A DNA stretch of 64,000 nt from Opitutales bacterium (GCA_049599475.1 JBMYOQ010000013.1:23011-87010), one strand, 5' to 3'; counted from the stretch's first letter, positions 1-64,000 are shown. Notes: generated by a model not told the origin, from the letters alone. Translations and numbers: made by a program.

Positions 1-1193
1 CGCTTACCTGTCCGCAGAACAGCCGAAGATGGCACTACAACTGGCGCTTCGCTTGCCTCCCCTGGAACATAACCCAACTCCTCTGCAGGCACTAGATCCA
101 TACCGCACACATCGCAGGCCCCGGGACCGTCCTTGACGATCTCAGGGTGCATGGGGCTGATCCACTTGCCCGCCAAATCTGGCGCATACACTTGTCCGTT
201 CTCAGCAATACGAGAGGATACCAAAGCCCGCACAAACATGCCGGGTTTCAATCGTCCTTGCTTATTGGGTATATTGACCCGCACTCGCACAGTCCGCGTT
301 TTACTATCAACAAGTGGTTCGAGAAATGCAATCTGACCTTTAAAGGTCTCACCAGGAACGGACTCCACTGAAAACGAAACCTCCTGTCCGAAGCGCAACC
401 AGGGAAGATCTGACTCATAAGCATCCAGATAGGCCCACAGAACCGAGAGATCTACGATTTCAAATAGAGGTTCCCCCGTCTCCAGATAGTCACCTTCATT
501 GACATGTTTGGCCGTCACGATGCCTCCCGCCGGGGCTTTCAGAACAAAATGATCTTTGGCTTCTCCGCTCTCAACAATTGCGTCTATCTGCTCAGGCAAC
601 AGGTCCCAGAGGCGAAGCTTTTCACGAGCGGCACGCGTAATCGAACTATTTGGATCTGCCCGATATGCAGATAGGAGTTCACGCTGTGCTGTCAGCAAAT
701 CGGGGCTGTAAACCTTTGCTAGATGTTCCCCTTTCTGGACACGAATGCCTGTGAAATTCACATACAATTCATCGATCCGTGCTGGAAAGCGCGCACTCAA
801 CGACCTTTCTCGGGTTTCGTCATAATCCAGCTTGCCCACGAGTCGGATCTCGGCCTCCGGGAAATCACGCCGAATTTCGGTAGTCTGAATATCTGCCAAG
901 GCCCTCGAAGCCTCACTCATACTCAAAGCACGTGGTCCTTCACCAGCACCGGAGCCCGACTCGAGAGGAATCAAGTCCATCCCACAAATGGGGCAATCTC
1001 CCATTTCGGGCTGTTGAATAGAAGGGTGCATGGAGCAAGTCCATGTCTCAGGCACCGAACTTGCCTGCAATGATTCAATGCCTACGGCGTGATCGTGTGC
1101 ATCATTGCCGAAAAACAAACGTCCGATAAAAATCCCGACAATTAGCGCGATACAGATACCCCCGAGGAATGTTATCGAAGTTTGCTTATTCAT
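1..1193 (-). CDS. CusB/SilB-type RND efflux periplasmic adaptor with heavy-metal-binding domain (partial, runs off the window)
   Basis: Not in the ORF track; translated by hand from ATG at 1193: MNKQTSITFLGGICIALIVGIFIGRLFFG...ETWTCSMHPSIQQPEMGDCPICGMDLIPL. Overlaps the TolC stop. Confidence 0.88.
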   Translation of the reverse strand, partial: MNKQTSITFLGGICIALIVGIFIGRLFFGNDAHDHAVGIESLQASSVPETWTCSMHPSIQQPEMGDCPICGMDLIPLESGSGAGEGPRALSMSEASRALADIQTTEIRRDFPEAEIRLVGKLDYDETRERSLSARFPARIDELYVNFTGIRVQKGEHLAKVYSPDLLTAQRELLSAYRADPNSSITRAAREKLRLWDLLPEQIDAIVESGEAKDHFVLKAPAGGIVTAKHVNEGDYLETGEPLFEIVDLSVLWAYLDAYESDLPWLRFGQEVSFSVESVPGETFKGQIAFLEPLVDSKTRTVRVRVNIPNKQGRLKPGMFVRALVSSRIAENGQVYAPDLAGKWISPMHPEIVKDGPGACDVCGMDLVPAEELGYVPGEASEAPVVVPSSAVLRTGK

Positions 1194-2496
1194 GTTCTGA
1201 GGTAGCTTTGAAAGTGCCCATGAGAGGCTGATTGCTGAGGGCCTGAATTGCGATACGGCGTTTCCATACTTCGGCAGCAGCCTCCCAATAAGTCAGCCTT
1301 AAGTCCAAGAGTGAGCGTTCACTATCGATCAGTTCAACAATGCTTGTGCGTCCCGATTCATAGCTCGCCCGTGAATTTTCAACCGCCTGTTCAGCGAGGG
1401 GCACCAACTCTTTGCCATATAGTTTTTGACGGCGACTTGCGTCCTCTAAAAATGCCAAATGCCCGCGAAGTTCAGCACCCAATTCATTGCGCCGATTCTC
1501 CAAGTCATCCTCATAGGCCCGCTGAGTCGCGAGAGCCTCCGCACGCGCTGCACGCGTTTTATCCACCCAAAGTGGAAGATTTACCGAGAGCATGACACCC
1601 CATGCATCTTTACCGGTATCGGAAACCGCCGTTGCCGATTCTCCTATTTGGATATAATTCAGTCCTATCGATACATCAGGATATCGGTCCAAATCGGCTA
1701 TTTGTTTGCGAGCTTCTGCGCTGGAGACTCGTCGTCGCAACATTTCGAGTTCGGGGTTTTGAGAGTCGAGGGCCACTAGATTAGCAGACACGTCCATACT
1801 CACAGCGACAGGAGGGTTCCAATCTGGCCAAGGAAGTACGTCTGAGTTTTGCAGGCCTAGGAGCTGAGAAAGTTCGGCAGATTTCGCGAGGCGCTGTTGT
1901 TCCAACGACTGTAGCTGATCGTCCACTTTACCCATTTCCACTTTGAGTCTAAGTAAGGCATTCACATCGGACCCGCCTTGAACTTTTGCCTCCACAACAG
2001 GCTCCAACTTTTGCAGCAATTTGCTACCCTCCTCAGTGAGCCTCAATATCTCCTGGAGACACGCGTAGTCGAAGAATGAATCAGAAACCCGGCGTGCGAG
2101 CGACAGTTGTTGAGCCTGGTAAGCATACCACAGGGCCTCCGCTTCAGCCGACGCTGCACTTTCCCGGGAATCTAGTTTTCCAAACCATGGAATTTTTTGA
2201 CTAAGCGAAAAAGCCGTATCCTGAGGACCCGTGCGAGTCTGAACAGACTCCACAAAGGCGGTAACCTGTAGCACCGGATCCGGCAAGGCAGCTGCCTGTG
2301 GCACCCTTTGAATTGCCGCATGATAACGATGTTCAAATGCCTGGATCTCGGGGTTTCCGGACTGTGCCTGCTCGAGATAGTCATGCAGACGAGCTCCATC
2401 AGGTTGAAATCCGGGTGTGTCCTCAGCCATAGCAAGCCCACTGGACAGGACTCCGATCAATCCAGCTATGAGTGCGTATGCTATTGGGTGTGACAT
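1186..2496 (-). CDS. TolC-family outer membrane factor of heavy-metal efflux
   Basis: Signal peptide; ALPDPVL, QKIPWFGKL, YPDVSIGLNY and YESGRTSIVELIDSER motifs; directly upstream of the adaptor. Confidence 0.9.
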   Translation of the reverse strand: MSHPIAYALIAGLIGVLSSGLAMAEDTPGFQPDGARLHDYLEQAQSGNPEIQAFEHRYHAAIQRVPQAAALPDPVLQVTAFVESVQTRTGPQDTAFSLSQKIPWFGKLDSRESAASAEAEALWYAYQAQQLSLARRVSDSFFDYACLQEILRLTEEGSKLLQKLEPVVEAKVQGGSDVNALLRLKVEMGKVDDQLQSLEQQRLAKSAELSQLLGLQNSDVLPWPDWNPPVAVSMDVSANLVALDSQNPELEMLRRRVSSAEARKQIADLDRYPDVSIGLNYIQIGESATAVSDTGKDAWGVMLSVNLPLWVDKTRAARAEALATQRAYEDDLENRRNELGAELRGHLAFLEDASRRQKLYGKELVPLAEQAVENSRASYESGRTSIVELIDSERSLLDLRLTYWEAAAEVWKRRIAIQALSNQPLMGTFKATSEHE

Positions 2497-2501
2497 AAAG
2501 A

Positions 2502-2531
2502 CTTAAACGAGTCGAGCGGGGGGAACCCTCA
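2502..2531 (-). promoter_or_regulatory. Putative ECF (CnrH-like) promoter of the efflux genes
   Basis: Minus strand TGAGGG-N16-CGTTTAAG-N5-ATG; identical elements and spacing at 3910-3939. Confidence 0.8.
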
Positions 2532-3104
2532 AACTTTTTCCCTCATTTCAAGAAGTTCGGATTTCATCAATTTACGCGCTCGATAAATACGAGTTTCAAC
2601 AGTCTTTCGATTCGTATTCAAAACCAGTGCACATTCATCATAAGAATGATCCTCGAGAACACAAAATATGAAGGGAAATTTAAGCTTCTCGGGTAGCTTT
2701 TGAATACATGCCTGAACGCGGCGAAGATCATCACGATATTGGTTTTCCACAGCAGGGTTTGACGCTCCAGAATCAATATTTTCCAATTCCAATTTCTCTG
2801 ATTCGATCGTTAATATGCGCTGTTTCTCACGCTCAGCCTTGCGCAATCGGTCTCTGCAAAGATTCAGAATAATCGCAAAAATCCAAGTTTTCACAGTAGC
2901 TTTGGGCGTGAACCGGTAGGCATTTTTATATACGCGAAAGAAGGTGTCTTCGACCACTTCTTGACTGTCAGAAGCATTACCCAGATAGCGGAATGCAAAG
3001 CGAAACAGGGCCTCTTTATATCGAGCCATTAGCATGATGAGGGCAGACTCATCCCCCTGCCCCACACGCTCAAGAAGCGCAATATCCTCCGCATTCTCTC
3101 CCAT
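2529..3104 (-). CDS. ECF sigma-70 factor (CnrH-like)
   Basis: Region 2 (DSQEVVEDTFFRVY, TWIFAIILNLCRD) and region 4 (SYDECALVLNTNRKTVETRIYRAR). Confidence 0.92.
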   Translation of the reverse strand: MGENAEDIALLERVGQGDESALIMLMARYKEALFRFAFRYLGNASDSQEVVEDTFFRVYKNAYRFTPKATVKTWIFAIILNLCRDRLRKAEREKQRILTIESEKLELENIDSGASNPAVENQYRDDLRRVQACIQKLPEKLKFPFIFCVLEDHSYDECALVLNTNRKTVETRIYRARKLMKSELLEMREKV

Positions 3105-3110
3105 TTAGAT

Positions 3111-3581
3111 TTATTGCGGGACGCTCAAGGCCTTAACTGCAATTTCGCGGAGGCGGACCTGTTTATCCTCCGGCAGCGCGTCCATCATATCATAATAATG
3201 TTGAATCGATAGTTCCTGCAGCTGGCCGTGAACAATATGAAGCTCATGAATGGCGTGCTTGAGCTCTGCTGTGAGCTCATCGGATTCGAGGATTAGCTTG
3301 CGGAGCGCTTCCGTCTTTGCATCAAACTGGGCCTGAAGAGCAGATTTCTGAGTCCGATACGCGGGCTCAACAGCATCAACTGCCGCTGCCTCTGCTGCGC
3401 TCAATTCCAAGGTTGTATGCAACCAGTGATGACCATTCTCGCCATCATGGTGGCTCCAGTCTTGATCCCCTTGCATCAGATGGGTCGTGACTATCGAAAC
3501 AATCACCGAAATCAGCACCAAGCCAGCCACGAGCGCAACAGCAACGACAGCCTTCTTTTTATTCAAAGATTCTGTGCTCAT
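3111..3581 (-). CDS. CnrX-like periplasmic heavy-metal sensor
   Basis: N-terminal TM anchor; HxxxH, Glu 17 residues later and C-terminal HxxxM reproduce the CnrX ligand spacing. Confidence 0.82.
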   Translation of the reverse strand: MSTESLNKKKAVVAVALVAGLVLISVIVSIVTTHLMQGDQDWSHHDGENGHHWLHTTLELSAAEAAAVDAVEPAYRTQKSALQAQFDAKTEALRKLILESDELTAELKHAIHELHIVHGQLQELSIQHYYDMMDALPEDKQVRLREIAVKALSVPQ

Positions 3582-3904
3582 GGTAGACTTAATAAATGCG
3601 ACTCTTGAAAGACATCGAAATCCAGAGCTCTAGCGGCTAGATGACGCTCAGAAATTAATTCGGGCTCTGAGTCGAGCGACAACATTGTCACGCAGGCACT
3701 GACAGCCACCGCGACGGCTATAGAGGCTCCAACAAATGCAGGTTTTGGCACTAAGTTGATCAACCAATCAGTTATTGGCTGCACTCTCGGCTCACCTACC
3801 AAACGAATCCGCCTCAATACATTGTCTTCAAGGGCGCCGGGAGGCTCTGGAAGTGGAACTTTTTTCGCACTGTTTATCAGATTATCAAAAGAATCGTCTC
3901 GCAT
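3578..3904 (-). CDS. CnrY-like small single-TM anti-sigma factor
   Basis: 108 aa, one hydrophobic segment, LEDNVLRRIR motif; first gene of a Y-X-H order; 4-bp overlap with the sensor gene. Confidence 0.7.
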   Translation of the reverse strand: MRDDSFDNLINSAKKVPLPEPPGALEDNVLRRIRLVGEPRVQPITDWLINLVPKPAFVGASIAVAVAVSACVTMLSLDSEPELISERHLAARALDFDVFQESHLLSLP

Positions 3905-3909
3905 ATCCC

Positions 3910-3939
3910 CTTAAACGGTTGGTTCGCAACTGACCCTCA
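3910..3939 (-). promoter_or_regulatory. Putative ECF (CnrH-like) autoregulatory promoter
   Basis: Minus strand TGAGGG-N16-CGTTTAAG-N5-ATG, twin of 2502-2531. Confidence 0.8.
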
Positions 3940-4111
3940 GATTTTCTGCTGATTGACAGTCATTTCTTATAAAGCCTAGGTGAACTTCTCGAAAGGCGAG
4001 CCTTTTGTAACGGTTTAATGAAAAGTCCGAGCCTAGTTTGACTCCCGCCGAAAAGCCGAGATAGCTGCACAACTTAAATCAACTCCAGAACCCTAATTTT
4101 AGAGAAACCTC

Positions 4112-5026
4112 GTGCTCGCGACTCCCACAGAAGACCAAATAATCGCCCCAGATTCCCTCGAAAGCTTTGCAGGCATTATCCTAGATGTCCGCATACCGGA
4201 ATCCTATGAAGAGGGGCATATCGTTGGCTCCCAGAATTTCAGCGTATACCAAACAGATTTTCTGAAAAAAGTGCCCGAAGCCTTCCCCGACAAAACCATA
4301 CATCTTTTGGTTTACGGAGATGGGGATCCATACAAAGCTGACTTAGCTGCACTCGGGCGACTAACCTATTTGGGATATTCGAATGTTTCAGTGCTTGATG
4401 GCGGTATCAAAGCCTGGAAAGAAACGGGCGGTGCGATCGAGGGATCCGGTGAACCCGCGGAAAAAGCGGTCCTCTCCGGAACATTTCCATTGGACACCGA
4501 ACGCACCAAAATCCGATGGGTAGGTCGCAATTTAATGAATCAGCACAACGGCGAGATCGCAGCCAGCTCGGGAACCCTGAGCATTTCGGAGGACGGATCT
4601 CCGACGGAGGGAGAGCTAATCGTCGATATGCAAAAGATGGAGTGTCATGACATACCAGAAAAGTCTCTCGCTGCCATGCTTATCGAGCATTTGGAGAGCG
4701 CGGACTTCTTTGACACCGCATCCTATCCCGAGGCCAGCTTTACACTCGAATCTGCGACACCCATCGAAGGGGCCACCTACGGAAAACCAAATACTCACGT
4801 GAAGGGCTCACTCGCTGCGCGCGGGGTTGTGGCAGATCTAGAAATCGATGCTCTCATCGAACCAATAGAGGATGGCTACGTATTTCAATCAGTGTTCGAT
4901 TTCGATCGTACCCAGATCGGAGCCCTCTATGGATCAGGAAGTATTTTTGAGCGCCTAGGCATGCACCTTGTCAATGACTTGGTGAGCTTGGATATTACCG
5001 CATTTTTCGTGAAGTCTCCGCGATAG
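4112..5026 (+). CDS. Rhodanese-like domain fused to YceI-family domain
   Basis: ILDVR..YEEGHIVGS and VSVLDGGIKAW (rhodanese); HLESADFFDTASYPEASF and FDRTQIG (YceI). Confidence 0.85.
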   Translation: MLATPTEDQIIAPDSLESFAGIILDVRIPESYEEGHIVGSQNFSVYQTDFLKKVPEAFPDKTIHLLVYGDGDPYKADLAALGRLTYLGYSNVSVLDGGIKAWKETGGAIEGSGEPAEKAVLSGTFPLDTERTKIRWVGRNLMNQHNGEIAASSGTLSISEDGSPTEGELIVDMQKMECHDIPEKSLAAMLIEHLESADFFDTASYPEASFTLESATPIEGATYGKPNTHVKGSLAARGVVADLEIDALIEPIEDGYVFQSVFDFDRTQIGALYGSGSIFERLGMHLVNDLVSLDITAFFVKSPR

Positions 5027-5118
5027 GCGCACGAAGGAGCATCATTAGGTTTAGCTGAGAACGGAAGCGTCTTTTGGCGCATCCAATTTCCTAAATTCAA
5101 TTAGCCCAGTTGATACAT

Positions 5119-5155
5119 AAAAAAGCCGATCAACATCATGCGTCGATCGGCTTTT
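5119..5155. terminator. Bidirectional intrinsic terminator
   Basis: AAAAAAGCCGATC...GATCGGCTTTT between convergent genes. Confidence 0.8.
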
Positions 5156-5185
5156 CAAATAAACGAGTAGATATACGCAAAAGCA

Positions 5186-7507
5186 TTAAACCTTCTGCTC
5201 TTCTTCCTCTTTCCGATACATGATCTTACTCCGGTGTTGCTCATCAACATCCACGTAATAATCCTTATAACTGCTATCGTAGTAGTGGGAGTAATAATAC
5301 GAAGAAATATTCAAGTTGATGTTATTCAAAATCGCACCGAAGACAGGTGTATTTGAATCCAAGAGACGACGGACATTCAACTTAGCGGTCTTACGCTTTA
5401 CGGTGTTAAATTTTGCAACATATACGACGCCATCTGCGTGCGGAAGCAGCGCCAAGGTATCAGAAACCGCAACAAGAGGCGGAGTATCGATGATGATCTT
5501 GGTATACCGTTTCCGGAGATCTTGAATCAGTTCTACAAGCTTCGGATTATTCAGAATCTGCGTTGGGTTCTTCGCCTTTGCACCAGCAGGTAGCACATCC
5601 AGATTTGGGTAGAGTTCCTTAATGATGCAATCGTCGATATCTCCGCCGTCCTGAAAGTAAGTGACAATTCCCTTATCTACCTGAATTTGGAGCGACTTTG
5701 CTACATTGGGGAGACGTAAATCACCATCCAGAAGCAAAACCTTTTCACCATGAGTAGCATAAGTAAGCGCCAAATTTGTCGAAACAAATGACTTACCCTC
5801 ACCTGGCACCGTGGAAGTATTTAAGATCACCCGGGCATCTCGGCTATCATCATTCAAACGAAGCGTAGAATGAATCGATCGGAAAGCCTCGGTCACGTGT
5901 CGATCCTGATTGCTCGCAACCGCCTGGGCCTTCTCCGAAGCATCCAAGCGCTTGATTCGTGGAACAATTCCAATAAGCGGAAGGCCAACCACACCCTCGA
6001 TATCGAAAGCCGTTTTCACACGATCATCCAAAAATGCGATTAAGAAAACAAGGCCGATACCACAACCGGTGCCTCCGACAAGCCCAAGGGCTACGTTCAA
6101 AATAACGTTCGGAGAACTTGGCTTAGACGCAGGGAAAGCACGGTCAACGATAAGAACATTTGGATTCTTTATGTTTACCTGAGTTCTTTCTTTTGAAAGA
6201 CGGGCATTGAGATCCTGATAAAAGAGTTCTTGAACGGCTAGATCTGCCTCGAGGGACTCATACTTCACTTTCAATTTTGACAGCTCAATCAATGCATCCT
6301 CTTGAGCATCCAGACGTGCCTGGGCTTGTTCGTAAGCATTTCTGGACGCTTGATAATTTGAATATGCGACTTGAACCGAGGACTGCAGGGATTCGCTCAA
6401 TTCCTTCTCCGCTTGGGCCAGCGCTTCCCGAGCCGCGATCATTTGCGGGTGTTTGTCGCGGTAACGCTTAGAAAGCGAAGAAATCTCAATTTTGGAACTA
6501 GAGACTGTAACGAGCAAATTAGCTACCTGAGGATCCCGGGCGATGAACTCGATCTCCCAAAGGTTTCGACCACTGTCACGATATTCCTGAATTTGATCCC
6601 AAAGTGTAGCCGCCTGATCATAATTGCTCTTTTCCATTACGGCTAACTCGTTCAGGCGAGCCATCTCCTGGAGGGCTATGTTCTCATCCTTATCCAAGGA
6701 TACAGAGCCAGAACGCTCACGGAATTCCGCCAGCTCGCTCCTTATACGTTCCACTTCATCACGCTGCTGTGCAGAACGGGTCTCCAAGTCTTCAACAGTC
6801 TTGATTGTGTCATCAATACTGTTCGAGAGGTTGTAGTTCATGAACTCTTCTGCGAAGAGATTCGCGACGCGCGCCGCAATTTCACGATCCGGATGACTAT
6901 ACGAAACAGCCACCATGCGACTCAGACGGAACGGGGATACTTCCCGATTTTCACCTAAGACTTCGATAGGAGTTAAAGCTCCAGATAAAAGAGTAGCATC
7001 ACGGTACGGTGCCATGAATCGGGTCCTCTCATCCGGAGTGAGCCGTTGATTCACTTTTTCAATAACCGCAATACTCTCCAGTCGGCCAATCTGGGTATTT
7101 AAATCCTCAGTACCTCGAATTTCATTAGGATCCTCGTCTCCAATTTGCCCGAGCGGGTTGATGTCATCTCGGAGAATTTCAAGCGTTGCGACAGATTGAA
7201 AAATCTCGGTCGCGTTGTAAGTGTATATAATGGAACCCGCTAGAATAAGCGCAAATGTCACAATAAAATACCAGATGCGCTCTCTAAAAATCAGCAAATA
7301 ATCCTTGATGGATCTGTGCTGAGCATCGTCCTGGTTACCGTAGCCATAGCCTCCTGGCCCACCTTGGCCACCATAGCCGTAGCCACCATAGCCGTAGCCA
7401 CCGTAGCCTCCATAACCATAGCCGCCGCCCTGCGGAGCTTCATAGTAGCCACTCGGGCCTGTTTTCACACTTCGCGGCTGATTGCTTTGCGGAGGATTGT
7501 CGGACAT
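5186..7507 (-). CDS. wzc: Wzc-type polysaccharide co-polymerase / BY-kinase
   Basis: Two TM segments flanking a coiled-coil; Walker A PGEGKS, LLDGDLR, IIIDTPP; C-terminal Tyr cluster SSYYYSHYYDSSYKDYY. Confidence 0.92.
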   Translation of the reverse strand: MSDNPPQSNQPRSVKTGPSGYYEAPQGGGYGYGGYGGYGYGGYGYGGQGGPGGYGYGNQDDAQHRSIKDYLLIFRERIWYFIVTFALILAGSIIYTYNATEIFQSVATLEILRDDINPLGQIGDEDPNEIRGTEDLNTQIGRLESIAVIEKVNQRLTPDERTRFMAPYRDATLLSGALTPIEVLGENREVSPFRLSRMVAVSYSHPDREIAARVANLFAEEFMNYNLSNSIDDTIKTVEDLETRSAQQRDEVERIRSELAEFRERSGSVSLDKDENIALQEMARLNELAVMEKSNYDQAATLWDQIQEYRDSGRNLWEIEFIARDPQVANLLVTVSSSKIEISSLSKRYRDKHPQMIAAREALAQAEKELSESLQSSVQVAYSNYQASRNAYEQAQARLDAQEDALIELSKLKVKYESLEADLAVQELFYQDLNARLSKERTQVNIKNPNVLIVDRAFPASKPSSPNVILNVALGLVGGTGCGIGLVFLIAFLDDRVKTAFDIEGVVGLPLIGIVPRIKRLDASEKAQAVASNQDRHVTEAFRSIHSTLRLNDDSRDARVILNTSTVPGEGKSFVSTNLALTYATHGEKVLLLDGDLRLPNVAKSLQIQVDKGIVTYFQDGGDIDDCIIKELYPNLDVLPAGAKAKNPTQILNNPKLVELIQDLRKRYTKIIIDTPPLVAVSDTLALLPHADGVVYVAKFNTVKRKTAKLNVRRLLDSNTPVFGAILNNINLNISSYYYSHYYDSSYKDYYVDVDEQHRSKIMYRKEEEEQKV
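7338..7450 (-). repeat. Gly/Tyr low-complexity coding repeat at the Wzc N-terminus
   Basis: CCATAGCCGTAGCCA-type repeats encoding GGGYGYGGYGGYGYGGYGYGGQGGPGGYGYG. Confidence 0.9.
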
Positions 7508-7515
7508 GGGAATAA

Positions 7516-8103
7516 TTAAAATCTACGTTCTACCACGTGAAGGGTGTCACCATCAATTAGCGGAAAATCACTCGTATTCGGGTTCGATATAATTTCATCC
7601 AAATTCAGCTCTCTCGTGATAATCTCGCCTGACTCCAACACGCGTTTCAGTTGGATTCGACTAAGATTCGCTAAGCGGGTAGTGCCCCCAGCTTGAGCAA
7701 TGGCATCAGAAAGGAACAAAGGTCTGTCAGGCGGAATGAGCACCACGCCTGGTCTGTGGACTTGGCCCAACACATTAACATTGCGCGCAGCATACTCGAT
7801 AACCTGGAGACTCAGTTGAGGGTTCACAAAGTAATCCGCATCATAACGTTTGAAGAGATATTGCTGAGCATCAGAAACGGTCATCGAACCCAATCGTACC
7901 ATGCCAACTAAGGGCAATCGGACAGATCCATCTGCTTCAACCCTGACTTGAGCCTCCATATCAGGCTCCTGAAATATACGAAAATGGAGAATATCACTCG
8001 GCTGAATCACATAATTCAAACCTACGCTACCGGAACTGTTTCCGCCAGATTGGGCCAGAGCAGCTGTCCAACTAGCGAGTAAAATGATAAGGAATCTTGC
8101 CAT
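7516..8103 (-). CDS. wza: Short Wza/OPX polysaccharide export protein (Poly_export + SLBB)
   Basis: YVIQPSDIL, DGSVRLPLVG, VLGQVHRPG, AIAQAGG, DGDTLHV; 195 aa with no C-terminal outer-membrane helix. Confidence 0.88.
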   Translation of the reverse strand: MARFLIILLASWTAALAQSGGNSSGSVGLNYVIQPSDILHFRIFQEPDMEAQVRVEADGSVRLPLVGMVRLGSMTVSDAQQYLFKRYDADYFVNPQLSLQVIEYAARNVNVLGQVHRPGVVLIPPDRPLFLSDAIAQAGGTTRLANLSRIQLKRVLESGEIITRELNLDEIISNPNTSDFPLIDGDTLHVVERRF

Positions 8104-8106
8104 GAC

Positions 8107-8141
8107 AAAAAAAGAGACTGCCGACAGATATCGACAATCTC
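8107..8141 (-). terminator. Intrinsic terminator-like hairpin 3 nt upstream of the wza ATG
   Basis: Minus strand GAGATTGTCGA-TATCTG-TCGGCAGTCTC followed by T7, then GTC-ATG. Confidence 0.65.
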
Positions 8142-8183
8142 AAGAAATATTAAATCTAAGGCTAAAAGAAGCCGAACGTCCGA

Positions 8184-9326
8184 CTAGTAACGAAGACTCG
8201 CAGTCAACTCCACGACGGTGTTGTCGTAATCAAGGTTGATGGTCGAGTCATTCTCGAGATAATATGCTGTCAGGCCAAAGTTCAGATAACCATTCGGGGA
8301 GTAGTAAACGCCCACACCTCCAGTAACCATATCGTCCTCGCGGTCGGTTGAGATGTAATCGTCGCTCAGGAACGAAATGAAGGGTGCGACAGTCCAGAGA
8401 TCGTTGATCGAGTATATACCTTCCACTGACGCAGTTGACGACTCGATAGGATTACCAGCAACGGTACTCGCAAAGTCCTGGCTAATATTAAGCTTAACAT
8501 TAAGCTTGGGTGTCGCTTCCCAAGAAAGTGCGCCTGCTACGTAAAGCAATGTCTCATCACCTCGAGAACCAGAATCAAAACTTCTCTCGGTGTAACCAAT
8601 ATCAAACTCTCCCTTGAGTTTCGGAAGAATCGTACCGTCCACACCCACAGTCAATCTTACGTCCTCTGGATCAACGCCTACTTGAGTTGGAGTATCATCA
8701 ATATCCGCTTTTCTGTAGTTCGCACCAACAGTAAGATCCCACAATGGGCTCATCGCGTAAAAACCTTTTACGCCAAAGTTGAACACATCTCTATCCGCAA
8801 GAACCGCTCCGAAAGTTCCCACGTAATCCTGAGCGAGAAATGTAGAATTCACTCGCGCCTTCACCTTTTTCGATACCTGGTAGGTCACATCGCCGCCAAA
8901 CTGGAGATTCTCAACCTCGATTAGGCTACCCGCGCGTTGCTGTGTCTTCTGCTGTTCCTCAGTAAATAAAGCGTCGAAATTCGCTGAGATTACAGGAGAT
9001 CCATAGTTAGCATTGAAGTATACCAGAAGATTATCCACATCGAACTGGTCGTTGTCAGTGTAACGCAAGAATTCGTTTTGCACGGTGAGACTCGCATCCC
9101 AAATTGTTTCGCCGCGGAACAAGTCGAACTCGAGCCCTGGAGTGACAGTGAAGATCACATCGTCAAGAGCGTTCGTCGGCGAGTATGTCACGTTGTCGTC
9201 GACAGTCACCGCGGTATCGAGTTTAAAAAAGATATCAACGTTGTCGCCAACAGAGATCATCGGGGCTGCACTCGCGATTGTCGCAGAGACAGCTGAGGCA
9301 ATGGCCAGAGAGGTGGCTAATTTCAT
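8184..9326 (-). CDS. Outer-membrane beta-barrel protein of polysaccharide export
   Basis: Signal peptide, amphipathic beta-strands, C-terminal aromatic residue (ASLRY); upstream of wza-wzc. Confidence 0.8.
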   Translation of the reverse strand: MKLATSLAIASAVSATIASAAPMISVGDNVDIFFKLDTAVTVDDNVTYSPTNALDDVIFTVTPGLEFDLFRGETIWDASLTVQNEFLRYTDNDQFDVDNLLVYFNANYGSPVISANFDALFTEEQQKTQQRAGSLIEVENLQFGGDVTYQVSKKVKARVNSTFLAQDYVGTFGAVLADRDVFNFGVKGFYAMSPLWDLTVGANYRKADIDDTPTQVGVDPEDVRLTVGVDGTILPKLKGEFDIGYTERSFDSGSRGDETLLYVAGALSWEATPKLNVKLNISQDFASTVAGNPIESSTASVEGIYSINDLWTVAPFISFLSDDYISTDREDDMVTGGVGVYYSPNGYLNFGLTAYYLENDSTINLDYDNTVVELTASLRY

Positions 9327-9512
9327 AGAAGAGAGTAGTTTGTCCTGTTGAGGTTTCTAAATCCTGAACGCGAATTGATTGCGCTCTATCAATAGATGGC
9401 AAGATCATTTCTGGTTTTCGTCAAAAAAACTATAATCTAAGAATAAAATCGAGCGAAAGTTGATTGATTAAAAAGCATTTCCCCCGATTGTGAAAATGAA
9501 CCCAAAAGATTC

Positions 9513-11150
9513 ATGTCGCAAGAAACCCCAATTCGCAGACCCAAACTATTCGGCTTCGCTTTCTATGAACGCTCAAATGATGGCCGATGGCGCCTTCATT
9601 TGAGATGGGGTCGTATTCTTTCACTTTTCCTTAGCCTCACGATCATCGGATGGCTCTCATGTGGCCTAGGTCTCTACCTCTTCTTCAAATATAAACGCGA
9701 TTACGACGAGGTCTCCTATGCTAAAATGCTGATTCTCCCCCTCCGTTATGAGCAGCACCGTAGCGAAATGGGGAACTACCATATCGAGAAAGCAAAGGAG
9801 CTTTTCGCAGAGGGAGATTTTGGTCCTGGAATCACCTTCCTCAGAGCGGGCGTCATGCGCGCGACCGAGAATATTGAAGGCAGGCTCCTCCTAGCGGAGA
9901 TTTTCTTGAGCGGCTACCGCCAACCCGAAATGGCAATCGAGCTGTTGAAACAAGGCGCACCTTACGGCTACCAAGATATCGATTACGTACGTAGCACAGT
10001 TCGGCTTATGCTTCGTCAGCATCAAGATATGGAGCTCCTGCAACTCGCCGACGAATTCCTCCCTAAACTATCCGAGAATGAGCAGGTCGCCAAGATCTTC
10101 GCTGTAGGTTCGGCATCGGCAGCATTCTATCGCGGAATGTATGATACAGCCGAAGATTTCATAAACGAGTACGATCTCAAGAACTCGCCCGAAGGCCTGA
10201 TCCTGAGCTCAAAGATACTAAGCGCACGCGGTCAAAATGTAGACGCTATCGTTTTGCTCGAGAACAATGCCAATCGTTTCAGCAATCGAGAGCTCATCTT
10301 CATGGAGCTCATTCGCGCTCACCGTGAAGCCGGAAACCTCGATAAGGCTCGCCAGTATGCTATCCTGCGAAACCTCAACAACCCGCTTAACCCGGGCCCG
10401 CGCATCGAACTCCTCCATGCATACAACTATTCCGAGCAAACGGACCGCCTCGCCGAGGAAATCGACAATTACATTGATCAATTCGGCTCAGAGGAACGTT
10501 CCCTGGCACTTCTCGCAGAATTCGGGGCAAAGACCGGAAACGCTTCGCTGAACAGAGACATCTACAATTTGGCTATCGAAAACAGTTTCGACCTGTCCCT
10601 TTTCTCATACCTCGTAATCGAGGCCGAGAACTCCGCGGGGAACTTCAAAGATGCGCTCAATCTTGTCGCCCAAATTCTTGAGGAAAAACCAATCTGGCTC
10701 GACGAGCGCTCGCCCATCCTGAGTGCTCTCCGCGCAGTATCCTACTACGGCGATGGCCAGGATGCAAAGGGCTCTATCTACCTGAAAGAAATTCTCCAAA
10801 ATCCCGACGTTCGCAACCAGACACTGCTCGCGCTTTCGACGACCCTAAAAGATCTAGGCCGGCTCGAAGAAGCCAGATCCATCCTGGAAGCCGCTTACGA
10901 AGAGACTCCGGAAAACCAAGGGGCCCTTTCAGCACTCATGCGCTTGGATATTGAGCTGGGGCGCATCGACGACCTCAACGAGAAGTTGGTCAACCTACTT
11001 TCCATGCGACGCCCCCCTTACGACCTCCTCCAATTGGCTTATGACAGCTTGGGAAGCGACAAATTCATGTTCACTCCGAATAGGAATTCTGTCATCCAGC
11101 AGCTCGCAGAGATCCTTCGAGAAAGGTCCGCTAACAGCTCGGGCGTTTAG
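9513..11150 (+). CDS. Membrane-anchored TPR-like helical repeat protein
   Basis: N-terminal TM followed by TPR-like repeats (e.g. LGRLEEARSILEAAYEETPEN). Confidence 0.7.
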   Translation: MSQETPIRRPKLFGFAFYERSNDGRWRLHLRWGRILSLFLSLTIIGWLSCGLGLYLFFKYKRDYDEVSYAKMLILPLRYEQHRSEMGNYHIEKAKELFAEGDFGPGITFLRAGVMRATENIEGRLLLAEIFLSGYRQPEMAIELLKQGAPYGYQDIDYVRSTVRLMLRQHQDMELLQLADEFLPKLSENEQVAKIFAVGSASAAFYRGMYDTAEDFINEYDLKNSPEGLILSSKILSARGQNVDAIVLLENNANRFSNRELIFMELIRAHREAGNLDKARQYAILRNLNNPLNPGPRIELLHAYNYSEQTDRLAEEIDNYIDQFGSEERSLALLAEFGAKTGNASLNRDIYNLAIENSFDLSLFSYLVIEAENSAGNFKDALNLVAQILEEKPIWLDERSPILSALRAVSYYGDGQDAKGSIYLKEILQNPDVRNQTLLALSTTLKDLGRLEEARSILEAAYEETPENQGALSALMRLDIELGRIDDLNEKLVNLLSMRRPPYDLLQLAYDSLGSDKFMFTPNRNSVIQQLAEILRERSANSSGV

Positions 11151-11203
11151 GTAAAACCGACCGACTCTCCAATTTTCCTGTTTGCCAATTTCCCAAAGCT
11201 ATC

Positions 11204-12019
11204 TTGGCTGAAGAGATGTCTGCCAACAGCTTCTCATTGCTCGGATCAAGCAGCTCCGGCAATTCGGGGTTCCTCGAGACAGATCATTCAAAAGTTCTCA
11301 TAGACTTAGGGTTCAGTGGGCGCCGAACTCTAAAATTTCTAGAGCAACTTGGGACATCAATCACGGAGATAGACGCGATTTTCCTCACCCACGAGCACAG
11401 TGATCACGCGACTGGGCTCAGCGGGCTCTCCAAACATCCAGACATCCAAATATATGCCAATCGAGATACCGCGCGTGCCATCCAGTCCAAACTGAAATGG
11501 CGCCCCAACTGGAAGATTTTCGAGACGGGTAGCACATTCAAGGTGGGTGACATCGAGGTGTCGGCCTTCTCGGTGCCCCACGACGCCTATGATCCTGTCG
11601 GCTACACGTTCACTTGGGGCTACGGCGACCTTTTCTCTCCAATCCAAAGCCTAGCTTGGGCTACGGACATGGGCTATGTGCCGGAATCTGTCAAAAATCA
11701 CCTGAAAAGCGTCGATACCCTGGTGATTGAGGCCAACTACGATGAAGACCTACTCGAAAAAGACCTAAAGCGGCCCTGGTCAGTCAAACAGCGCATTCGT
11801 GGCAGGCATGGACACCTCTCGAACCAGGACGTCATTAAACTTTTTAAAGAAATCGAACGCCCCAACTGGAAACAGGTATTCCTTGTGCATCTCAGTCGCG
11901 ACTGTAACTGCAAAGACCATGTGAAAAACCTTTTTTCCTCGATTGCGGACTATTCCAGGAAATTCGAACTTTCTATCGTGGATCCCGAGGAATTCTGTCC
12001 AAAACCCATATTTTTTTGA
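11204..12019 (+). CDS. MBL-fold metallo-hydrolase (YycJ/WalJ-like)
   Basis: LGSSSSGNS, THEHSDH, VPHDAYDP, GHLSN and VHLSRDCN motifs. Confidence 0.9.
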   Translation: MAEEMSANSFSLLGSSSSGNSGFLETDHSKVLIDLGFSGRRTLKFLEQLGTSITEIDAIFLTHEHSDHATGLSGLSKHPDIQIYANRDTARAIQSKLKWRPNWKIFETGSTFKVGDIEVSAFSVPHDAYDPVGYTFTWGYGDLFSPIQSLAWATDMGYVPESVKNHLKSVDTLVIEANYDEDLLEKDLKRPWSVKQRIRGRHGHLSNQDVIKLFKEIERPNWKQVFLVHLSRDCNCKDHVKNLFSSIADYSRKFELSIVDPEEFCPKPIFF

Positions 12020-12067
12020 CACGGCTGCCCTTTTTACCCATCCACAGACCCTTTCACACTCACACCT

Positions 12068-13558
12068 ATGAACGAATCACGGAGCGGCATTACCACTGTA
12101 CCTTTTCAGAAGGACAAGCCTTTGCCTAATACAACACCAAGTATTAGACAGACGAAAATTATTTTCACGATTGGTCCAGCGACTATGAGCGAAGAAGCTC
12201 TAGAGAAGCTGATTCTCCAAGGAGTGGACATCTGCCGTATCAATATGGCGCATGCTTCCCACGACTGGACCCGTGAAATCTGCCAACGGGTAATAAAGGT
12301 ATCCGAGAAGGTGGGTCGCGAGATCGCCATAATGATGGACGTCAAGGGCCCCGAGATCCGCACCGGTAAGGTCGGCGAGGAACCATACATCCTCGAAGAA
12401 GGCGAAATTTTCGATTTCATCACGAAACCGACAGACGAAGACCAATCTCTCGACGGGAAACGCTACATCGACGTCAACTATCCTGACCTGGACAAGGATG
12501 TCCATGTCGGCGACACCATCCTCGTAGATAGCGGACTCATGCGCCTAGAGGTCCTAGAGATCACCGATGGACGCATTCGCACGAAGGTCATCATTCCTGG
12601 CCCACTGGGCAACAAACGCCACATCAACCTCCCAGGTGTCCGCGTAAACCTGCCTTCTCTTACCGAGAAAGACCACGGTGATATCAAAGTAGGTATCGAA
12701 GAGGGCATTGATTTCTTCGCTCTTTCTTTTGTGCGCGAGTCATACGACCTCGACATCCTTCGTCGTGCGTTGACCGACCAAAACTCGAAAGCGCTCATCA
12801 TTGCGAAGATTGAGGATCAACAAGCGATTTCCAACCTAGATGACATCATCGCGGCCTCCGACGGTCTGATGGTAGCACGTGGCGACCTCGGTATCGAATG
12901 TCCTTACGATGAGCTTCCGATCATCCAACACCGCGCGATTAAGACATGCTTGCGCATCGGTCGCCCAGTGATCGTCGCAACCCACATGCTGGAGTCGATG
13001 ATTGAAAATCCTGTCCCGACGCGTGCTGAGGTTTCCGACGTATCGACAGCAGTTTTGGAAAAGTCTGACTGCATCATGCTTTCGGGCGAGACCACGACAG
13101 GTAAGTATCCTTTCGAATGTATTGAGGTCTTCAAACGCATCTCACTTCGCATGGAAGAAGCGAGCAGCACCGACAACTTCGACGGTGTTGAACTCAAAAC
13201 CCCTAAGGCGAAGATGCTCAAGTCCGCAGCGCACCTCGCTAAGGATCTGGATAATTGCGCAATCGTCGTATTCACGCGCAGTGGCTATCTCGCCAAGATC
13301 ATGTCTTCACTCCGTCCGAAAAGTCCAATTTTCGCGTTCACGGACAACCAAGACCTGTTCCGCTCACTCTTGATTCTCTGGGGCATCGAGCCATTCTATA
13401 TGGACTTCGACGACAACCCAGAAACGACCATCGAAAACGCGCTCGCGATGCTCAAGAAGCGTCCATGGGTCTCCGCAGGCGACAACATCGTGATTATTAC
13501 CAACGTCCTCTCGGGCGATTGCGTGATCGATTCGATTCAGTTGCGCAGAGCGCCGTAG
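12068..13558 (+). CDS. pyk: Pyruvate kinase
   Basis: [40 protein letters not shown]. Confidence 0.97.
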
Positions 13559-13580
13559 TCGATTTCCGATTTCAAACTTT

Positions 13581-13617
13581 AAAATACCCGTGGCTCCTCA
13601 GCCTCGGGTATTTTTTT
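13581..13617. terminator. Intrinsic terminator after pyk (likely bidirectional)
   Basis: AAAATACCCG-TGGC...GCCT-CGGGTATTTTTTT. Confidence 0.85.
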
Positions 13618-13619
13618 GC

Positions 13620-14180
13620 CTACATGTCGCTCCATCCAGGCAGCTCTCCCTGCTTATGGCGATAAGCATCGAGCAAATCATCGAGGGTGTGGACATCCAA
13701 ATCTCCCACCCGGTCATCGTCATACTGATGCGCGGTAATTTTCCACGGATCTCCGTAGGCATCCAAACATGCTTGAGTCTGCGCCCAAACCGCGAACGGC
13801 ACAGACAACACCTCTCCCAAGTCCTGAACTTTAGCAACGGCATCATCAACCACCACAGATTCACAGAAGGGGAAATTAATATTAAAGTTCACATGCACAT
13901 CCCCAGGAACCTCATTCATGATGTGCTGAAACACGGGGATAGATGGCACGTTGTCCGCGCTCAGAGCCTCTGGTCTCCTTAGAACACGAGCGCCAAACCC
14001 ATGAGCCACCCGCGCGATCAACTCGCTCTCGGTCGAGACCACGATTTCATCCAAAGACTTCGCGCCCTCCAACACCCGGATCCCCCACCCGACCATAGGC
14101 ATACCATGGAAAGGCATCAGGTTCTTGTGGATGAGTCGCTTACTTCCCAAACGCGCAATTATCGATCCGACCACTCTCAT
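13620..14180 (-). CDS. Short NeuA-like cytidylyltransferase-family protein
   Basis: IIARLGSKRLIHKN, IVVSTES, LRRPEALSAD, DLDVHTLDD; 186 aa. Confidence 0.78.
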   Translation of the reverse strand: MRVVGSIIARLGSKRLIHKNLMPFHGMPMVGWGIRVLEGAKSLDEIVVSTESELIARVAHGFGARVLRRPEALSADNVPSIPVFQHIMNEVPGDVHVNFNINFPFCESVVVDDAVAKVQDLGEVLSVPFAVWAQTQACLDAYGDPWKITAHQYDDDRVGDLDVHTLDDLLDAYRHKQGELPGWSDM

Positions 14181-14247
14181 AATAATACCTTATCATATAG
14201 TCGTCTCTACCCCAGAAAACTAAGCAGTTTTTAATAGGGGAATCGAA

Positions 14248-15081
14248 TCAGGATCCTCTCAAAAGACTCTCAACATACCTGCAAAACACCGGGCTCCCCG
14301 AATAAAATGGAGTCTTACCTTGGTTGACGTGAAACGAGGTCATGGGGAAAATATCTTCTTCGATGAAGTGAAATTCCGCTCCAGCACCCAGCGCAATCGC
14401 ATAGGCCGCAGCGATATCCCAAACGGAAACTTTAAAATCGATCACTCCGTCCATGAGCCCGTTCCCTATGTAAGCACCGGCCAGGGCTGCACTTCCCAGA
14501 GAGCGCACTCGATACGTGCTCATCAGGGGCTCAAACTTGCACAAAATCTCCGGTTTCATCGGAAAATGGAGCCCAATCGTCGTTTGGCGATCCAGAGCAC
14601 TCCGATGCTCCGGTCGCAATTTTTTGCGTTTCTCCGTCACCCCAAAATCTGGACCACCCTCGATAAGCACGTCTCGAGTCATATCATAAACAAACCCATA
14701 GATCGGGGTGCCACCCTTAAGCAAAGCCAGGGAGATAGAGCACACGGGATAGCCGTCTGCAAAATTCTTTGTTCCGTCAATCGGATCGATAATCCAGGAA
14801 AATGGCGTGTCGAGCGCGAGCACTTCATCCGCAGGATTCGATTCTTCTGAGCAAAATACGTCTTCGGGAAAGTCCTCAGATAAGGAACCTATGACTTTCT
14901 CAGAGATCGCGTAATCCGCAAAAGTCACCGGCGTCTGATCTTCTTTGAACTCGCGGGAAACACGTCCCAACTGATCTCTGAAAAAAGGGATTTGCGCCTC
15001 CACAGCCACACGTCCCGCATTGATACGATGGCGAATTTCTTTGGCCCAATCGGGACCTCGTCTGCGGGATTTGCTAGGCAT
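14248..15081 (-). CDS. Inositol monophosphatase family protein
   Basis: VTFAD, SEES, WIIDPIDGTKNF, RSLGSAAL, WDIAAA. Confidence 0.92.
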   Translation of the reverse strand: MPSKSRRRGPDWAKEIRHRINAGRVAVEAQIPFFRDQLGRVSREFKEDQTPVTFADYAISEKVIGSLSEDFPEDVFCSEESNPADEVLALDTPFSWIIDPIDGTKNFADGYPVCSISLALLKGGTPIYGFVYDMTRDVLIEGGPDFGVTEKRKKLRPEHRSALDRQTTIGLHFPMKPEILCKFEPLMSTYRVRSLGSAALAGAYIGNGLMDGVIDFKVSVWDIAAAYAIALGAGAEFHFIEEDIFPMTSFHVNQGKTPFYSGSPVFCRYVESLLRGS

Positions 15082-15147
15082 AAGCGCTCAAGGATGAATT
15101 ATCCTCAGGCGGGGAAAAGCCTAAACAGAGAAAATAAAGGGTGCGGC

Positions 15148-16545
15148 CTACTCCGAGTCGACAGGCGCCTGTTCAAAAGCGCCCCCAAGTGCTAGGTGCA
15201 AATTAACCCGATTTAAGAGATAAGAAGACTCCTGAGTAATGAGATCACGGCGCGCGTTGTCTGCTCGGCGCTGAGCCTCCAGGACCGTCACAATATCATT
15301 CAGGCCACTCTGATAACGCTCCCAGGAGATCGTCTCAGCATCTGTTGAAGCCTGCGCTGCCTCGCGCTGAGCATCCAATCGCTCCGCGAATAGCGTATCA
15401 CTTGTAAGCGCGGACTCAACCTCCAGAAAAGCCCCCAAAACTGTTGAGACATAGTTATGTCCAGCCTGCACATACTGAGCCGTCGCAACATCTTGCTCCG
15501 CCTCCAAACGTCCAAAATTAAACAGAGTGGTCCCGAGACCTCCGAAAATTGACCACACATTAAAGTCTGGATCCGTCAGATCACCGAGATCCGAACTCGA
15601 ATGTCCAAAGGATCCCGTTAGTGAAAGAGCCGGCAGGCGATTTTTGTGGGAAATCGATCTTCTGAAGGCCGCGGCGTCGAGACGCGCGCTCGCTTGAGCG
15701 ATGTCTGGTCGGCGCTCAAGAAGCTCCGAAGGCAAACCCGAGGGAACCGATGCGGGGACCTGAGGCAGCTCATCAGAGACCGCGAGTACCCCAGCTGGGT
15801 AACGTCCCAAAAGAATTTCCAGCGAACGAATGGTTTCATCCAAATTATCTTTATTCGCAGCCACCGAGCTACGCGTCGACGCTGCCGTAGAGCGAATCAA
15901 CTGCAAATCAAGCGCGGAGCTGATACCTCTCTCGAAGCGACTGTTTATGATTTCCACATTCTCCTCGTAAGACTCCAAGGTGCTCTCTGCTAAATTCAGC
16001 TGCTGCTTGGCGGCAATCGCCTGTATCCACAAACGCGCCACATTCGCCGCAAGGGACAATCGAGCTGCATCAAAACTCGCCTCAGACGCCAAATAGTCGA
16101 ACTTCGCAGCATTTTTCGCATCACGCACTCGCCCCCAAATGTCGATTTCCCAACTCACTCCCAAGGACGCATTGGCGGATGTAGAATAAATATTCTGTCC
16201 AGTCTGCGTGTTGGACAAGGAGCGGCGAAGTGATCCATCTGCAGTAATCGTCGGAAACAGCCGAGCACCCGAAATCTTCGCATTGAAAAAAGCCGCATCT
16301 AGAGACGCCATAGACGCCTGTATCGACGGATTTTTTTCCAGGGCCTCTTCCACGAGCTGCTCAAGCTCACTCGACTCAAAATCCGTGAGCCAAGCGTCTA
16401 GAATTTCCGCCCCACTTTCGGCATCTGAAGACCACGCTTCCGGAGTCTCGATCTCAGGAGTCGGGGCGTCCTTGGCATTCCAAGTCTCGCAGCCCGAGAA
16501 TACCAAAATGAAAGAGCTAGTAATAAATCCTATTGTTTTACGCAT
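15148..16545 (-). CDS. NodT/OprM-family efflux outer membrane lipoprotein
   Basis: Start moved to MRKTIGF...FSGC (lipobox); SWEIDIWGR and PSELLERRPDI. Confidence 0.9.
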   Translation of the reverse strand: MRKTIGFITSSFILVFSGCETWNAKDAPTPEIETPEAWSSDAESGAEILDAWLTDFESSELEQLVEEALEKNPSIQASMASLDAAFFNAKISGARLFPTITADGSLRRSLSNTQTGQNIYSTSANASLGVSWEIDIWGRVRDAKNAAKFDYLASEASFDAARLSLAANVARLWIQAIAAKQQLNLAESTLESYEENVEIINSRFERGISSALDLQLIRSTAASTRSSVAANKDNLDETIRSLEILLGRYPAGVLAVSDELPQVPASVPSGLPSELLERRPDIAQASARLDAAAFRRSISHKNRLPALSLTGSFGHSSSDLGDLTDPDFNVWSIFGGLGTTLFNFGRLEAEQDVATAQYVQAGHNYVSTVLGAFLEVESALTSDTLFAERLDAQREAAQASTDAETISWERYQSGLNDIVTVLEAQRRADNARRDLITQESSYLLNRVNLHLALGGAFEQAPVDSE

Positions 16546-16709
16546 GAGTCGTTTGCGGTGTTTCCGGCACCATAAAATGTGGCAACCATTCCGCTCAAAG
16601 CGGCCCTGCGAGCAAACTCTGTGCACAGAAACGAATTTTTACGGGAATAAGGCCAACGCTTTGACAGCTCTCACACAGAACGTTCCATTTATCACAACGC
16701 AAATTAACA

Positions 16710-18839
16710 ATGGATTATTCCTCACTTTCGAACGTCTTTCGGCTACTCCCAATAGCAATATTGCTTTTCGGATCGATATCTTCGGCCCAAGAAGGCGCCC
16801 CCGTCGAGCAACCATACGTCACCGCGCGCTTGGTCGCAGACACACCTCAGATCTCTCTAGGACAGACATTCTATCTTGGAGTTGAATATAAGATGGAGGA
16901 AGCCTGGCATATTTATTGGAAAAACCCAGGCGACACCGGTATCCCCACCGAGATAAAATGGGAGCTTCCCGATGGCTTTACCGCCGGTCCTCTAAAATGG
17001 CCGACTCCTAAACGCTATCTCATGGGCGGCCTAATGAACTACGTGCATGAGGGGACCGTGATTTTGATGTCGGAAATTCAGGCTCCGGCCTCTCTGGACG
17101 GCGGCAGCTCCTTCACCTTCAAAGCGCGCTCCGACTGGCTCGTCTGCAAAGATATCTGCGTGCCCGGCGGAGCAGACCTTGAGCTCACTCTAGAGAGCGG
17201 GAACAACAGCGACACAGCTCCAGCACTCGCCGCAGCGTTCGAAGCAAACCAAGCTAACTGGCCTGGGGATTCGGCAGACTCAGGCATCGAAGTCACCGCA
17301 TACACCCAGGCCGATTCCGTCTATCTCGTCATCAATTCTGAGAAACTCAGCCCATCAGACCTATATTTTTTCGAAGATAATACACTTAGCCTCGATCCCA
17401 GCGGCTACCCCCTTTCCCCAGTCGTCGATTCAAACGCCCAACAACCTTTAACAAACGAAGGGTCACAAATTCTCATGACGCTTACCAAGAGCGAATGGGG
17501 ACCTGAATCTTTTGGCCAAATCGGCGGAGTCCTAGAAAGCGAGCAAGGTAGCTTCTTCTTCCAAACAGAGGTATTGCCCGGGCCACCCGTTTCGTCGGTG
17601 ACACCTGCGGAGAGCCCTGCCGAGCCGTTCACCTCGATCCTTATCTACGCATTCGTTGGCGGTCTTATTCTCAATCTCATGCCATGCGTGTTCCCAGTAA
17701 TCGGCATAAAAATCATGGGCTTCGTGAATCAAGCTGGGGAGGATCGAAAAAAGATCATCGCTCACGGAGTTATTTTCACCGCCGGAGTCCTCGTTTCGTT
17801 TTGGATACTCGCGTTCATTTTCATCGGTGTCCGAGCTGGCGGCGAAACTCTCGGGTGGGGGTTCCAGTTTTTCGACCCAGCGATGCCCTACATATTAGCC
17901 ATCGTCTTTCTGGTTTTCGCCATGAATTTGAGCGGTGTGTTCGAAATTGGGACCTCTGTCATGAGTGTCGGACAAGGCCTATCCAGCAAATCTGGACTGG
18001 TCGGCACCTTTTTCAGCGGAGCTCTCGCGACCCTGGTGTCCACCCCCTGTAGCGGCCCCTACCTCGCGCCCGCACTCGGCGCCATCGCGACGCTTCCCGA
18101 CATTTCCGCATTCATGGTGTTCACCTTCATTGCGATTGGACTGTCTACACCCTACCTGGCCCTATCAATTTTTCCAGGTCTGGTTAAGCGACTCCCGAGA
18201 CCCGGCGCCTGGATGGAAAGCTTCAAGCAATTCATGGCCTTCCTGCTCTATGGAGCCGCAGCGGTGATGTTTGCGGTGTTCACTGGCTTGGTAGAAAAGA
18301 ATGAGGCTATGGACTCCGACACATCCCTATTCGGCGCAGTGTCGATAACGCTCGTAGCCATGGGAGTGTGGATTTACGGCCGGTGGGCTGCTCCTCATAA
18401 GACCGCCAAGAGTAAGCTGATCGCTAAGGCGCTGGCATGCGTTCTCGTCATTGGCGGCTCGGTATTCGGCTTCCCTCGAGAGAGTCAATTGACCTGGGAA
18501 ACCTGGTCGGCTGAGCGCATAAAACAGGCCCAAGAAGCTGGAGACACCGTCTACGTAGATTTCACAGCGTCCTGGTGCCTCACCTGCCAAACCAATAAGA
18601 AATTTGCGCTGGGCACCCAGAAAGTCATCGAACACATACTCGATGAAAACATCCTCCTGCTCAAAGCCGATTGGACCGATTTCGACCAATCAATCACCGA
18701 CGAATTGGCGCGCTTTCAGCGAAACGCGGTACCGTTTAATCTCGTCTACGGTCCCGGACTTGAGGAGCCCCTCATCCTCCCAGAAGTGCTCACACCCGGT
18801 ATTATTTTGGACGCTTTCGAAGACGCCCAGAACCCCTAA
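16710..18839 (+). CDS. DsbD-family thiol:disulfide interchange protein
   Basis: WHIYWKNPGD, CKDIC, LNLMPCVFP, TPCSGP, DFTASWCLTC. Confidence 0.92.
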   Translation: MDYSSLSNVFRLLPIAILLFGSISSAQEGAPVEQPYVTARLVADTPQISLGQTFYLGVEYKMEEAWHIYWKNPGDTGIPTEIKWELPDGFTAGPLKWPTPKRYLMGGLMNYVHEGTVILMSEIQAPASLDGGSSFTFKARSDWLVCKDICVPGGADLELTLESGNNSDTAPALAAAFEANQANWPGDSADSGIEVTAYTQADSVYLVINSEKLSPSDLYFFEDNTLSLDPSGYPLSPVVDSNAQQPLTNEGSQILMTLTKSEWGPESFGQIGGVLESEQGSFFFQTEVLPGPPVSSVTPAESPAEPFTSILIYAFVGGLILNLMPCVFPVIGIKIMGFVNQAGEDRKKIIAHGVIFTAGVLVSFWILAFIFIGVRAGGETLGWGFQFFDPAMPYILAIVFLVFAMNLSGVFEIGTSVMSVGQGLSSKSGLVGTFFSGALATLVSTPCSGPYLAPALGAIATLPDISAFMVFTFIAIGLSTPYLALSIFPGLVKRLPRPGAWMESFKQFMAFLLYGAAAVMFAVFTGLVEKNEAMDSDTSLFGAVSITLVAMGVWIYGRWAAPHKTAKSKLIAKALACVLVIGGSVFGFPRESQLTWETWSAERIKQAQEAGDTVYVDFTASWCLTCQTNKKFALGTQKVIEHILDENILLLKADWTDFDQSITDELARFQRNAVPFNLVYGPGLEEPLILPEVLTPGIILDAFEDAQNP

Positions 18840-19273
18840 CTCAGATAAACCAGCTGCTCTTCTCTAGGCTCTTTCTTGAAATAGAGCACGAAGGTGTCGC
18901 TCTTTTCATAAGGAGTGTAGGGAGCTAGGAATTCGACAAACCACGTATTCCCCCGATGGGGAGAAAACCCGGCATCATATATCCATCCGACCTGTCGCGG
19001 ATGCTTGCCTCGCACTTCGAATTCAAAACGAGTCAAGCGAAAGACCTCCGGAGGAAGACGCTCAATCCAGCCTTCAGACCAGTCCAATCCCGGCGTTATC
19101 AAATCTGGGGTCTCTATTCGAAGATTACCATCCAGCCGCAAATTGATCGTCGCCGGGTGACAGGCCTCCAGCTCTGGCAGGTGCTTTAAAAGAAATGGCA
19201 TCTGCATCGGGACGGTCTTTGTCGCCCATCCCAATCCTTTCGTGGGCACTCCCTCTATCCTGAATTCCGTCAT
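18836..19273 (-). CDS. Hypothetical protein resembling archaeal CTP-dependent riboflavin kinase
   Basis: IEGVPTKGLG, HPATINLRL and H-x6-VEFLAP parallel the archaeal RibK motifs G-x-V-x-SG-x-G, YPGTLN and EIIAP; size is similar. Confidence 0.55.
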   Translation of the reverse strand: MTEFRIEGVPTKGLGWATKTVPMQMPFLLKHLPELEACHPATINLRLDGNLRIETPDLITPGLDWSEGWIERLPPEVFRLTRFEFEVRGKHPRQVGWIYDAGFSPHRGNTWFVEFLAPYTPYEKSDTFVLYFKKEPREEQLVYLS

Positions 19274-19381
19274 CTCCTAAACCAACGACAAGAGACGCTC
19301 CCAATCAATACAGGATATTCTGCAGAATCTTCGAAATCGCAGCTTAGATTACATCTCCCAGGACGACTTATTGTCTCCGGC

Positions 19382-20530
19382 ATGGATATTCTTAACGACT
19401 CCTCGGCAGATAATAAAAAAATCCTGCTACATACCATAGAAGCAAGCACGCTTCCTTACACAGTTGCTAAGCCCCACGGGAACCGCGAGTTAATCTACGT
19501 AAATCCCGCCTTCACCGAGTGTACCCAATACACGTCTGACGAATCGATAGACCGCAACTGCTCCTTCCTTCAGGGTGAGCAGACAGATCAAAGCGAAGTA
19601 GACCGGCTCCGCAAAGGTCTCGACACTTTTACTCCCGTAAACTTGGAGCTCATCAACTATCGCAAGGATGGTACCCCTTTCTGGAATTACCTGCGCATTT
19701 CACCCGTATTTTCTGACACGCGAGAGCCCATTGCTTTTGTTGGCATCCAGGCAGATGTAAGCGCCCGCCGCAATGAAGACCGCATAGCCCGCGAACGCCA
19801 AAAATTCGAGGCCCTGGGCACGGCTTCAGCCAATATTAGCCACGAGATCAAGAATGCACTTCAGCCACTCTTTCTGCTCAAAGATCTACTCGAGGACTGG
19901 CAAACCCTCGACCCAGCGACCATCGATCGCACCCTCAACGCATTCGGAAGCAACTTGGAAATAGCAGATAAGATCGTCCGAGGGTTCCTAAAATATTCCC
20001 GACAGGGCGAGCAAACTCTCTCAAAAATTAAGACTGAGGCCCTCTTTCCCAGCATCAGCGACTTCCTAAAGAGCGCTATTCCAAACCGCATAAATTTCAC
20101 CAGCCATTTCGACGAACTCCTAGCGGATCATAGCATCGAAGTCCCCGAAACTGCCTTTCAGCAGGTCGTTTTGAACCTCGCCAACAACGCTGCCGACGCC
20201 ATCACAAATAAAGGTAGCATCGAGATGCGTTGGAGCAAACGGGCGATCCAGGGCCAGGTAAGCAATCAACAAACGCTCCTCTCCGGCAACTATCTCTGCG
20301 TCGATATCATCGACGACGGTTGCGGCCTTCCCGAAGGCAAAGAGAGCTCCATTTTCAACGCATTCTTCTCCACCAAGCCTCCCGACAAGGGCACTGGCAT
20401 CGGACTATCCGTTTCTCGCGAAATGATTACCGAGTGGAACGGCCACATTTCCGCCCATACGACAAAAGATTGCCGAACTTGCTTTCGCATTCTGCTCCCG
20501 CTCAAGAAAACAACCCCACACCCGAATTAA
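19382..20530 (+). CDS. LOV-domain sensor histidine kinase
   Basis: YVNPAF, RNCSFLQG, NYRKDGTPFWN, FVGIQ; H-box SHEIKN, N-box NLANNAADA, DDGCG, FFSTK, GTGIGL. Confidence 0.9.
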   Translation: MDILNDSSADNKKILLHTIEASTLPYTVAKPHGNRELIYVNPAFTECTQYTSDESIDRNCSFLQGEQTDQSEVDRLRKGLDTFTPVNLELINYRKDGTPFWNYLRISPVFSDTREPIAFVGIQADVSARRNEDRIARERQKFEALGTASANISHEIKNALQPLFLLKDLLEDWQTLDPATIDRTLNAFGSNLEIADKIVRGFLKYSRQGEQTLSKIKTEALFPSISDFLKSAIPNRINFTSHFDELLADHSIEVPETAFQQVVLNLANNAADAITNKGSIEMRWSKRAIQGQVSNQQTLLSGNYLCVDIIDDGCGLPEGKESSIFNAFFSTKPPDKGTGIGLSVSREMITEWNGHISAHTTKDCRTCFRILLPLKKTTPHPN

Positions 20531-20535
20531 GCCTC

Positions 20536-20916
20536 ATGAAATCAATCCTCATAGTGGACGACATGACAGGCGTCCGCGAAGCCATGACGGTCCTGCTCGA
20601 AGTCGCTGGCTACAAAGTAAGTACCGCTCAAAACGGTGAAGAAGGCTTCCAAAAAGCCGCATCATCGCAGTTTGACCTCATCATTACTGACATTCTCATG
20701 CCCGAGCTCGACGGCAATGAGATGATCATGAAAATCCGCGAAGCTGCCAAAACAACGCCTATCGTAGCCATGTCGGCTGGCGGTAACGGCGTCGCATCAG
20801 AAGCCGCTCTCAGCCTCTCAAAGGAACTCGGCATCACGACACTCGAAAAGCCTTTCTCAAAGGCTCAGTTGCTCGATTTGGTAAACACAATCCTAAACGC
20901 CCCTGCCGCATGTTAA
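20536..20916 (+). CDS. Single-domain response regulator
   Basis: Start moved to MKSILIVDD; ITDILMP and EKPF motifs; 126 aa. Confidence 0.92.
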
Positions 20917-22961
20917 TCAAAAAACTCCTACGCCCGCGTATCAGTGTCCGGATCTTCACGCTCATCGCAGTGATGATCGGCGCCATGATTTACTTGAGCA
21001 ACACGTCCATCACTCAAATCCGAGCAATCGGAAAAGAGATGGAGGATATTGCCGAACGTGATTTACCGCTCACTCAAGCCCTTGAGCACGTGACGGTTCA
21101 CGAGCTCGAGCTGCAAATTCATTTTGAAAAAGCCCTTAGACTCGGCCTCGAAGATTCCCAGGAGTCCAAGGACTATTTCGCTAAAACTACGAAAGAGATT
21201 TCATCCATAAAGGAGAAAATCAAGCAGGAGGTCGAAGAAGTCATTACCATGACTGGGAATGTTCTCTCTGAGGACGTCGCAAAAGCGACTCGCGATGAAT
21301 TCCAGTTAATTCAAGATGAGATGTTAGCGATCACTAAAGAGTATGCAGATTACAAAAAGCATCTAGAGACCACGATCGCTCTAATCGAGAAAGATACTAG
21401 ACGCTTCACCGAAGGTTACTCGGATGAAATCCATGAGGAAATTGAGATTTCCGAGAAGCTCCAAGAACACCTGGCACATAAGGTCGAAGGAGTCCTCGAA
21501 GAAATTACAAGTTTTACGATTCGCGCTGCCAGAGAAGCCGTCGAGCATGAGCACCACGCAGAGGAAATGCTCGCTTCAATCAAATGGATAGCCGCATGCA
21601 TCGCTCTAACCCTTGGCATCATCATTTCCCTCGGTGTCACGCGGCCCGTAGGCAAACTGATAAACGCAATGAAGCGTATCTCAGCCGGGGACTTGGATAC
21701 ACATATCCCAAAAACTTTTTTCGACGACGAAGTCCGAGACATGAGCATCGCCATGGAGTATTTCCGTGCACAAGCAAAGAAAGCGAAGGAGCTGGATGAG
21801 AAACAAAAGCTGCGCCAGAGCGAAATCAATCAGCTCATCGGAATCTTCGGATCCAGCATCGGCGGTGTATTTAACTCAATACTACAGTCTTCCAAAACTG
21901 TTGTAGATCGGGCAACAAGTATGAGAGCCTTGAGCGAAGAAAATTCAAATTCTTCAAGCCAGCTTGAAATGGAAGCACGAGACTCGGAAAACAACACTTC
22001 TGCGATCAATTCCTCCACTCAGCAAATGGCACAAGCAGTCGAGGAAATCAGCACACAAATTAATCGCGCTGCCACCCTGACTCGGGATGCCACCGAGATG
22101 GCCCATAAGTCACAGCAGGAAGTTGTCCGCCTCACAAAGATCGCCGATGAGGTGGGCGCTGTGATCGATCTCATTGGAGACATTGCCAGTCGTACAAATC
22201 TACTCGCCCTCAATGCCACTATCGAGGCTGCAAGCGCAGGCGAAGCAGGCAAAGGTTTCGCAGTGGTCGCATCCGAGGTAAAAGAGCTTTCAAGGCAAAC
22301 CCACGGTGCGACCGAAGAAGTCACCGAGAAGATTACCCGGATCCAAGAAGCTTCCGGTGAATCTGAAAAATCGATGAATGAAATCGTCGCCCTAATCGGC
22401 CGTATCAATGAATCAACGACAAACATTGCCTCGGCAGTGGAGGAACAAAGTGCTACTACTTCCGAAATTGCTGACGGTTTACAGATCATAACCGGGGCTG
22501 CTCAAAACGTCTCAGTGGCCGTTCATTCTATCAACGAAAAATCAGTGGATGTCACTCAGTCCTCAGATGAAGTGCATAGTAATGCCGAGTCGATGATGAA
22601 CGAGTCGGAATCGGTTCAACGGGAAGTAGAGATGTTCCTCGGAGCTCTCAAAATAGACGACCTGGACGACAACACCTACAGTTCAAGAAAGGTCTCCCTT
22701 GAAGCATCCATCGACTCAAGCGGAATCAACTGGAAGGGCACCGTAATGGAAGCGTCGACCGCTCACCTCACAGTGAGACCCGCAATCAATAGTAATATCG
22801 GCCAAAGCCTTAAAATATCTATTGGCAGTTTCGACGAACCCGTAACAGGGCGCGTTTCAAAACGTGATGCTTCAGAGACTACGATCCAGCTGCCTCTCGA
22901 CGATAAGAGTATCGAAAAAATGTCGAAGCAACTGGCTAGCTTAGACGCGCTTACGGTATAA
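20910..22961 (+). CDS. Methyl-accepting chemotaxis protein with C-terminal PilZ-like domain
   Basis: Two TMs, HAMP, signalling tip [34 protein letters not shown], beta-rich tail. Confidence 0.92.
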
Positions 22962-24435
22962 ACGTATCCAATACTTTGGCACTGCTCACCACCCCCGGGA
23001 GCCCTGCTCCCGGATGAGTGCCCGCCCCTACGAAATACAAGTTCTTCACGTCTTCACTCTTATTGTGAGGGCGGAACCAAGCACTTTGCAATAGGGTGGG
23101 TTCAAACTGGAAGGCACTGCCCATATAGGCATCCAATTCGGTCTCAAAATCCTTCGGTGTAAAAATCCGCTTGGTCACCAAGTGTTTCCGGAGATCCGGC
23201 ACTAAGTGATCTTTTTCCAAGGATTCGAAGATCTTGTCGCAATAGGCCTCCTTAATATCATCCCAATCTTGGCCGCCGCCCAAGTGCGGCACAGGACTGA
23301 GGACATAGAACCCTTCACAACCTTCTGGAGCAAGCGACGGATCCGTCCGCGTCGGAGCATGCAGATAGAGTGAGAAATCCTCAGCGACTATTTTGTTGTG
23401 GAAAATATCAGTGAGCAGGCCTTCGTATCGAGGCCCCAATACAATACTGTGGTGCGGCAGGTGCTCGTATGTGCGATCTGTCCCAAAATACACAACGAAT
23501 AAGCTCATCGCATAGCGCATTTTTTCGAGCTTCTTATCCGTCCACTTTGCACGGTGCTGAGGCGCGATCATCTTGCGATACGTGTTCGCGACGTCTCCAT
23601 TGGAAATCACAATCTCAGCCGGAAACTCACGACCATCCGCAGTCTTCACTCCATCTACGGCACCATCGCGTACCTTTATTTCGGATACACGCGCATCCAG
23701 CTCGATTTTGCCTCCGATGTCCTCGAAGAGTTTCACCATTGCATTCACCAAAGCACCCGTTCCTCCCATCGCAAAATGGACACCCCAGGTCTTTTCCAGG
23801 TAATGGATCATCGCATACACCGCACTCGACTCCATCGGATTTCCCCCGATCAAAAGAGGCTCAAAGGAGAATACCTGCCGGAGGGCCGGATCTTTGATAA
23901 ATTCGCCTACTCGCTTAAATACCGATTTATCCGCTCTCAGCTTGATCAGGTCGGGCGCGACTTTGACCATTTCCCAGATAGAGTGGAAGGAATGGTCCGC
24001 TAGGTCCGTAAAGGCGCGATCAAAAATCTTACTGCTATACTCCAGGAATTCGCGATATCCAGCGACGTCGTCTGGGTTGAACTTAGCGATCTCGGATTCT
24101 AGGGACTCTTGCTCGCCACGGTAGTCAAACACCCGCCCATCATCGAAGTAGATGCGGTAAAAAGGATCGCACGGTACGATATCCACGTAGTCCTTGATGT
24201 CCTTACCGGCCACCTCGAAGAGCTCGTCGAAGATAAAGGGCACCGTCACAATAGTCGGACCCGCGTCGAAGATAAACCCTTCGTCCTCGTATACATAAGC
24301 ACGGCCACCAGGCTTATCGCGCATTTCTAGGATCGTAGTCGGGTAGCCCTTAGCCTGTTGGCGGATCGCAGCAGCGAGACCGCCGAATCCAGAACCAATG
24401 ACAACGACCGGGGGTTTGGGTGCAGGAGAGACCAT
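22951..24435 (-). CDS. crtI: Phytoene desaturase
   Basis: Start moved to MVSPAPK; [40 protein letters not shown]. Confidence 0.93.
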
Positions 24436-24665
24436 ATTTGAGCAGACTGTACAGACCTCGCGAACTAGCAAGCAACAGGAACGAAAATTACCCACCCCTC
24501 TCGCAAACCAGTAGCATCTCCAAACCCTAAAATAAGCCATACTTATACTAAATGTTTTTTTAATAAATTTAGCTAATCTTATTTTGACCATTCATCAGGA
24601 ATCCGACTCAATAGATACATGGAACCGATCCTCGGTTCCTGCCTTCGGGCTTTCTGCTATTGCTT

Positions 24666-25946
24666 ATGAAAACGACCAAAAATCGTTGGCTCATCGCTCT
24701 ATCCGGCGTGGGCATTCACGTATCTATCGGATCTGTTTACGCCTACAGCGTAATGACTCTCCCATTGAAGGAAGCTTTGGGCTGGGAGAAATCACAGATT
24801 ACCTTCGCTTTCAGTATCGCGATCGTTTGCCTCGGCCTCGCCGCAGCATTCCTCGGACAATTTGTTGAGAAACGCGGCCCGCGCGCATCCGGCATTCTAT
24901 GCGCTATCTGCTATGGTCTAGGCACCATCGGAGCTGGTTTCGCCGTAAAAATGGAGTCGATGCCTCTGTTCATCGCAACCTACGGAGTCCTCGGAGGTAT
25001 CGGTCTTGGTGTCGGCTACATCACGCCAGTTTCTACCCTAGTAAAATGGTTCCCAGACCGCCGCGGGCTTGCTACCGGGATGGCCATCATGGGCTTCGGT
25101 TTCGCCTCCATGATCTTCGGCCCAACCATGGCAAAGCTCTTTGAAACGGTGGGGCCCGCGAGCACATTTTGGATTCTCGGCAGCGTATACTTCGTCCTGA
25201 TATTCTGCTCAGCTCTCTACATCGCTCCACCACCTAAAGGCTGGAGCCCAGAGAAAAGCTTGAGCGCGAATAGCCCCAACGCTGCAAAACCCGCAAGCGC
25301 AGACCTTGCACAGCTCACAGTGCCTGAGGCCCTGCGGACGATCCGCTTCTATTTCCTCTGGTTGATGCTCTTTATAAACATCACCTGCGGCATCGCCGTG
25401 ATCTCCGTAGCATCTCCTATGGCTCAGGAAATGGCTGGCATGAGCGCCACCGCAGCCGCAGCCATGGTCGGCATGATGGGGCTCTTCAATGGTATAGGCC
25501 GTATCGGCTGGGCGAGTTTTTCAGACATCATCGGCCGCCCCGCCACCTATATCACATTTTTCGTCATCCAGATTTCTGCATTCATCGCCCTGTCTAAGGT
25601 AAGCAACGGACTGGCCTTCCAATTCCTCGTGCTGCTGATTCTCACATGCTACGGCGGCGGGTTCTCAACCGTGCCAGCCTTCCTGGGTGATCTCTTTGGC
25701 ACCAAGCAGCTCAGCGCAATCCACGGCTGTCTGCTCACCGCATGGGCCGCCGCCGGTATGGTCGGTCCAACGATCGTGACTCAAGTGCAGGAGCGCACCG
25801 GGAGCTACACGGGCACATTAATGGTTTTCGCAGGGCTCTTCGTAGCCGCCCTCATTACATCCATCCTTCTGGTATTCAATATTCGCAAGATCCGCGGAGA
25901 GGCAGACAAGCACACCAGTCACCTCCCCGGAGCCAAAGCCGCTTAA
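24666..25946 (+). CDS. OFA (oxalate/formate antiporter) family MFS transporter
   Basis: GSVYAYS, KWFPDRRGLATG, FNGIGRIGW, CYGGGF; multiple TM segments. Confidence 0.9.
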   Translation: MKTTKNRWLIALSGVGIHVSIGSVYAYSVMTLPLKEALGWEKSQITFAFSIAIVCLGLAAAFLGQFVEKRGPRASGILCAICYGLGTIGAGFAVKMESMPLFIATYGVLGGIGLGVGYITPVSTLVKWFPDRRGLATGMAIMGFGFASMIFGPTMAKLFETVGPASTFWILGSVYFVLIFCSALYIAPPPKGWSPEKSLSANSPNAAKPASADLAQLTVPEALRTIRFYFLWLMLFINITCGIAVISVASPMAQEMAGMSATAAAAMVGMMGLFNGIGRIGWASFSDIIGRPATYITFFVIQISAFIALSKVSNGLAFQFLVLLILTCYGGGFSTVPAFLGDLFGTKQLSAIHGCLLTAWAAAGMVGPTIVTQVQERTGSYTGTLMVFAGLFVAALITSILLVFNIRKIRGEADKHTSHLPGAKAA

Positions 25947-25973
25947 ACCCCAACTTTTGATTAGGTAAACACA

Positions 25974-28262
25974 ATGAAAACAATAGATAGCAAATGTAGC
26001 GCTGCCTGGACCGGTTTTGCACCCGGCGATTGGCAAGCAGAAGTCAATGTAAGAGACTTCATTCAGAAGAACTACGTGCCCTACATGGGGGACGCAGGTT
26101 TTCTCGCCGGCCCTAGTCCCGAAACAACAGCTCTCTGGGAAGATGTCATGCAAGGCATCCGCCAGGAGAATAGTACTAAAGCCCCAGTCGACTTCGATTG
26201 CGACAATCCGGCTACCATCACGTCTCACGGACCTGGATACATCTCCAAGGAGCTGGAAAAAATCGTCGGCCTACAAACCGATAAACCCCTCAAACGCGCC
26301 ATCATCCCCAATGGGGGAATCCGCATGGTCGAGCAATCTTGCGAGGTGTATGGCAAGAAACTCGATCCCGAGGTAAGCAAAATCTACAGCAAATACCGCA
26401 AGACGCACAATCAAGGGGTCTTTGATGTATACACAAAATCAATACGGGCTTGCCGTTCATCTGGAATATTGACCGGCCTACCCGATGCTTACGGGCGCGG
26501 CCGGATCATCGGAGACTACCGCCGCGTAGCCCTCTACGGGATCGACTTCCTCATGAAAGATAAGATGCGCCAGCACGCATCTTACGAAGATAAAATGTCG
26601 AACCCCAAGAACAACCAAGACTTGGAAAACCTGATACGCCTGCGTGAGGAAATCGCGGAGCAATATAGAGCGCTTCAAGATCTCAAGAAAATGGCGGCAT
26701 CCTACGATATCGACATTAGCGGGCCAGCTCAGACTGCCCAAGAGGCGATACAATGGACTTACTTCGGCTACCTAGCAGCAGTAAAAAGCCAGAACGGCGC
26801 AGCAATGTCGATCGGCCGCGTATCCACCTTCTTCGACGTCTATATCTCTCGCGATCTGGATGCCTTCAGAATCACCGAGACCGAAGCGCAAGAGATGATC
26901 GACCACTTCGTCATGAAGCTCCGAATGGTCCGCTTCCTGAGAACCCCCGAATACGACGAACTGTTTTCTGGAGATCCTATTTGGGCCACCGAATCTATCG
27001 GTGGCATGGGCCTCGACGGACGCCCACTCGTCACCCAGACCAGCTACCGGATGCTGCACACCCTGTATAACATGGGTCCCAGCCCCGAGCCGAATCTGAC
27101 AGTCCTGTGGTCTGAAGATTTGCCACAAAATTTCAAAGATTACTGCGCGCAAGTCTCCATCGATACGTCTTCTATCCAATACGAGAACGACGACCTGATG
27201 CGCAAGGACTTCGACAGCGACGACTACGGGATCGCCTGTTGCGTGAGCCCAATGATCATCGGCAAACAGATGCAGTTCTTCGGAGCTCGGGCCAATCTAG
27301 CAAAAGCCCTCCTCTACAGCATCAACGGCGGTGTCGACGAAAAGAGCGGCAAGCAAGTAGCCCCCGAAACGGCGGCCCCCGAGGGCGTTCTCGAGTTCGA
27401 CGATGTCATGTCTCGCCTCGACGGCCTTATGGATTGGGTGGCACAGCAATATGTGACCGCGCTGAACTGCATCCACTACATGCACGATAAATACAGCTAC
27501 GAGGCCGCACTGATGGCACTCCACGATGCTGAAGTCCGTCGCACCATGGCATGCGGTATCGCAGGCCTATCCGTCTGTGCCGATTCTCTATCCGCCATCA
27601 AATACGCCAAAGTCACTCCGATCCGCGATGAAAACGGAATCGCCAAAGATTTCCAAATCGAAGGCGACTTCCCTAAATTCGGTAACAATGACGACCGCGT
27701 AGACGACATTGCGACCAATCTCGTGAAGCGCTTCATGAGCAAGATCAAGGAACGTGTCACCTATCGAGATTCACTCCCGACCCAGTCTATTCTCACCATT
27801 ACATCCAATGTCGTGTATGGTAAGAAAACAGGCACAACACCTTGTGGCAGGAAAGCGGGCACACCATTCGCACCGGGAGCCAATCCGATGCACGGCCGCG
27901 ATGAGAAAGGCGCAGTCGCCTCCCTCTCCTCTGTCGCAAAGCTTCCATTTGAAGATGCCCAGGATGGAATCTCTTATACATTCTCAATCGTTCCAGGCGC
28001 ACTCGGAAAATGTATCGAAGATCGCCAGACAAACCTAGCCAACCTAATGGACAGCTACTTCGAAAACAACGAAGAGCTCGAAGGCGGCCAGCACCTGAAT
28101 GTGAATGTCTTCAATCGAGATACATTGATCGACGCCATGGAACACCCTGAGCAATATCCACAGCTCACCATTCGTGTATCCGGATACGCAGTACGCTTCA
28201 ACTCCCTCACAAAGGAGCAGCAGCAAGACGTCGTCACCCGGACCTTCACCGAACGAATGTAG
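25974..28262 (+). CDS. pflB: Pyruvate formate-lyase
   Basis: [17 protein letters not shown], catalytic IACCVS, glycyl-radical motif TIRVSGYAV. Confidence 0.97.
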
Positions 28263-28276
28263 AAAGGTAAATACTC

Positions 28277-29065
28277 ATGTGCGCTTACATGCTACAACCC
28301 GGCTCGCCTACGCTGCTTAAATCCAAGGAGCGCAAGGTCACTGGGCGCGTGCATTCGATCGAATCCTGCGGAACTGTTGACGGACCGGGCATCCGGTTCG
28401 TCCTCTTCCTCCAGGGATGCTTGATGCGGTGTAAATACTGTCACAACCGGGACACTTGGGACCTAGATGCAGGCAAGGACATGAGCGTCGACGACGTCAT
28501 GGCCGAGCTCAAGAGCTGCCGGCGCTTCTTTAAAAGCGGAGGTATCACCGTCTCTGGCGGCGAAGCGCTTTTGCAAATCGAATTTGTCACCGAGCTGTTC
28601 CGGGCGTGCAAAGCCGAAGGCATTCACACCTGCCTGGACACCAACGGCTACATTCGCCACTGCAAGCACCTCCTGGATCCGCTTTTGGATGTGACCGATC
28701 TGGTCATGCTTGATCTGAAGCAAATGGATCCGCAAAAGCACATCGAGCTCACGCGGACACCCAATACATTCGCTATTCAATTCGCTCATATCCTTCACGA
28801 GCGGCACCAGCCGACCTGGATTCGCCACGTCGTCGTCCCTGGCTATACCGATGATGAGGCCTCTCTCAAAATGCTCGCTGATTTTGTAAAAAACAAAAGC
28901 AACATTTCGCGGGTCGAACTCCTACCCTACCACAAAATGGGCTGCCACAAGTGGAAAGCCTTCGGAGACCGCTATCCTCTGGAAGGCGTAGAACCCCCAC
29001 CGAGTAACAAAATGGATGCTATCGTGCAGCTCATGTCACAAAACGGAGTGAAGGCCGTTTACTAA
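28277..29065 (+). CDS. pflA: PFL-activating enzyme (radical SAM)
   Basis: VDGPGIRF, GCLMRCKYCHN, SGGE, ELLPYH. Confidence 0.96.
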   Translation: MCAYMLQPGSPTLLKSKERKVTGRVHSIESCGTVDGPGIRFVLFLQGCLMRCKYCHNRDTWDLDAGKDMSVDDVMAELKSCRRFFKSGGITVSGGEALLQIEFVTELFRACKAEGIHTCLDTNGYIRHCKHLLDPLLDVTDLVMLDLKQMDPQKHIELTRTPNTFAIQFAHILHERHQPTWIRHVVVPGYTDDEASLKMLADFVKNKSNISRVELLPYHKMGCHKWKAFGDRYPLEGVEPPPSNKMDAIVQLMSQNGVKAVY

Positions 29066-29104
29066 GACCCGCAAATACCCAAGCAAGTGCTACATAGCCC
29101 TAAT

Positions 29105-29144
29105 CAAAATACCCCGGTTGTGCGAGAGCGACCGGGGTATTTTG
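29105..29144. terminator. Bidirectional intrinsic terminator
   Basis: CAAAATACCCCGGT...ACCGGGGTATTTTG, a perfect 14-bp inverted repeat. Confidence 0.9.
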
Positions 29145-29170
29145 TTATTCAATTTCTGGCTGAGCCGTGT

Positions 29171-30589
29171 CTACTGTGTGACAAAAATATCGTCGACGTA
29201 GGCCACTTGAGCAGGACTACCGGCGGCACTATTTCTAAATTGCAGACGAACAATAATAAGCTCCGTGTATTCCGCCGGAACTGTCACTGTATCCGAATAT
29301 TCATCATAATTATAGGGGTCATACTCGAGGCCTGATAAATCACCCCATCCACTGTTGAGCCATTTGGTTTTTCCATCGGATGGTCGACGGACTTTGATAC
29401 GCATACGCGTTTCAATATCACCCACTTCGGTGGCACTGAGCGAGACACTATATCCGAGCTGAAGCTCTGCATTATCAACAATCGCGAGATTTAGGTTTTT
29501 ATGGGTCGCTTTACTGGTAGATGTCGCCTCTTTCACGGTGTGCTGCCCAGCCCATCCATCGAGCGTCCATGCAACGCCCTCGACACGCGTCATATCTCTA
29601 AAAGATTCAGACTCCAAAAAGTCTTCTGAATATAGAGGCGGATTGGGGACATACTCAATAAAGTCTGCCCAAAATGCAGGAACAGAATCGCCCATCGTTC
29701 CAAGTTCAAGGATCCACCAATTCTCTACGCAGTCGGAGTAGTCGACACCTCCGTTTTTAATAGCGCGGTTGCTCCCTTTACCTCCGACAATACTGTCCGC
29801 AGTTGCCCAGTATGCTCGGGTGAGCGCATTGGGATTGAGCTCTGTGGACGCTCGCTCAATCCACTCTGTATCCAGGTTTTTATACTTAGGCGTCGCATTC
29901 CCATCATCATTACCGTCGTCTATCTTGAAGTAATTAGTGTGCAATTTCAGATAGTCCAAAATTGCGCTACTATCCGTTCCTCCGACGAAACTCAGATCAG
30001 GATCATCCTCGCCGGTTTCGACACGACTTTTACCCTCATTCCAGTCACTATGCTGGACCACGACAATCGGACTACCGCCATTGCCATTGTAACTACCCTG
30101 CCCCGGAGTGAGCGTACCGCGCACAATCAGTTCATTTACCCAAGCTGACGTAATGTTGGATTGTCCGGCCTCCTGGACCCAAACACGCCCGCCACTATCT
30201 AAGATAACTTCGGCTTGATCTGCAATTCTCTGCACAGAAAGATTCCACTTATCCAAACCATCCTCACGTAAAGCATCGGTCCAGGTGTCATCGTCTTCTG
30301 GCCCGAGGATCATTTCCATCAGGACATTCGAGTCCCAGATTCTACCGGTCTGGTTACCGTATGCATAGAGCACACCATAAACGTTGATGTCCTTATAATT
30401 TGGATGCGCTAAAATAGAACCGAAAGCAGCCTGAGCATGCACATCATCGGTATCCGGCCGGTTATCGAACTGTGCAATTAGCAGATCATTTTCTTTATCG
30501 AATGGCGGCAAAGCATCGCGATTCTGCGCGTGCGAATGAGAGATACTTGTACAGAGCACAAGCGCTAGCAGGGTATATGTTTTCTTCAT
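29171..30589 (-). CDS. Secreted hypothetical protein, possible nucleoside-hydrolase-like N-terminal domain
   Basis: Start moved to MKKTYTLL (signal peptide); acidic FDNRPDTDD motif after the first strand; beta-rich C-terminal domain. Confidence 0.6.
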   Translation of the reverse strand: MKKTYTLLALVLCTSISHSHAQNRDALPPFDKENDLLIAQFDNRPDTDDVHAQAAFGSILAHPNYKDINVYGVLYAYGNQTGRIWDSNVLMEMILGPEDDDTWTDALREDGLDKWNLSVQRIADQAEVILDSGGRVWVQEAGQSNITSAWVNELIVRGTLTPGQGSYNGNGGSPIVVVQHSDWNEGKSRVETGEDDPDLSFVGGTDSSAILDYLKLHTNYFKIDDGNDDGNATPKYKNLDTEWIERASTELNPNALTRAYWATADSIVGGKGSNRAIKNGGVDYSDCVENWWILELGTMGDSVPAFWADFIEYVPNPPLYSEDFLESESFRDMTRVEGVAWTLDGWAGQHTVKEATSTSKATHKNLNLAIVDNAELQLGYSVSLSATEVGDIETRMRIKVRRPSDGKTKWLNSGWGDLSGLEYDPYNYDEYSDTVTVPAEYTELIIVRLQFRNSAAGSPAQVAYVDDIFVTQ

Positions 30590-30632
30590 ACAGGGGGTGT
30601 TGGTGATTCTGGATTGAGAGCCTTCGTATCGA

Positions 30633-33600
30633 TCATTGACTATCTGATACAGAAAGGCGCACAAAGTGTTTCGTTGCGTCGGCAGGAAGCTCGATTTCGC
30701 TGGTTACGAATTCAAATTCTGAATCATTCACATCTTCTTGCGCTGATATCTGAGATACAACAGCGGGGAGCCACGTCCCTTTAAGACTATCTGTCTGAAA
30801 CACTTCATAGCTCAGCCCATGGGCAGCTGGGTCCTGGCGTCTGCGATATACGAACTCCATGACTAGAGTATCCGCACCTTCATTTACAGTGAGACCTGGG
30901 GCGAGTAGGTAATCATCACTTGGATTCGTTGGATCACCGCCGAGCGCGAACTCCATCAAATTACTCAATCCTCCCAGATCAGGATCCGCATTCTCTCCTT
31001 GCTCTCCAACAGGAATGCCCACGAAACTTTCGAGCCAGTCTTCAAAAGTAAGCTTGGATTCGCTCGATGGAATAAAACCGATATCTATGTTGTCAAAATA
31101 GGCGAGATAGCTCTCCGCATTTTTCCTATCGCGCACATAGAGGCGAACCCCGCTGGCTTGAGTGAAATCCAGGCCATTGAGTGCCCAATCACCATCATTC
31201 AAATTGACTGTGTTGCTTCCCGAGACCTCTGAGGCAGTTTCCAAATTAGTCAGCGTCCAGGATAGATCGTATTCACCCGGAGTCCCCGTCTCTTGAAATA
31301 TACCTCTGAATCGCTGCCATGCATCCTGCACGGGCGAAGCGCTATTCTCCGCGACTCCATCGACATAGAAATCTCCATCGCGATCTAGCCGTATCTCGGC
31401 GTTGACCGATGTTTGGTCAGAACCCAACAAATACAGCCTCACCGAATCATTACCATCTAAGTTGGAGGCACTGAGCGCTGTACTATAAAAATCAAACTGT
31501 ACCTCCAGTCCGTTGACCAGTGTCACGTTCTCAAAAAGGGCATTGATGAACTGGTCATCCTGTGTGCCGCTTCCGATTTGATTCATGAACAGTACCTGAG
31601 AACTCGTATTTCCCAAGGTTTCCGGATTGACTCGAATTTGATACTCTCCGGCGAAGGCCGAATAGGACAACCCGATGTCTGCCTGATCCTCACCCAGGCC
31701 ATCGACATCTTCATTCAATGCCAAACCGCTATTTGTGGTATCCAGAGGAGAGTCGTCTTCGAAGTCTTCCTGGAAAATTGAACTCTGAATTACATTAAGA
31801 GTGAATTCCTGTGTATCCACATCTCCATCACTGTCTTCTACCTGAACTGTAAAATTGGAAGTACCCAAAGTGTCTGCGGTGCCAGAGATGATTCCATCCA
31901 AGGATAGCGACAAACCCTCCGGCAAGGCACCATCGATTATCGTCCATTCGAACGGGGCGCCTAATCCAATCACCTCCAACCCAATGGAATAAGAACGGTT
32001 TAAGGGAGCGTCTGCTAGAGAGACTGTCTGAATTTCCGGGATAGGTTCCGGCTTCACTGTTGGTGAATAATATCTGACTAATAGGTTGTCGAAATACGCG
32101 AAGTAGCCATCCCTATTTTTTCGATCCTCCACGTGCATCCGAATTCCATTCGCAACCGTCGTGTCTAATGAATTGAGTGACCAATCCCCATCGTTCAAAT
32201 CCACACGATTCACTCCCGAGCTAGATGCTGCAGTCTCGATATTGGTATATGTCCAATACAAGTCGTACTCGCCCGGCGTATCTGTAGCGATGAAGATGCC
32301 CTCAAAGCTCTGCCAAGCATCCTGCACTGCTGTTCCCGTGACTACGGTTGATCCATCGATGACAACCTTTCCATCTCGATAGATTCCCATCTGGGCGTTT
32401 GCAGAGCTGTCGTCTTCACCAATCAAATACAGTCTAACAGAATCCGAACTGTGTAATTCCTCGGCATTCACAACTGTGCTGTAAAAATCGAAGCTGATCT
32501 CTAGGCCGTCTACAGGAATCGTTGCATCAAAGAATCCATTGATAAACTGGCTATTCTGACTGCCATCTATGGCGTTCATGAAGAGCACTTGAGAGCTCGA
32601 ATTTCCATTCGCTTCCGGATTGAGCTGCACTTGGTAGTCTCCTGCAGGATTTCCGTAGGCCTTTCCGACATCAGCGATATCCTCGCCACCGGCATCCACA
32701 TCACCACGAAGCGACAGCCCTTGATCAGTGGCGTCCAAGGGAAAATCATCTTCAAAATCGTCGCTAAAGACTCGTGCACTATTCACGATGGTAATCGTGT
32801 AGCTCTGTACGAAAGTATCTCCGCTCGCATCCTCAATCTGTATCTCGATATCTGTGACAGCTTCCTCAACAGGAACACCGCTAATCACTCCATTATCGGT
32901 ATCGAACGACAAACCAGAAGGGAGTGAACCACTCACCACGGACCACTCTAACGGACCATCCTCGCCACGCGATTGAAGCTCGATGGAATATTCAGCTCCG
33001 ACCACGAAATCAGGCAAGGATGCCGTGACGATAGCCGGTATATCTAGTGGAATCGTATTCCGCAATAAGATGACCCAGTCTCCATCTTCGGATATCGGAG
33101 GCGTCCCCAAATTCACACTACTCCCACTGGAAACCTCAGTGATCGCTGTCTGCCTCAAAGCACCGCCCTTTCTAGGGTCGTACCAATCGACAGTATAGTT
33201 TCCGAAATCATTCGTGAGATCTACCGTAGTCTCTCCGCCAAACTTGAGATAGATAAGGTGAACATCGCCTGCTTTGGACAAGACCCAACTATCCGTATTG
33301 CTGGAGATCGCATTATTGATGCTCATCTCGTGGAAGGGGATATTGTTATCGCTAAAGAATTGGAGCATGTATCGGCAATAGTCCCAATATTCATCCCGAC
33401 TTCTGAAATCCTGAAGAGTCAAATCCGATTCATCTTCTTGGTAGCCAAAGTAGAAGTTTGCCCCGGCACCCCCGGCCATAACGGTTCCCCAAAGCGCTTG
33501 CTTACGCCCATATTCTTGAGCCACATTTGATGAAAGGTCAGGTGCCAAGGCGATACTAGCATTTCCCGGCTCGTCACTGAACACCACCCAGGGCCTCCCG

Positions 33601-35771
33601 GCTTCAGCCGATTGTTCCACCCAATTTGAGACGTCTCCATATACATCATTGAAGGAACCGTTGCCCATTTGAAGGGATGCACCTGTCAAATATGAACCTG
33701 TAGATGTATCAGGATCAAAGGGCTCCATGGGCTCCCCCTTTAGTTTTCCATACACTGCATTTTTGCCTCCGGGGTAGGTATGAATTACAGTCAGGTGACG
33801 ATATGGATCATTCTCGTGGAAGAATTGCGTATAGGATTTAACGGCAGTCTGCTCCGTATCTGCCAGTTCATTATTTTCATGCATATCATTTTCTTCACCG
33901 AGGTTCCACGTAACCCCTAAGTTGTGACCAAAACGAGCCATCAACTCTCGATAATACAATTTGCGTTCTCGCCCGAGATATCCTCCGTCCAAAAGCAGAT
34001 CATTCTCAGTCTCCTGCGTTTTAATATCCATGAGCATTCCGCGTTTGGTCGCGTAGGCCATGATGCGTTCCCATTGAGCCATTTTAGAAACATCGAAACG
34101 GTCATGATATACCACACTGGCATCCCAGCGCGCATCATCTCCAATAGCCTCGTAGGCTGCGACATCATCAATCAACAGATGAGGGAAGACATTATCGTCG
34201 TCCCCATCCAAATTGAATGTAAGGAAGGAAAAAGAATTTAAGCGCTCGGTCCCAGATAAGTAGCGCAGCGCGCCCAATATCTCTGTTCCCTGAGTTTCGC
34301 CCGTACCTGGATTAGTCCATGTATAGAAGGCTGCATCATCCGCATCGTAGTCATCAGCGTGAGGCGCCCAGCTTTTTCGCAGGTTTCCATTTCCATTCCT
34401 GTCATTGGGCGTGTCATCAAAATCTTCATACGCCAACATGTTCTCAGGGGAATCAGGGCCCGCTTTCATAAAATATTCTCCACTCCCGGCGAATTGGAGA
34501 AATCTTTCACCGACATAGCTCAAGCGACCGCGGTTGGGACTCCTGAAATCAAAGCCAGACTTATCACTTTCAACGATGGTAAATGAGCCTGATAGACCGT
34601 TTAATCCGCTCACCGCTGTGCCAGCATCTGAATCACCGGAAATGGCCACATCTGCCCCCTCACGAAACAGGACTTCGTAATCCCACACGCCTATTTTGTC
34701 TGGGGACAGATGGGCCCTCCATTTATCGCCTCCTGTGGCCGAAGTATTGAGCGCATTGCCATCCGCCGCAAAATATCCAGGAACGGTGTAGCTTAACCCG
34801 CTCGCACTATGCGTGAACACTACCTCCATCCGGTAATCCGTAAACGGATTGGGCGTTGCAGTCTCGCTCGAGCTCGGTCCTGTAAGGGTAAGATCGACCT
34901 TATGCCAACGCTTCAGCTGCCCTCCAATAGTAACCAGTCCATTCACGACTGGTGTATCTAATGTCTCCGTTGCCGTGTCATCGGCAAGTGGCTGATCTTG
35001 GGGTGCACCATTCAAGATATCATTGGGTATATCCGCTTCCGCGAGCAATGCCGATTCCGGGTTGCTCAAGTCACGTACGGTAGACTTTTCGCTGCTCGTA
35101 TTTTGGTCGTTGTGCCGGAATAAAATACGATTGATCTTAAAATCCCGAGATCGACCTGAAATCGTGAATGTATAGATCTCTCCGGCATATAGCCTATATT
35201 CTGCACGGCGTTTATTACCTTCTCCCCCTAGATCTATACGACTCCCAGACTCCCAAACGAATTGGTTATTATTTCCACCAAAAAATTTGTAGTGGGATCT
35301 CAAGACTTCTAGAGGTGCGTCATTATTATGATATTCGTGACTGTAAGACAGTGAATTATTTGGAATATCAAGGGGGTCTGGGTTTACGGCATCGAAATTT
35401 CCTGTGAGCTTAATGAAGCAATCATTAGCGACATCAGTGCGGTTTGCCTGATTTAATTTAGCAGCATGGAGCTCTAGGTGATATATGCCGCCCTTGTTGA
35501 TCCTAAAGCGGTACTCCAAGGGTGAATTCACCGGACCACTCGTGTAGCTATTTCCGGTAAATTCTATAGCTCCGGTTCCCGTCAAATCGGAAACGTCTGT
35601 TGTCGTATTCAGAATCCACTCACCAAAATCTGAATCCGTATTTTCAGCCTCCATGATGACAGTTCCGTCCAAGGGATCATTCGGATCAAACGTTTCATCG
35701 TATATTCTGGGTTGCGCCTGTAAGGAGCCGAGACATGCACATGCCAAGCAGTACATACTCAGATTTTTCAT
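30633..35771 (-). CDS. Giant secreted multidomain protein (DUF5060 + glycosidase-like barrel + Ig-like repeats)
   Basis: Signal peptide; NPFTDYRMEVVFTH..VPGYFAADG, WNLGEEN, DWYDPRKGG; two GSLPSGLS/GALPEGLS Ig-like units; C-terminal DPDLGGLSNLMEFALGGDP. Confidence 0.8.
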   Translation of the reverse strand: MKNLSMYCLACACLGSLQAQPRIYDETFDPNDPLDGTVIMEAENTDSDFGEWILNTTTDVSDLTGTGAIEFTGNSYTSGPVNSPLEYRFRINKGGIYHLELHAAKLNQANRTDVANDCFIKLTGNFDAVNPDPLDIPNNSLSYSHEYHNNDAPLEVLRSHYKFFGGNNNQFVWESGSRIDLGGEGNKRRAEYRLYAGEIYTFTISGRSRDFKINRILFRHNDQNTSSEKSTVRDLSNPESALLAEADIPNDILNGAPQDQPLADDTATETLDTPVVNGLVTIGGQLKRWHKVDLTLTGPSSSETATPNPFTDYRMEVVFTHSASGLSYTVPGYFAADGNALNTSATGGDKWRAHLSPDKIGVWDYEVLFREGADVAISGDSDAGTAVSGLNGLSGSFTIVESDKSGFDFRSPNRGRLSYVGERFLQFAGSGEYFMKAGPDSPENMLAYEDFDDTPNDRNGNGNLRKSWAPHADDYDADDAAFYTWTNPGTGETQGTEILGALRYLSGTERLNSFSFLTFNLDGDDDNVFPHLLIDDVAAYEAIGDDARWDASVVYHDRFDVSKMAQWERIMAYATKRGMLMDIKTQETENDLLLDGGYLGRERKLYYRELMARFGHNLGVTWNLGEENDMHENNELADTEQTAVKSYTQFFHENDPYRHLTVIHTYPGGKNAVYGKLKGEPMEPFDPDTSTGSYLTGASLQMGNGSFNDVYGDVSNWVEQSAEAGRPWVVFSDEPGNASIALAPDLSSNVAQEYGRKQALWGTVMAGGAGANFYFGYQEDESDLTLQDFRSRDEYWDYCRYMLQFFSDNNIPFHEMSINNAISSNTDSWVLSKAGDVHLIYLKFGGETTVDLTNDFGNYTVDWYDPRKGGALRQTAITEVSSGSSVNLGTPPISEDGDWVILLRNTIPLDIPAIVTASLPDFVVGAEYSIELQSRGEDGPLEWSVVSGSLPSGLSFDTDNGVISGVPVEEAVTDIEIQIEDASGDTFVQSYTITIVNSARVFSDDFEDDFPLDATDQGLSLRGDVDAGGEDIADVGKAYGNPAGDYQVQLNPEANGNSSSQVLFMNAIDGSQNSQFINGFFDATIPVDGLEISFDFYSTVVNAEELHSSDSVRLYLIGEDDSSANAQMGIYRDGKVVIDGSTVVTGTAVQDAWQSFEGIFIATDTPGEYDLYWTYTNIETAASSSGVNRVDLNDGDWSLNSLDTTVANGIRMHVEDRKNRDGYFAYFDNLLVRYYSPTVKPEPIPEIQTVSLADAPLNRSYSIGLEVIGLGAPFEWTIIDGALPEGLSLSLDGIISGTADTLGTSNFTVQVEDSDGDVDTQEFTLNVIQSSIFQEDFEDDSPLDTTNSGLALNEDVDGLGEDQADIGLSYSAFAGEYQIRVNPETLGNTSSQVLFMNQIGSGTQDDQFINALFENVTLVNGLEVQFDFYSTALSASNLDGNDSVRLYLLGSDQTSVNAEIRLDRDGDFYVDGVAENSASPVQDAWQRFRGIFQETGTPGEYDLSWTLTNLETASEVSGSNTVNLNDGDWALNGLDFTQASGVRLYVRDRKNAESYLAYFDNIDIGFIPSSESKLTFEDWLESFVGIPVGEQGENADPDLGGLSNLMEFALGGDPTNPSDDYLLAPGLTVNEGADTLVMEFVYRRRQDPAAHGLSYEVFQTDSLKGTWLPAVVSQISAQEDVNDSEFEFVTSEIELPADATKHFVRLSVSDSQ
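31070..33040 (-). repeat. Intragenic tandem duplication of about 1 kb (Ig-like unit + acidic domain); boundaries approximate
   Basis: FSDDFEDDFPLDAT..SSQVLFMN..DSVRLYL..VQDAWQ..PGEYDL..LNDGDW..DRKN..AYFDN recurs as FQEDFEDDSPLDTT.. with the same motifs. Confidence 0.9.
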
Positions 35772-35854
35772 CGGAGGACGGGAGATCATTGTAGAGGGAT
35801 ATGTGGGGGTTGGTGGTTGGTTTTTTTAAAGGGTAGAGAAGCCCTAAAAGTATT

Positions 35855-37120
35855 CTACAAATCGCTTTTCACTGCGAAATGGAGCTCTGGAGGATTATCG
35901 CTTCTCCGCGAACTCAAAAAGAAATCATTACCGCCTGGATCCATTGCGACCAGAAAGTGGTTGATACCTGGTCGTAAGGCCGTAGGCGGAAATTCAAAAT
36001 CGATTGGATGCTCTGCTGTAAACTTGCCTTCAACAGATGCCAGTTCATGGCGGGGCAAAGTCTTCGATGTTTCGGGAGTCGCACCGTCGGGCAATAAAAA
36101 GAGACGCACAATCCCTTCTCCGTATTTTTCGTGCACCTTGTATTCAAAATAAAAACGCATCTTGCAGGAATACTGGACGAGCGCTTCATCCCCTAAATCA
36201 AAAGTGAGAAAAGGGGCGCTTCCTTTTAGAGGGTCCACCCTCAGGGCTCGGGATCTAGCATAACCAAAATCGTCCTCGGGATTTATGATTCTCTTCTCGA
36301 AATTTTGTACTTCCAGTTGGGCGCTATCTGAATCGACCACTTGGCGACGATTCAAGAGAACCGACTCCTCAGTATCAGAAGCTTCGAAACTTACAGTCCC
36401 CTCTCCGACAGCAACCTGTGTATTTTCTTCGGCGCTTACGCTAAACCGGGTGCCCAAAACTCGCACAATTCCGTGGGCAGTTTCGACCATCAAGGGTGCC
36501 CCTTCAACTTGCTTGGCCACCTTGGCTTTCAGGAAACCACGATCCAAGCGCAAGACTTTCGCACCATCTCTCTCCGAGATGAATAGCTCGGAATTCTCTG
36601 CGATTCTTATGGTCGTATCTTCTCCGATGTAATGAAACTGTAGTGACGTTTTCGAGTCCGTACTTATTCGATCCCCGACGGCAAGTGTTTGACCTTCGAG
36701 CGCCACTCGAGATTCCCCGCTTACGGGGACAATGGAAGATGTGCCATCAGGATTGTAAATCTGCTCGATCGTAGCCACAGGACGACCGTAAACCTCATTA
36801 ACGTCATTCTGCGTCCACCAATAGGCTCCCGCTAAAGCTAGAAGCACCACAAAGATCGCTGCTATTTTAAAAATTACAGGGAAAGGAATCGGCACGCCCG
36901 GGCGGGGTCGACTACACTGACTCTTTTTCCTGATTCTTTGCTCTTCGTGAGTCTCGCGAAAACTCGCATCAATCAAGGTCCCTAGATGGAAATACTCCGC
37001 CGCTTCGGCGCGGCTTTTTGCTCTGCTCAACAAGGATTTCAATTCCTGGATTTCAGCCGCATCCAAGGATCCTTCTTCATGCCCGATCAAAAGCTCTTGC
37101 AATCGATTCATAGCGAGCAC
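35855..37120 (-). CDS. FecR-domain anti-sigma protein
   Basis: N-terminal helical domain, TM, LDRGFLKAKV..VETAHGIVRVLGTRFSV..VAVGEGTV. Confidence 0.85.
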   Translation of the reverse strand: MLAMNRLQELLIGHEEGSLDAAEIQELKSLLSRAKSRAEAAEYFHLGTLIDASFRETHEEQRIRKKSQCSRPRPGVPIPFPVIFKIAAIFVVLLALAGAYWWTQNDVNEVYGRPVATIEQIYNPDGTSSIVPVSGESRVALEGQTLAVGDRISTDSKTSLQFHYIGEDTTIRIAENSELFISERDGAKVLRLDRGFLKAKVAKQVEGAPLMVETAHGIVRVLGTRFSVSAEENTQVAVGEGTVSFEASDTEESVLLNRRQVVDSDSAQLEVQNFEKRIINPEDDFGYARSRALRVDPLKGSAPFLTFDLGDEALVQYSCKMRFYFEYKVHEKYGEGIVRLFLLPDGATPETSKTLPRHELASVEGKFTAEHPIDFEFPPTALRPGINHFLVAMDPGGNDFFLSSRRSDNPPELHFAVKSDL

Positions 37121-37632
37121 GACTCCATTCTCTTATCGACACATTGCTTGAGCGTTTCTCGTGTTCGGAACAGCATTACTTTTACCGCACTCGTACCTTT
37201 TTTCAGGACTTCGGAGAGCTGCGCAATCGACATCTGCTCTTCATGCCGCAGCCGCAAGAGTTCCGATGATTTTTGAGGTAAACGACCAATACACACTTTG
37301 AGGGCTTCTTCACGATCTCGCCACGTGGTCGCATCATGATTTTCCTCGAATGCCAAATCGAACAGATTAATCAGCTCACTATCGTAAACGACCTTTGAAT
37401 TAGCCTGAGACCTCCAGCGGTTTAAAACTATATTTTTTGCCACTCGGCGGCACCATGCAGCTGAGTTCGGCATTGATTTGCCCTTCTCAATCGCACCATC
37501 GAACGCTAACCATACTTCTTGGAACACATCCTCGGCACCATCTGTACCCCCTAGGACCGTCCGGATATATGCCATCAGGGCATGCCGGTCTTCCAGGAAT
37601 TGTTTATTTAGTGTCCTCCTTAGGTCTTTCAT
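37108..37632 (-). CDS. ECF sigma-70 factor
   Basis: AEDVFQEVW, AWCRRVAKN, LKVCIGRLP, AVKVMLFRTRETLKQC. Confidence 0.92.
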   Translation of the reverse strand: MKDLRRTLNKQFLEDRHALMAYIRTVLGGTDGAEDVFQEVWLAFDGAIEKGKSMPNSAAWCRRVAKNIVLNRWRSQANSKVVYDSELINLFDLAFEENHDATTWRDREEALKVCIGRLPQKSSELLRLRHEEQMSIAQLSEVLKKGTSAVKVMLFRTRETLKQCVDKRMESCSL

Positions 37633-37649
37633 AGGGGGTTCACATAGCC

Positions 37650-37675
37650 ATAACGCTCAGGCAGCAAAGGTTACA
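37650..37675 (-). promoter_or_regulatory. Possible ECF autoregulatory promoter
   Basis: Minus strand TGTAAC-N14-CGTTAT upstream of the sigma gene; single copy, atypical spacing. Confidence 0.3.
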
Positions 37676-37897
37676 TTTTTTTCAAATTATAAGATGATGC
37701 GCTTCCAACAGCCACAGTTCGGAAGCTCAATTTAAGAAGTCGGATGCAATGCTCCCAAATGTCCTAGTAGCTTTAGATTGGACGCTAAGATAAGAGGTAA
37801 AACTATCTTTAATAGCGTTATAAAAACGCCTTTACGACCCAACCCGTGCTTGATCTGCAAAAATCTGCGATTTCAGCAGAAAATTTCATTTTTCAAC

Positions 37898-37925
37898 TTG
37901 ATTTAATGAGAATGATTCTCACTCT
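37898..37925 (+). promoter_or_regulatory. Promoter overlapped by a Fur-family box
   Basis: TTGATT-N16-CACTCT containing a perfect 7-1-7 inverted repeat TGAGAAT-G-ATTCTCA (37907-37921); Fur consensus is TGATAAT-N-ATTATCA. Confidence 0.75.
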
Positions 37926-37931
37926 CACAAT

Positions 37932-38015
37932 TAAGAGGCTTGAGACCCCTCTATAAAGATAAGATGATACGCAGAAATGCCCCTGCCGGTGAGCGCCGGT
38001 AGGGGCCATTTTTTT
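37932..38015 (+). ncRNA. Candidate Fur-repressed small RNA (about 85 nt; 5' end estimated)
   Basis: Promoter with Fur box, short 5' hairpin (AGAGG..CCTCT), purine-rich linker, strong terminator; only a 12-codon ORF inside. Confidence 0.6.
37979..38015 (+). terminator. Intrinsic terminator
   Basis: GCCCCTGCCGG-TGAGCG-CCGGTAGGGGC, then CA-T7; no plus-strand protein gene lies upstream. Confidence 0.85.
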
Positions 38016-38191
38016 GCTGAAACAATTGGAGAGCTGCCGCGGTCCATTCTGGTCCATAGGCTATTCGTGCGACTGAAGGAGATCGTCGGATACTGCATCA
38101 CAAAAGAGGCCCATTACCCAACGCGCGCAAATTGCCGTCTAATCCATTGCAGTTGCGACACGATACTTTAATAGAACCTGCTCAACTTATC

Positions 38192-39022
38192 ATGCGGAAA
38201 CGAATCATCGCATACCTAGCGACTTTTATCCCTCTGTTCATCATGATGTCTTACGTGGTCAACGCTCAGTTCTACCATCCCAATAATGAAGACTATGGGT
38301 CGCCTGCTAAATTTGGTCTGCAGCACGAAGATCTTCATTTTAAAAGCTCCGATGGCGTTCAGCTCCACGGCTGGTATATCCAAGCACAGCAGTCGCCCAA
38401 GAAGGGCACCATTCTACATTTCCACGGCAACGCTCAGAATATCTCAGCGCACCTGAATGGTGTCTATTGGCTAGCAGAGGCGGGTTATGACCTCTACTTA
38501 ATCGACTACCGAGGGTTCGGAAGATCGAAAGGTAAGCCTGACCAGAAAGGCGTATTTGCAGATTGTGTAGCGGCAATCGAACTGGTTCAAGCCAGGCTGA
38601 AGGACGGAGAGGGATTCGTGATCCTAGGACAGAGTATGGGAGCGGCCAACGCCATTGCCGTAAGCGGAGAGAAGAAATTTGAAAACCTAAGGGGCGTAAT
38701 CGCCGAGGCTCCGTTTTACTCCTACCGCACAATCGCTAAGGACAAGGTGGGAGGCCTCTTAACCCCCCTCGTCGGCGTCTTTGTGAAAGACCACAAGAGC
38801 CCTCACCTTGTGGTGGGAGATATCAGCCCGACTCCGCTTCTGATCGTCCACGGCACAGCGGATGTCGTAGTCCCCTACCAACACGGGAAAGATTTATACG
38901 AAGACGCAAAAGAACCCAAAGAATTGTGGACCGTGCCTGGGGCGGGTCATCTCGACATTTTCTACGATCCGGAAAACCAAAGCAAACTCCTTCAGTTACT
39001 AGAAATTTGGTTCAAAGAATAA
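38192..39022 (+). CDS. Alpha/beta hydrolase
   Basis: Start moved to MRKRII; HFHGNA, DYRGFG, GQSMG, HGTADVVVP, GAGH. Confidence 0.9.
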   Translation: MRKRIIAYLATFIPLFIMMSYVVNAQFYHPNNEDYGSPAKFGLQHEDLHFKSSDGVQLHGWYIQAQQSPKKGTILHFHGNAQNISAHLNGVYWLAEAGYDLYLIDYRGFGRSKGKPDQKGVFADCVAAIELVQARLKDGEGFVILGQSMGAANAIAVSGEKKFENLRGVIAEAPFYSYRTIAKDKVGGLLTPLVGVFVKDHKSPHLVVGDISPTPLLIVHGTADVVVPYQHGKDLYEDAKEPKELWTVPGAGHLDIFYDPENQSKLLQLLEIWFKE

Positions 39023-39102
39023 ATCGAAACTGTAAAGCTCGAGCCACTTGTAGGCGGCAATTGCTCATTAGCGCCCGAGAGAGCGACACAGGAAACAGGA
39101 TA

Positions 39103-39762
39103 CTAGCGTTTACCCCACAAGCGGTAACCGCCTTTGAACGCATTGGCATTCGTGCCTAGAATGCAATCTTCCGGGAGTTCTTTAAGCTCTTTGGCATTCC
39201 CTCCACCAAGCACAATATATTCGGCCTGCATAGCCATCTTCAGCATGGGCACGGCCTCGGCGACCAATTTACGCCACTTTTTCTTTCCAAGTTTTTCGAG
39301 GCTCCGGACGCCTAGCCATTCCTCAAATGTCTTACCCTTTTTGAAGGGTAGGTGGGCCAGCTCTAAGGGCTGCACCGTTTTATTGATTACTAAGGCAGCT
39401 CCCAGGCCCGTTCCCAATCCGAGGAAGAGCATCCGGCCTCCGTTATAACTCCCCAGTGCCTGCATGGCAGCATCATTGATCATCTTGACTGGTTTTCCAA
39501 AGGCGCCTTCGAAATCGAAATCTACCCAACCGTCGCCCAGGTTTTTGGGCTCAATCAAAGGCTTCCCGTCAACCACGGGACCTGGGTAACCGATGGAAAT
39601 TACATCGAATACCCACCCTGCGGCCTGCGTCTGTTCCAAGACGGCAGTCACCATATCTTGCGGAGTCAATTCCGGCCCAGAGGGAATTTTGATCCTCTTT
39701 CTACGCCCTGTTGCCAGCAGTTTCACATTACTTCCCCCAATATCGACGACGAGCACTTTCAT
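39103..39762 (-). CDS. ROK-family sugar kinase (polyphosphate glucokinase-like)
   Basis: Start moved to MKVLVVDIGGSNVK; GYPGPV, INDAAMQALG, LGLGTGLG, ELAHLP, LGGGN. Confidence 0.85.
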   Translation of the reverse strand: MKVLVVDIGGSNVKLLATGRRKRIKIPSGPELTPQDMVTAVLEQTQAAGWVFDVISIGYPGPVVDGKPLIEPKNLGDGWVDFDFEGAFGKPVKMINDAAMQALGSYNGGRMLFLGLGTGLGAALVINKTVQPLELAHLPFKKGKTFEEWLGVRSLEKLGKKKWRKLVAEAVPMLKMAMQAEYIVLGGGNAKELKELPEDCILGTNANAFKGGYRLWGKR

Positions 39763-39870
39763 AGACCCTAAAATCGGCATAACTTCCCAAAACACAAGAT
39801 AGTTGAGTCGATACAAGTGATCTTGAAAAAACGTTCCACGAATGGGCATTTCCACTGCTTAGGAAAGGCG

Positions 39871-41619
39871 ATGCCCACTCACACATTTCGCTCTTTCGCA
39901 GTAGGATTCTGCCTTCTGCTCTCACTGCTTGTTTCCGTCTGCTTCGCCCAAAACGAAGAGGATCCTCAATTCCCCGGGGACGTAGACATACAGTATCATA
40001 TCCCCGTCCCGATGCGCGATGGCGTCACCCTCGCCACCGATGTTTACCTTCCAGATTCAGAAGGAGGCCCCTTCCCTACTCTATTTGTAAGGGATATGTA
40101 TGGCAATGGAGGCGCCGCCGTCCGCCAGCGCTACGCCCGGCTCGCGACCTCCAACGGCTATGCATTCGTCTACCAAAGCGTTCGGGGTCGCTACGATTCC
40201 GAAGGTGCCTGGTATCCTTATTTCAATGAGCAGAACGACGGCGACGACGCCATATCCTGGATCGCCGAGCAAGCGTGGTCGGACGGCAAAGTCGGAATGT
40301 TCGGCAGCAGCTATTTGGCCTCAGTACAGTGGTTGGCCGCCCTTAATGACAACCCTGCCCTCGTCGCCATAGCTCCCTCGGTAAGCCCAGGCAACTACTA
40401 CCGTGACGTCGCCTACCCAGGCGGTGCCTTCTCTCTCCTTAGTCGCGCCAGCTGGGGTATCGGTCTTGCCGGTAGTCGCACGAACATGACATTTCCCGTC
40501 GATTGGATTGGTGGCATCGACCACTTGCCCTTGAAGACCTTGGACCAATCACTGGGATTCAATATTCGGCACTTTCAAGACTGGCTGAAACACCCCAGCT
40601 ACGATAGCTATTGGCGCCCGCTCAACCTCGAAGCTCGAGCGACTGAAATGTCCGTTCCCGCTTTAAATATCGGCGGCTGGTTCGATGTATTTCTGCGCAG
40701 CACGATAGGTAGTTACAAAACCATGACTGAACAAGCGCGGACCGAACTCGCGAGAGAAAACCAACGGCTCTTAATAGGCCCTTGGCCTCACGGCTGGAAT
40801 CGATCCACTCAAAATGGCGACCTAGATTTCGGACCTGATTCTCTCGTAGATTGGGATTCGCTGCACCTCGATTGGTTTGACCACTGGCTAAAAGGGGAGT
40901 CTCTCAGTGACGAGCCTCCCATAAAAATATTCGTCATGGGCGACAATGTTTGGAGGTATGAGAACGCCTGGCCGCTTGAGCGCACGGAGTACACCCCATT
41001 TTATCTACATAGCGACGGATCTTTCGGCATAGACATGCCCGAGAGCGAGAACACGTATCTAGAATACAAATACGATCCGATGGACCCCGTCCCTACACTT
41101 GGGGGCAATATAATGCGCACACAAGTCCGTGGTCCACGCGATCAACGCCCCTTGGATCAACGCACAGACATTCTTCGCTTCATCACTGAACCGGCTGAAG
41201 AGAAAATGGAAATCACGGGCCCCATTACTGCAAACATCTTTGCTGCAAGCGATTCTACAGATACGGACTTCATGGCGAAACTGGTTGTAGTACGTCCTGA
41301 TGGATTGAGCTTCAATTTAGTAGACGGCGTAATCCGGGCGAGGTACCGCGAAGGTTTCGAACAGCCCATCCTCATCACTCCCGGAGAAGTGCTTGAGTAT
41401 ACAATCGACCTCTGGGCGACTAGCTATGTCCTTCAACCCGGTGAGCGCCTGCGTGTCGACATCACCAGTAGTAATTTCCCTCGCTTGAACCGCAATCCAA
41501 ACACCGGAGCTCCTTTCGCCGAAACCACAGAAACTCGGGTCGCGACACAAACAATTCACATGAGTTCAGAGTATCCAAGCAGCATTACTCTGCCGATCAT
41601 CCCTCTAAATGCAGAGTAG
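39871..41619 (+). CDS. CocE/NonD-family serine hydrolase, secreted
   Basis: VPMRDGVTLATD, GRYDSEG, GSSYLA, GGWFD, GPWPHG, SSNFPR. Confidence 0.92.
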   Translation: MPTHTFRSFAVGFCLLLSLLVSVCFAQNEEDPQFPGDVDIQYHIPVPMRDGVTLATDVYLPDSEGGPFPTLFVRDMYGNGGAAVRQRYARLATSNGYAFVYQSVRGRYDSEGAWYPYFNEQNDGDDAISWIAEQAWSDGKVGMFGSSYLASVQWLAALNDNPALVAIAPSVSPGNYYRDVAYPGGAFSLLSRASWGIGLAGSRTNMTFPVDWIGGIDHLPLKTLDQSLGFNIRHFQDWLKHPSYDSYWRPLNLEARATEMSVPALNIGGWFDVFLRSTIGSYKTMTEQARTELARENQRLLIGPWPHGWNRSTQNGDLDFGPDSLVDWDSLHLDWFDHWLKGESLSDEPPIKIFVMGDNVWRYENAWPLERTEYTPFYLHSDGSFGIDMPESENTYLEYKYDPMDPVPTLGGNIMRTQVRGPRDQRPLDQRTDILRFITEPAEEKMEITGPITANIFAASDSTDTDFMAKLVVVRPDGLSFNLVDGVIRARYREGFEQPILITPGEVLEYTIDLWATSYVLQPGERLRVDITSSNFPRLNRNPNTGAPFAETTETRVATQTIHMSSEYPSSITLPIIPLNAE

Positions 41620-41625
41620 GTGGCC

Positions 41626-43014
41626 TTACAGAGAATCCTTAAATTCTTGATACATTCCCAACATCTTCGAAACACGCTCAGGGAATCTATCCGCCAAGTT
41701 GTTGCTCTCTTCAGGGTCAGCCACGAGATTGTATAGTGGCTTCACATTGATGCGCCCTTCGGGTGGCAATAAGCCAGGGTATTCATCGTTGTTTGGCTGT
41801 TCGAAAGGAGCGATAATATTTTCACCGTCTGGTCCTTTGGGGTCGACCCAGTTAGGGCTTAAATCACGGGCGGTCAAAGAACGAGGTGGAGAAAGGTACA
41901 ATTTCCAATCTCCATAACGCATCGTCGTGAAGCGACTATCATGAAACGAAAAGATGGGACGCGGCTCCAATGCATTCCCTCTGAAGACCGGAACGATATT
42001 TTCACCATCCAGCTCAACGCCTTCGGGTAAAGGGATATTACACAGCGACAGCAAAGTCGGGAACAGATCCAAAGACCATAGGGGCTCCGCAACAGTCATT
42101 CCTTTTTCAATACTCTTCGGGTAACGAATCAGGAAAGGCACCCGTAGCCCACCCTCCCAGGAACTCCCTTTCATTCCGCGAAAACCACCCGTCGACCCAC
42201 CGTAGAACGGGCCGTTGTCCGACGTAAAAATCACGATGGTATTTTCGAGGATTTTATTCTCCTCTAGTGCCTCTAAGATCTCCCCGACCGACCAATCCAT
42301 CTCCCGCATCACATCCATGTAAAGATCATTAGGCGTTTCCGGCGTATAAAAAACATCTGAAGCCGCCAGAGGTTTATGTGGCATCGGGTGCGGCACATAG
42401 AGGAAAAAGGGTTGGCCTGCATTGCGGTTGATGAAATCCACTGATTTCTCGGTGTAGTCTCGGGTCAGATTTTTTTGATCCACGCGCTCCACCGCAACCT
42501 CCTCATTTTCCATGATCTGAACGGGCAGCATGTCATTTGAGTAAAGGATGCCGTAATACTCATCAAAGCCCTGCCGAGTTGGATAAAATTGCGGCTTATG
42601 TCCGAGGTGCCATTTTCCGAAAATCGCCGTGGCATAGCCATGCTCTTTATAAACTTCTGCGAGGGTCAGCTCATCTGGACTGAGACCGACATTATCATGT
42701 TCCTCTGAGAGATCAGGGTGCGGATTTCTGAAAAGCCCATTCCTCAAGGGGACACGCCCTGTTAGCAAAGCTCCACGTGACGGGGCACAATAAGGAACCG
42801 GTACGTAGTAATCCGTGGCGAGCGCCCCTTCTTGAGCCAAACGGTCGATATGCGGGGTCTCGTATGCTGTCTGCCCATAGGAGGATAAGTCTCCGTAACC
42901 GAGGTCATCAGCAAAAATGAGCACGACATTGAGTGATTCAGCGGGCATCGCGCGCAGAGCATAGGCACATAGAAGGAATACCGGAAAAATGATTCGATTG
43001 AGGAACAGGGACAT
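41626..43014 (-). CDS. Formylglycine-dependent sulfatase
   Basis: ADDLGYGD, CAPSRGALLTGR, GKWHLG, TSDNG. Confidence 0.95.
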   Translation of the reverse strand: MSLFLNRIIFPVFLLCAYALRAMPAESLNVVLIFADDLGYGDLSSYGQTAYETPHIDRLAQEGALATDYYVPVPYCAPSRGALLTGRVPLRNGLFRNPHPDLSEEHDNVGLSPDELTLAEVYKEHGYATAIFGKWHLGHKPQFYPTRQGFDEYYGILYSNDMLPVQIMENEEVAVERVDQKNLTRDYTEKSVDFINRNAGQPFFLYVPHPMPHKPLAASDVFYTPETPNDLYMDVMREMDWSVGEILEALEENKILENTIVIFTSDNGPFYGGSTGGFRGMKGSSWEGGLRVPFLIRYPKSIEKGMTVAEPLWSLDLFPTLLSLCNIPLPEGVELDGENIVPVFRGNALEPRPIFSFHDSRFTTMRYGDWKLYLSPPRSLTARDLSPNWVDPKGPDGENIIAPFEQPNNDEYPGLLPPEGRINVKPLYNLVADPEESNNLADRFPERVSKMLGMYQEFKDSL

Positions 43015-43156
43015 AATGAGCGACTAGGGTATTTGATCAGCAACACCAGAGCAGGGTTCGTGTTTCGAACAGTGAAGCAAATAGGGGCAAACCTGGGTAA
43101 AGACCCGAGAGTATTACCTCGAAATTTAGGGGAATTTTTTAATCCCCATCCTAATC

Positions 43157-43186
43157 TTTACTTTATAACCTAATTTACTAAAGTAA
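43157..43186 (+). promoter_or_regulatory. Putative operator/promoter of cysH
   Basis: Inverted repeat TTACTTTA-N13-TAAAGTAA overlapping TTTACT-N16-TAAAGT, ending 3 nt before the ATG. Confidence 0.5.
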
Positions 43187-43189
43187 CCA

Positions 43190-43912
43190 ATGATGTCTGC
43201 ACCAGCACCCAGTATTTCCAACCAAGAGCCTGACTTCGAGAGCATGTCAGCCGAAGGCCGTGTCGAATGGGCTGCGGAGACATTTGGCGAGCAGCTTTTC
43301 CTTTCCACAAGCTTCGGCGTGCAGAGCGCAGTGATGCTGAACATGGTAAATTCAGTAATCCCCGGTATTCCAGTGGTGTTCGTGGACACGGGCTACCATT
43401 TCCCTGAGACCTACACCTTTGCCGAGGAGCTCACCGAACGCCTGAAGTTAAACCTCAAAATCTACCAGCCAACCATCACGGCAGCACGCCAGGAAGCTCT
43501 TTGGGGCAAACGATGGGAGCAAGGCTTGGAAGGCATCAATGCCTACAACCAGCTGAATAAGGTGGAGCCCATGAATCGAGCGGTCAGCGAGCTAGATGCA
43601 AAAGCCTGGCTTTCAGGTTTACGCCGCACACAGGCAAGCACGCGCGAGAAACTAGGAATCGTCCAAAAGCAAAATAAGACTTTCAAAGTCCATCCGATTG
43701 CTGATTGGACCGACCGAGATATTTACCAATACCTCACCAAACACGACCTTCCCTACCATCCGCTTTGGGATCAAGGATACGTCTCAATCGGCGATTGGCA
43801 TAGCACCCGCAAATTGGGTGAAGGCATGAGTGAAGAGGATACGCGTTTCGGAGGGCTTAAGCGAGAATGTGGCCTGCACGAATACTCGGATCGCGCCGAT
43901 TATCAGATCTGA
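43190..43912 (+). CDS. cysH: Phosphoadenylyl-sulfate reductase
   Basis: [31 protein letters not shown]; lacks the Fe-S cysteines. Confidence 0.95.
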
Positions 43913-43993
43913 AAAAAACGGTTAATAAGTCCGCATTGCGGTAATTTTCTGCGAAAAAATTAGGGGCCTTTTAAGGAGACCTGATAACGCACG

Positions 43994-45091
43994 ATGGTAA
44001 GCATTATGACCATCAGCGCAGAACCTACACAGAAATCTACTTCCCATAAAAGTAGCTCAATTGTTTTCGTTGATCCTATCTCTAGAATCCTGGGTGCCTT
44101 CTGGGGCATGTGGGTTGGCGACGCTCTCGCTATGCCCGCTCATTATTACAGGGACAAAGATATTATCAAACGCCACTACGGCCTCCTAAACGAGTTCAAA
44201 GCCCCTCACAACACTCACCCGGGCAGTCGCATGACGCGCCAGACCTATAACCCGTTTTCAACCAAAGCGGATATCGTCCACGACATGAAAGAGCAGTGGA
44301 CACAGCCGGGAACACACGTCCATAGAAGCCTCAAACCAGGAGATTCGACTCTGAACCTGAAGCTAGCTAAATGCCTCTTCGAGAGCATGCAGCAACACGG
44401 TGGCTACAACGAGGAGGATTACATTCAACGCTATCTAAACTTGATGCTCACCCCGGGAGCTCACGGGGATACATGGGTAGACGAATCACATCGCACCTTT
44501 TTCAATCACTATGCCCAGGGTAAACCCGTCTCGGGATGCGGAGATGAGGACAACTCGCTCACCGGCGTCGTCATCAGCCTTCCCATCTTGCTTCACGGAT
44601 GGCGCGACCCGCACAAAGCATCGCAGCAAGCAGATGACCTGACTGATATAGCTCACAAGGGACGCAAGGTTGCGAGCACAACCAAATTCCTGGCACATAT
44701 TTTCTCCTGGATCTTCAAAAACCAAGATTTGGACACCATTCTGTATAAAAAGGCCGGAAAGGGAGCACATTCCTGTCTCAATTATCCACTGAAACAATGG
44801 ATCGACAAAGATGACTTTGAAGTAATCGGCCACCTCGTGCACCCAGGCGACCATATTGAGGAGAACATGCCGACTCTGATGTACTTGGCTTTAAAATATC
44901 AACACAACCCGGGCCAAGCTCTGCTCGTCAACGCCCATGCTGGAGGAGATAGCTGCCATCGCGGGGCCATTCTCGGCGCCATCCTCGGTGCAATCAACGG
45001 AGTAGAATCTCTACCGGCAGAATGGGTATTTGGCCTAAATAATTATGACGAACTCGACAACCTGAGCGACTGGTTGATCGAGAGTCACTAG
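43994..45091 (+). CDS. ADP-ribosylglycohydrolase family protein
   Basis: GMWVGDALAMP and NAHAGGDSCHRGAILGAILGA..LPAEW. Confidence 0.85.
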   Translation: MVSIMTISAEPTQKSTSHKSSSIVFVDPISRILGAFWGMWVGDALAMPAHYYRDKDIIKRHYGLLNEFKAPHNTHPGSRMTRQTYNPFSTKADIVHDMKEQWTQPGTHVHRSLKPGDSTLNLKLAKCLFESMQQHGGYNEEDYIQRYLNLMLTPGAHGDTWVDESHRTFFNHYAQGKPVSGCGDEDNSLTGVVISLPILLHGWRDPHKASQQADDLTDIAHKGRKVASTTKFLAHIFSWIFKNQDLDTILYKKAGKGAHSCLNYPLKQWIDKDDFEVIGHLVHPGDHIEENMPTLMYLALKYQHNPGQALLVNAHAGGDSCHRGAILGAILGAINGVESLPAEWVFGLNNYDELDNLSDWLIESH

Positions 45092-45152
45092 TTCCAGAAA
45101 ATTCAGAGCCCCTCGCTCCCCCTTTTGGCATGCCATCTGGTGAGACTGCGGC

Positions 45153-46595
45153 ATGTCTTTTTCCGATATCGTAAGTAAGGCCAACAGTGTCATCTGGAGC
45201 CCGCCCCTCGTATTTCTCTGTCTGGGCGCTGGCGTCTTCTTCACTATTGCGACACGTTGCGCTCAAGTAAGGCACTTGCCCCATATGTTTCAGTGCCTGT
45301 TCGGCGGAAAGGCCTCCGCCAAAGGCGTAAGCTCCTTTCAGGCATTCGCCCTCGCAGTATCAGGCCGAGTCGGCGTAGGTAACATCGCTGGCGTTGCCGC
45401 GGCCATTGGAGCCGGCGGCCCTGGAGCTATCTTTTGGATGTGGCTTATAGCCTTTGTGGGATCGGGATCGGCATACGTGGAGGCCGCACTCGCGCAAATT
45501 TTTAAAGGTGAAGCCGACGGCCAATACCGAGGAGGCCCCGCATATTATATCGAACGCGGAATGAAGTCCAAATGGTATGCAGCCACCTTCGCGATTGCCA
45601 CCATCATTGGTTGCGGCCTCTGCCTCCCGACGGTTCAAAGCAATCAAATCGGGAAAGCAATGACGAATGCCTTCGGGATCGATTCACGCATTTGTGGCAT
45701 CGTTTTGGTCATTTTTGTTGGCCTTATCATCATCGGCGGAGTCAAGCGAATCAGCCGAGCAGCTCAATTGATCGTTCCGGTCATGGCCGTAGGATACGTC
45801 ATCACGGCAATCGTTGTTATTTTCGCCAATATAAGTGAAGTCCCCGCGGCATTCGGACTTATCTTCAGCAGCGCATTCGGCATCGAAGCCACCTTTGGCG
45901 GCATTCTTGGATCGGCGATCATGATGGGAGTGAAACGCGGCATCTATTCAAATGAAGCGGGCCAAGGCACCGCACCGATGGCCGCTGCCGCAGCGGAAGT
46001 AGAGCATCCCGCCAAACAGGGGCTCGTTCAGGCATTTTCAATTTACTTCGACACCTGGTTAGTGTGCTCCGCGACTGCACTCATGATATTGACCACCGGA
46101 AGCTTCAATACCGCTGGTGCTGAGGAAGGCACATTCCTCGTTGAAGGCCTGCCCGGCGTCGAAAGTGGACCGGCGTTTACTCAGGCGGCAGTCGACACCC
46201 TGGCCCCCGGCTTTGGTAGTGCTTTTATTGCCATAGCGCTCCTATTCTTCGCATTCACAACGATTCTGGCTTATTACTATTACACTGAAAACAACATCGC
46301 CTACATGATGCCTGGCGACTCCAAGCTCAGAGCGTTGATATTCAGAATCACTCAGGTCGTTTTCCTCGGTGTTATTTTCTTCGGGACCATTAACGACGCC
46401 TCGATGGTATGGGCCCTTGGTGATATCGGCGTCGGCCTAATGGCCTGGGTGAATATAATCGCGATTTTAATACTCACGAAACCCGCAATCCGTTGCCTGA
46501 AAGATTACGAGAAGAAACTTAAGAGTGGCGAAAAAATGACTTTCTCCGGCGAAGATATCGGCTTGGGTAAGGACTCTACAGACGCCTGGAAGTAG
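45153..46595 (+). CDS. Alanine/glycine:cation symporter (AGCS)
   Basis: RVGVGNIAGVA, GGPGAIFWMW, RGGPAYY, SNEAGQG. Confidence 0.95.
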   Translation: MSFSDIVSKANSVIWSPPLVFLCLGAGVFFTIATRCAQVRHLPHMFQCLFGGKASAKGVSSFQAFALAVSGRVGVGNIAGVAAAIGAGGPGAIFWMWLIAFVGSGSAYVEAALAQIFKGEADGQYRGGPAYYIERGMKSKWYAATFAIATIIGCGLCLPTVQSNQIGKAMTNAFGIDSRICGIVLVIFVGLIIIGGVKRISRAAQLIVPVMAVGYVITAIVVIFANISEVPAAFGLIFSSAFGIEATFGGILGSAIMMGVKRGIYSNEAGQGTAPMAAAAAEVEHPAKQGLVQAFSIYFDTWLVCSATALMILTTGSFNTAGAEEGTFLVEGLPGVESGPAFTQAAVDTLAPGFGSAFIAIALLFFAFTTILAYYYYTENNIAYMMPGDSKLRALIFRITQVVFLGVIFFGTINDASMVWALGDIGVGLMAWVNIIAILILTKPAIRCLKDYEKKLKSGEKMTFSGEDIGLGKDSTDAWK

Positions 46596-46726
46596 ACCTT
46601 AACACGAGATAATCACCCTGTTGAAATCGCATTCAGCGGCATTGCCAAAACCGAGAGCAAAGCATAGGTCCACAGCACACGCTCCGGAGTTGACGTGTGC
46701 TACCTTTACCATCAGATCAGCGATTT

Positions 46727-47122
46727 ATGATACACCAAACAAAACCACCTTTGATCGAAACACCCACTGGAGAATGCATCCTAGAGATGCTTGGACACGA
46801 GACAGGGGCAACAGACCCCAAACATAGTGTCGCGGAAGTGACCATGGCCGCAGGGGCAACATCGCTCAAACATTACCACCCTGTAGTCGAGGAGAGCTAT
46901 TGGCTGGTCGAAGGGCAAGCACACTTGGAAGTGGGCGAGGAAACCATCGATTTCAAGGCAGGAGACATGGTCCAAATCCCTGTGGGCGAGCCCCACAAGA
47001 TCACGAACACGGGTGAAAGCACGCTCAAGATGATCGTTTGCTGCGCTCCGGCGTGGACTCCGGACTGTTCTGTTTTCTTAGAAGAATGGGACGGCGAAAA
47101 AGTCGTTCCATCCAAGGCCTAG
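46727..47122 (+). CDS. Cupin domain protein
   Basis: HYHPVVEESY and GDMVQIPVGEPH cupin motifs. Confidence 0.88.
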   Translation: MIHQTKPPLIETPTGECILEMLGHETGATDPKHSVAEVTMAAGATSLKHYHPVVEESYWLVEGQAHLEVGEETIDFKAGDMVQIPVGEPHKITNTGESTLKMIVCCAPAWTPDCSVFLEEWDGEKVVPSKA

Positions 47123-47148
47123 TCAGACTTTCGAATGACCCGGCAGCT

Positions 47149-47727
47149 CTATTTCAGAGACTTGAGCTTATCTCGCGTGGCCCGCTTCAACCGCTTCAAC
47201 TTCTTCTCCAAACGCTGAACAACGGGACGTTCCATTCTATCAATAAACAACACACCATTCAGGTGATCCACTTCGTGCTGAATCACACGAGCCAAGATGC
47301 CTCCCGCACGCAATTTGTGAGAGTTTCCGTCTAGATCCTGATACTCCACCTCGACTTCCGTAGGACGGCTGACGTTGCCACGTATATCGGGAAAAGAGAG
47401 GCAGCCTTCCTCATAATCTTCATCGTCACTAGGCAACAATTCCATCTTCGGATTCACGAGAACCATCGGCATAATGAGGTCGAGCGGCGGAGTTTTGCCA
47501 TCCAACTCATAAAAGTAGTCCGGAGGACGATTCTCGAAATTCACATCGACGACACAAATCTGAAGAGATTTGTCTACCTGCTGAGCCGCCAAACCTATTC
47601 CGTCGGCCGAGCGCATGGTATCGACCATATCTTCCGATAGGCGCTTCAGATCAGCATCAAAAGTAGTCACCTCAGCACCGACCTCCTTCAGGACCGGCTC
47701 GCCGAATTCCGTAATTCTTAAAATCAT
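47149..47727 (-). CDS. def: Peptide deformylase
   Basis: GIGLAAQQV, EGCLS, QHEVDHL. Confidence 0.97.
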   Translation of the reverse strand: MILRITEFGEPVLKEVGAEVTTFDADLKRLSEDMVDTMRSADGIGLAAQQVDKSLQICVVDVNFENRPPDYFYELDGKTPPLDLIMPMVLVNPKMELLPSDDEDYEEGCLSFPDIRGNVSRPTEVEVEYQDLDGNSHKLRAGGILARVIQHEVDHLNGVLFIDRMERPVVQRLEKKLKRLKRATRDKLKSLK

Positions 47728-47789
47728 CGCCTGGAATTTAAGCTGAGCTCAATAAAGTTCAATCGCCTTTATCAGCCGATAGCGGCCCA

Positions 47790-49211
47790 TCAATATGCGT
47801 TCTCGCGCTTTACGAAGGTCATGAACATGATCTGGAAATCAAAAAAGAGTGACCAGTTTTCAATGTAATAAAGATCGTAACGAATGCGCTCGGTCAGACT
47901 CGTGTCACCGCGCAATCCGTTCACCTGTGCCCAGCCTGTAATCCCAGGCTTAGCAGTATGGCGAGGGTTGTAGTGATCGATTTCTTTTTCAAAATTTTGA
48001 ATGAGCTCCGGCCGCTCTGGGCGTGGACCTACAAGACTCATATCACCTTTCAAGACACACCAAAATTGAGGCAATTCATCAAGATTCCACTCCCGCATAA
48101 AGGCTCCGATCGGAAGACGGCGAGGATCGTTTTCAACGGCCCATACAGCACCCGTTTCCGCCTCTGCATTCACTTTCATAGAGCGCAGCTTGAGAATTGT
48201 AAATGGCTGCCCGTTCTTTCCAGTACGGGTCTGCTTGTAGAGAATGGGGCCCGGATCCTGTCTTTTGATAATGTAAGCCAAGACGGCCATTACAGGCAAC
48301 GCACCGAGAAGCCCCACCAGACCACCGCCAATGTCCACGGCTCGTTTGAGAGCTTGAAACCAAGGTTTATTAAGTGCAGGTGGCTCTAGACCCAGGACAG
48401 GCAATCCCGATATCGTCTCCAACCTGAGGTTTGATACGAAAATCTGGAACATCGACGGGTTGAGCTTAACATCGACATAGAACCGCTCGCAAAGATGGAC
48501 AACATCGATCAACTCCTTACGCGGTAAGTCGAGATCTGTATTCACCAAAATATCGACCTCAGAATTAAAGAGAACACTCTCCAAATCAGAAATATTGCCC
48601 AGGACAGGGTATATGCACTTCAGGTTTTCAGGCTCCTCGCCAGTCATCACAACCCCCGCAACCTCGTATGGATGTGTGTCATCCTGATGAATCAAGTCTG
48701 CCAGTTTCGCAGCGTCTTCGTTCCATCCCAAAATAGCAACACGCTGAGACAGACGGTTCTTCCACTCCACCGCAGAAAGCACTCGAAAGAAAATAAAGTG
48801 CCAAGCAAGCATACACAATGACACTGAAATAAAGGAACATGCAGCGAAAATACGAGAAACTGATGGCTCGAACTTAAGGATCAAAGATATTGCCAAAAAC
48901 ACGAGAAACCAGAAAAAAGTCCCCCGTAAAATTATCGGCATTACGCGCCTCGGACGGAGAAGGTTCTTCCAACTGTATAATCCTAAATACCCGTAAGTCG
49001 CCAGCAAAAGGACCGATCCGAAAATGATTAGTGGAGCATAATTACCGAACCCTGGCGGCTCTGCAGTCACATTCCCAACTAACTTAATAGGAGAGTAAAA
49101 TCTCAAGAAGTAGCCAAGCGTCAGTCCCAAGAATGCCACCAGCGCATCCAGAACAAACTGTAATGTGATAATCCTATTGTGAAATTCGAGCGTTGAGACA
49201 TCGCGAGCCAT
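47790..49211 (-). CDS. Undecaprenyl-phosphate glycosyl-1-phosphate transferase (WcaJ-like)
   Basis: N-terminal TMs; KLRSM, LDELPQF, MSLVGPRPE, KPGITGWAQVNG. Confidence 0.93.
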   Translation of the reverse strand: MARDVSTLEFHNRIITLQFVLDALVAFLGLTLGYFLRFYSPIKLVGNVTAEPPGFGNYAPLIIFGSVLLLATYGYLGLYSWKNLLRPRRVMPIILRGTFFWFLVFLAISLILKFEPSVSRIFAACSFISVSLCMLAWHFIFFRVLSAVEWKNRLSQRVAILGWNEDAAKLADLIHQDDTHPYEVAGVVMTGEEPENLKCIYPVLGNISDLESVLFNSEVDILVNTDLDLPRKELIDVVHLCERFYVDVKLNPSMFQIFVSNLRLETISGLPVLGLEPPALNKPWFQALKRAVDIGGGLVGLLGALPVMAVLAYIIKRQDPGPILYKQTRTGKNGQPFTILKLRSMKVNAEAETGAVWAVENDPRRLPIGAFMREWNLDELPQFWCVLKGDMSLVGPRPERPELIQNFEKEIDHYNPRHTAKPGITGWAQVNGLRGDTSLTERIRYDLYYIENWSLFFDFQIMFMTFVKRENAY

Positions 49212-49471
49212 GGCGTTTTAGAGAGAAATAATCTTCAGATTCGAAGTAGAGACGAAATCAATGGTGGGATTACCAGGATAATTTGAATGTTTAAGTCGCC
49301 GAGTATAATCGCAACCCAATTGCTTCTTTTAAGAAGAACCTAACGAAAACAATCAAAACAGTGTAAAAACAAGTATATAAAATTCGCCTATCACCCAATC
49401 ATTCACACGGGCACAATCTAGAGTTGACACACCCACTCAATTCGTCACTCTTCGATCTTTTTCTAATTTCC

Positions 49472-49729
49472 ATGGCAAACAAAGCACAAGCCCTCAAATA
49501 CATCCGCAAGACTCGCACACGCACCATCGCGAACCGCCAAGTCAACAGCCGCCTGCGCACACTCGCCAAGAACGTCGATACAGCAAAAGTTTCTGGTGAC
49601 AAGGAAGCAGCCAAGAATGCCGCAGTTGCCTATGTATCTGCTCTCGATAAGGCTGCCAAGCGCGGAATCATCCACCGCAACAAGGCAAACCGCCACAAAG
49701 CAAGCGTTTCAGACTTAATCTTTGCGTAA
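49472..49729 (+). CDS. rpsT: 30S ribosomal protein S20
   Basis: Start moved to MANKAQALK; LDKAAKRGIIHRNKANRHK. Confidence 0.96.
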   Translation: MANKAQALKYIRKTRTRTIANRQVNSRLRTLAKNVDTAKVSGDKEAAKNAAVAYVSALDKAAKRGIIHRNKANRHKASVSDLIFA

Positions 49730-49747
49730 ATCAGATAAGATATTTCC

Positions 49748-49784
49748 CAAAAACCCTCTGGCTCCCATACCAGGGGGTTTTTTG
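49748..49784 (+). terminator. Intrinsic terminator after rpsT
   Basis: CAAAAACCCTCTGG...CCAGGGGGTTTTTTG. Confidence 0.85.
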
Positions 49785-49794
49785 TTGTTATAGC

Positions 49795-50622
49795 ATGTGC
49801 ACGATCGAGAAAGGATTCCTAGGATTCCCAGCTCCTCTTTTGGGAGAGAATTCTCTAAAACTCAACGCACTGGCCTACCCCGGCAAATGGGTCGCAGTGG
49901 AGAAACCGAGTAGAATCCCGATCAAGCCGGATTCCGGCTCAACTGCCCACTCGGAAAACAACTTAGAAACTGCACTTCAGGCAAAAGCGTCTGATCCATT
50001 ACCTTCATGGAAGAAATGGGGGCTCGGACCTGACTTTCGCCCAAAGTCTATCTTTGCTATCGATACAGCTCTTCACGGTTTCGGGCTCTGGGCTCTCAAC
50101 GACTCAACACTAAAGGAGCTCAGAAATCATTATGGCTCTAGTCATTTTACTTTTACCTACGAGTTCCTTGCTCGAGACCACGCCGATTCCGGCAGCGAAT
50201 ACTCCGTAAACCTACCCGTAGCTCAACACCTCCAAGACCCAAGCCGATACGTGATCTCAACAACAACCGGCAAAAAGGCAGAGACTGATTTTTCCAAAAT
50301 CCAATCATGGCCACGAGCCGGCATAGCACTCTGGTCCGCCCAAACCACCCGAACGCGCGGACATCAGATTCGTCTCCACGCTATCGAGTGTGGATTGACC
50401 ATTCTAGGAGAGGACCTTTACGCAAACGATCCCGGCGTCAGCCTTCTCGATCTGAAGAAAAAACGAATTTCCAAACGGAGAGAAGCTGCCATTCCTTTCT
50501 GGCCTGGGCTTAATATTCATCTAAACAAGCTCCAGTCACCCAAGGCCGACCTCGATATTGGGTTCGCCAGACCCGCACTCATGCAAACTTTGATTCGCAA
50601 ACTCGACCAATTCTCCCTCTGA
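49795..50622 (+). CDS. Divergent RluA-family pseudouridine synthase-like protein
   Basis: VEKP, GKKAETDF, HQIRLHA and ILGEDLY are present; HRLD is replaced by FAID. Confidence 0.7.
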   Translation: MCTIEKGFLGFPAPLLGENSLKLNALAYPGKWVAVEKPSRIPIKPDSGSTAHSENNLETALQAKASDPLPSWKKWGLGPDFRPKSIFAIDTALHGFGLWALNDSTLKELRNHYGSSHFTFTYEFLARDHADSGSEYSVNLPVAQHLQDPSRYVISTTTGKKAETDFSKIQSWPRAGIALWSAQTTRTRGHQIRLHAIECGLTILGEDLYANDPGVSLLDLKKKRISKRREAAIPFWPGLNIHLNKLQSPKADLDIGFARPALMQTLIRKLDQFSL

Positions 50623-50633
50623 TCTGACACGAG

Positions 50634-51371
50634 ATGATACCCTGCGCACTCATCATCCCCGCACGCCTTTCTTCACAACGGTTTCCTCGAAAGCTGCTTC
50701 ATCCCATCAAAGGCAAACCGCTCATCCTCTGGACGGCGGAACAGCTCACGTCGCCCCAAATCGAATGGCCTATTTTCTTTGCCGTCGAAGACGATGAACT
50801 CGCGGAGGTCCTTGAGGCAGCGGGACACAACGCCATAAAAACAGGAGTACACCCCAGCGGCACAGACCGCATCGCTGAGGCAAACCAGACGGTGAACGCA
50901 GAGATCGTGATCAACATCCAGGCAGACGAACCACTCACGAGCGTTCAACATGTGAATCTGTTATATCGCCTGATGAAAGATGGCGCGGACATGGCCACAC
51001 TCGCTCACCCCTTCAAACGATCAGAAGAGTTCCATAATCCGAACCGTGTCAAGGTGGTCCGCAACACACAGGGAGATGCACTATATTTTTCCCGTGCTCC
51101 GGTTCCATTTCCCAGAGACGGCAATCATGAGACCCTTCCGACAAACGCTTTACTACACCTAGGCATGTATGCCTACACAGCAAATTTCCTCGATGCATTT
51201 ACAAAATTGCCCCAGGGCGCACTCGAGAAGACCGAGAAGCTAGAGCAACTCAGAGCCCTAGAAAATGGATACCGCATACAGGTGGGCATAACCGAGGAAA
51301 TCGGATTCGGAGTAGATTCCCCGCAGGATGCGGCAGCTCTTGAAAAATTGCTGCAAGCGGACTCCGTGTAG
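50634..51371 (+). CDS. kdsB: CMP-Kdo synthetase
   Basis: IPARLSSQRFPRK, SGTDR, NIQADEP, ALYFSR, EKLEQLRALENG. Confidence 0.95.
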   Translation: MIPCALIIPARLSSQRFPRKLLHPIKGKPLILWTAEQLTSPQIEWPIFFAVEDDELAEVLEAAGHNAIKTGVHPSGTDRIAEANQTVNAEIVINIQADEPLTSVQHVNLLYRLMKDGADMATLAHPFKRSEEFHNPNRVKVVRNTQGDALYFSRAPVPFPRDGNHETLPTNALLHLGMYAYTANFLDAFTKLPQGALEKTEKLEQLRALENGYRIQVGITEEIGFGVDSPQDAAALEKLLQADSV

Positions 51372-51396
51372 CGCCAGTCGACCTCGACTCCTGCGC

Positions 51397-52566
51397 TCAT
51401 AACGCCAAATGAGCCATGAGGGCACACGCAAGCACAACCAACCACGGGGGTGACTTCGCGAATCTAAGAAAAAGAAATGCTGCTAATGCCAATACTCCGT
51501 GCGAAACACTCTGCACGCCGGCAGTTAAGACTGGATTATAAAACGCCGCCACCAGAACGCCGACCACGGCGGCATTTACCCCACGCAGCGCCCGTTTCAT
51601 TCGAGGTATAGACCGCACACGTGCCCAAAGCGGCATCACACCAAGAACAAGTAGCCACGCGGGCAAATAGGTAACTATAAGTGCCCACAGACCGCCGAGG
51701 GCACCACCCCAGCCCATATTCATTGCGGCTCCCAGATAAGCGGTAAATGTAAAAAGTGGACCCGGAATAGCCTGAGCAGCTCCATAGCCTGCAAGAAATG
51801 AATCCCGATTCACCCAACCCGTCTGAACCGTGTAACTATCCAGCAAAGGTAAGACAACATGCCCTCCCCCGAACACCAAGGAGCCCGCTCGATAGAAAGC
51901 GTCCCCAACACTCAAAAGCTCCCAACTCCAAAACCTCGACGCCAAGGGTAGCCCCAAAAGAAGCACGAAAAATGCAATCAAATAGGGAGCACCATTTCCC
52001 TGGTCAGCGTCTCCGGACGATCCATCTTCCACCACACCCTCATTCCGAAAATATATCGCCCCAATGATAGCCCCCGCGGTAATTGCAAAGAGCTGCAGCC
52101 AGGCAAAGGGAAACCATATGAGCGCAAGCGCCGCTAGGACCGCAATCGAAAGAGTCCCCCGGTCGTTACATAGTTTTTGCCCCATATTTAGGACTGCATT
52201 AGCGACCACAGCCACCGCAGCGACGAGCAAACCATCAAGCCAGAGCGCACCCTGCACGTCCCCCAAATGAGTAAGACCCAGCGCGAAACCAATCATTAAC
52301 AACGCCGCCGGGGCCGTAAATCCAAGCCATGCAGCGAATGCCCCGAGCACTCCTGCTCGCTTAAGACCAATAGCAAAACCGACCTGACTACTGCCAGGGC
52401 CTGGCAAGAACTGACACAATGCCAACAGCTCGGAATACTCTGCAGCTCCCAGCCATTTTCGACGCTTTACAAAAACATCCTCAAAATAGGCGAGATGTGC
52501 AGTGGGTCCCCCGAAGGCAATACAGCCCAGTTTGAGAAAGGCCCAGAATGTTTCAATAACGCGCAT
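51397..52566 (-). CDS. chrA: Chromate efflux transporter
   Basis: AFGGPTAH, CQFLPGPGSSQ, VFGGGHVVLP, AQAIPGPLF. Confidence 0.93.
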   Translation of the reverse strand: MRVIETFWAFLKLGCIAFGGPTAHLAYFEDVFVKRRKWLGAAEYSELLALCQFLPGPGSSQVGFAIGLKRAGVLGAFAAWLGFTAPAALLMIGFALGLTHLGDVQGALWLDGLLVAAVAVVANAVLNMGQKLCNDRGTLSIAVLAALALIWFPFAWLQLFAITAGAIIGAIYFRNEGVVEDGSSGDADQGNGAPYLIAFFVLLLGLPLASRFWSWELLSVGDAFYRAGSLVFGGGHVVLPLLDSYTVQTGWVNRDSFLAGYGAAQAIPGPLFTFTAYLGAAMNMGWGGALGGLWALIVTYLPAWLLVLGVMPLWARVRSIPRMKRALRGVNAAVVGVLVAAFYNPVLTAGVQSVSHGVLALAAFLFLRFAKSPPWLVVLACALMAHLAL

Positions 52567-52589
52567 CGGGCCCCTTCATCAAACGACTA

Positions 52590-53738
52590 TCAATCGAAAA
52601 ATTTTTTGGCCTTCTCAAAAAAGCCCTCTTCTACCGGATTCGCTGCGTCCCCACAGGCCTGGGCAAACTCTTCAAGCGCCTTACGTTGGTCGCGCGATAA
52701 CTTCTTCGGCACTTCGATAGTCACGCGAACAAGCAAGTCTCCCTTCGGCCCTCCTCGCAAACTCGGCATACCTTGATGGCGAAGCCTGAAAGTCGTCCCC
52801 GATTGAGTGCCCTCTGGAATCTTAAGATTCCCTTTTCCAAACAAAGTAGGCACGTCAATCGTTCCGCCCAACGCGGCCACTGTGAACTTTATCGGGATCT
52901 CCGTATACAGATCGTCACCACTGCGCTCAAAAATCTCATGCTCGGCGACGTGTATAATAATGTAAAGGTCGCCCGAGGAACCGCCGCGCGCACCGGCCTC
53001 ACCTTTTCCTGCAGAACGCAATCGTGAACCCGTTTCCACACCAGCAGGAATCTTTACTTTCACCGTGCTGGTCTCTTGCCTACGGCCCTCACCATTACAC
53101 GAACGGCAAGGATTGTCTATGATTTGGCCCTGCCCCTGACAGCGTGGACAGACCTGGCGAAATTGAATAAAGCCGCGAGAAGTCGTCACTTGACCGGTGC
53201 CTCCACAATCAGGGCAGCGTGTCGCTTTCGCGCCCGCCTCTGCACCCGAGCCTCCACAATCCGAGCAAGTCACATTGCGACGGTAACGAATTTCCTTTTC
53301 CGTGCCTTTTGCAGCCTCCTCTAGACTGATCTCAAGATCGTAGCGTAAATCAGCGCCGCCGTCACTTCCACGGCCGCCTCCGCCGCCTCCAAAGAATTCA
53401 TCAAAAATCCCTCCACCGGCGCCGCCGCCTCCGCCGCCGCCGCCGAAGACTTCGCGGAAAATATCAAAAGGATCATGTCCGCCTCCACCACGAGCGCCAC
53501 CCATGCCTCCTTGCTGGAAAGCGGCGTGTCCATAGCGATCATAAGCTGCCCGCTTTTCTGGATCCTTCAAGACATCATATGCCTCAGAAATCTGCTTAAA
53601 TTTCTCTTCCGCCGCCGAATCCCCTGGATTCTTGTCCGGGTGATATTTGACCGCCAACTTGCGGTAGGCGCGCTTCATATCCTCCGGGGAGGCATCTTTT
53701 GAAACGCCAAGCAAATCGTAGTAATCTTCCTGAGCCAT
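52590..53738 (-). CDS. dnaJ: Chaperone DnaJ
   Basis: HPD motif, G/F-rich region, four CxxCxGxG repeats. Confidence 0.98.
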
Positions 53739-53791
53739 GAGCTATTAGAGTCTTTTGAAAATTTTAAATCGATCCAAAGAAAGCCAAAAGC

Positions 53792-54382
53792 TTACTCAGG
53801 TTTTCCGCTAGATACCACTACAGTAGCCGGCCGTAACAAACGTTCGTTTAGCGTATAGCCGACTCGGAGCGTCTGGCATACGATTCCTTCACCATGCTCC
53901 TCAGAGGGCTGATTGGACGCAGCTTCATGCAGGTTGGGATCGAAGGCAGATCCTACAGGATCAATCGCGACCAGCCCAGACTCGCCCAAAATATCCTGGA
54001 TCTGCTTGGCAACCATCTGAAAGCCAAACGCAACCTGCTTAGCATCATCACTCTGATACTGCTCAGCCCCCTGAAGCCCCAACTTTAAGTTGTCGAGCGC
54101 AGGCAAAAGATCACTGATCAAATCCCCCTTAGCAAATTTGCGTAGATCGTCCTTCTCACGCGCCATGCGCTTACGGTAATTTTCATGATCGGCGGCAGCG
54201 CGGAGAAAACGGTTTTGATACTCAGCAGCTCTCGCCTCAGCAGTCGAGACACGCTGTTCCAAAGTTACTTCATCTTCACTCTCAGGAGCTTCAACGGCCT
54301 CTTCTACGACCGACTCCGCAGTCACATTCTCATCGACTTCTTCTACAGCCTCTTCGGTTGGATTCTTTGTATCGTCAGACAT
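53792..54382 (-). CDS. grpE: Nucleotide exchange factor GrpE
   Basis: RAAADHENYRKR, FDPNLHEA, GYTLNERLLRPATVVV. Confidence 0.97.
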   Translation of the reverse strand: MSDDTKNPTEEAVEEVDENVTAESVVEEAVEAPESEDEVTLEQRVSTAEARAAEYQNRFLRAAADHENYRKRMAREKDDLRKFAKGDLISDLLPALDNLKLGLQGAEQYQSDDAKQVAFGFQMVAKQIQDILGESGLVAIDPVGSAFDPNLHEAASNQPSEEHGEGIVCQTLRVGYTLNERLLRPATVVVSSGKPE

Positions 54383-54556
54383 CGCTAGTAGGTGATCTCA
54401 GTAAAAATTTAAAATTCGAAAGGGAGATCATGAAGCCCCTGCCTACAATTTCAAGCGCACAAATAAAGATCGAATCTCGCCTTGGATATTTCGAAAAACA
54501 ATGAGATCAGAGCATAAATCCTTGAATCACCACCAAACTACCTCATTTCTCCACAG

Positions 54557-55492
54557 ATGATCTTCATTCTCGGCGGCTCTGGATACGTCGGCCAGGCATT
54601 CTGCAAACTACTAGAAAACAAAGGCTTAGCTTACCGATCTATCTCGCGTAGCGACATCAACTACGCGGATGAATCGACACTAAGGCAGTGGTTAATACAT
54701 GAAAAGCCGGGGTTCCTGATAAACTGCGCCGGCTACACAGGAAAGCCAAACGTTGACGCATGCGAGACAGACAAAGCTCGTTGTATGGCCGGCAATGCAG
54801 TGCTCCCCGGCATTATTGATCTGGTTTGCCGCGAACTCGACATTTCGTGGGGCCACGTATCAAGCGGATGCATTTTCGGCGGAAGCCAGTCCGATGGCTC
54901 GGGTTTTACTGAAGAATCTGTCCCCAATTTCTCCTTCCGCACAAATAATTGCAGCTTCTATAGCGGCACTAAAGCGCTCGGTGAAGAAGCCCTCGGCTAT
55001 CGCGAAATAGATGGCAAATGGATAAATCCAGAGGGCGCCACGTGCTATATTTGGCGTCTGCGCATTCCATTCGACAACCTAGAGAGCCCGCGCAATTACC
55101 TCACTAAGCTTATGCGCTACAACATGCTGCTTGAGGCCACAAATTCCATATCTGAGCTTAGCGAATTTGTAGCATCCTGCGTAGAATGCTGGGAAAATAA
55201 ACTACCTTACGGGATTTATAATGTTACCAACCCGGGGCAAATCACGACCACTCAAGTCGTTGAAATTATTAAAAAGGTAGGCCTCGAGCACGAAACCCAA
55301 ACAGGCAGCAACCCATTTCCAACCGACTATCAGTTCTTCGACGATCTCGGAGAGTTCATGGCAAAAGCCGCGAAAACCCCTCGCTCCAACTGCGTCATGG
55401 ATTCGAGTAAACTAGAGGCAGCAGGCATTCAGATGACCCCTGTAGTCGAAGCCATCGAAACAGCTCTCAGAAACTGGATCGCGGAAAAGTAA
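54557..55492 (+). CDS. NDP-4-keto-6-deoxyglucose reductase, NRS/ER (epimerase-reductase)-like
   Basis: GGSGYVG, AGYTGKPNVDACE, SGCIF, FYSGTK, RNYLTKL; co-oriented with rfbB and rfbA. Confidence 0.8.
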   Translation: MIFILGGSGYVGQAFCKLLENKGLAYRSISRSDINYADESTLRQWLIHEKPGFLINCAGYTGKPNVDACETDKARCMAGNAVLPGIIDLVCRELDISWGHVSSGCIFGGSQSDGSGFTEESVPNFSFRTNNCSFYSGTKALGEEALGYREIDGKWINPEGATCYIWRLRIPFDNLESPRNYLTKLMRYNMLLEATNSISELSEFVASCVECWENKLPYGIYNVTNPGQITTTQVVEIIKKVGLEHETQTGSNPFPTDYQFFDDLGEFMAKAAKTPRSNCVMDSSKLEAAGIQMTPVVEAIETALRNWIAEK

Positions 55493-55505
55493 AAACACAC
55501 GGAAT

Positions 55506-56564
55506 ATGAACATCCTTGTCACAGGCGGCTGCGGCTTCATCGGCAGCAATTACATCCGGCTTATTCTCAACGAGAATCCTGAGGTCTCTATCGCGAATCT
55601 CGACCTGCTTACTTACGCAGGGAATCCGGAGAACCTCGCCGACATCGAGTCCAATCCGCGGTACACATTCGCCCAAGGCGATATCGGCGATGAGGCACTC
55701 ATTTCAAAGCTCCTTTCAGAACATGCCATCGATGCAGTTGTGAACTTCGCGGCCGAATCCCATGTCGACCGCTCCATCGATTCGCCAAAGCCTTTTTTCG
55801 AATCCAACGTCCTCGGCACCCTGGGACTTCTGGATGCTTCGCGCAAATACTGGAGATCTTTAGAAGCCTCCAAAAGAGAAAACTTCCGCTTCCTACACGT
55901 TTCCACAGATGAAGTCTTCGGCTCACTAAGCAATACAGACCCCGCTTTTTGCGAGACGACCCCCTACGCACCCAATAGCCCCTACTCGGCATCCAAGGCG
56001 GCAAGCGATCACATCGTCCGCGCATACTACCACACTTACGAATTTCCCGTGGTCACCACGAACTGCTCAAACAACTACGGGCCCTACCAATTTCCTGAGA
56101 AACTCATCCCTCTGATGATTCTCACAGCGCTCGAGGAAAAACCACTCCCCGTCTACGGCGACGGCCAGAACATCCGCGACTGGCTCTACGTCGAAGACCA
56201 CGCCAGCGGCATTCACGCAGCACTTGAAAAAGGAACCCTCGGCGAGGTCTACTGCATCGGCGGCCGCGCTGAGATGAAAAATATCGAGATTGTCCACACC
56301 CTCTGCGACATCCTCGACGACCTCCGCCCGCGCGCCTCCGGCAGCCACCGCGACCTCATCACTTTCGTAAAAGACCGCCCCGGCCACGACCGTCGCTACG
56401 CGATCAACTGCAACCGCATAGAATCCGAACTCGACTGGAAACAAAAAGAAACCTTCGAAACCGGCATCCGCAAAACCGTTCTTTGGTATTTAGAAAATCA
56501 AGCATGGTGCGATGATATTACCTCCGGAAATTACCAACGCCAACGTCTGGGAACTCAAAATTGA
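55506..56564 (+). CDS. rfbB: dTDP-glucose 4,6-dehydratase
   Basis: TGGCGFIG, AAESHVDRS, STDEV, YSASKA, DRPGHDRRY. Confidence 0.97.
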   Translation: MNILVTGGCGFIGSNYIRLILNENPEVSIANLDLLTYAGNPENLADIESNPRYTFAQGDIGDEALISKLLSEHAIDAVVNFAAESHVDRSIDSPKPFFESNVLGTLGLLDASRKYWRSLEASKRENFRFLHVSTDEVFGSLSNTDPAFCETTPYAPNSPYSASKAASDHIVRAYYHTYEFPVVTTNCSNNYGPYQFPEKLIPLMILTALEEKPLPVYGDGQNIRDWLYVEDHASGIHAALEKGTLGEVYCIGGRAEMKNIEIVHTLCDILDDLRPRASGSHRDLITFVKDRPGHDRRYAINCNRIESELDWKQKETFETGIRKTVLWYLENQAWCDDITSGNYQRQRLGTQN

Positions 56565-56719
56565 CCACGAATCTACACAAATAAAATTCTTAGAATAAAG
56601 ATGAGGGGGCTAGGCCATGCAAGGCGGAGCACCAGTCCACTATTGTAAACGCAAATCAAGATTCGCGAAATTAGCTTGATTCGCGGCCACCCCCCAAAGA
56701 GCCTCTCTTAATCTCTCCT

Positions 56720-57586
56720 ATGTCTCGTAAAGGTATCATACTCGCCGGCGGCTCCGGTACACGTTTATATCCGCTCACCATTGCGGTATCCAAACAACTG
56801 CTACCAATTTACGACAAACCCATGATCTATTACCCACTATCCGTGCTCATGCTAGCCGGCATTCGGGAGATCATGATTATCACCACACCGCATGATGCCC
56901 CACTCTTTAAAAAGCTTCTCGGCGACGGCAACCAGTTCGGCATCGAGCTGACTTACGCAGAACAACCTAAACCCGAAGGCCTCGCTCAAGCTTTTCTCAT
57001 TGCCGAAAAATTCTTGGACGGAGCACCTGCCTGCCTAGTTCTCGGCGACAACTTATTCTACGGCCACGACTTCCAAGATTTTCTAAGCGCCGCCAGCAAG
57101 CGCCGAGAAGGCGCTACAATCGCAGGCTATAGAGTAGCCGATCCCAAAGCCTACGGAGTTGTTGAATTCGACGAAAACGGTAAAGCCATCTCCATTGAAG
57201 AAAAACCCAAATATCCAAAAAGCGAATACGCCGTCCCGGGCATATATTTCTTTGATAGCCGCGCTTCAAGTTTTGTAAAAAATCACTCACCCTCTGGACG
57301 CGGCGAACTCGAAATCACAAGACTCATAGAGGACTACCTAGAGGAAGGCACTCTACAAGTAGAGAAACTAGGACGAGGTACTGCCTGGCTCGACACCGGA
57401 ACTCATGATTCACTTTTGGACGCAGCAGTTTTCGTAAGAGTATTGGAGAAGCGCCAAGGACTGAAAATTGCATGTCTAGAAGAGATAGCCAGAGACGCCG
57501 GATGGATAGAAAAAGCTCAAATCGAAATCCAAATCAAGAAACACGGAAACTCTGGATACAGTAATTATCTAAAAAGAATTCGATAG
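56720..57586 (+). CDS. rfbA: Glucose-1-phosphate thymidylyltransferase
   Basis: GIILAGGSGTRLYP, SKQLLPIYDKPMIYYP, RGELEIT, WLDTGT. Confidence 0.97.
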   Translation: MSRKGIILAGGSGTRLYPLTIAVSKQLLPIYDKPMIYYPLSVLMLAGIREIMIITTPHDAPLFKKLLGDGNQFGIELTYAEQPKPEGLAQAFLIAEKFLDGAPACLVLGDNLFYGHDFQDFLSAASKRREGATIAGYRVADPKAYGVVEFDENGKAISIEEKPKYPKSEYAVPGIYFFDSRASSFVKNHSPSGRGELEITRLIEDYLEEGTLQVEKLGRGTAWLDTGTHDSLLDAAVFVRVLEKRQGLKIACLEEIARDAGWIEKAQIEIQIKKHGNSGYSNYLKRIR

Positions 57587-57652
57587 ACCTTATAAAGTTC
57601 CTGCTCGATATTCTCGACGATTCAAAAAACAATAATTGCCCCTATTCCTACT

Positions 57653-58312
57653 ATGCAGATCAATATACCGACTTTTTACTGTAAAGCGGTTGTCTTTGAT
57701 TTCGATGGAGTGCTCCTGGATTCCGTAGAAACCAAGACTAAAAGCTTTATAGACTGGGTCCCTCCTGAATACGAGTCGCTCAGGAATTCGTTTTATTCGT
57801 ATCATATAAATGCATACGGAGTCGGGCGCAGAAAACAAATTGAGCATTTCTACACAAAAATCGCCAAGATAACTGTAAATGATGAAGAAATTGAGAGCGA
57901 AACCAATCGCTTCTCTGAAATCAATAGAGCAAACATTTTTTCTGCACCGTTATTTAACGACACCATCGATTTCCTAACCAACCTAACGAATTCTTCAATA
58001 CCCCTATTTATCCTTTCTGGGACTCCAGAAGGGGAGCTGAAAGAAATCACTGAAGACAAAAAGATAGCACACTTTTTCAAAAAAATTATCGGGACTCCAA
58101 CCTCAAAAATCGAAGGGCTTTCGAACATCATGAAGGAGAACGGATGGTCACCCGGTGATTTAATTTTCTTCGGTGACGCGCAGGCCGACTTCGATGCGGC
58201 CCATCACCACGGAGTAGAATTCATATACCGACCATCCAAGGCATCGAGCCCTTCACCACTCCCCAAAAACATAATCGAATCCTTTAAGGGCATAAGAATA
58301 CTCAAGTCATGA
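57653..58312 (+). CDS. HAD-family phosphatase
   Basis: FDFDGVLLDS, ILSG, FGDAQADF. Confidence 0.9.
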   Translation: MQINIPTFYCKAVVFDFDGVLLDSVETKTKSFIDWVPPEYESLRNSFYSYHINAYGVGRRKQIEHFYTKIAKITVNDEEIESETNRFSEINRANIFSAPLFNDTIDFLTNLTNSSIPLFILSGTPEGELKEITEDKKIAHFFKKIIGTPTSKIEGLSNIMKENGWSPGDLIFFGDAQADFDAAHHHGVEFIYRPSKASSPSPLPKNIIESFKGIRILKS

Positions 58313-59961
58313 ATTTACAAATATTAGACTGCACTATAAGAGACGGAGGCTACATAAACTCATGGCGTTTCTCTAAAAGATTCGTACAGGCACTGTATTC
58401 TGCAGTCTCTGAGTCGGGCTGCCAATTCCTTGAGATTGGTTTTATCAACCCTAAAGCTAAGAATGCAGAACCCTGGCAAAATCTAAGCGCTAGAGATATC
58501 GATTCTATACGAAACTGCCACGACGGAGGTTCCAAAATTTCAGTAATGATCAATTTTGGTGAGGCTTGCCTCGATGATGTACCTGACAGAAAAGATTTTG
58601 GTGCAGACATGATTCGGGTGGCAACCCCAAAAAAGAAGGCATACGAAGCGACTCAATTCGCGGCAAGACTCCAAGACAAAGGGTACGAAACGACCATCAA
58701 CTACATGGGAGTAAGTACCTACACCAACAGCGAGATTCATAAGCTAACAGAAATCATCAATGAATTTAAAAGCGCAGTTTCATACTTTTACCTAGCTGAT
58801 AGCTTTGGCGCGCTCCTACCCCATCGCACGCATGAGATTTTTAAATGCGTGAAATTTTGCACAGGTGCAAAACTCGGCTTTCATCCGCACAACAATCTTC
58901 AACTAGCCTTTGCGAATAGTCTGACAGCCATAGACGCGGGGATAGATATCATCGACAGCAGTGTTTATGGAATGGGACGTGGCGCTGGAAACCTTTTTAC
59001 CGAAGCAATCCTAGGGTATTTGTCTCAAAGGAGTGACCAGCAACATGATTTGCGGCCAATTCTCAACTTTTCGGACCTATTCATGGAGAAGATGAAGTCC
59101 AGCTATGATTGGGGATACTCTTTACCCCAGTTCCTCGCGGGATTAATCGATTGCCACCCTAATTACCCAACTAAGCTTCTCGATGAAAAGGGGTATACGG
59201 CGGACGATATTTATAGCCTGCTTAAGTCCATCGATCATGATGATAAACCGCGGTTCTCAAAAGATGAGCTGGAACGAGTACAGCAAGATTATCAACTTCG
59301 GATAAGAACTCGAACGGCTACTTCGATTACCACTAAGATGGAGAAACTCAGAGATGCACATGGTGCAAGAGCTCTGTTAATCTGCGGTGGTAGCTCTGTG
59401 AAATCCAGAATCGAAGAACTCAAAACTTATGCAAAAGCCAATAATTTATTAATCGTATCCGTGCATAACCCGAAGGCGCTATTAAACCCTGAAATCGTAT
59501 TCTTTGGTAACAGACGTCGCATTAGCCAACACTGCAAAGATGTCCAAACACACCAAGAACTCCTGATAGGGCCAGAAATTGCAGAGAAAGAACTGGAAAA
59601 TATCGAACTCACTAAAATTTCTAGAGTCAACTTCTCGAAATTTATTGAAGACAAGGACAACTCGTTCCCTTCAGTGCTCCCAAGAAATGCTGGAGTTGAG
59701 GCAATTGCAGGACTCGCGGAATCCGGATTCAAAGAAATTCATATATGTGGCCTAGACGGCTTCACAGGGGCAAACGATTTTTACTATGAAGAGCCTGATA
59801 GGATGGTAAGCGAAGATGCCATGTCTCAAGAAAACGGACGTATAGAAACCGAGCTAAAATGCCTGCATTCGCTCTCAGAAAAAGGAACATTCTCCTTCCG
59901 AATAATAACCCCTACCATATTTAATCAGTTTTTCAGCGCTCAAGCTCTACAAATCTCTTAG
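58309..59961 (+). CDS. DRE-TIM aldolase-like protein with C-terminal Rossmann-like domain
   Basis: LDCTIRDGGY, GFHPHNN, GMGRGAGN; C-terminal ICGGSS and GFKEIHICGLDGF. Confidence 0.8.
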   Translation: MNLQILDCTIRDGGYINSWRFSKRFVQALYSAVSESGCQFLEIGFINPKAKNAEPWQNLSARDIDSIRNCHDGGSKISVMINFGEACLDDVPDRKDFGADMIRVATPKKKAYEATQFAARLQDKGYETTINYMGVSTYTNSEIHKLTEIINEFKSAVSYFYLADSFGALLPHRTHEIFKCVKFCTGAKLGFHPHNNLQLAFANSLTAIDAGIDIIDSSVYGMGRGAGNLFTEAILGYLSQRSDQQHDLRPILNFSDLFMEKMKSSYDWGYSLPQFLAGLIDCHPNYPTKLLDEKGYTADDIYSLLKSIDHDDKPRFSKDELERVQQDYQLRIRTRTATSITTKMEKLRDAHGARALLICGGSSVKSRIEELKTYAKANNLLIVSVHNPKALLNPEIVFFGNRRRISQHCKDVQTHQELLIGPEIAEKELENIELTKISRVNFSKFIEDKDNSFPSVLPRNAGVEAIAGLAESGFKEIHICGLDGFTGANDFYYEEPDRMVSEDAMSQENGRIETELKCLHSLSEKGTFSFRIITPTIFNQFFSAQALQIS

Positions 59962-59962
59962 T

Positions 59963-60667
59963 ATGGATTCCTTTAAACTCGTAGCTCTCCTTCCGATGAA
60001 AGCCAACAGCGAACGGATCAGGGGAAAAAATTTTAAAGCATTCAATGGCAAACCACTCTTTAGGTGGATGCTAGACAAGCTTTACAGCATGCCAGAAGTA
60101 GAGCGTATTGTCATAAATACTGACGCGCGTCATATCCTTGCAGAGCACGGCCTCACCGAGGATAATAAGATCCAAATTAGAGATAGAAAACAGGAGCTTC
60201 TAGGCGATTTCACGAGCATGAATCGCATCATCGAAGATGATATCGGAGCAGTCGATTCAGAAGCATACTTAATGACACATACAACAAATCCGTTGCTTCG
60301 GGTTGAGACTATGCGAAATGCGCTGGCTCTCTATTACAGGAACGTTGGAAGTGGATTCGACAGTGTTTTTGCGACAAAGAAAATTCAAGGTCGATTCTAT
60401 GATTCAGAATGCAACCCAATAAACCACGACCCAAACGTTTTAACACGCACCCAAGATATCGCCCCATGGTTCGAAGACGTCTCCAATTTTTACTTATTTT
60501 CCAGGAGCAGTTTCAAATCTTCTAAAGCGAGAATCGGCTCATCTCCCAAGATGTATGTTATGGACCCAATGGAATCTATGGATATCGATGATATAGAAAC
60601 ATGGAATTTCGCAGAAATACTTAGCCGCCACAGCACCTCACAAGACTCCTTCAAACAATCCCTTTAA
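59963..60667 (+). CDS. Acylneuraminate cytidylyltransferase family protein
   Basis: PMKANSERIRGKN, INTD, THTTNPL, RTQD, DIDD. Confidence 0.9.
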   Translation: MDSFKLVALLPMKANSERIRGKNFKAFNGKPLFRWMLDKLYSMPEVERIVINTDARHILAEHGLTEDNKIQIRDRKQELLGDFTSMNRIIEDDIGAVDSEAYLMTHTTNPLLRVETMRNALALYYRNVGSGFDSVFATKKIQGRFYDSECNPINHDPNVLTRTQDIAPWFEDVSNFYLFSRSSFKSSKARIGSSPKMYVMDPMESMDIDDIETWNFAEILSRHSTSQDSFKQSL

Positions 60668-60762
60668 TTTGTTTGTCTGTTCTTTTTCACTGCTCATTAA
60701 TGCTAACAGAACACCTTTACCGCATGTAAAACAGGGCGATATATCACTTTTAATTCAAAATA

Positions 60763-61260
60763 ATGGCTAGATACGAAGAGGCACTTAAAACAGGAAGACT
60801 GATAGTCAAACGGGTCAATTTGGTGGTTGGATACGACTGTCACTTCAACGGAATGCGAATTAAAGGAGACAAACGATATGATCCCTGGCCCACAGTCACA
60901 ATCGGAGACGGTTTCCACAGTGGCAAAAACTCTTCAATGCGTCTCGTCGATCACGACTGGAGAAACGGCTTACCTTATTCGGGCTGGGTGGGAAAAGACA
61001 TCGAAATTGGTGATTTCGTTTGGCTCGGCGAAGGTGTTACTGTTCTTAAAGGAGTAAAAATCGGGCATGGAGCCATTATTCAATATGGCAGTGTAGTCGT
61101 CTCAGACATACCCGAATGCGCGATAGCCGGGGGACACCCAGCAAAACCTTTTTCAAGTCGCGACAAAGAGGATTTCTACAGGCGATACGAGGCTTACAAA
61201 GAAATGAAAGCAGCAAAGCTGGCTGCGGGCGAAGAACCCGACAGAATGAGGACACGTTAA
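60763..61260 (+). CDS. Hexapeptide-repeat O-acyltransferase
   Basis: IEIGDFVWLG, GVKIGHGAII, GGHPAK. Confidence 0.85.
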   Translation: MARYEEALKTGRLIVKRVNLVVGYDCHFNGMRIKGDKRYDPWPTVTIGDGFHSGKNSSMRLVDHDWRNGLPYSGWVGKDIEIGDFVWLGEGVTVLKGVKIGHGAIIQYGSVVVSDIPECAIAGGHPAKPFSSRDKEDFYRRYEAYKEMKAAKLAAGEEPDRMRTR

Positions 61261-61312
61261 ATCTCAGGTCCCCGAAAACCTATTGCAAAAGCACCTTAGG
61301 CTGAAACCGAAT

Positions 61313-62362
61313 ATGGGATTAGTAAACATCTCCGACATCTGTTTCGATGTGACTGGCGGCTGGACCGATCATTTCACAGTAACACTATTTGCAGACCATA
61401 CCGGAGACAACCCAGTTACCGGATTAGACGATGCAATTCTGAACGGGACATGCCTTATAAATCAGCAAAAGATTGGAATCCTGTTCAAGAAGAAGAATTC
61501 CGGTTCCTACAGCGCAAAGGTCACCCATGATCTCACTCGTGATTTCGTCGAAAGTTTAAAGATCTATTTAGCCTCTAATGAGCGTCATGAACCTATAGAA
61601 ATTAAGCCCCTGAACGAAGGAAATCACCACTTGATTTTTACACATTCAGAAGAAAAGGCCCATCAGACAATACGACGAAGAAAAGGGCTAAAAAATGGGA
61701 AAAGGCAGCAGCTGATGGCAGCACTCCAATCTTACCTATGGGCAAGAAAGACTAATAATGTCCCTGCACAAGCGACGGCTATATGTTCTCGCGCCTACCG
61801 GTTTTGCGATATACCTAATAAAGTAAGAATCAATGATATCAGGCGATTAGCAGAGGACAGTACCCACTTTCTCAATTCAGTTGAAATGGGCCCCAAAGAG
61901 ATCGCGAGATGGTATCCATCTGTCCTTATTTCGTGCGGACAAGCTTTTCTGATCACTGGCTCCCAGAAAAAAGCGATAAAATATCTAATGGAAGCCTCAA
62001 ATAGGTTCGACAAGATTCATGAAGCTCCCATCTCCGCTTATAACGTCTCTTTAGCAAACTGCCTATTGAGCTACTTTTTCTGGAAAACAGGAGATAAGCG
62101 CTTCAAGAAAATCGCAAGGAGATGGGAAACTATTTTCCAAGACTGTGTGAAACATATGAACATTCGCTTTGGAACAATTTACGAATTTGGCCGGATTTAT
62201 GAAGCCCTTTTCCTGAATTACCGGATGCTCCTATGCCACGAAAAGCATGAAGACAGGAGATTAAAAGAACCCGAATGCGAAGAGGTCCTCAGGGCGTGTA
62301 TACGCTCGAAATTCTCTCCATCAATTTGGGAGTCTCTAAAAAATCACTACGATATCTTCTAA
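61313..62362 (+). CDS. Hypothetical protein
   Basis: Long ORF (about 350 aa) co-oriented with the locus; no recognised motif; start uncertain. Confidence 0.55.
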   Translation: MGLVNISDICFDVTGGWTDHFTVTLFADHTGDNPVTGLDDAILNGTCLINQQKIGILFKKKNSGSYSAKVTHDLTRDFVESLKIYLASNERHEPIEIKPLNEGNHHLIFTHSEEKAHQTIRRRKGLKNGKRQQLMAALQSYLWARKTNNVPAQATAICSRAYRFCDIPNKVRINDIRRLAEDSTHFLNSVEMGPKEIARWYPSVLISCGQAFLITGSQKKAIKYLMEASNRFDKIHEAPISAYNVSLANCLLSYFFWKTGDKRFKKIARRWETIFQDCVKHMNIRFGTIYEFGRIYEALFLNYRMLLCHEKHEDRRLKEPECEEVLRACIRSKFSPSIWESLKNHYDIF

Positions 62363-62971
62363 CTACCTAGCGATATAAAAGGCATCATGCCCATTATGTG
62401 CGAAAAGGCGAAAACCGGATTTCAGATATTGGTGCACCGGATGTTTTAAATGCTTTTCTACAGACATTCTAGACTCCAGACAGATACACCGAACTGAATA
62501 TTCTGAAAAGGAAAAGCTGCGCAGGACAGAAAGCTCAAACCCTTCGGTATCGATCGACAGAAAATCAATAACTTTCGGAGCGCCTTGAGCGGATAAAATA
62601 CTTTCAAGCCTTGAAACTTTAAGAGTCTCAACACCCAACAAATGCTTCTTCTGATTAACGTTCTCAGCAAGGCCATTCCACTGGGACTTGGCATACCTAT
62701 AATATTTGGCATCTCCCTCTTCTTCAGCAATAGCACTACAGCAAAAGGAGTCCGCTCCTCGAAAACGCTTGTATAGAGCCTCGAACTCAGAGTTAGGGTC
62801 AATGTTTAGCACTCGAGCGCCAAGCTCATAAAACAGATACGTGTTATTGAAATCGATTGGGTGATGGCATCCGACATCGACACAATACCACTTCGAGAAA
62901 TCATCCCTTTTAAAGCGATTGCGGATGACTAAATCTTGACCTAGTTGGGAAAAGGTTCTTGTAGGTTTCAA
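62363..62971 (-). CDS. FkbM-family methyltransferase
   Basis: FSQLGQD, VDVGCHHP, NTY, IDFLSIDTEGFE. Confidence 0.9.
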   Translation of the reverse strand: MKPTRTFSQLGQDLVIRNRFKRDDFSKWYCVDVGCHHPIDFNNTYLFYELGARVLNIDPNSEFEALYKRFRGADSFCCSAIAEEEGDAKYYRYAKSQWNGLAENVNQKKHLLGVETLKVSRLESILSAQGAPKVIDFLSIDTEGFELSVLRSFSFSEYSVRCICLESRMSVEKHLKHPVHQYLKSGFRLFAHNGHDAFYIAR

Positions 62972-63123
62972 CGGAATAAAAAATCGAGAGTTCTAATATT
63001 GCTGACAGTCTCTGTCTAATCGCTTTATATTCTTGTTCAAGCTCTTAAAAAACTAGAGTTGACCTAAAGTCATGTGTCCAAGAATTAGAAATAGAAAACG
63101 TGTAATAGGTAGCGCCAATCAAT

Positions 63124-64000
63124 ATGAATAATTCGGTAGATTCAACAGTCCACATCGGTCTTCATAAAACTGGCTCTACATCCATCCAGGCCTACTTACG
63201 AGACAACGAAGAGCATCTAAAAAACCAAGGTTATCTTTACCCGACAAAGAAAACCAAGAGTCACAATAACATAGCATTCGAACTAAATAAATCATCCCGA
63301 TTCGACGAAGGTCGAGAATCGATCAAATTCCTTAGGCGACAGATTTCAAAGAATCCTGAGAAACGGCTCATACTCAGCGCAGAATCCTTTAATAGTATTT
63401 CCAAGAAATCCATTGAGAGACTTATCAAACACCTTCCCGGCGAAGTCACTTGCATCGCCTATATCAGGCCTCAAGACGAGTTTTTGGAGTCGATATATGT
63501 CCAGCGACTCAAGACCGGTCGTGCAGATCTAGATTTCGAGTCCTTTCTACAAGAAATCAATTTCCTTAAGTTTGCCGATTATCGCAAAAAAATATTCCCG
63601 TGGATCGATGTTCTAGAAGATCGGGGAAAAGTAGTCCTCCGCTCTTATTCACGCCAGCACCTCCTGAACAACGATATTATATCTGACTTCCTCTCAATAC
63701 TAGGCATCGAGTTCCTTGAATTTAAAGAAATGCAGAACAACAGAAGCCCGGGCGAAACTGCTGCCGCATTCATGGTAAAATTCTGGCAAGAGGTTAACAG
63801 CCGTTTCACAGGGCTGACACCAGAAATGAAAGATAAACTCTTCGGGCCAAAACTAAGGAGCGCGATAGGTCAAAACTTTACAAACGATACATCTTTTTCT
63901 GGTTTCGATCATGAAGAACGATTAGCGATTCGAAGACTATTTTCGAATTCAAATCAGGAATTATTCAAGTCCGTAAATCAAAGCGTACCTGATTGGCCTA
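63124..64000 (+). CDS. Sulfotransferase-like P-loop protein (partial, runs off the window)
   Basis: Not in the ORF track; ATG at 63124 gives MNNSVDSTVHIGLHKTGSTSIQ...ILSAESF...YIRPQDEFLESIY. Confidence 0.75.
   Translation, partial: MNNSVDSTVHIGLHKTGSTSIQAYLRDNEEHLKNQGYLYPTKKTKSHNNIAFELNKSSRFDEGRESIKFLRRQISKNPEKRLILSAESFNSISKKSIERLIKHLPGEVTCIAYIRPQDEFLESIYVQRLKTGRADLDFESFLQEINFLKFADYRKKIFPWIDVLEDRGKVVLRSYSRQHLLNNDIISDFLSILGIEFLEFKEMQNNRSPGETAAAFMVKFWQEVNSRFTGLTPEMKDKLFGPKLRSAIGQNFTNDTSFSGFDHEERLAIRRLFSNSNQELFKSVNQSVPDWP

Follow-up and report, generated by a model that had tools for sequence, protein, structure and literature searches.

In RyhB, which we take to be Rfam family RF00057, a Fur operator lies over the promoter of a short gene that ends in an intrinsic terminator, and the RNA, which needs Hfq, has an unstructured central seed and counts sdhC among its targets. 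FsrA of Bacillus subtilis is also repressed by Fur and acts on enzymes of the TCA cycle and on Fe-S enzymes, in an organism in which, as in that of IsrR, Hfq is dispensable; the C-rich loops of FsrA and IsrR act on Shine-Dalgarno sequences. PrrF1 and PrrF2 of Pseudomonas, NrrF of Neisseria and IsaR1 of cyanobacteria are independent, lineage-specific and Fur-controlled RNAs that lower the synthesis of iron proteins. To our knowledge, iron-sparing small RNAs have hardly been described outside cultured Proteobacteria, Firmicutes, cyanobacteria and a small number of other groups. IsrR, from Staphylococcus aureus, is described as a Fur-repressed iron-sparing RNA (PMC9410917), and for the PVC group (Planctomycetes, Verrucomicrobia and Chlamydiae) as a whole a 2022 review counts eight small-RNA families (PMC9029176).

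The locus described here lies in a window of 64,000 nucleotides, the whole stretch of DNA that was analysed, on contig C13 of a 4.68-Mb metagenome-assembled genome (146 contigs, 96.6% complete) of an uncultured marine bacterium, hereafter G000. The DNA runs that contain this stretch are marine or seawater metagenomes. The sole other species of the genus is represented by a sister genome, G001, for which the phylum Verrucomicrobiota is given. A sequence-only reading of the window had proposed a Fur-repressed iron-sparing small RNA in an intergenic gap of 560 bp, which extends from the start of a sigma factor gene on the minus strand (37632) to an ATG at 38193, or over 499 bp if the first TTG (38132) is counted. 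The gap, promoter, palindrome, hairpin, unpaired stretch and terminator with its seven T residues were all found where that reading had placed them, with a terminator stem of 12 pairs by our count against the 11 bp given before. The features of the region are as follows.

37108-37632, minus strand: ECF-type sigma factor gene, divergent from the RNA (neighbourhood annotation)
37689-37702, minus strand: second linker-complementary site GCGCAUCAUCUUAU, 14 nt with one internal mismatch, in the ECF sigma leader, 70 nt before the start
37898-38017, plus strand: promoter-to-terminator module (sequence reading and conservation)
37898-37903 and 37920-37925, plus strand: promoter model A, -35 TTGATT and -10 CACTCT separated by a 16-nt spacer, predicted start near 37932
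37899-37907, plus strand: promoter model B, extended -10 TGaTTTAAT, predicted start near 37914
37905-37923, no strand assigned: predicted Fur-type operator, 19-mer AATGAGAATGATTCTCACT (motif match)
37907-37921, no strand assigned: perfect 7-1-7 palindrome TGAGAAT-G-ATTCTCA, which fills the spacer and extends 2 nt into the proposed -10
37934-37938 and 37948-37952, plus strand: 5' hairpin AGAGG/CCTCT with a 9-nt loop (sequence and fold)
37953-37977, plus strand: unpaired purine-rich stretch (sequence reading)
37955-37977, plus strand: conserved single-stranded 23-nt linker AAAGATAAGATGATACGCAGAAA, proposed as the seed (free of pairing in the fold of either species)
37959-37972, plus strand: portion of the linker complementary to sdhC (duplex prediction)
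37964-38002, plus strand: 12-codon ORF (sequence reading)
37979-38015, plus strand: intrinsic terminator with a 12-bp stem (9 G-C; 37979-38006), a 4-nt loop, CA and T7 (38009-38015)

Folding of the 84-nt RNA (37932-38015) gave -33 kcal/mol (z = -5.1), and none of 200 shuffled sequences was as stable. On the minus strand, the sigma factor gene is followed by a FecR-domain gene and then by the gene of a 1718-aa surface-type protein (DUF5060, collagen-binding-like and He_PIG Ig domains). The three form an apparent operon (30633-37632), which looks like a surface-signalling module tied to a glycan-type protein and not to a TonB receptor. The next plus-strand gene 3' of the RNA encodes an alpha/beta hydrolase, and this gene together with an oppositely oriented ROK gene occupies the space between the RNA and an S15 peptidase gene (39817-41619).

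Two promoter models were considered. In model A, the -10 and spacing had been likened to those of the rpsT promoter, and TTGACA-N16-CACTCT does stand at 49424-49451, directly upstream of an ORF that we read as S20-like (rpsT) from its translation; the pattern occurs twice in the window against 0.5 expected, a count reached by 9 of 100 shuffles. The G001 counterpart of model A is TTGCTA-N16-CATTAT, and RNAs begun at the model A start adopt the same fold architecture in both species. At the position aligned to model B, G001 carries TGcTATAAT, which we take, like TGaTTTAAT, to be a promoter of the extended -10 type. Transcription and its start site are predictions under either model, and the operator overlaps the core promoter under both.

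Comparison of the whole intergenic DNA (37640-38131) with 41 genomes, namely G000 and 40 relatives, gave matches only in G000 itself and in G001 of the same genus. The match in G001 spans exactly 37890-38018 at 73% identity and is confined to the promoter and the RNA; from the terminator to the next gene there is no conservation. In G001, the upstream neighbour is a co-directional RidA/L-PSP-domain gene instead of the sigma factor, and the downstream neighbour is an 85%-identical orthologue of the S15 peptidase. Because the upstream neighbourhood differs, we consider that operator, promoter, RNA body and terminator move as a single module. The module stands in a different context in G001, and therefore the box does not serve the divergent sigma gene alone: that reading, named earlier as one that would undo the small RNA, is ruled out by a box and an RNA kept together in G001 without an adjacent sigma gene.

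In both species the RNA folds into a hairpin, about 20 free nucleotides and a terminator, and the G001 fold (z = -5.65) was also unmatched in 200 shuffles. Within the terminator, two pairs are changed on both sides between G000 and G001 (G-C to A-U and C-G to U-A) and two more on a single side, and every pair is retained. The arms of the 5' hairpin were left unaligned by MAFFT and were compared from the sequences and their separate folds: the G001 hairpin is AGGTG/CACCT with a 6-nt loop, so that two pairs are changed on both sides relative to AGAGG/CCTCT. The linker is identical at 22 of its 23 bases, against 73% identity for the whole module, and its consensus, AAAGATAAGA(T/C)GATACGCAGAAA, holds a single difference. 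Such a pattern of changes is that expected of a structured RNA, the covariation amounting to four double changes in an element carried by two genomes only. Four DNA runs over 37300-38500 showed no variant letter, and the single run spanning the whole stretch is possibly the source of the window DNA, so that no covariation is added by them. Taken as a comparison of two sequences, these data make a real RNA gene very probable.

That a palindrome and an orphan terminator came to lie side by side by chance, without any dedicated function, would suit an element seen in two genomes only. This is nevertheless very improbable, given that conservation takes in the whole module but not its flanks, that both stems carry paired changes around a near-invariant linker, and that the operator is the top-scoring one in both genomes. 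The downstream genes call for another reading, in which a Fur-regulated promoter and a terminated leader act as an attenuator of the hydrolase or peptidase genes. The next genes are indeed co-directional, at 117-178 nt in G000 and about 140 nt in G001, and the downstream S15 peptidases of the two species are orthologues. However, two further genes, of which one runs in the opposite direction, lie between the RNA and the peptidase in G000, the terminator is strong (12 bp, T7), the folds show no alternative anti-terminator pairing, no riboswitch or leader family was matched, and the sequence leading from the terminator to the next gene is unconserved; we hold an attenuator to be improbable.

The transcript might also encode a small protein as its functional product, either from the 12-codon ORF or, more generally, from the frame in which the linker reads K-D-K-(M/T)-I-R-R in both species. 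Against this, the ATG at 37964 is ACG in G001, the single linker difference being non-synonymous; the frame stops within the terminator stem in G000, whereas in G001 it runs on for 80 codons; similarity is confined to the linker; and the stems differ through paired changes, as in an RNA. The ORF, which had been set out as a competing product, is therefore disfavoured, and a coding function appears extremely unlikely. The favoured reading remains a stand-alone RNA gene, whose distribution and control are considered below.

A scan of 36500-39500 against Rfam brought no family to its gathering score. Five matches were listed at E up to 10, all driven by the terminator hairpin and none from an iron-related family; the best, NsiR1, scored 17.4 bits against a gathering score of 39. 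The layout claimed for the element is that of RyhB, PrrF, NrrF and FsrA, and the scan agrees with the claim that its sequence is unrelated to any of them, since no known family (RyhB, PrrF, NrrF, FsrA, IsaR1 and others) was matched. Searches with a covariance model of the RNA found it in 2 of 7 genomes of the family, namely both genomes of the genus (G000 and G001) and none of the five from other genera. At the level of the order, 3 of 151 genomes were matched, including these two; the third match (G085, 29.7 bits) was rejected, as the palindrome is absent. In a sample of the phylum, the only match among 151 genomes was G000 itself. Searches of more than 40 genomes ran under the stricter filters of Infernal, so that these results mean not found among the genomes searched.

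A 21-nt linker pattern occurred in two stretches of genome contigs and four of metagenome contigs, one of them the G001 contig. The remaining stretches were set aside as chance: they fall within coding sequences, have neither palindrome nor terminator, and reach 16-18 bits or no score at all with the model. A search for terminators no more than 260 nt behind an operator, which covered 15 of 54 operator sites in the five other genera, yielded nothing convincing. Among the articles returned by a full-text search on Verrucomicrobia, as judged from titles and the beginnings of abstracts, no paper on a Fur-regulated or iron-sparing small RNA was found; within the same bounds, this result and the Rfam scan uphold the statement that no such RNA had been described in the lineage. 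We regard the element as a well-supported candidate for a new sequence family, restricted to one genus, of Fur-repressed iron-sparing small RNAs, themselves a known functional class.

In its exact 15-mer form, the palindrome is unique in the 4.68 Mb of G000. At two mismatches or fewer, the 7-1-7 palindrome was counted 28 times against about 15 expected by our own arithmetic, which is no clear over-representation, several copies being ends of a repeated element, and a screen of intergenic DNA for enriched palindromes was uninformative. The repeated end sequence, TTAGACTAATTCTCAAAAGTACATT, lies with its complement near G000 contig ends (C1:64594, C53:40, C86:51, C64:23668, C76:19215 and C89:2039); it mimics the operator half-site and so inflates palindrome counts, and probably represents the inverted repeat at the end of an insertion element at which the assembly broke. 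Because the strict palindrome was not clearly enriched and a half-site, (A/T)(A/T)TGAGA, recurs upstream of iron-uptake genes, a looser motif, AATGAGA-N5-TCTCATT, was tested, with the same pattern reversed but not complemented as the control.

With up to three mismatches, the motif gave 218 matches in G000 against 115 for the control; with up to two, 21 against 11, of which 13 of 21 against 0 of 11 were non-coding according to crude gene calls. The promoter of the RNA is the single best match of the genome (one mismatch), and the other sites include the upstream region of a TonB receptor (C29) and the gap between an ATPase and a cytochrome c7 gene. In G001, 139 matches against 59 were obtained at up to three mismatches, the RNA promoter being the sole perfect one. 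Beyond it, nine G001 loci with at most two mismatches were examined, and the neighbours of six were run against Pfam:

C3: precedes an operon of two genes, the last of which belongs to the FUR family
C86: a TonB-dependent receptor begins 39 bp downstream
C158: another TonB-dependent receptor begins 33 bp downstream
C79: 29 bp downstream begins a binding protein of the SBP_bac_6/8 type, which includes ferric-iron binding proteins
C98: precedes a PepSY_TM gene
C10: in the gap separating a P-type ATPase from a cytochrome c7-like gene

Motif matches also exceeded the control in all five other genera of the family (21 vs 10, 18 vs 10, 9 vs 2, 3 vs 1 and 3 vs 0). Weaker sites, at the level of a weight matrix, lie upstream of feoA-feoB and of a second TonB receptor in G000; this matrix was trained on sites picked by eye at iron genes and is circular, hence illustrative only, and the argument rests on the searches with the reversed control. 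The palindrome had been called Fur-type on its appearance, and this description gains substance from a motif whose best copies precede iron-uptake genes and a fur gene. As read from these matches, the motif set is that of a typical iron-Fur regulon in which the RNA gene bears the best predicted operator. Control of the RNA by iron through a Fur-family protein is accordingly the likely case, Fur binding being deduced from motif and regulon.

Several other boxes were observed. G000 holds four FUR-family genes, and two variant boxes, TTAGAATGATTCCAA and TTAGAACAATTCTTA, lie at C16:18882-18960 ahead of the best-scoring FUR paralogue (18424-18882, minus strand); they share an AGAAT-N-ATTC core with the operator of the RNA, which suggests autoregulation of this paralogue. 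An identical 19-mer operator, TGTGAGACTCTGTCTCATT, is found in G000 (C19:20832) and in G001 (C10:12128) between the P-type ATPase and the multihaem cytochrome c7-like gene, and its conservation suggests that a metal pump or a haem protein is under Fur control. In G001, a second perfect palindrome of 16 nt, TCATTATCGATAATGA, directly follows the main operator (positions 1531-1546 of the locus) and is missing from G000; it may serve as another Fur site or, should transcription begin upstream of it, form an additional 5' hairpin.

To look for targets, the linker was scanned by duplex prediction against the start regions (-30 to +15) of 3506 genes, whose starts, and thus ranks, come from a crude ORF caller. 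The sdhC gene ranked 6th, tied with the 5th. Its site, GCGCGUCGUCUUAUG, ends with the three letters of the start codon AUG, and pairs with linker positions 37959-37972 through ten pairs, one A-C mismatch and three further pairs. This gene has a match to Sdh_cyt, and downstream of it come genes for a flavoprotein (FAD_binding_2, Succ_DH_flav_C) and for an iron-sulfur subunit (Fer2_3). The site is retained in G001, where the U-to-C difference in the RNA turns a G-U pair into G-C and a C-to-U difference in the mRNA extends the pairing by two positions; the resulting energy, -22.7 kcal/mol, lies below any value of the G000 scans. Shuffled linkers matched the observed sdhC energy once in 2000 trials for G000 and never in 2000 for G001. 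The suggestion that the purine-rich linker could pair with pyrimidine-rich leaders is thus borne out as a prediction over the sdhC start codon in both species.

A degenerate 14-mer, GCGYRTCRTCTTAT, provided a second view. It occurs twice in G001 (antisense to the RNA gene itself and at sdhC; control 0) and four times in G000, against about 0.3 expected by our own arithmetic: antisense to the RNA gene, at sdhC, in the leader of the ECF sigma gene, and antisense inside an ORF that we read as clpP-like, this last site looking like chance. The sdhC site is the only non-self match common to both genomes. In four other genera of the family, which lack the RNA, the sdhC leaders (4 of 4) carry no start-codon site, with best energies of -7.2 to -13.2 for a genomic mean of -11.4. 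The sdhC leader is near-identical between G000 and G001 from -27 to -1, beyond the reach of the duplex, and the conservation of the site could come from some other constraint. These 27 nt (G000 C25:14716-14742; G001 locus 1474-1500), which include GAGAATCTCAC outside the predicted duplex, are bounded upstream by diverged sequence, and an additional regulatory element may lie there.

A wider scan (-150 to +120 around 3522 crude gene starts) returned no recognisable iron protein among its top 20. There, sdhC ranked 54th, the cytochrome c7 gene 68th and ferritin 104th of 3522; aconitase (3520th) and the Fe/Mn superoxide dismutase (3457th) showed no pairing. Duplex scans with the whole RNA or with wide windows were noisy, and a search for perfect complements gave only 10- to 13-mers at chance level. 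Ferritin ranked 7th in the start-region scan of G000, but neither its site nor that of the cytochrome c7 gene is conserved in G001, and both were rejected as targets. The proposed target list accordingly survives for sdh and falls for acn and sodB, with ferritin weak and unconserved. Two further genes stood high in the start-region scan: a class-V aminotransferase-fold gene at C30:36130-37245 (rank 8), which could be a cysteine desulfurase, and an unannotated gene at C15:63829-64749 (tied rank 5), which precedes a TonB-receptor-like gene.

The same scans bear on the reading that the RNA is Fur-controlled but has its main role elsewhere, on the ECF sigma/FecR genes, on other targets or in protein binding. 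The ECF sigma leader of G000 holds the 14-nt complement of the linker with its one internal mismatch, iron proteins are not enriched in the wide target scan, and most classical RyhB-type targets are unpaired. On the plus strand, this region (37676-37745, 270 nt upstream of the RNA gene) contains a near-copy of the linker core, ATAAGATGATGCGC; behind it come a hairpin (GCTTCC/GGAAGC) and a weak run of T residues, and no operator stands in front. The near-copy, whose minus strand holds the complementary site at 37689-37702, has no counterpart in G001; it may be a site of target pairing or what is left of a duplicated copy of the RNA gene. A main role elsewhere seems unlikely to us, as the sigma gene does not adjoin the RNA in G001, where no third copy of the 14-mer exists, while the site shared by the two genomes overlaps the sdhC start codon.

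We therefore favour, with a probability of about 0.6, a stand-alone gene for a Fur-controlled iron-sparing RNA of about 85-100 nt that acts on sdhCAB. In this model, in which transcription, start site, Fur binding, iron response and sdh repression are all deduced from sequence, a Fur-family repressor would sit on the inverted repeat in iron-replete cells and block transcription, and the RNA would be made under iron limitation. The linker would then pair with the sdhCAB mRNA from -12 to +2 (-15 to +2 in G001) and cover the start codon; less of the iron-rich succinate dehydrogenase would be made, as in an iron-sparing response. The operon sdhCAB is the best-supported predicted target, and its repression by the RNA is slightly favoured over its absence. 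No match to Hfq (PF17209) was found in G000, a genome 96.6% complete, and the control search matched 5 of 14 reference genomes. The RNA would thus probably work without Hfq.

If this reading is true, a well-defined iron-sparing RNA would be at hand from marine Verrucomicrobiota, polysaccharide degraders of often iron-poor seawater. The functional class is a known one and not categorically new, although the RNA would be the first of its kind for the phylum, and succinate dehydrogenase would again appear as a recurrent target of convergent regulators. The analysis also supplies a working Fur-box motif for the family, AATGAGA-N5-TCTCATT, and a candidate co-evolved RNA-target pair discernible from two genomes alone. 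A more ambitious interpretation, to which we give somewhat less than even odds, would see here the first Fur-controlled riboregulator of the Verrucomicrobiota (PVC group): an independently evolved and Hfq-free counterpart of RyhB that arose together with its sdhC site in one marine genus and that, through the site in the sigma leader, also ties Fur to the ECF sigma/FecR genes in G000.

Compared with the described systems, the element resembles RyhB in its operator placed over the promoter, its short RNA with an intrinsic terminator, its unstructured central seed and its predicted pairing at the sdhC start. It differs from RyhB in the absence of sequence or structure similarity in Rfam (E up to 10), in the lack of pairing with sodB-like or aconitase genes in G000, and in that no Hfq gene was found in this genome. 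The apparent absence of Hfq brings the RNA nearer to the style of FsrA, IsrR and IsaR1 than to that of RyhB. With FsrA and IsrR it shares predicted Fur control, a predicted TCA-cycle enzyme target and no expected reliance on Hfq; unlike them, it belongs to a different phylum, has no sequence similarity to them, and harbors a purine-rich linker as seed, without a C-rich motif, that would pair with the start codon together with the preceding 12-15 nt. Finally, PrrF1/PrrF2, NrrF and IsaR1 belong to the functional class predicted for the present RNA, which stands apart from them by its lack of an Rfam match, by a distribution confined to one genus and, relative to the tandem pair PrrF1/PrrF2, by its single copy.
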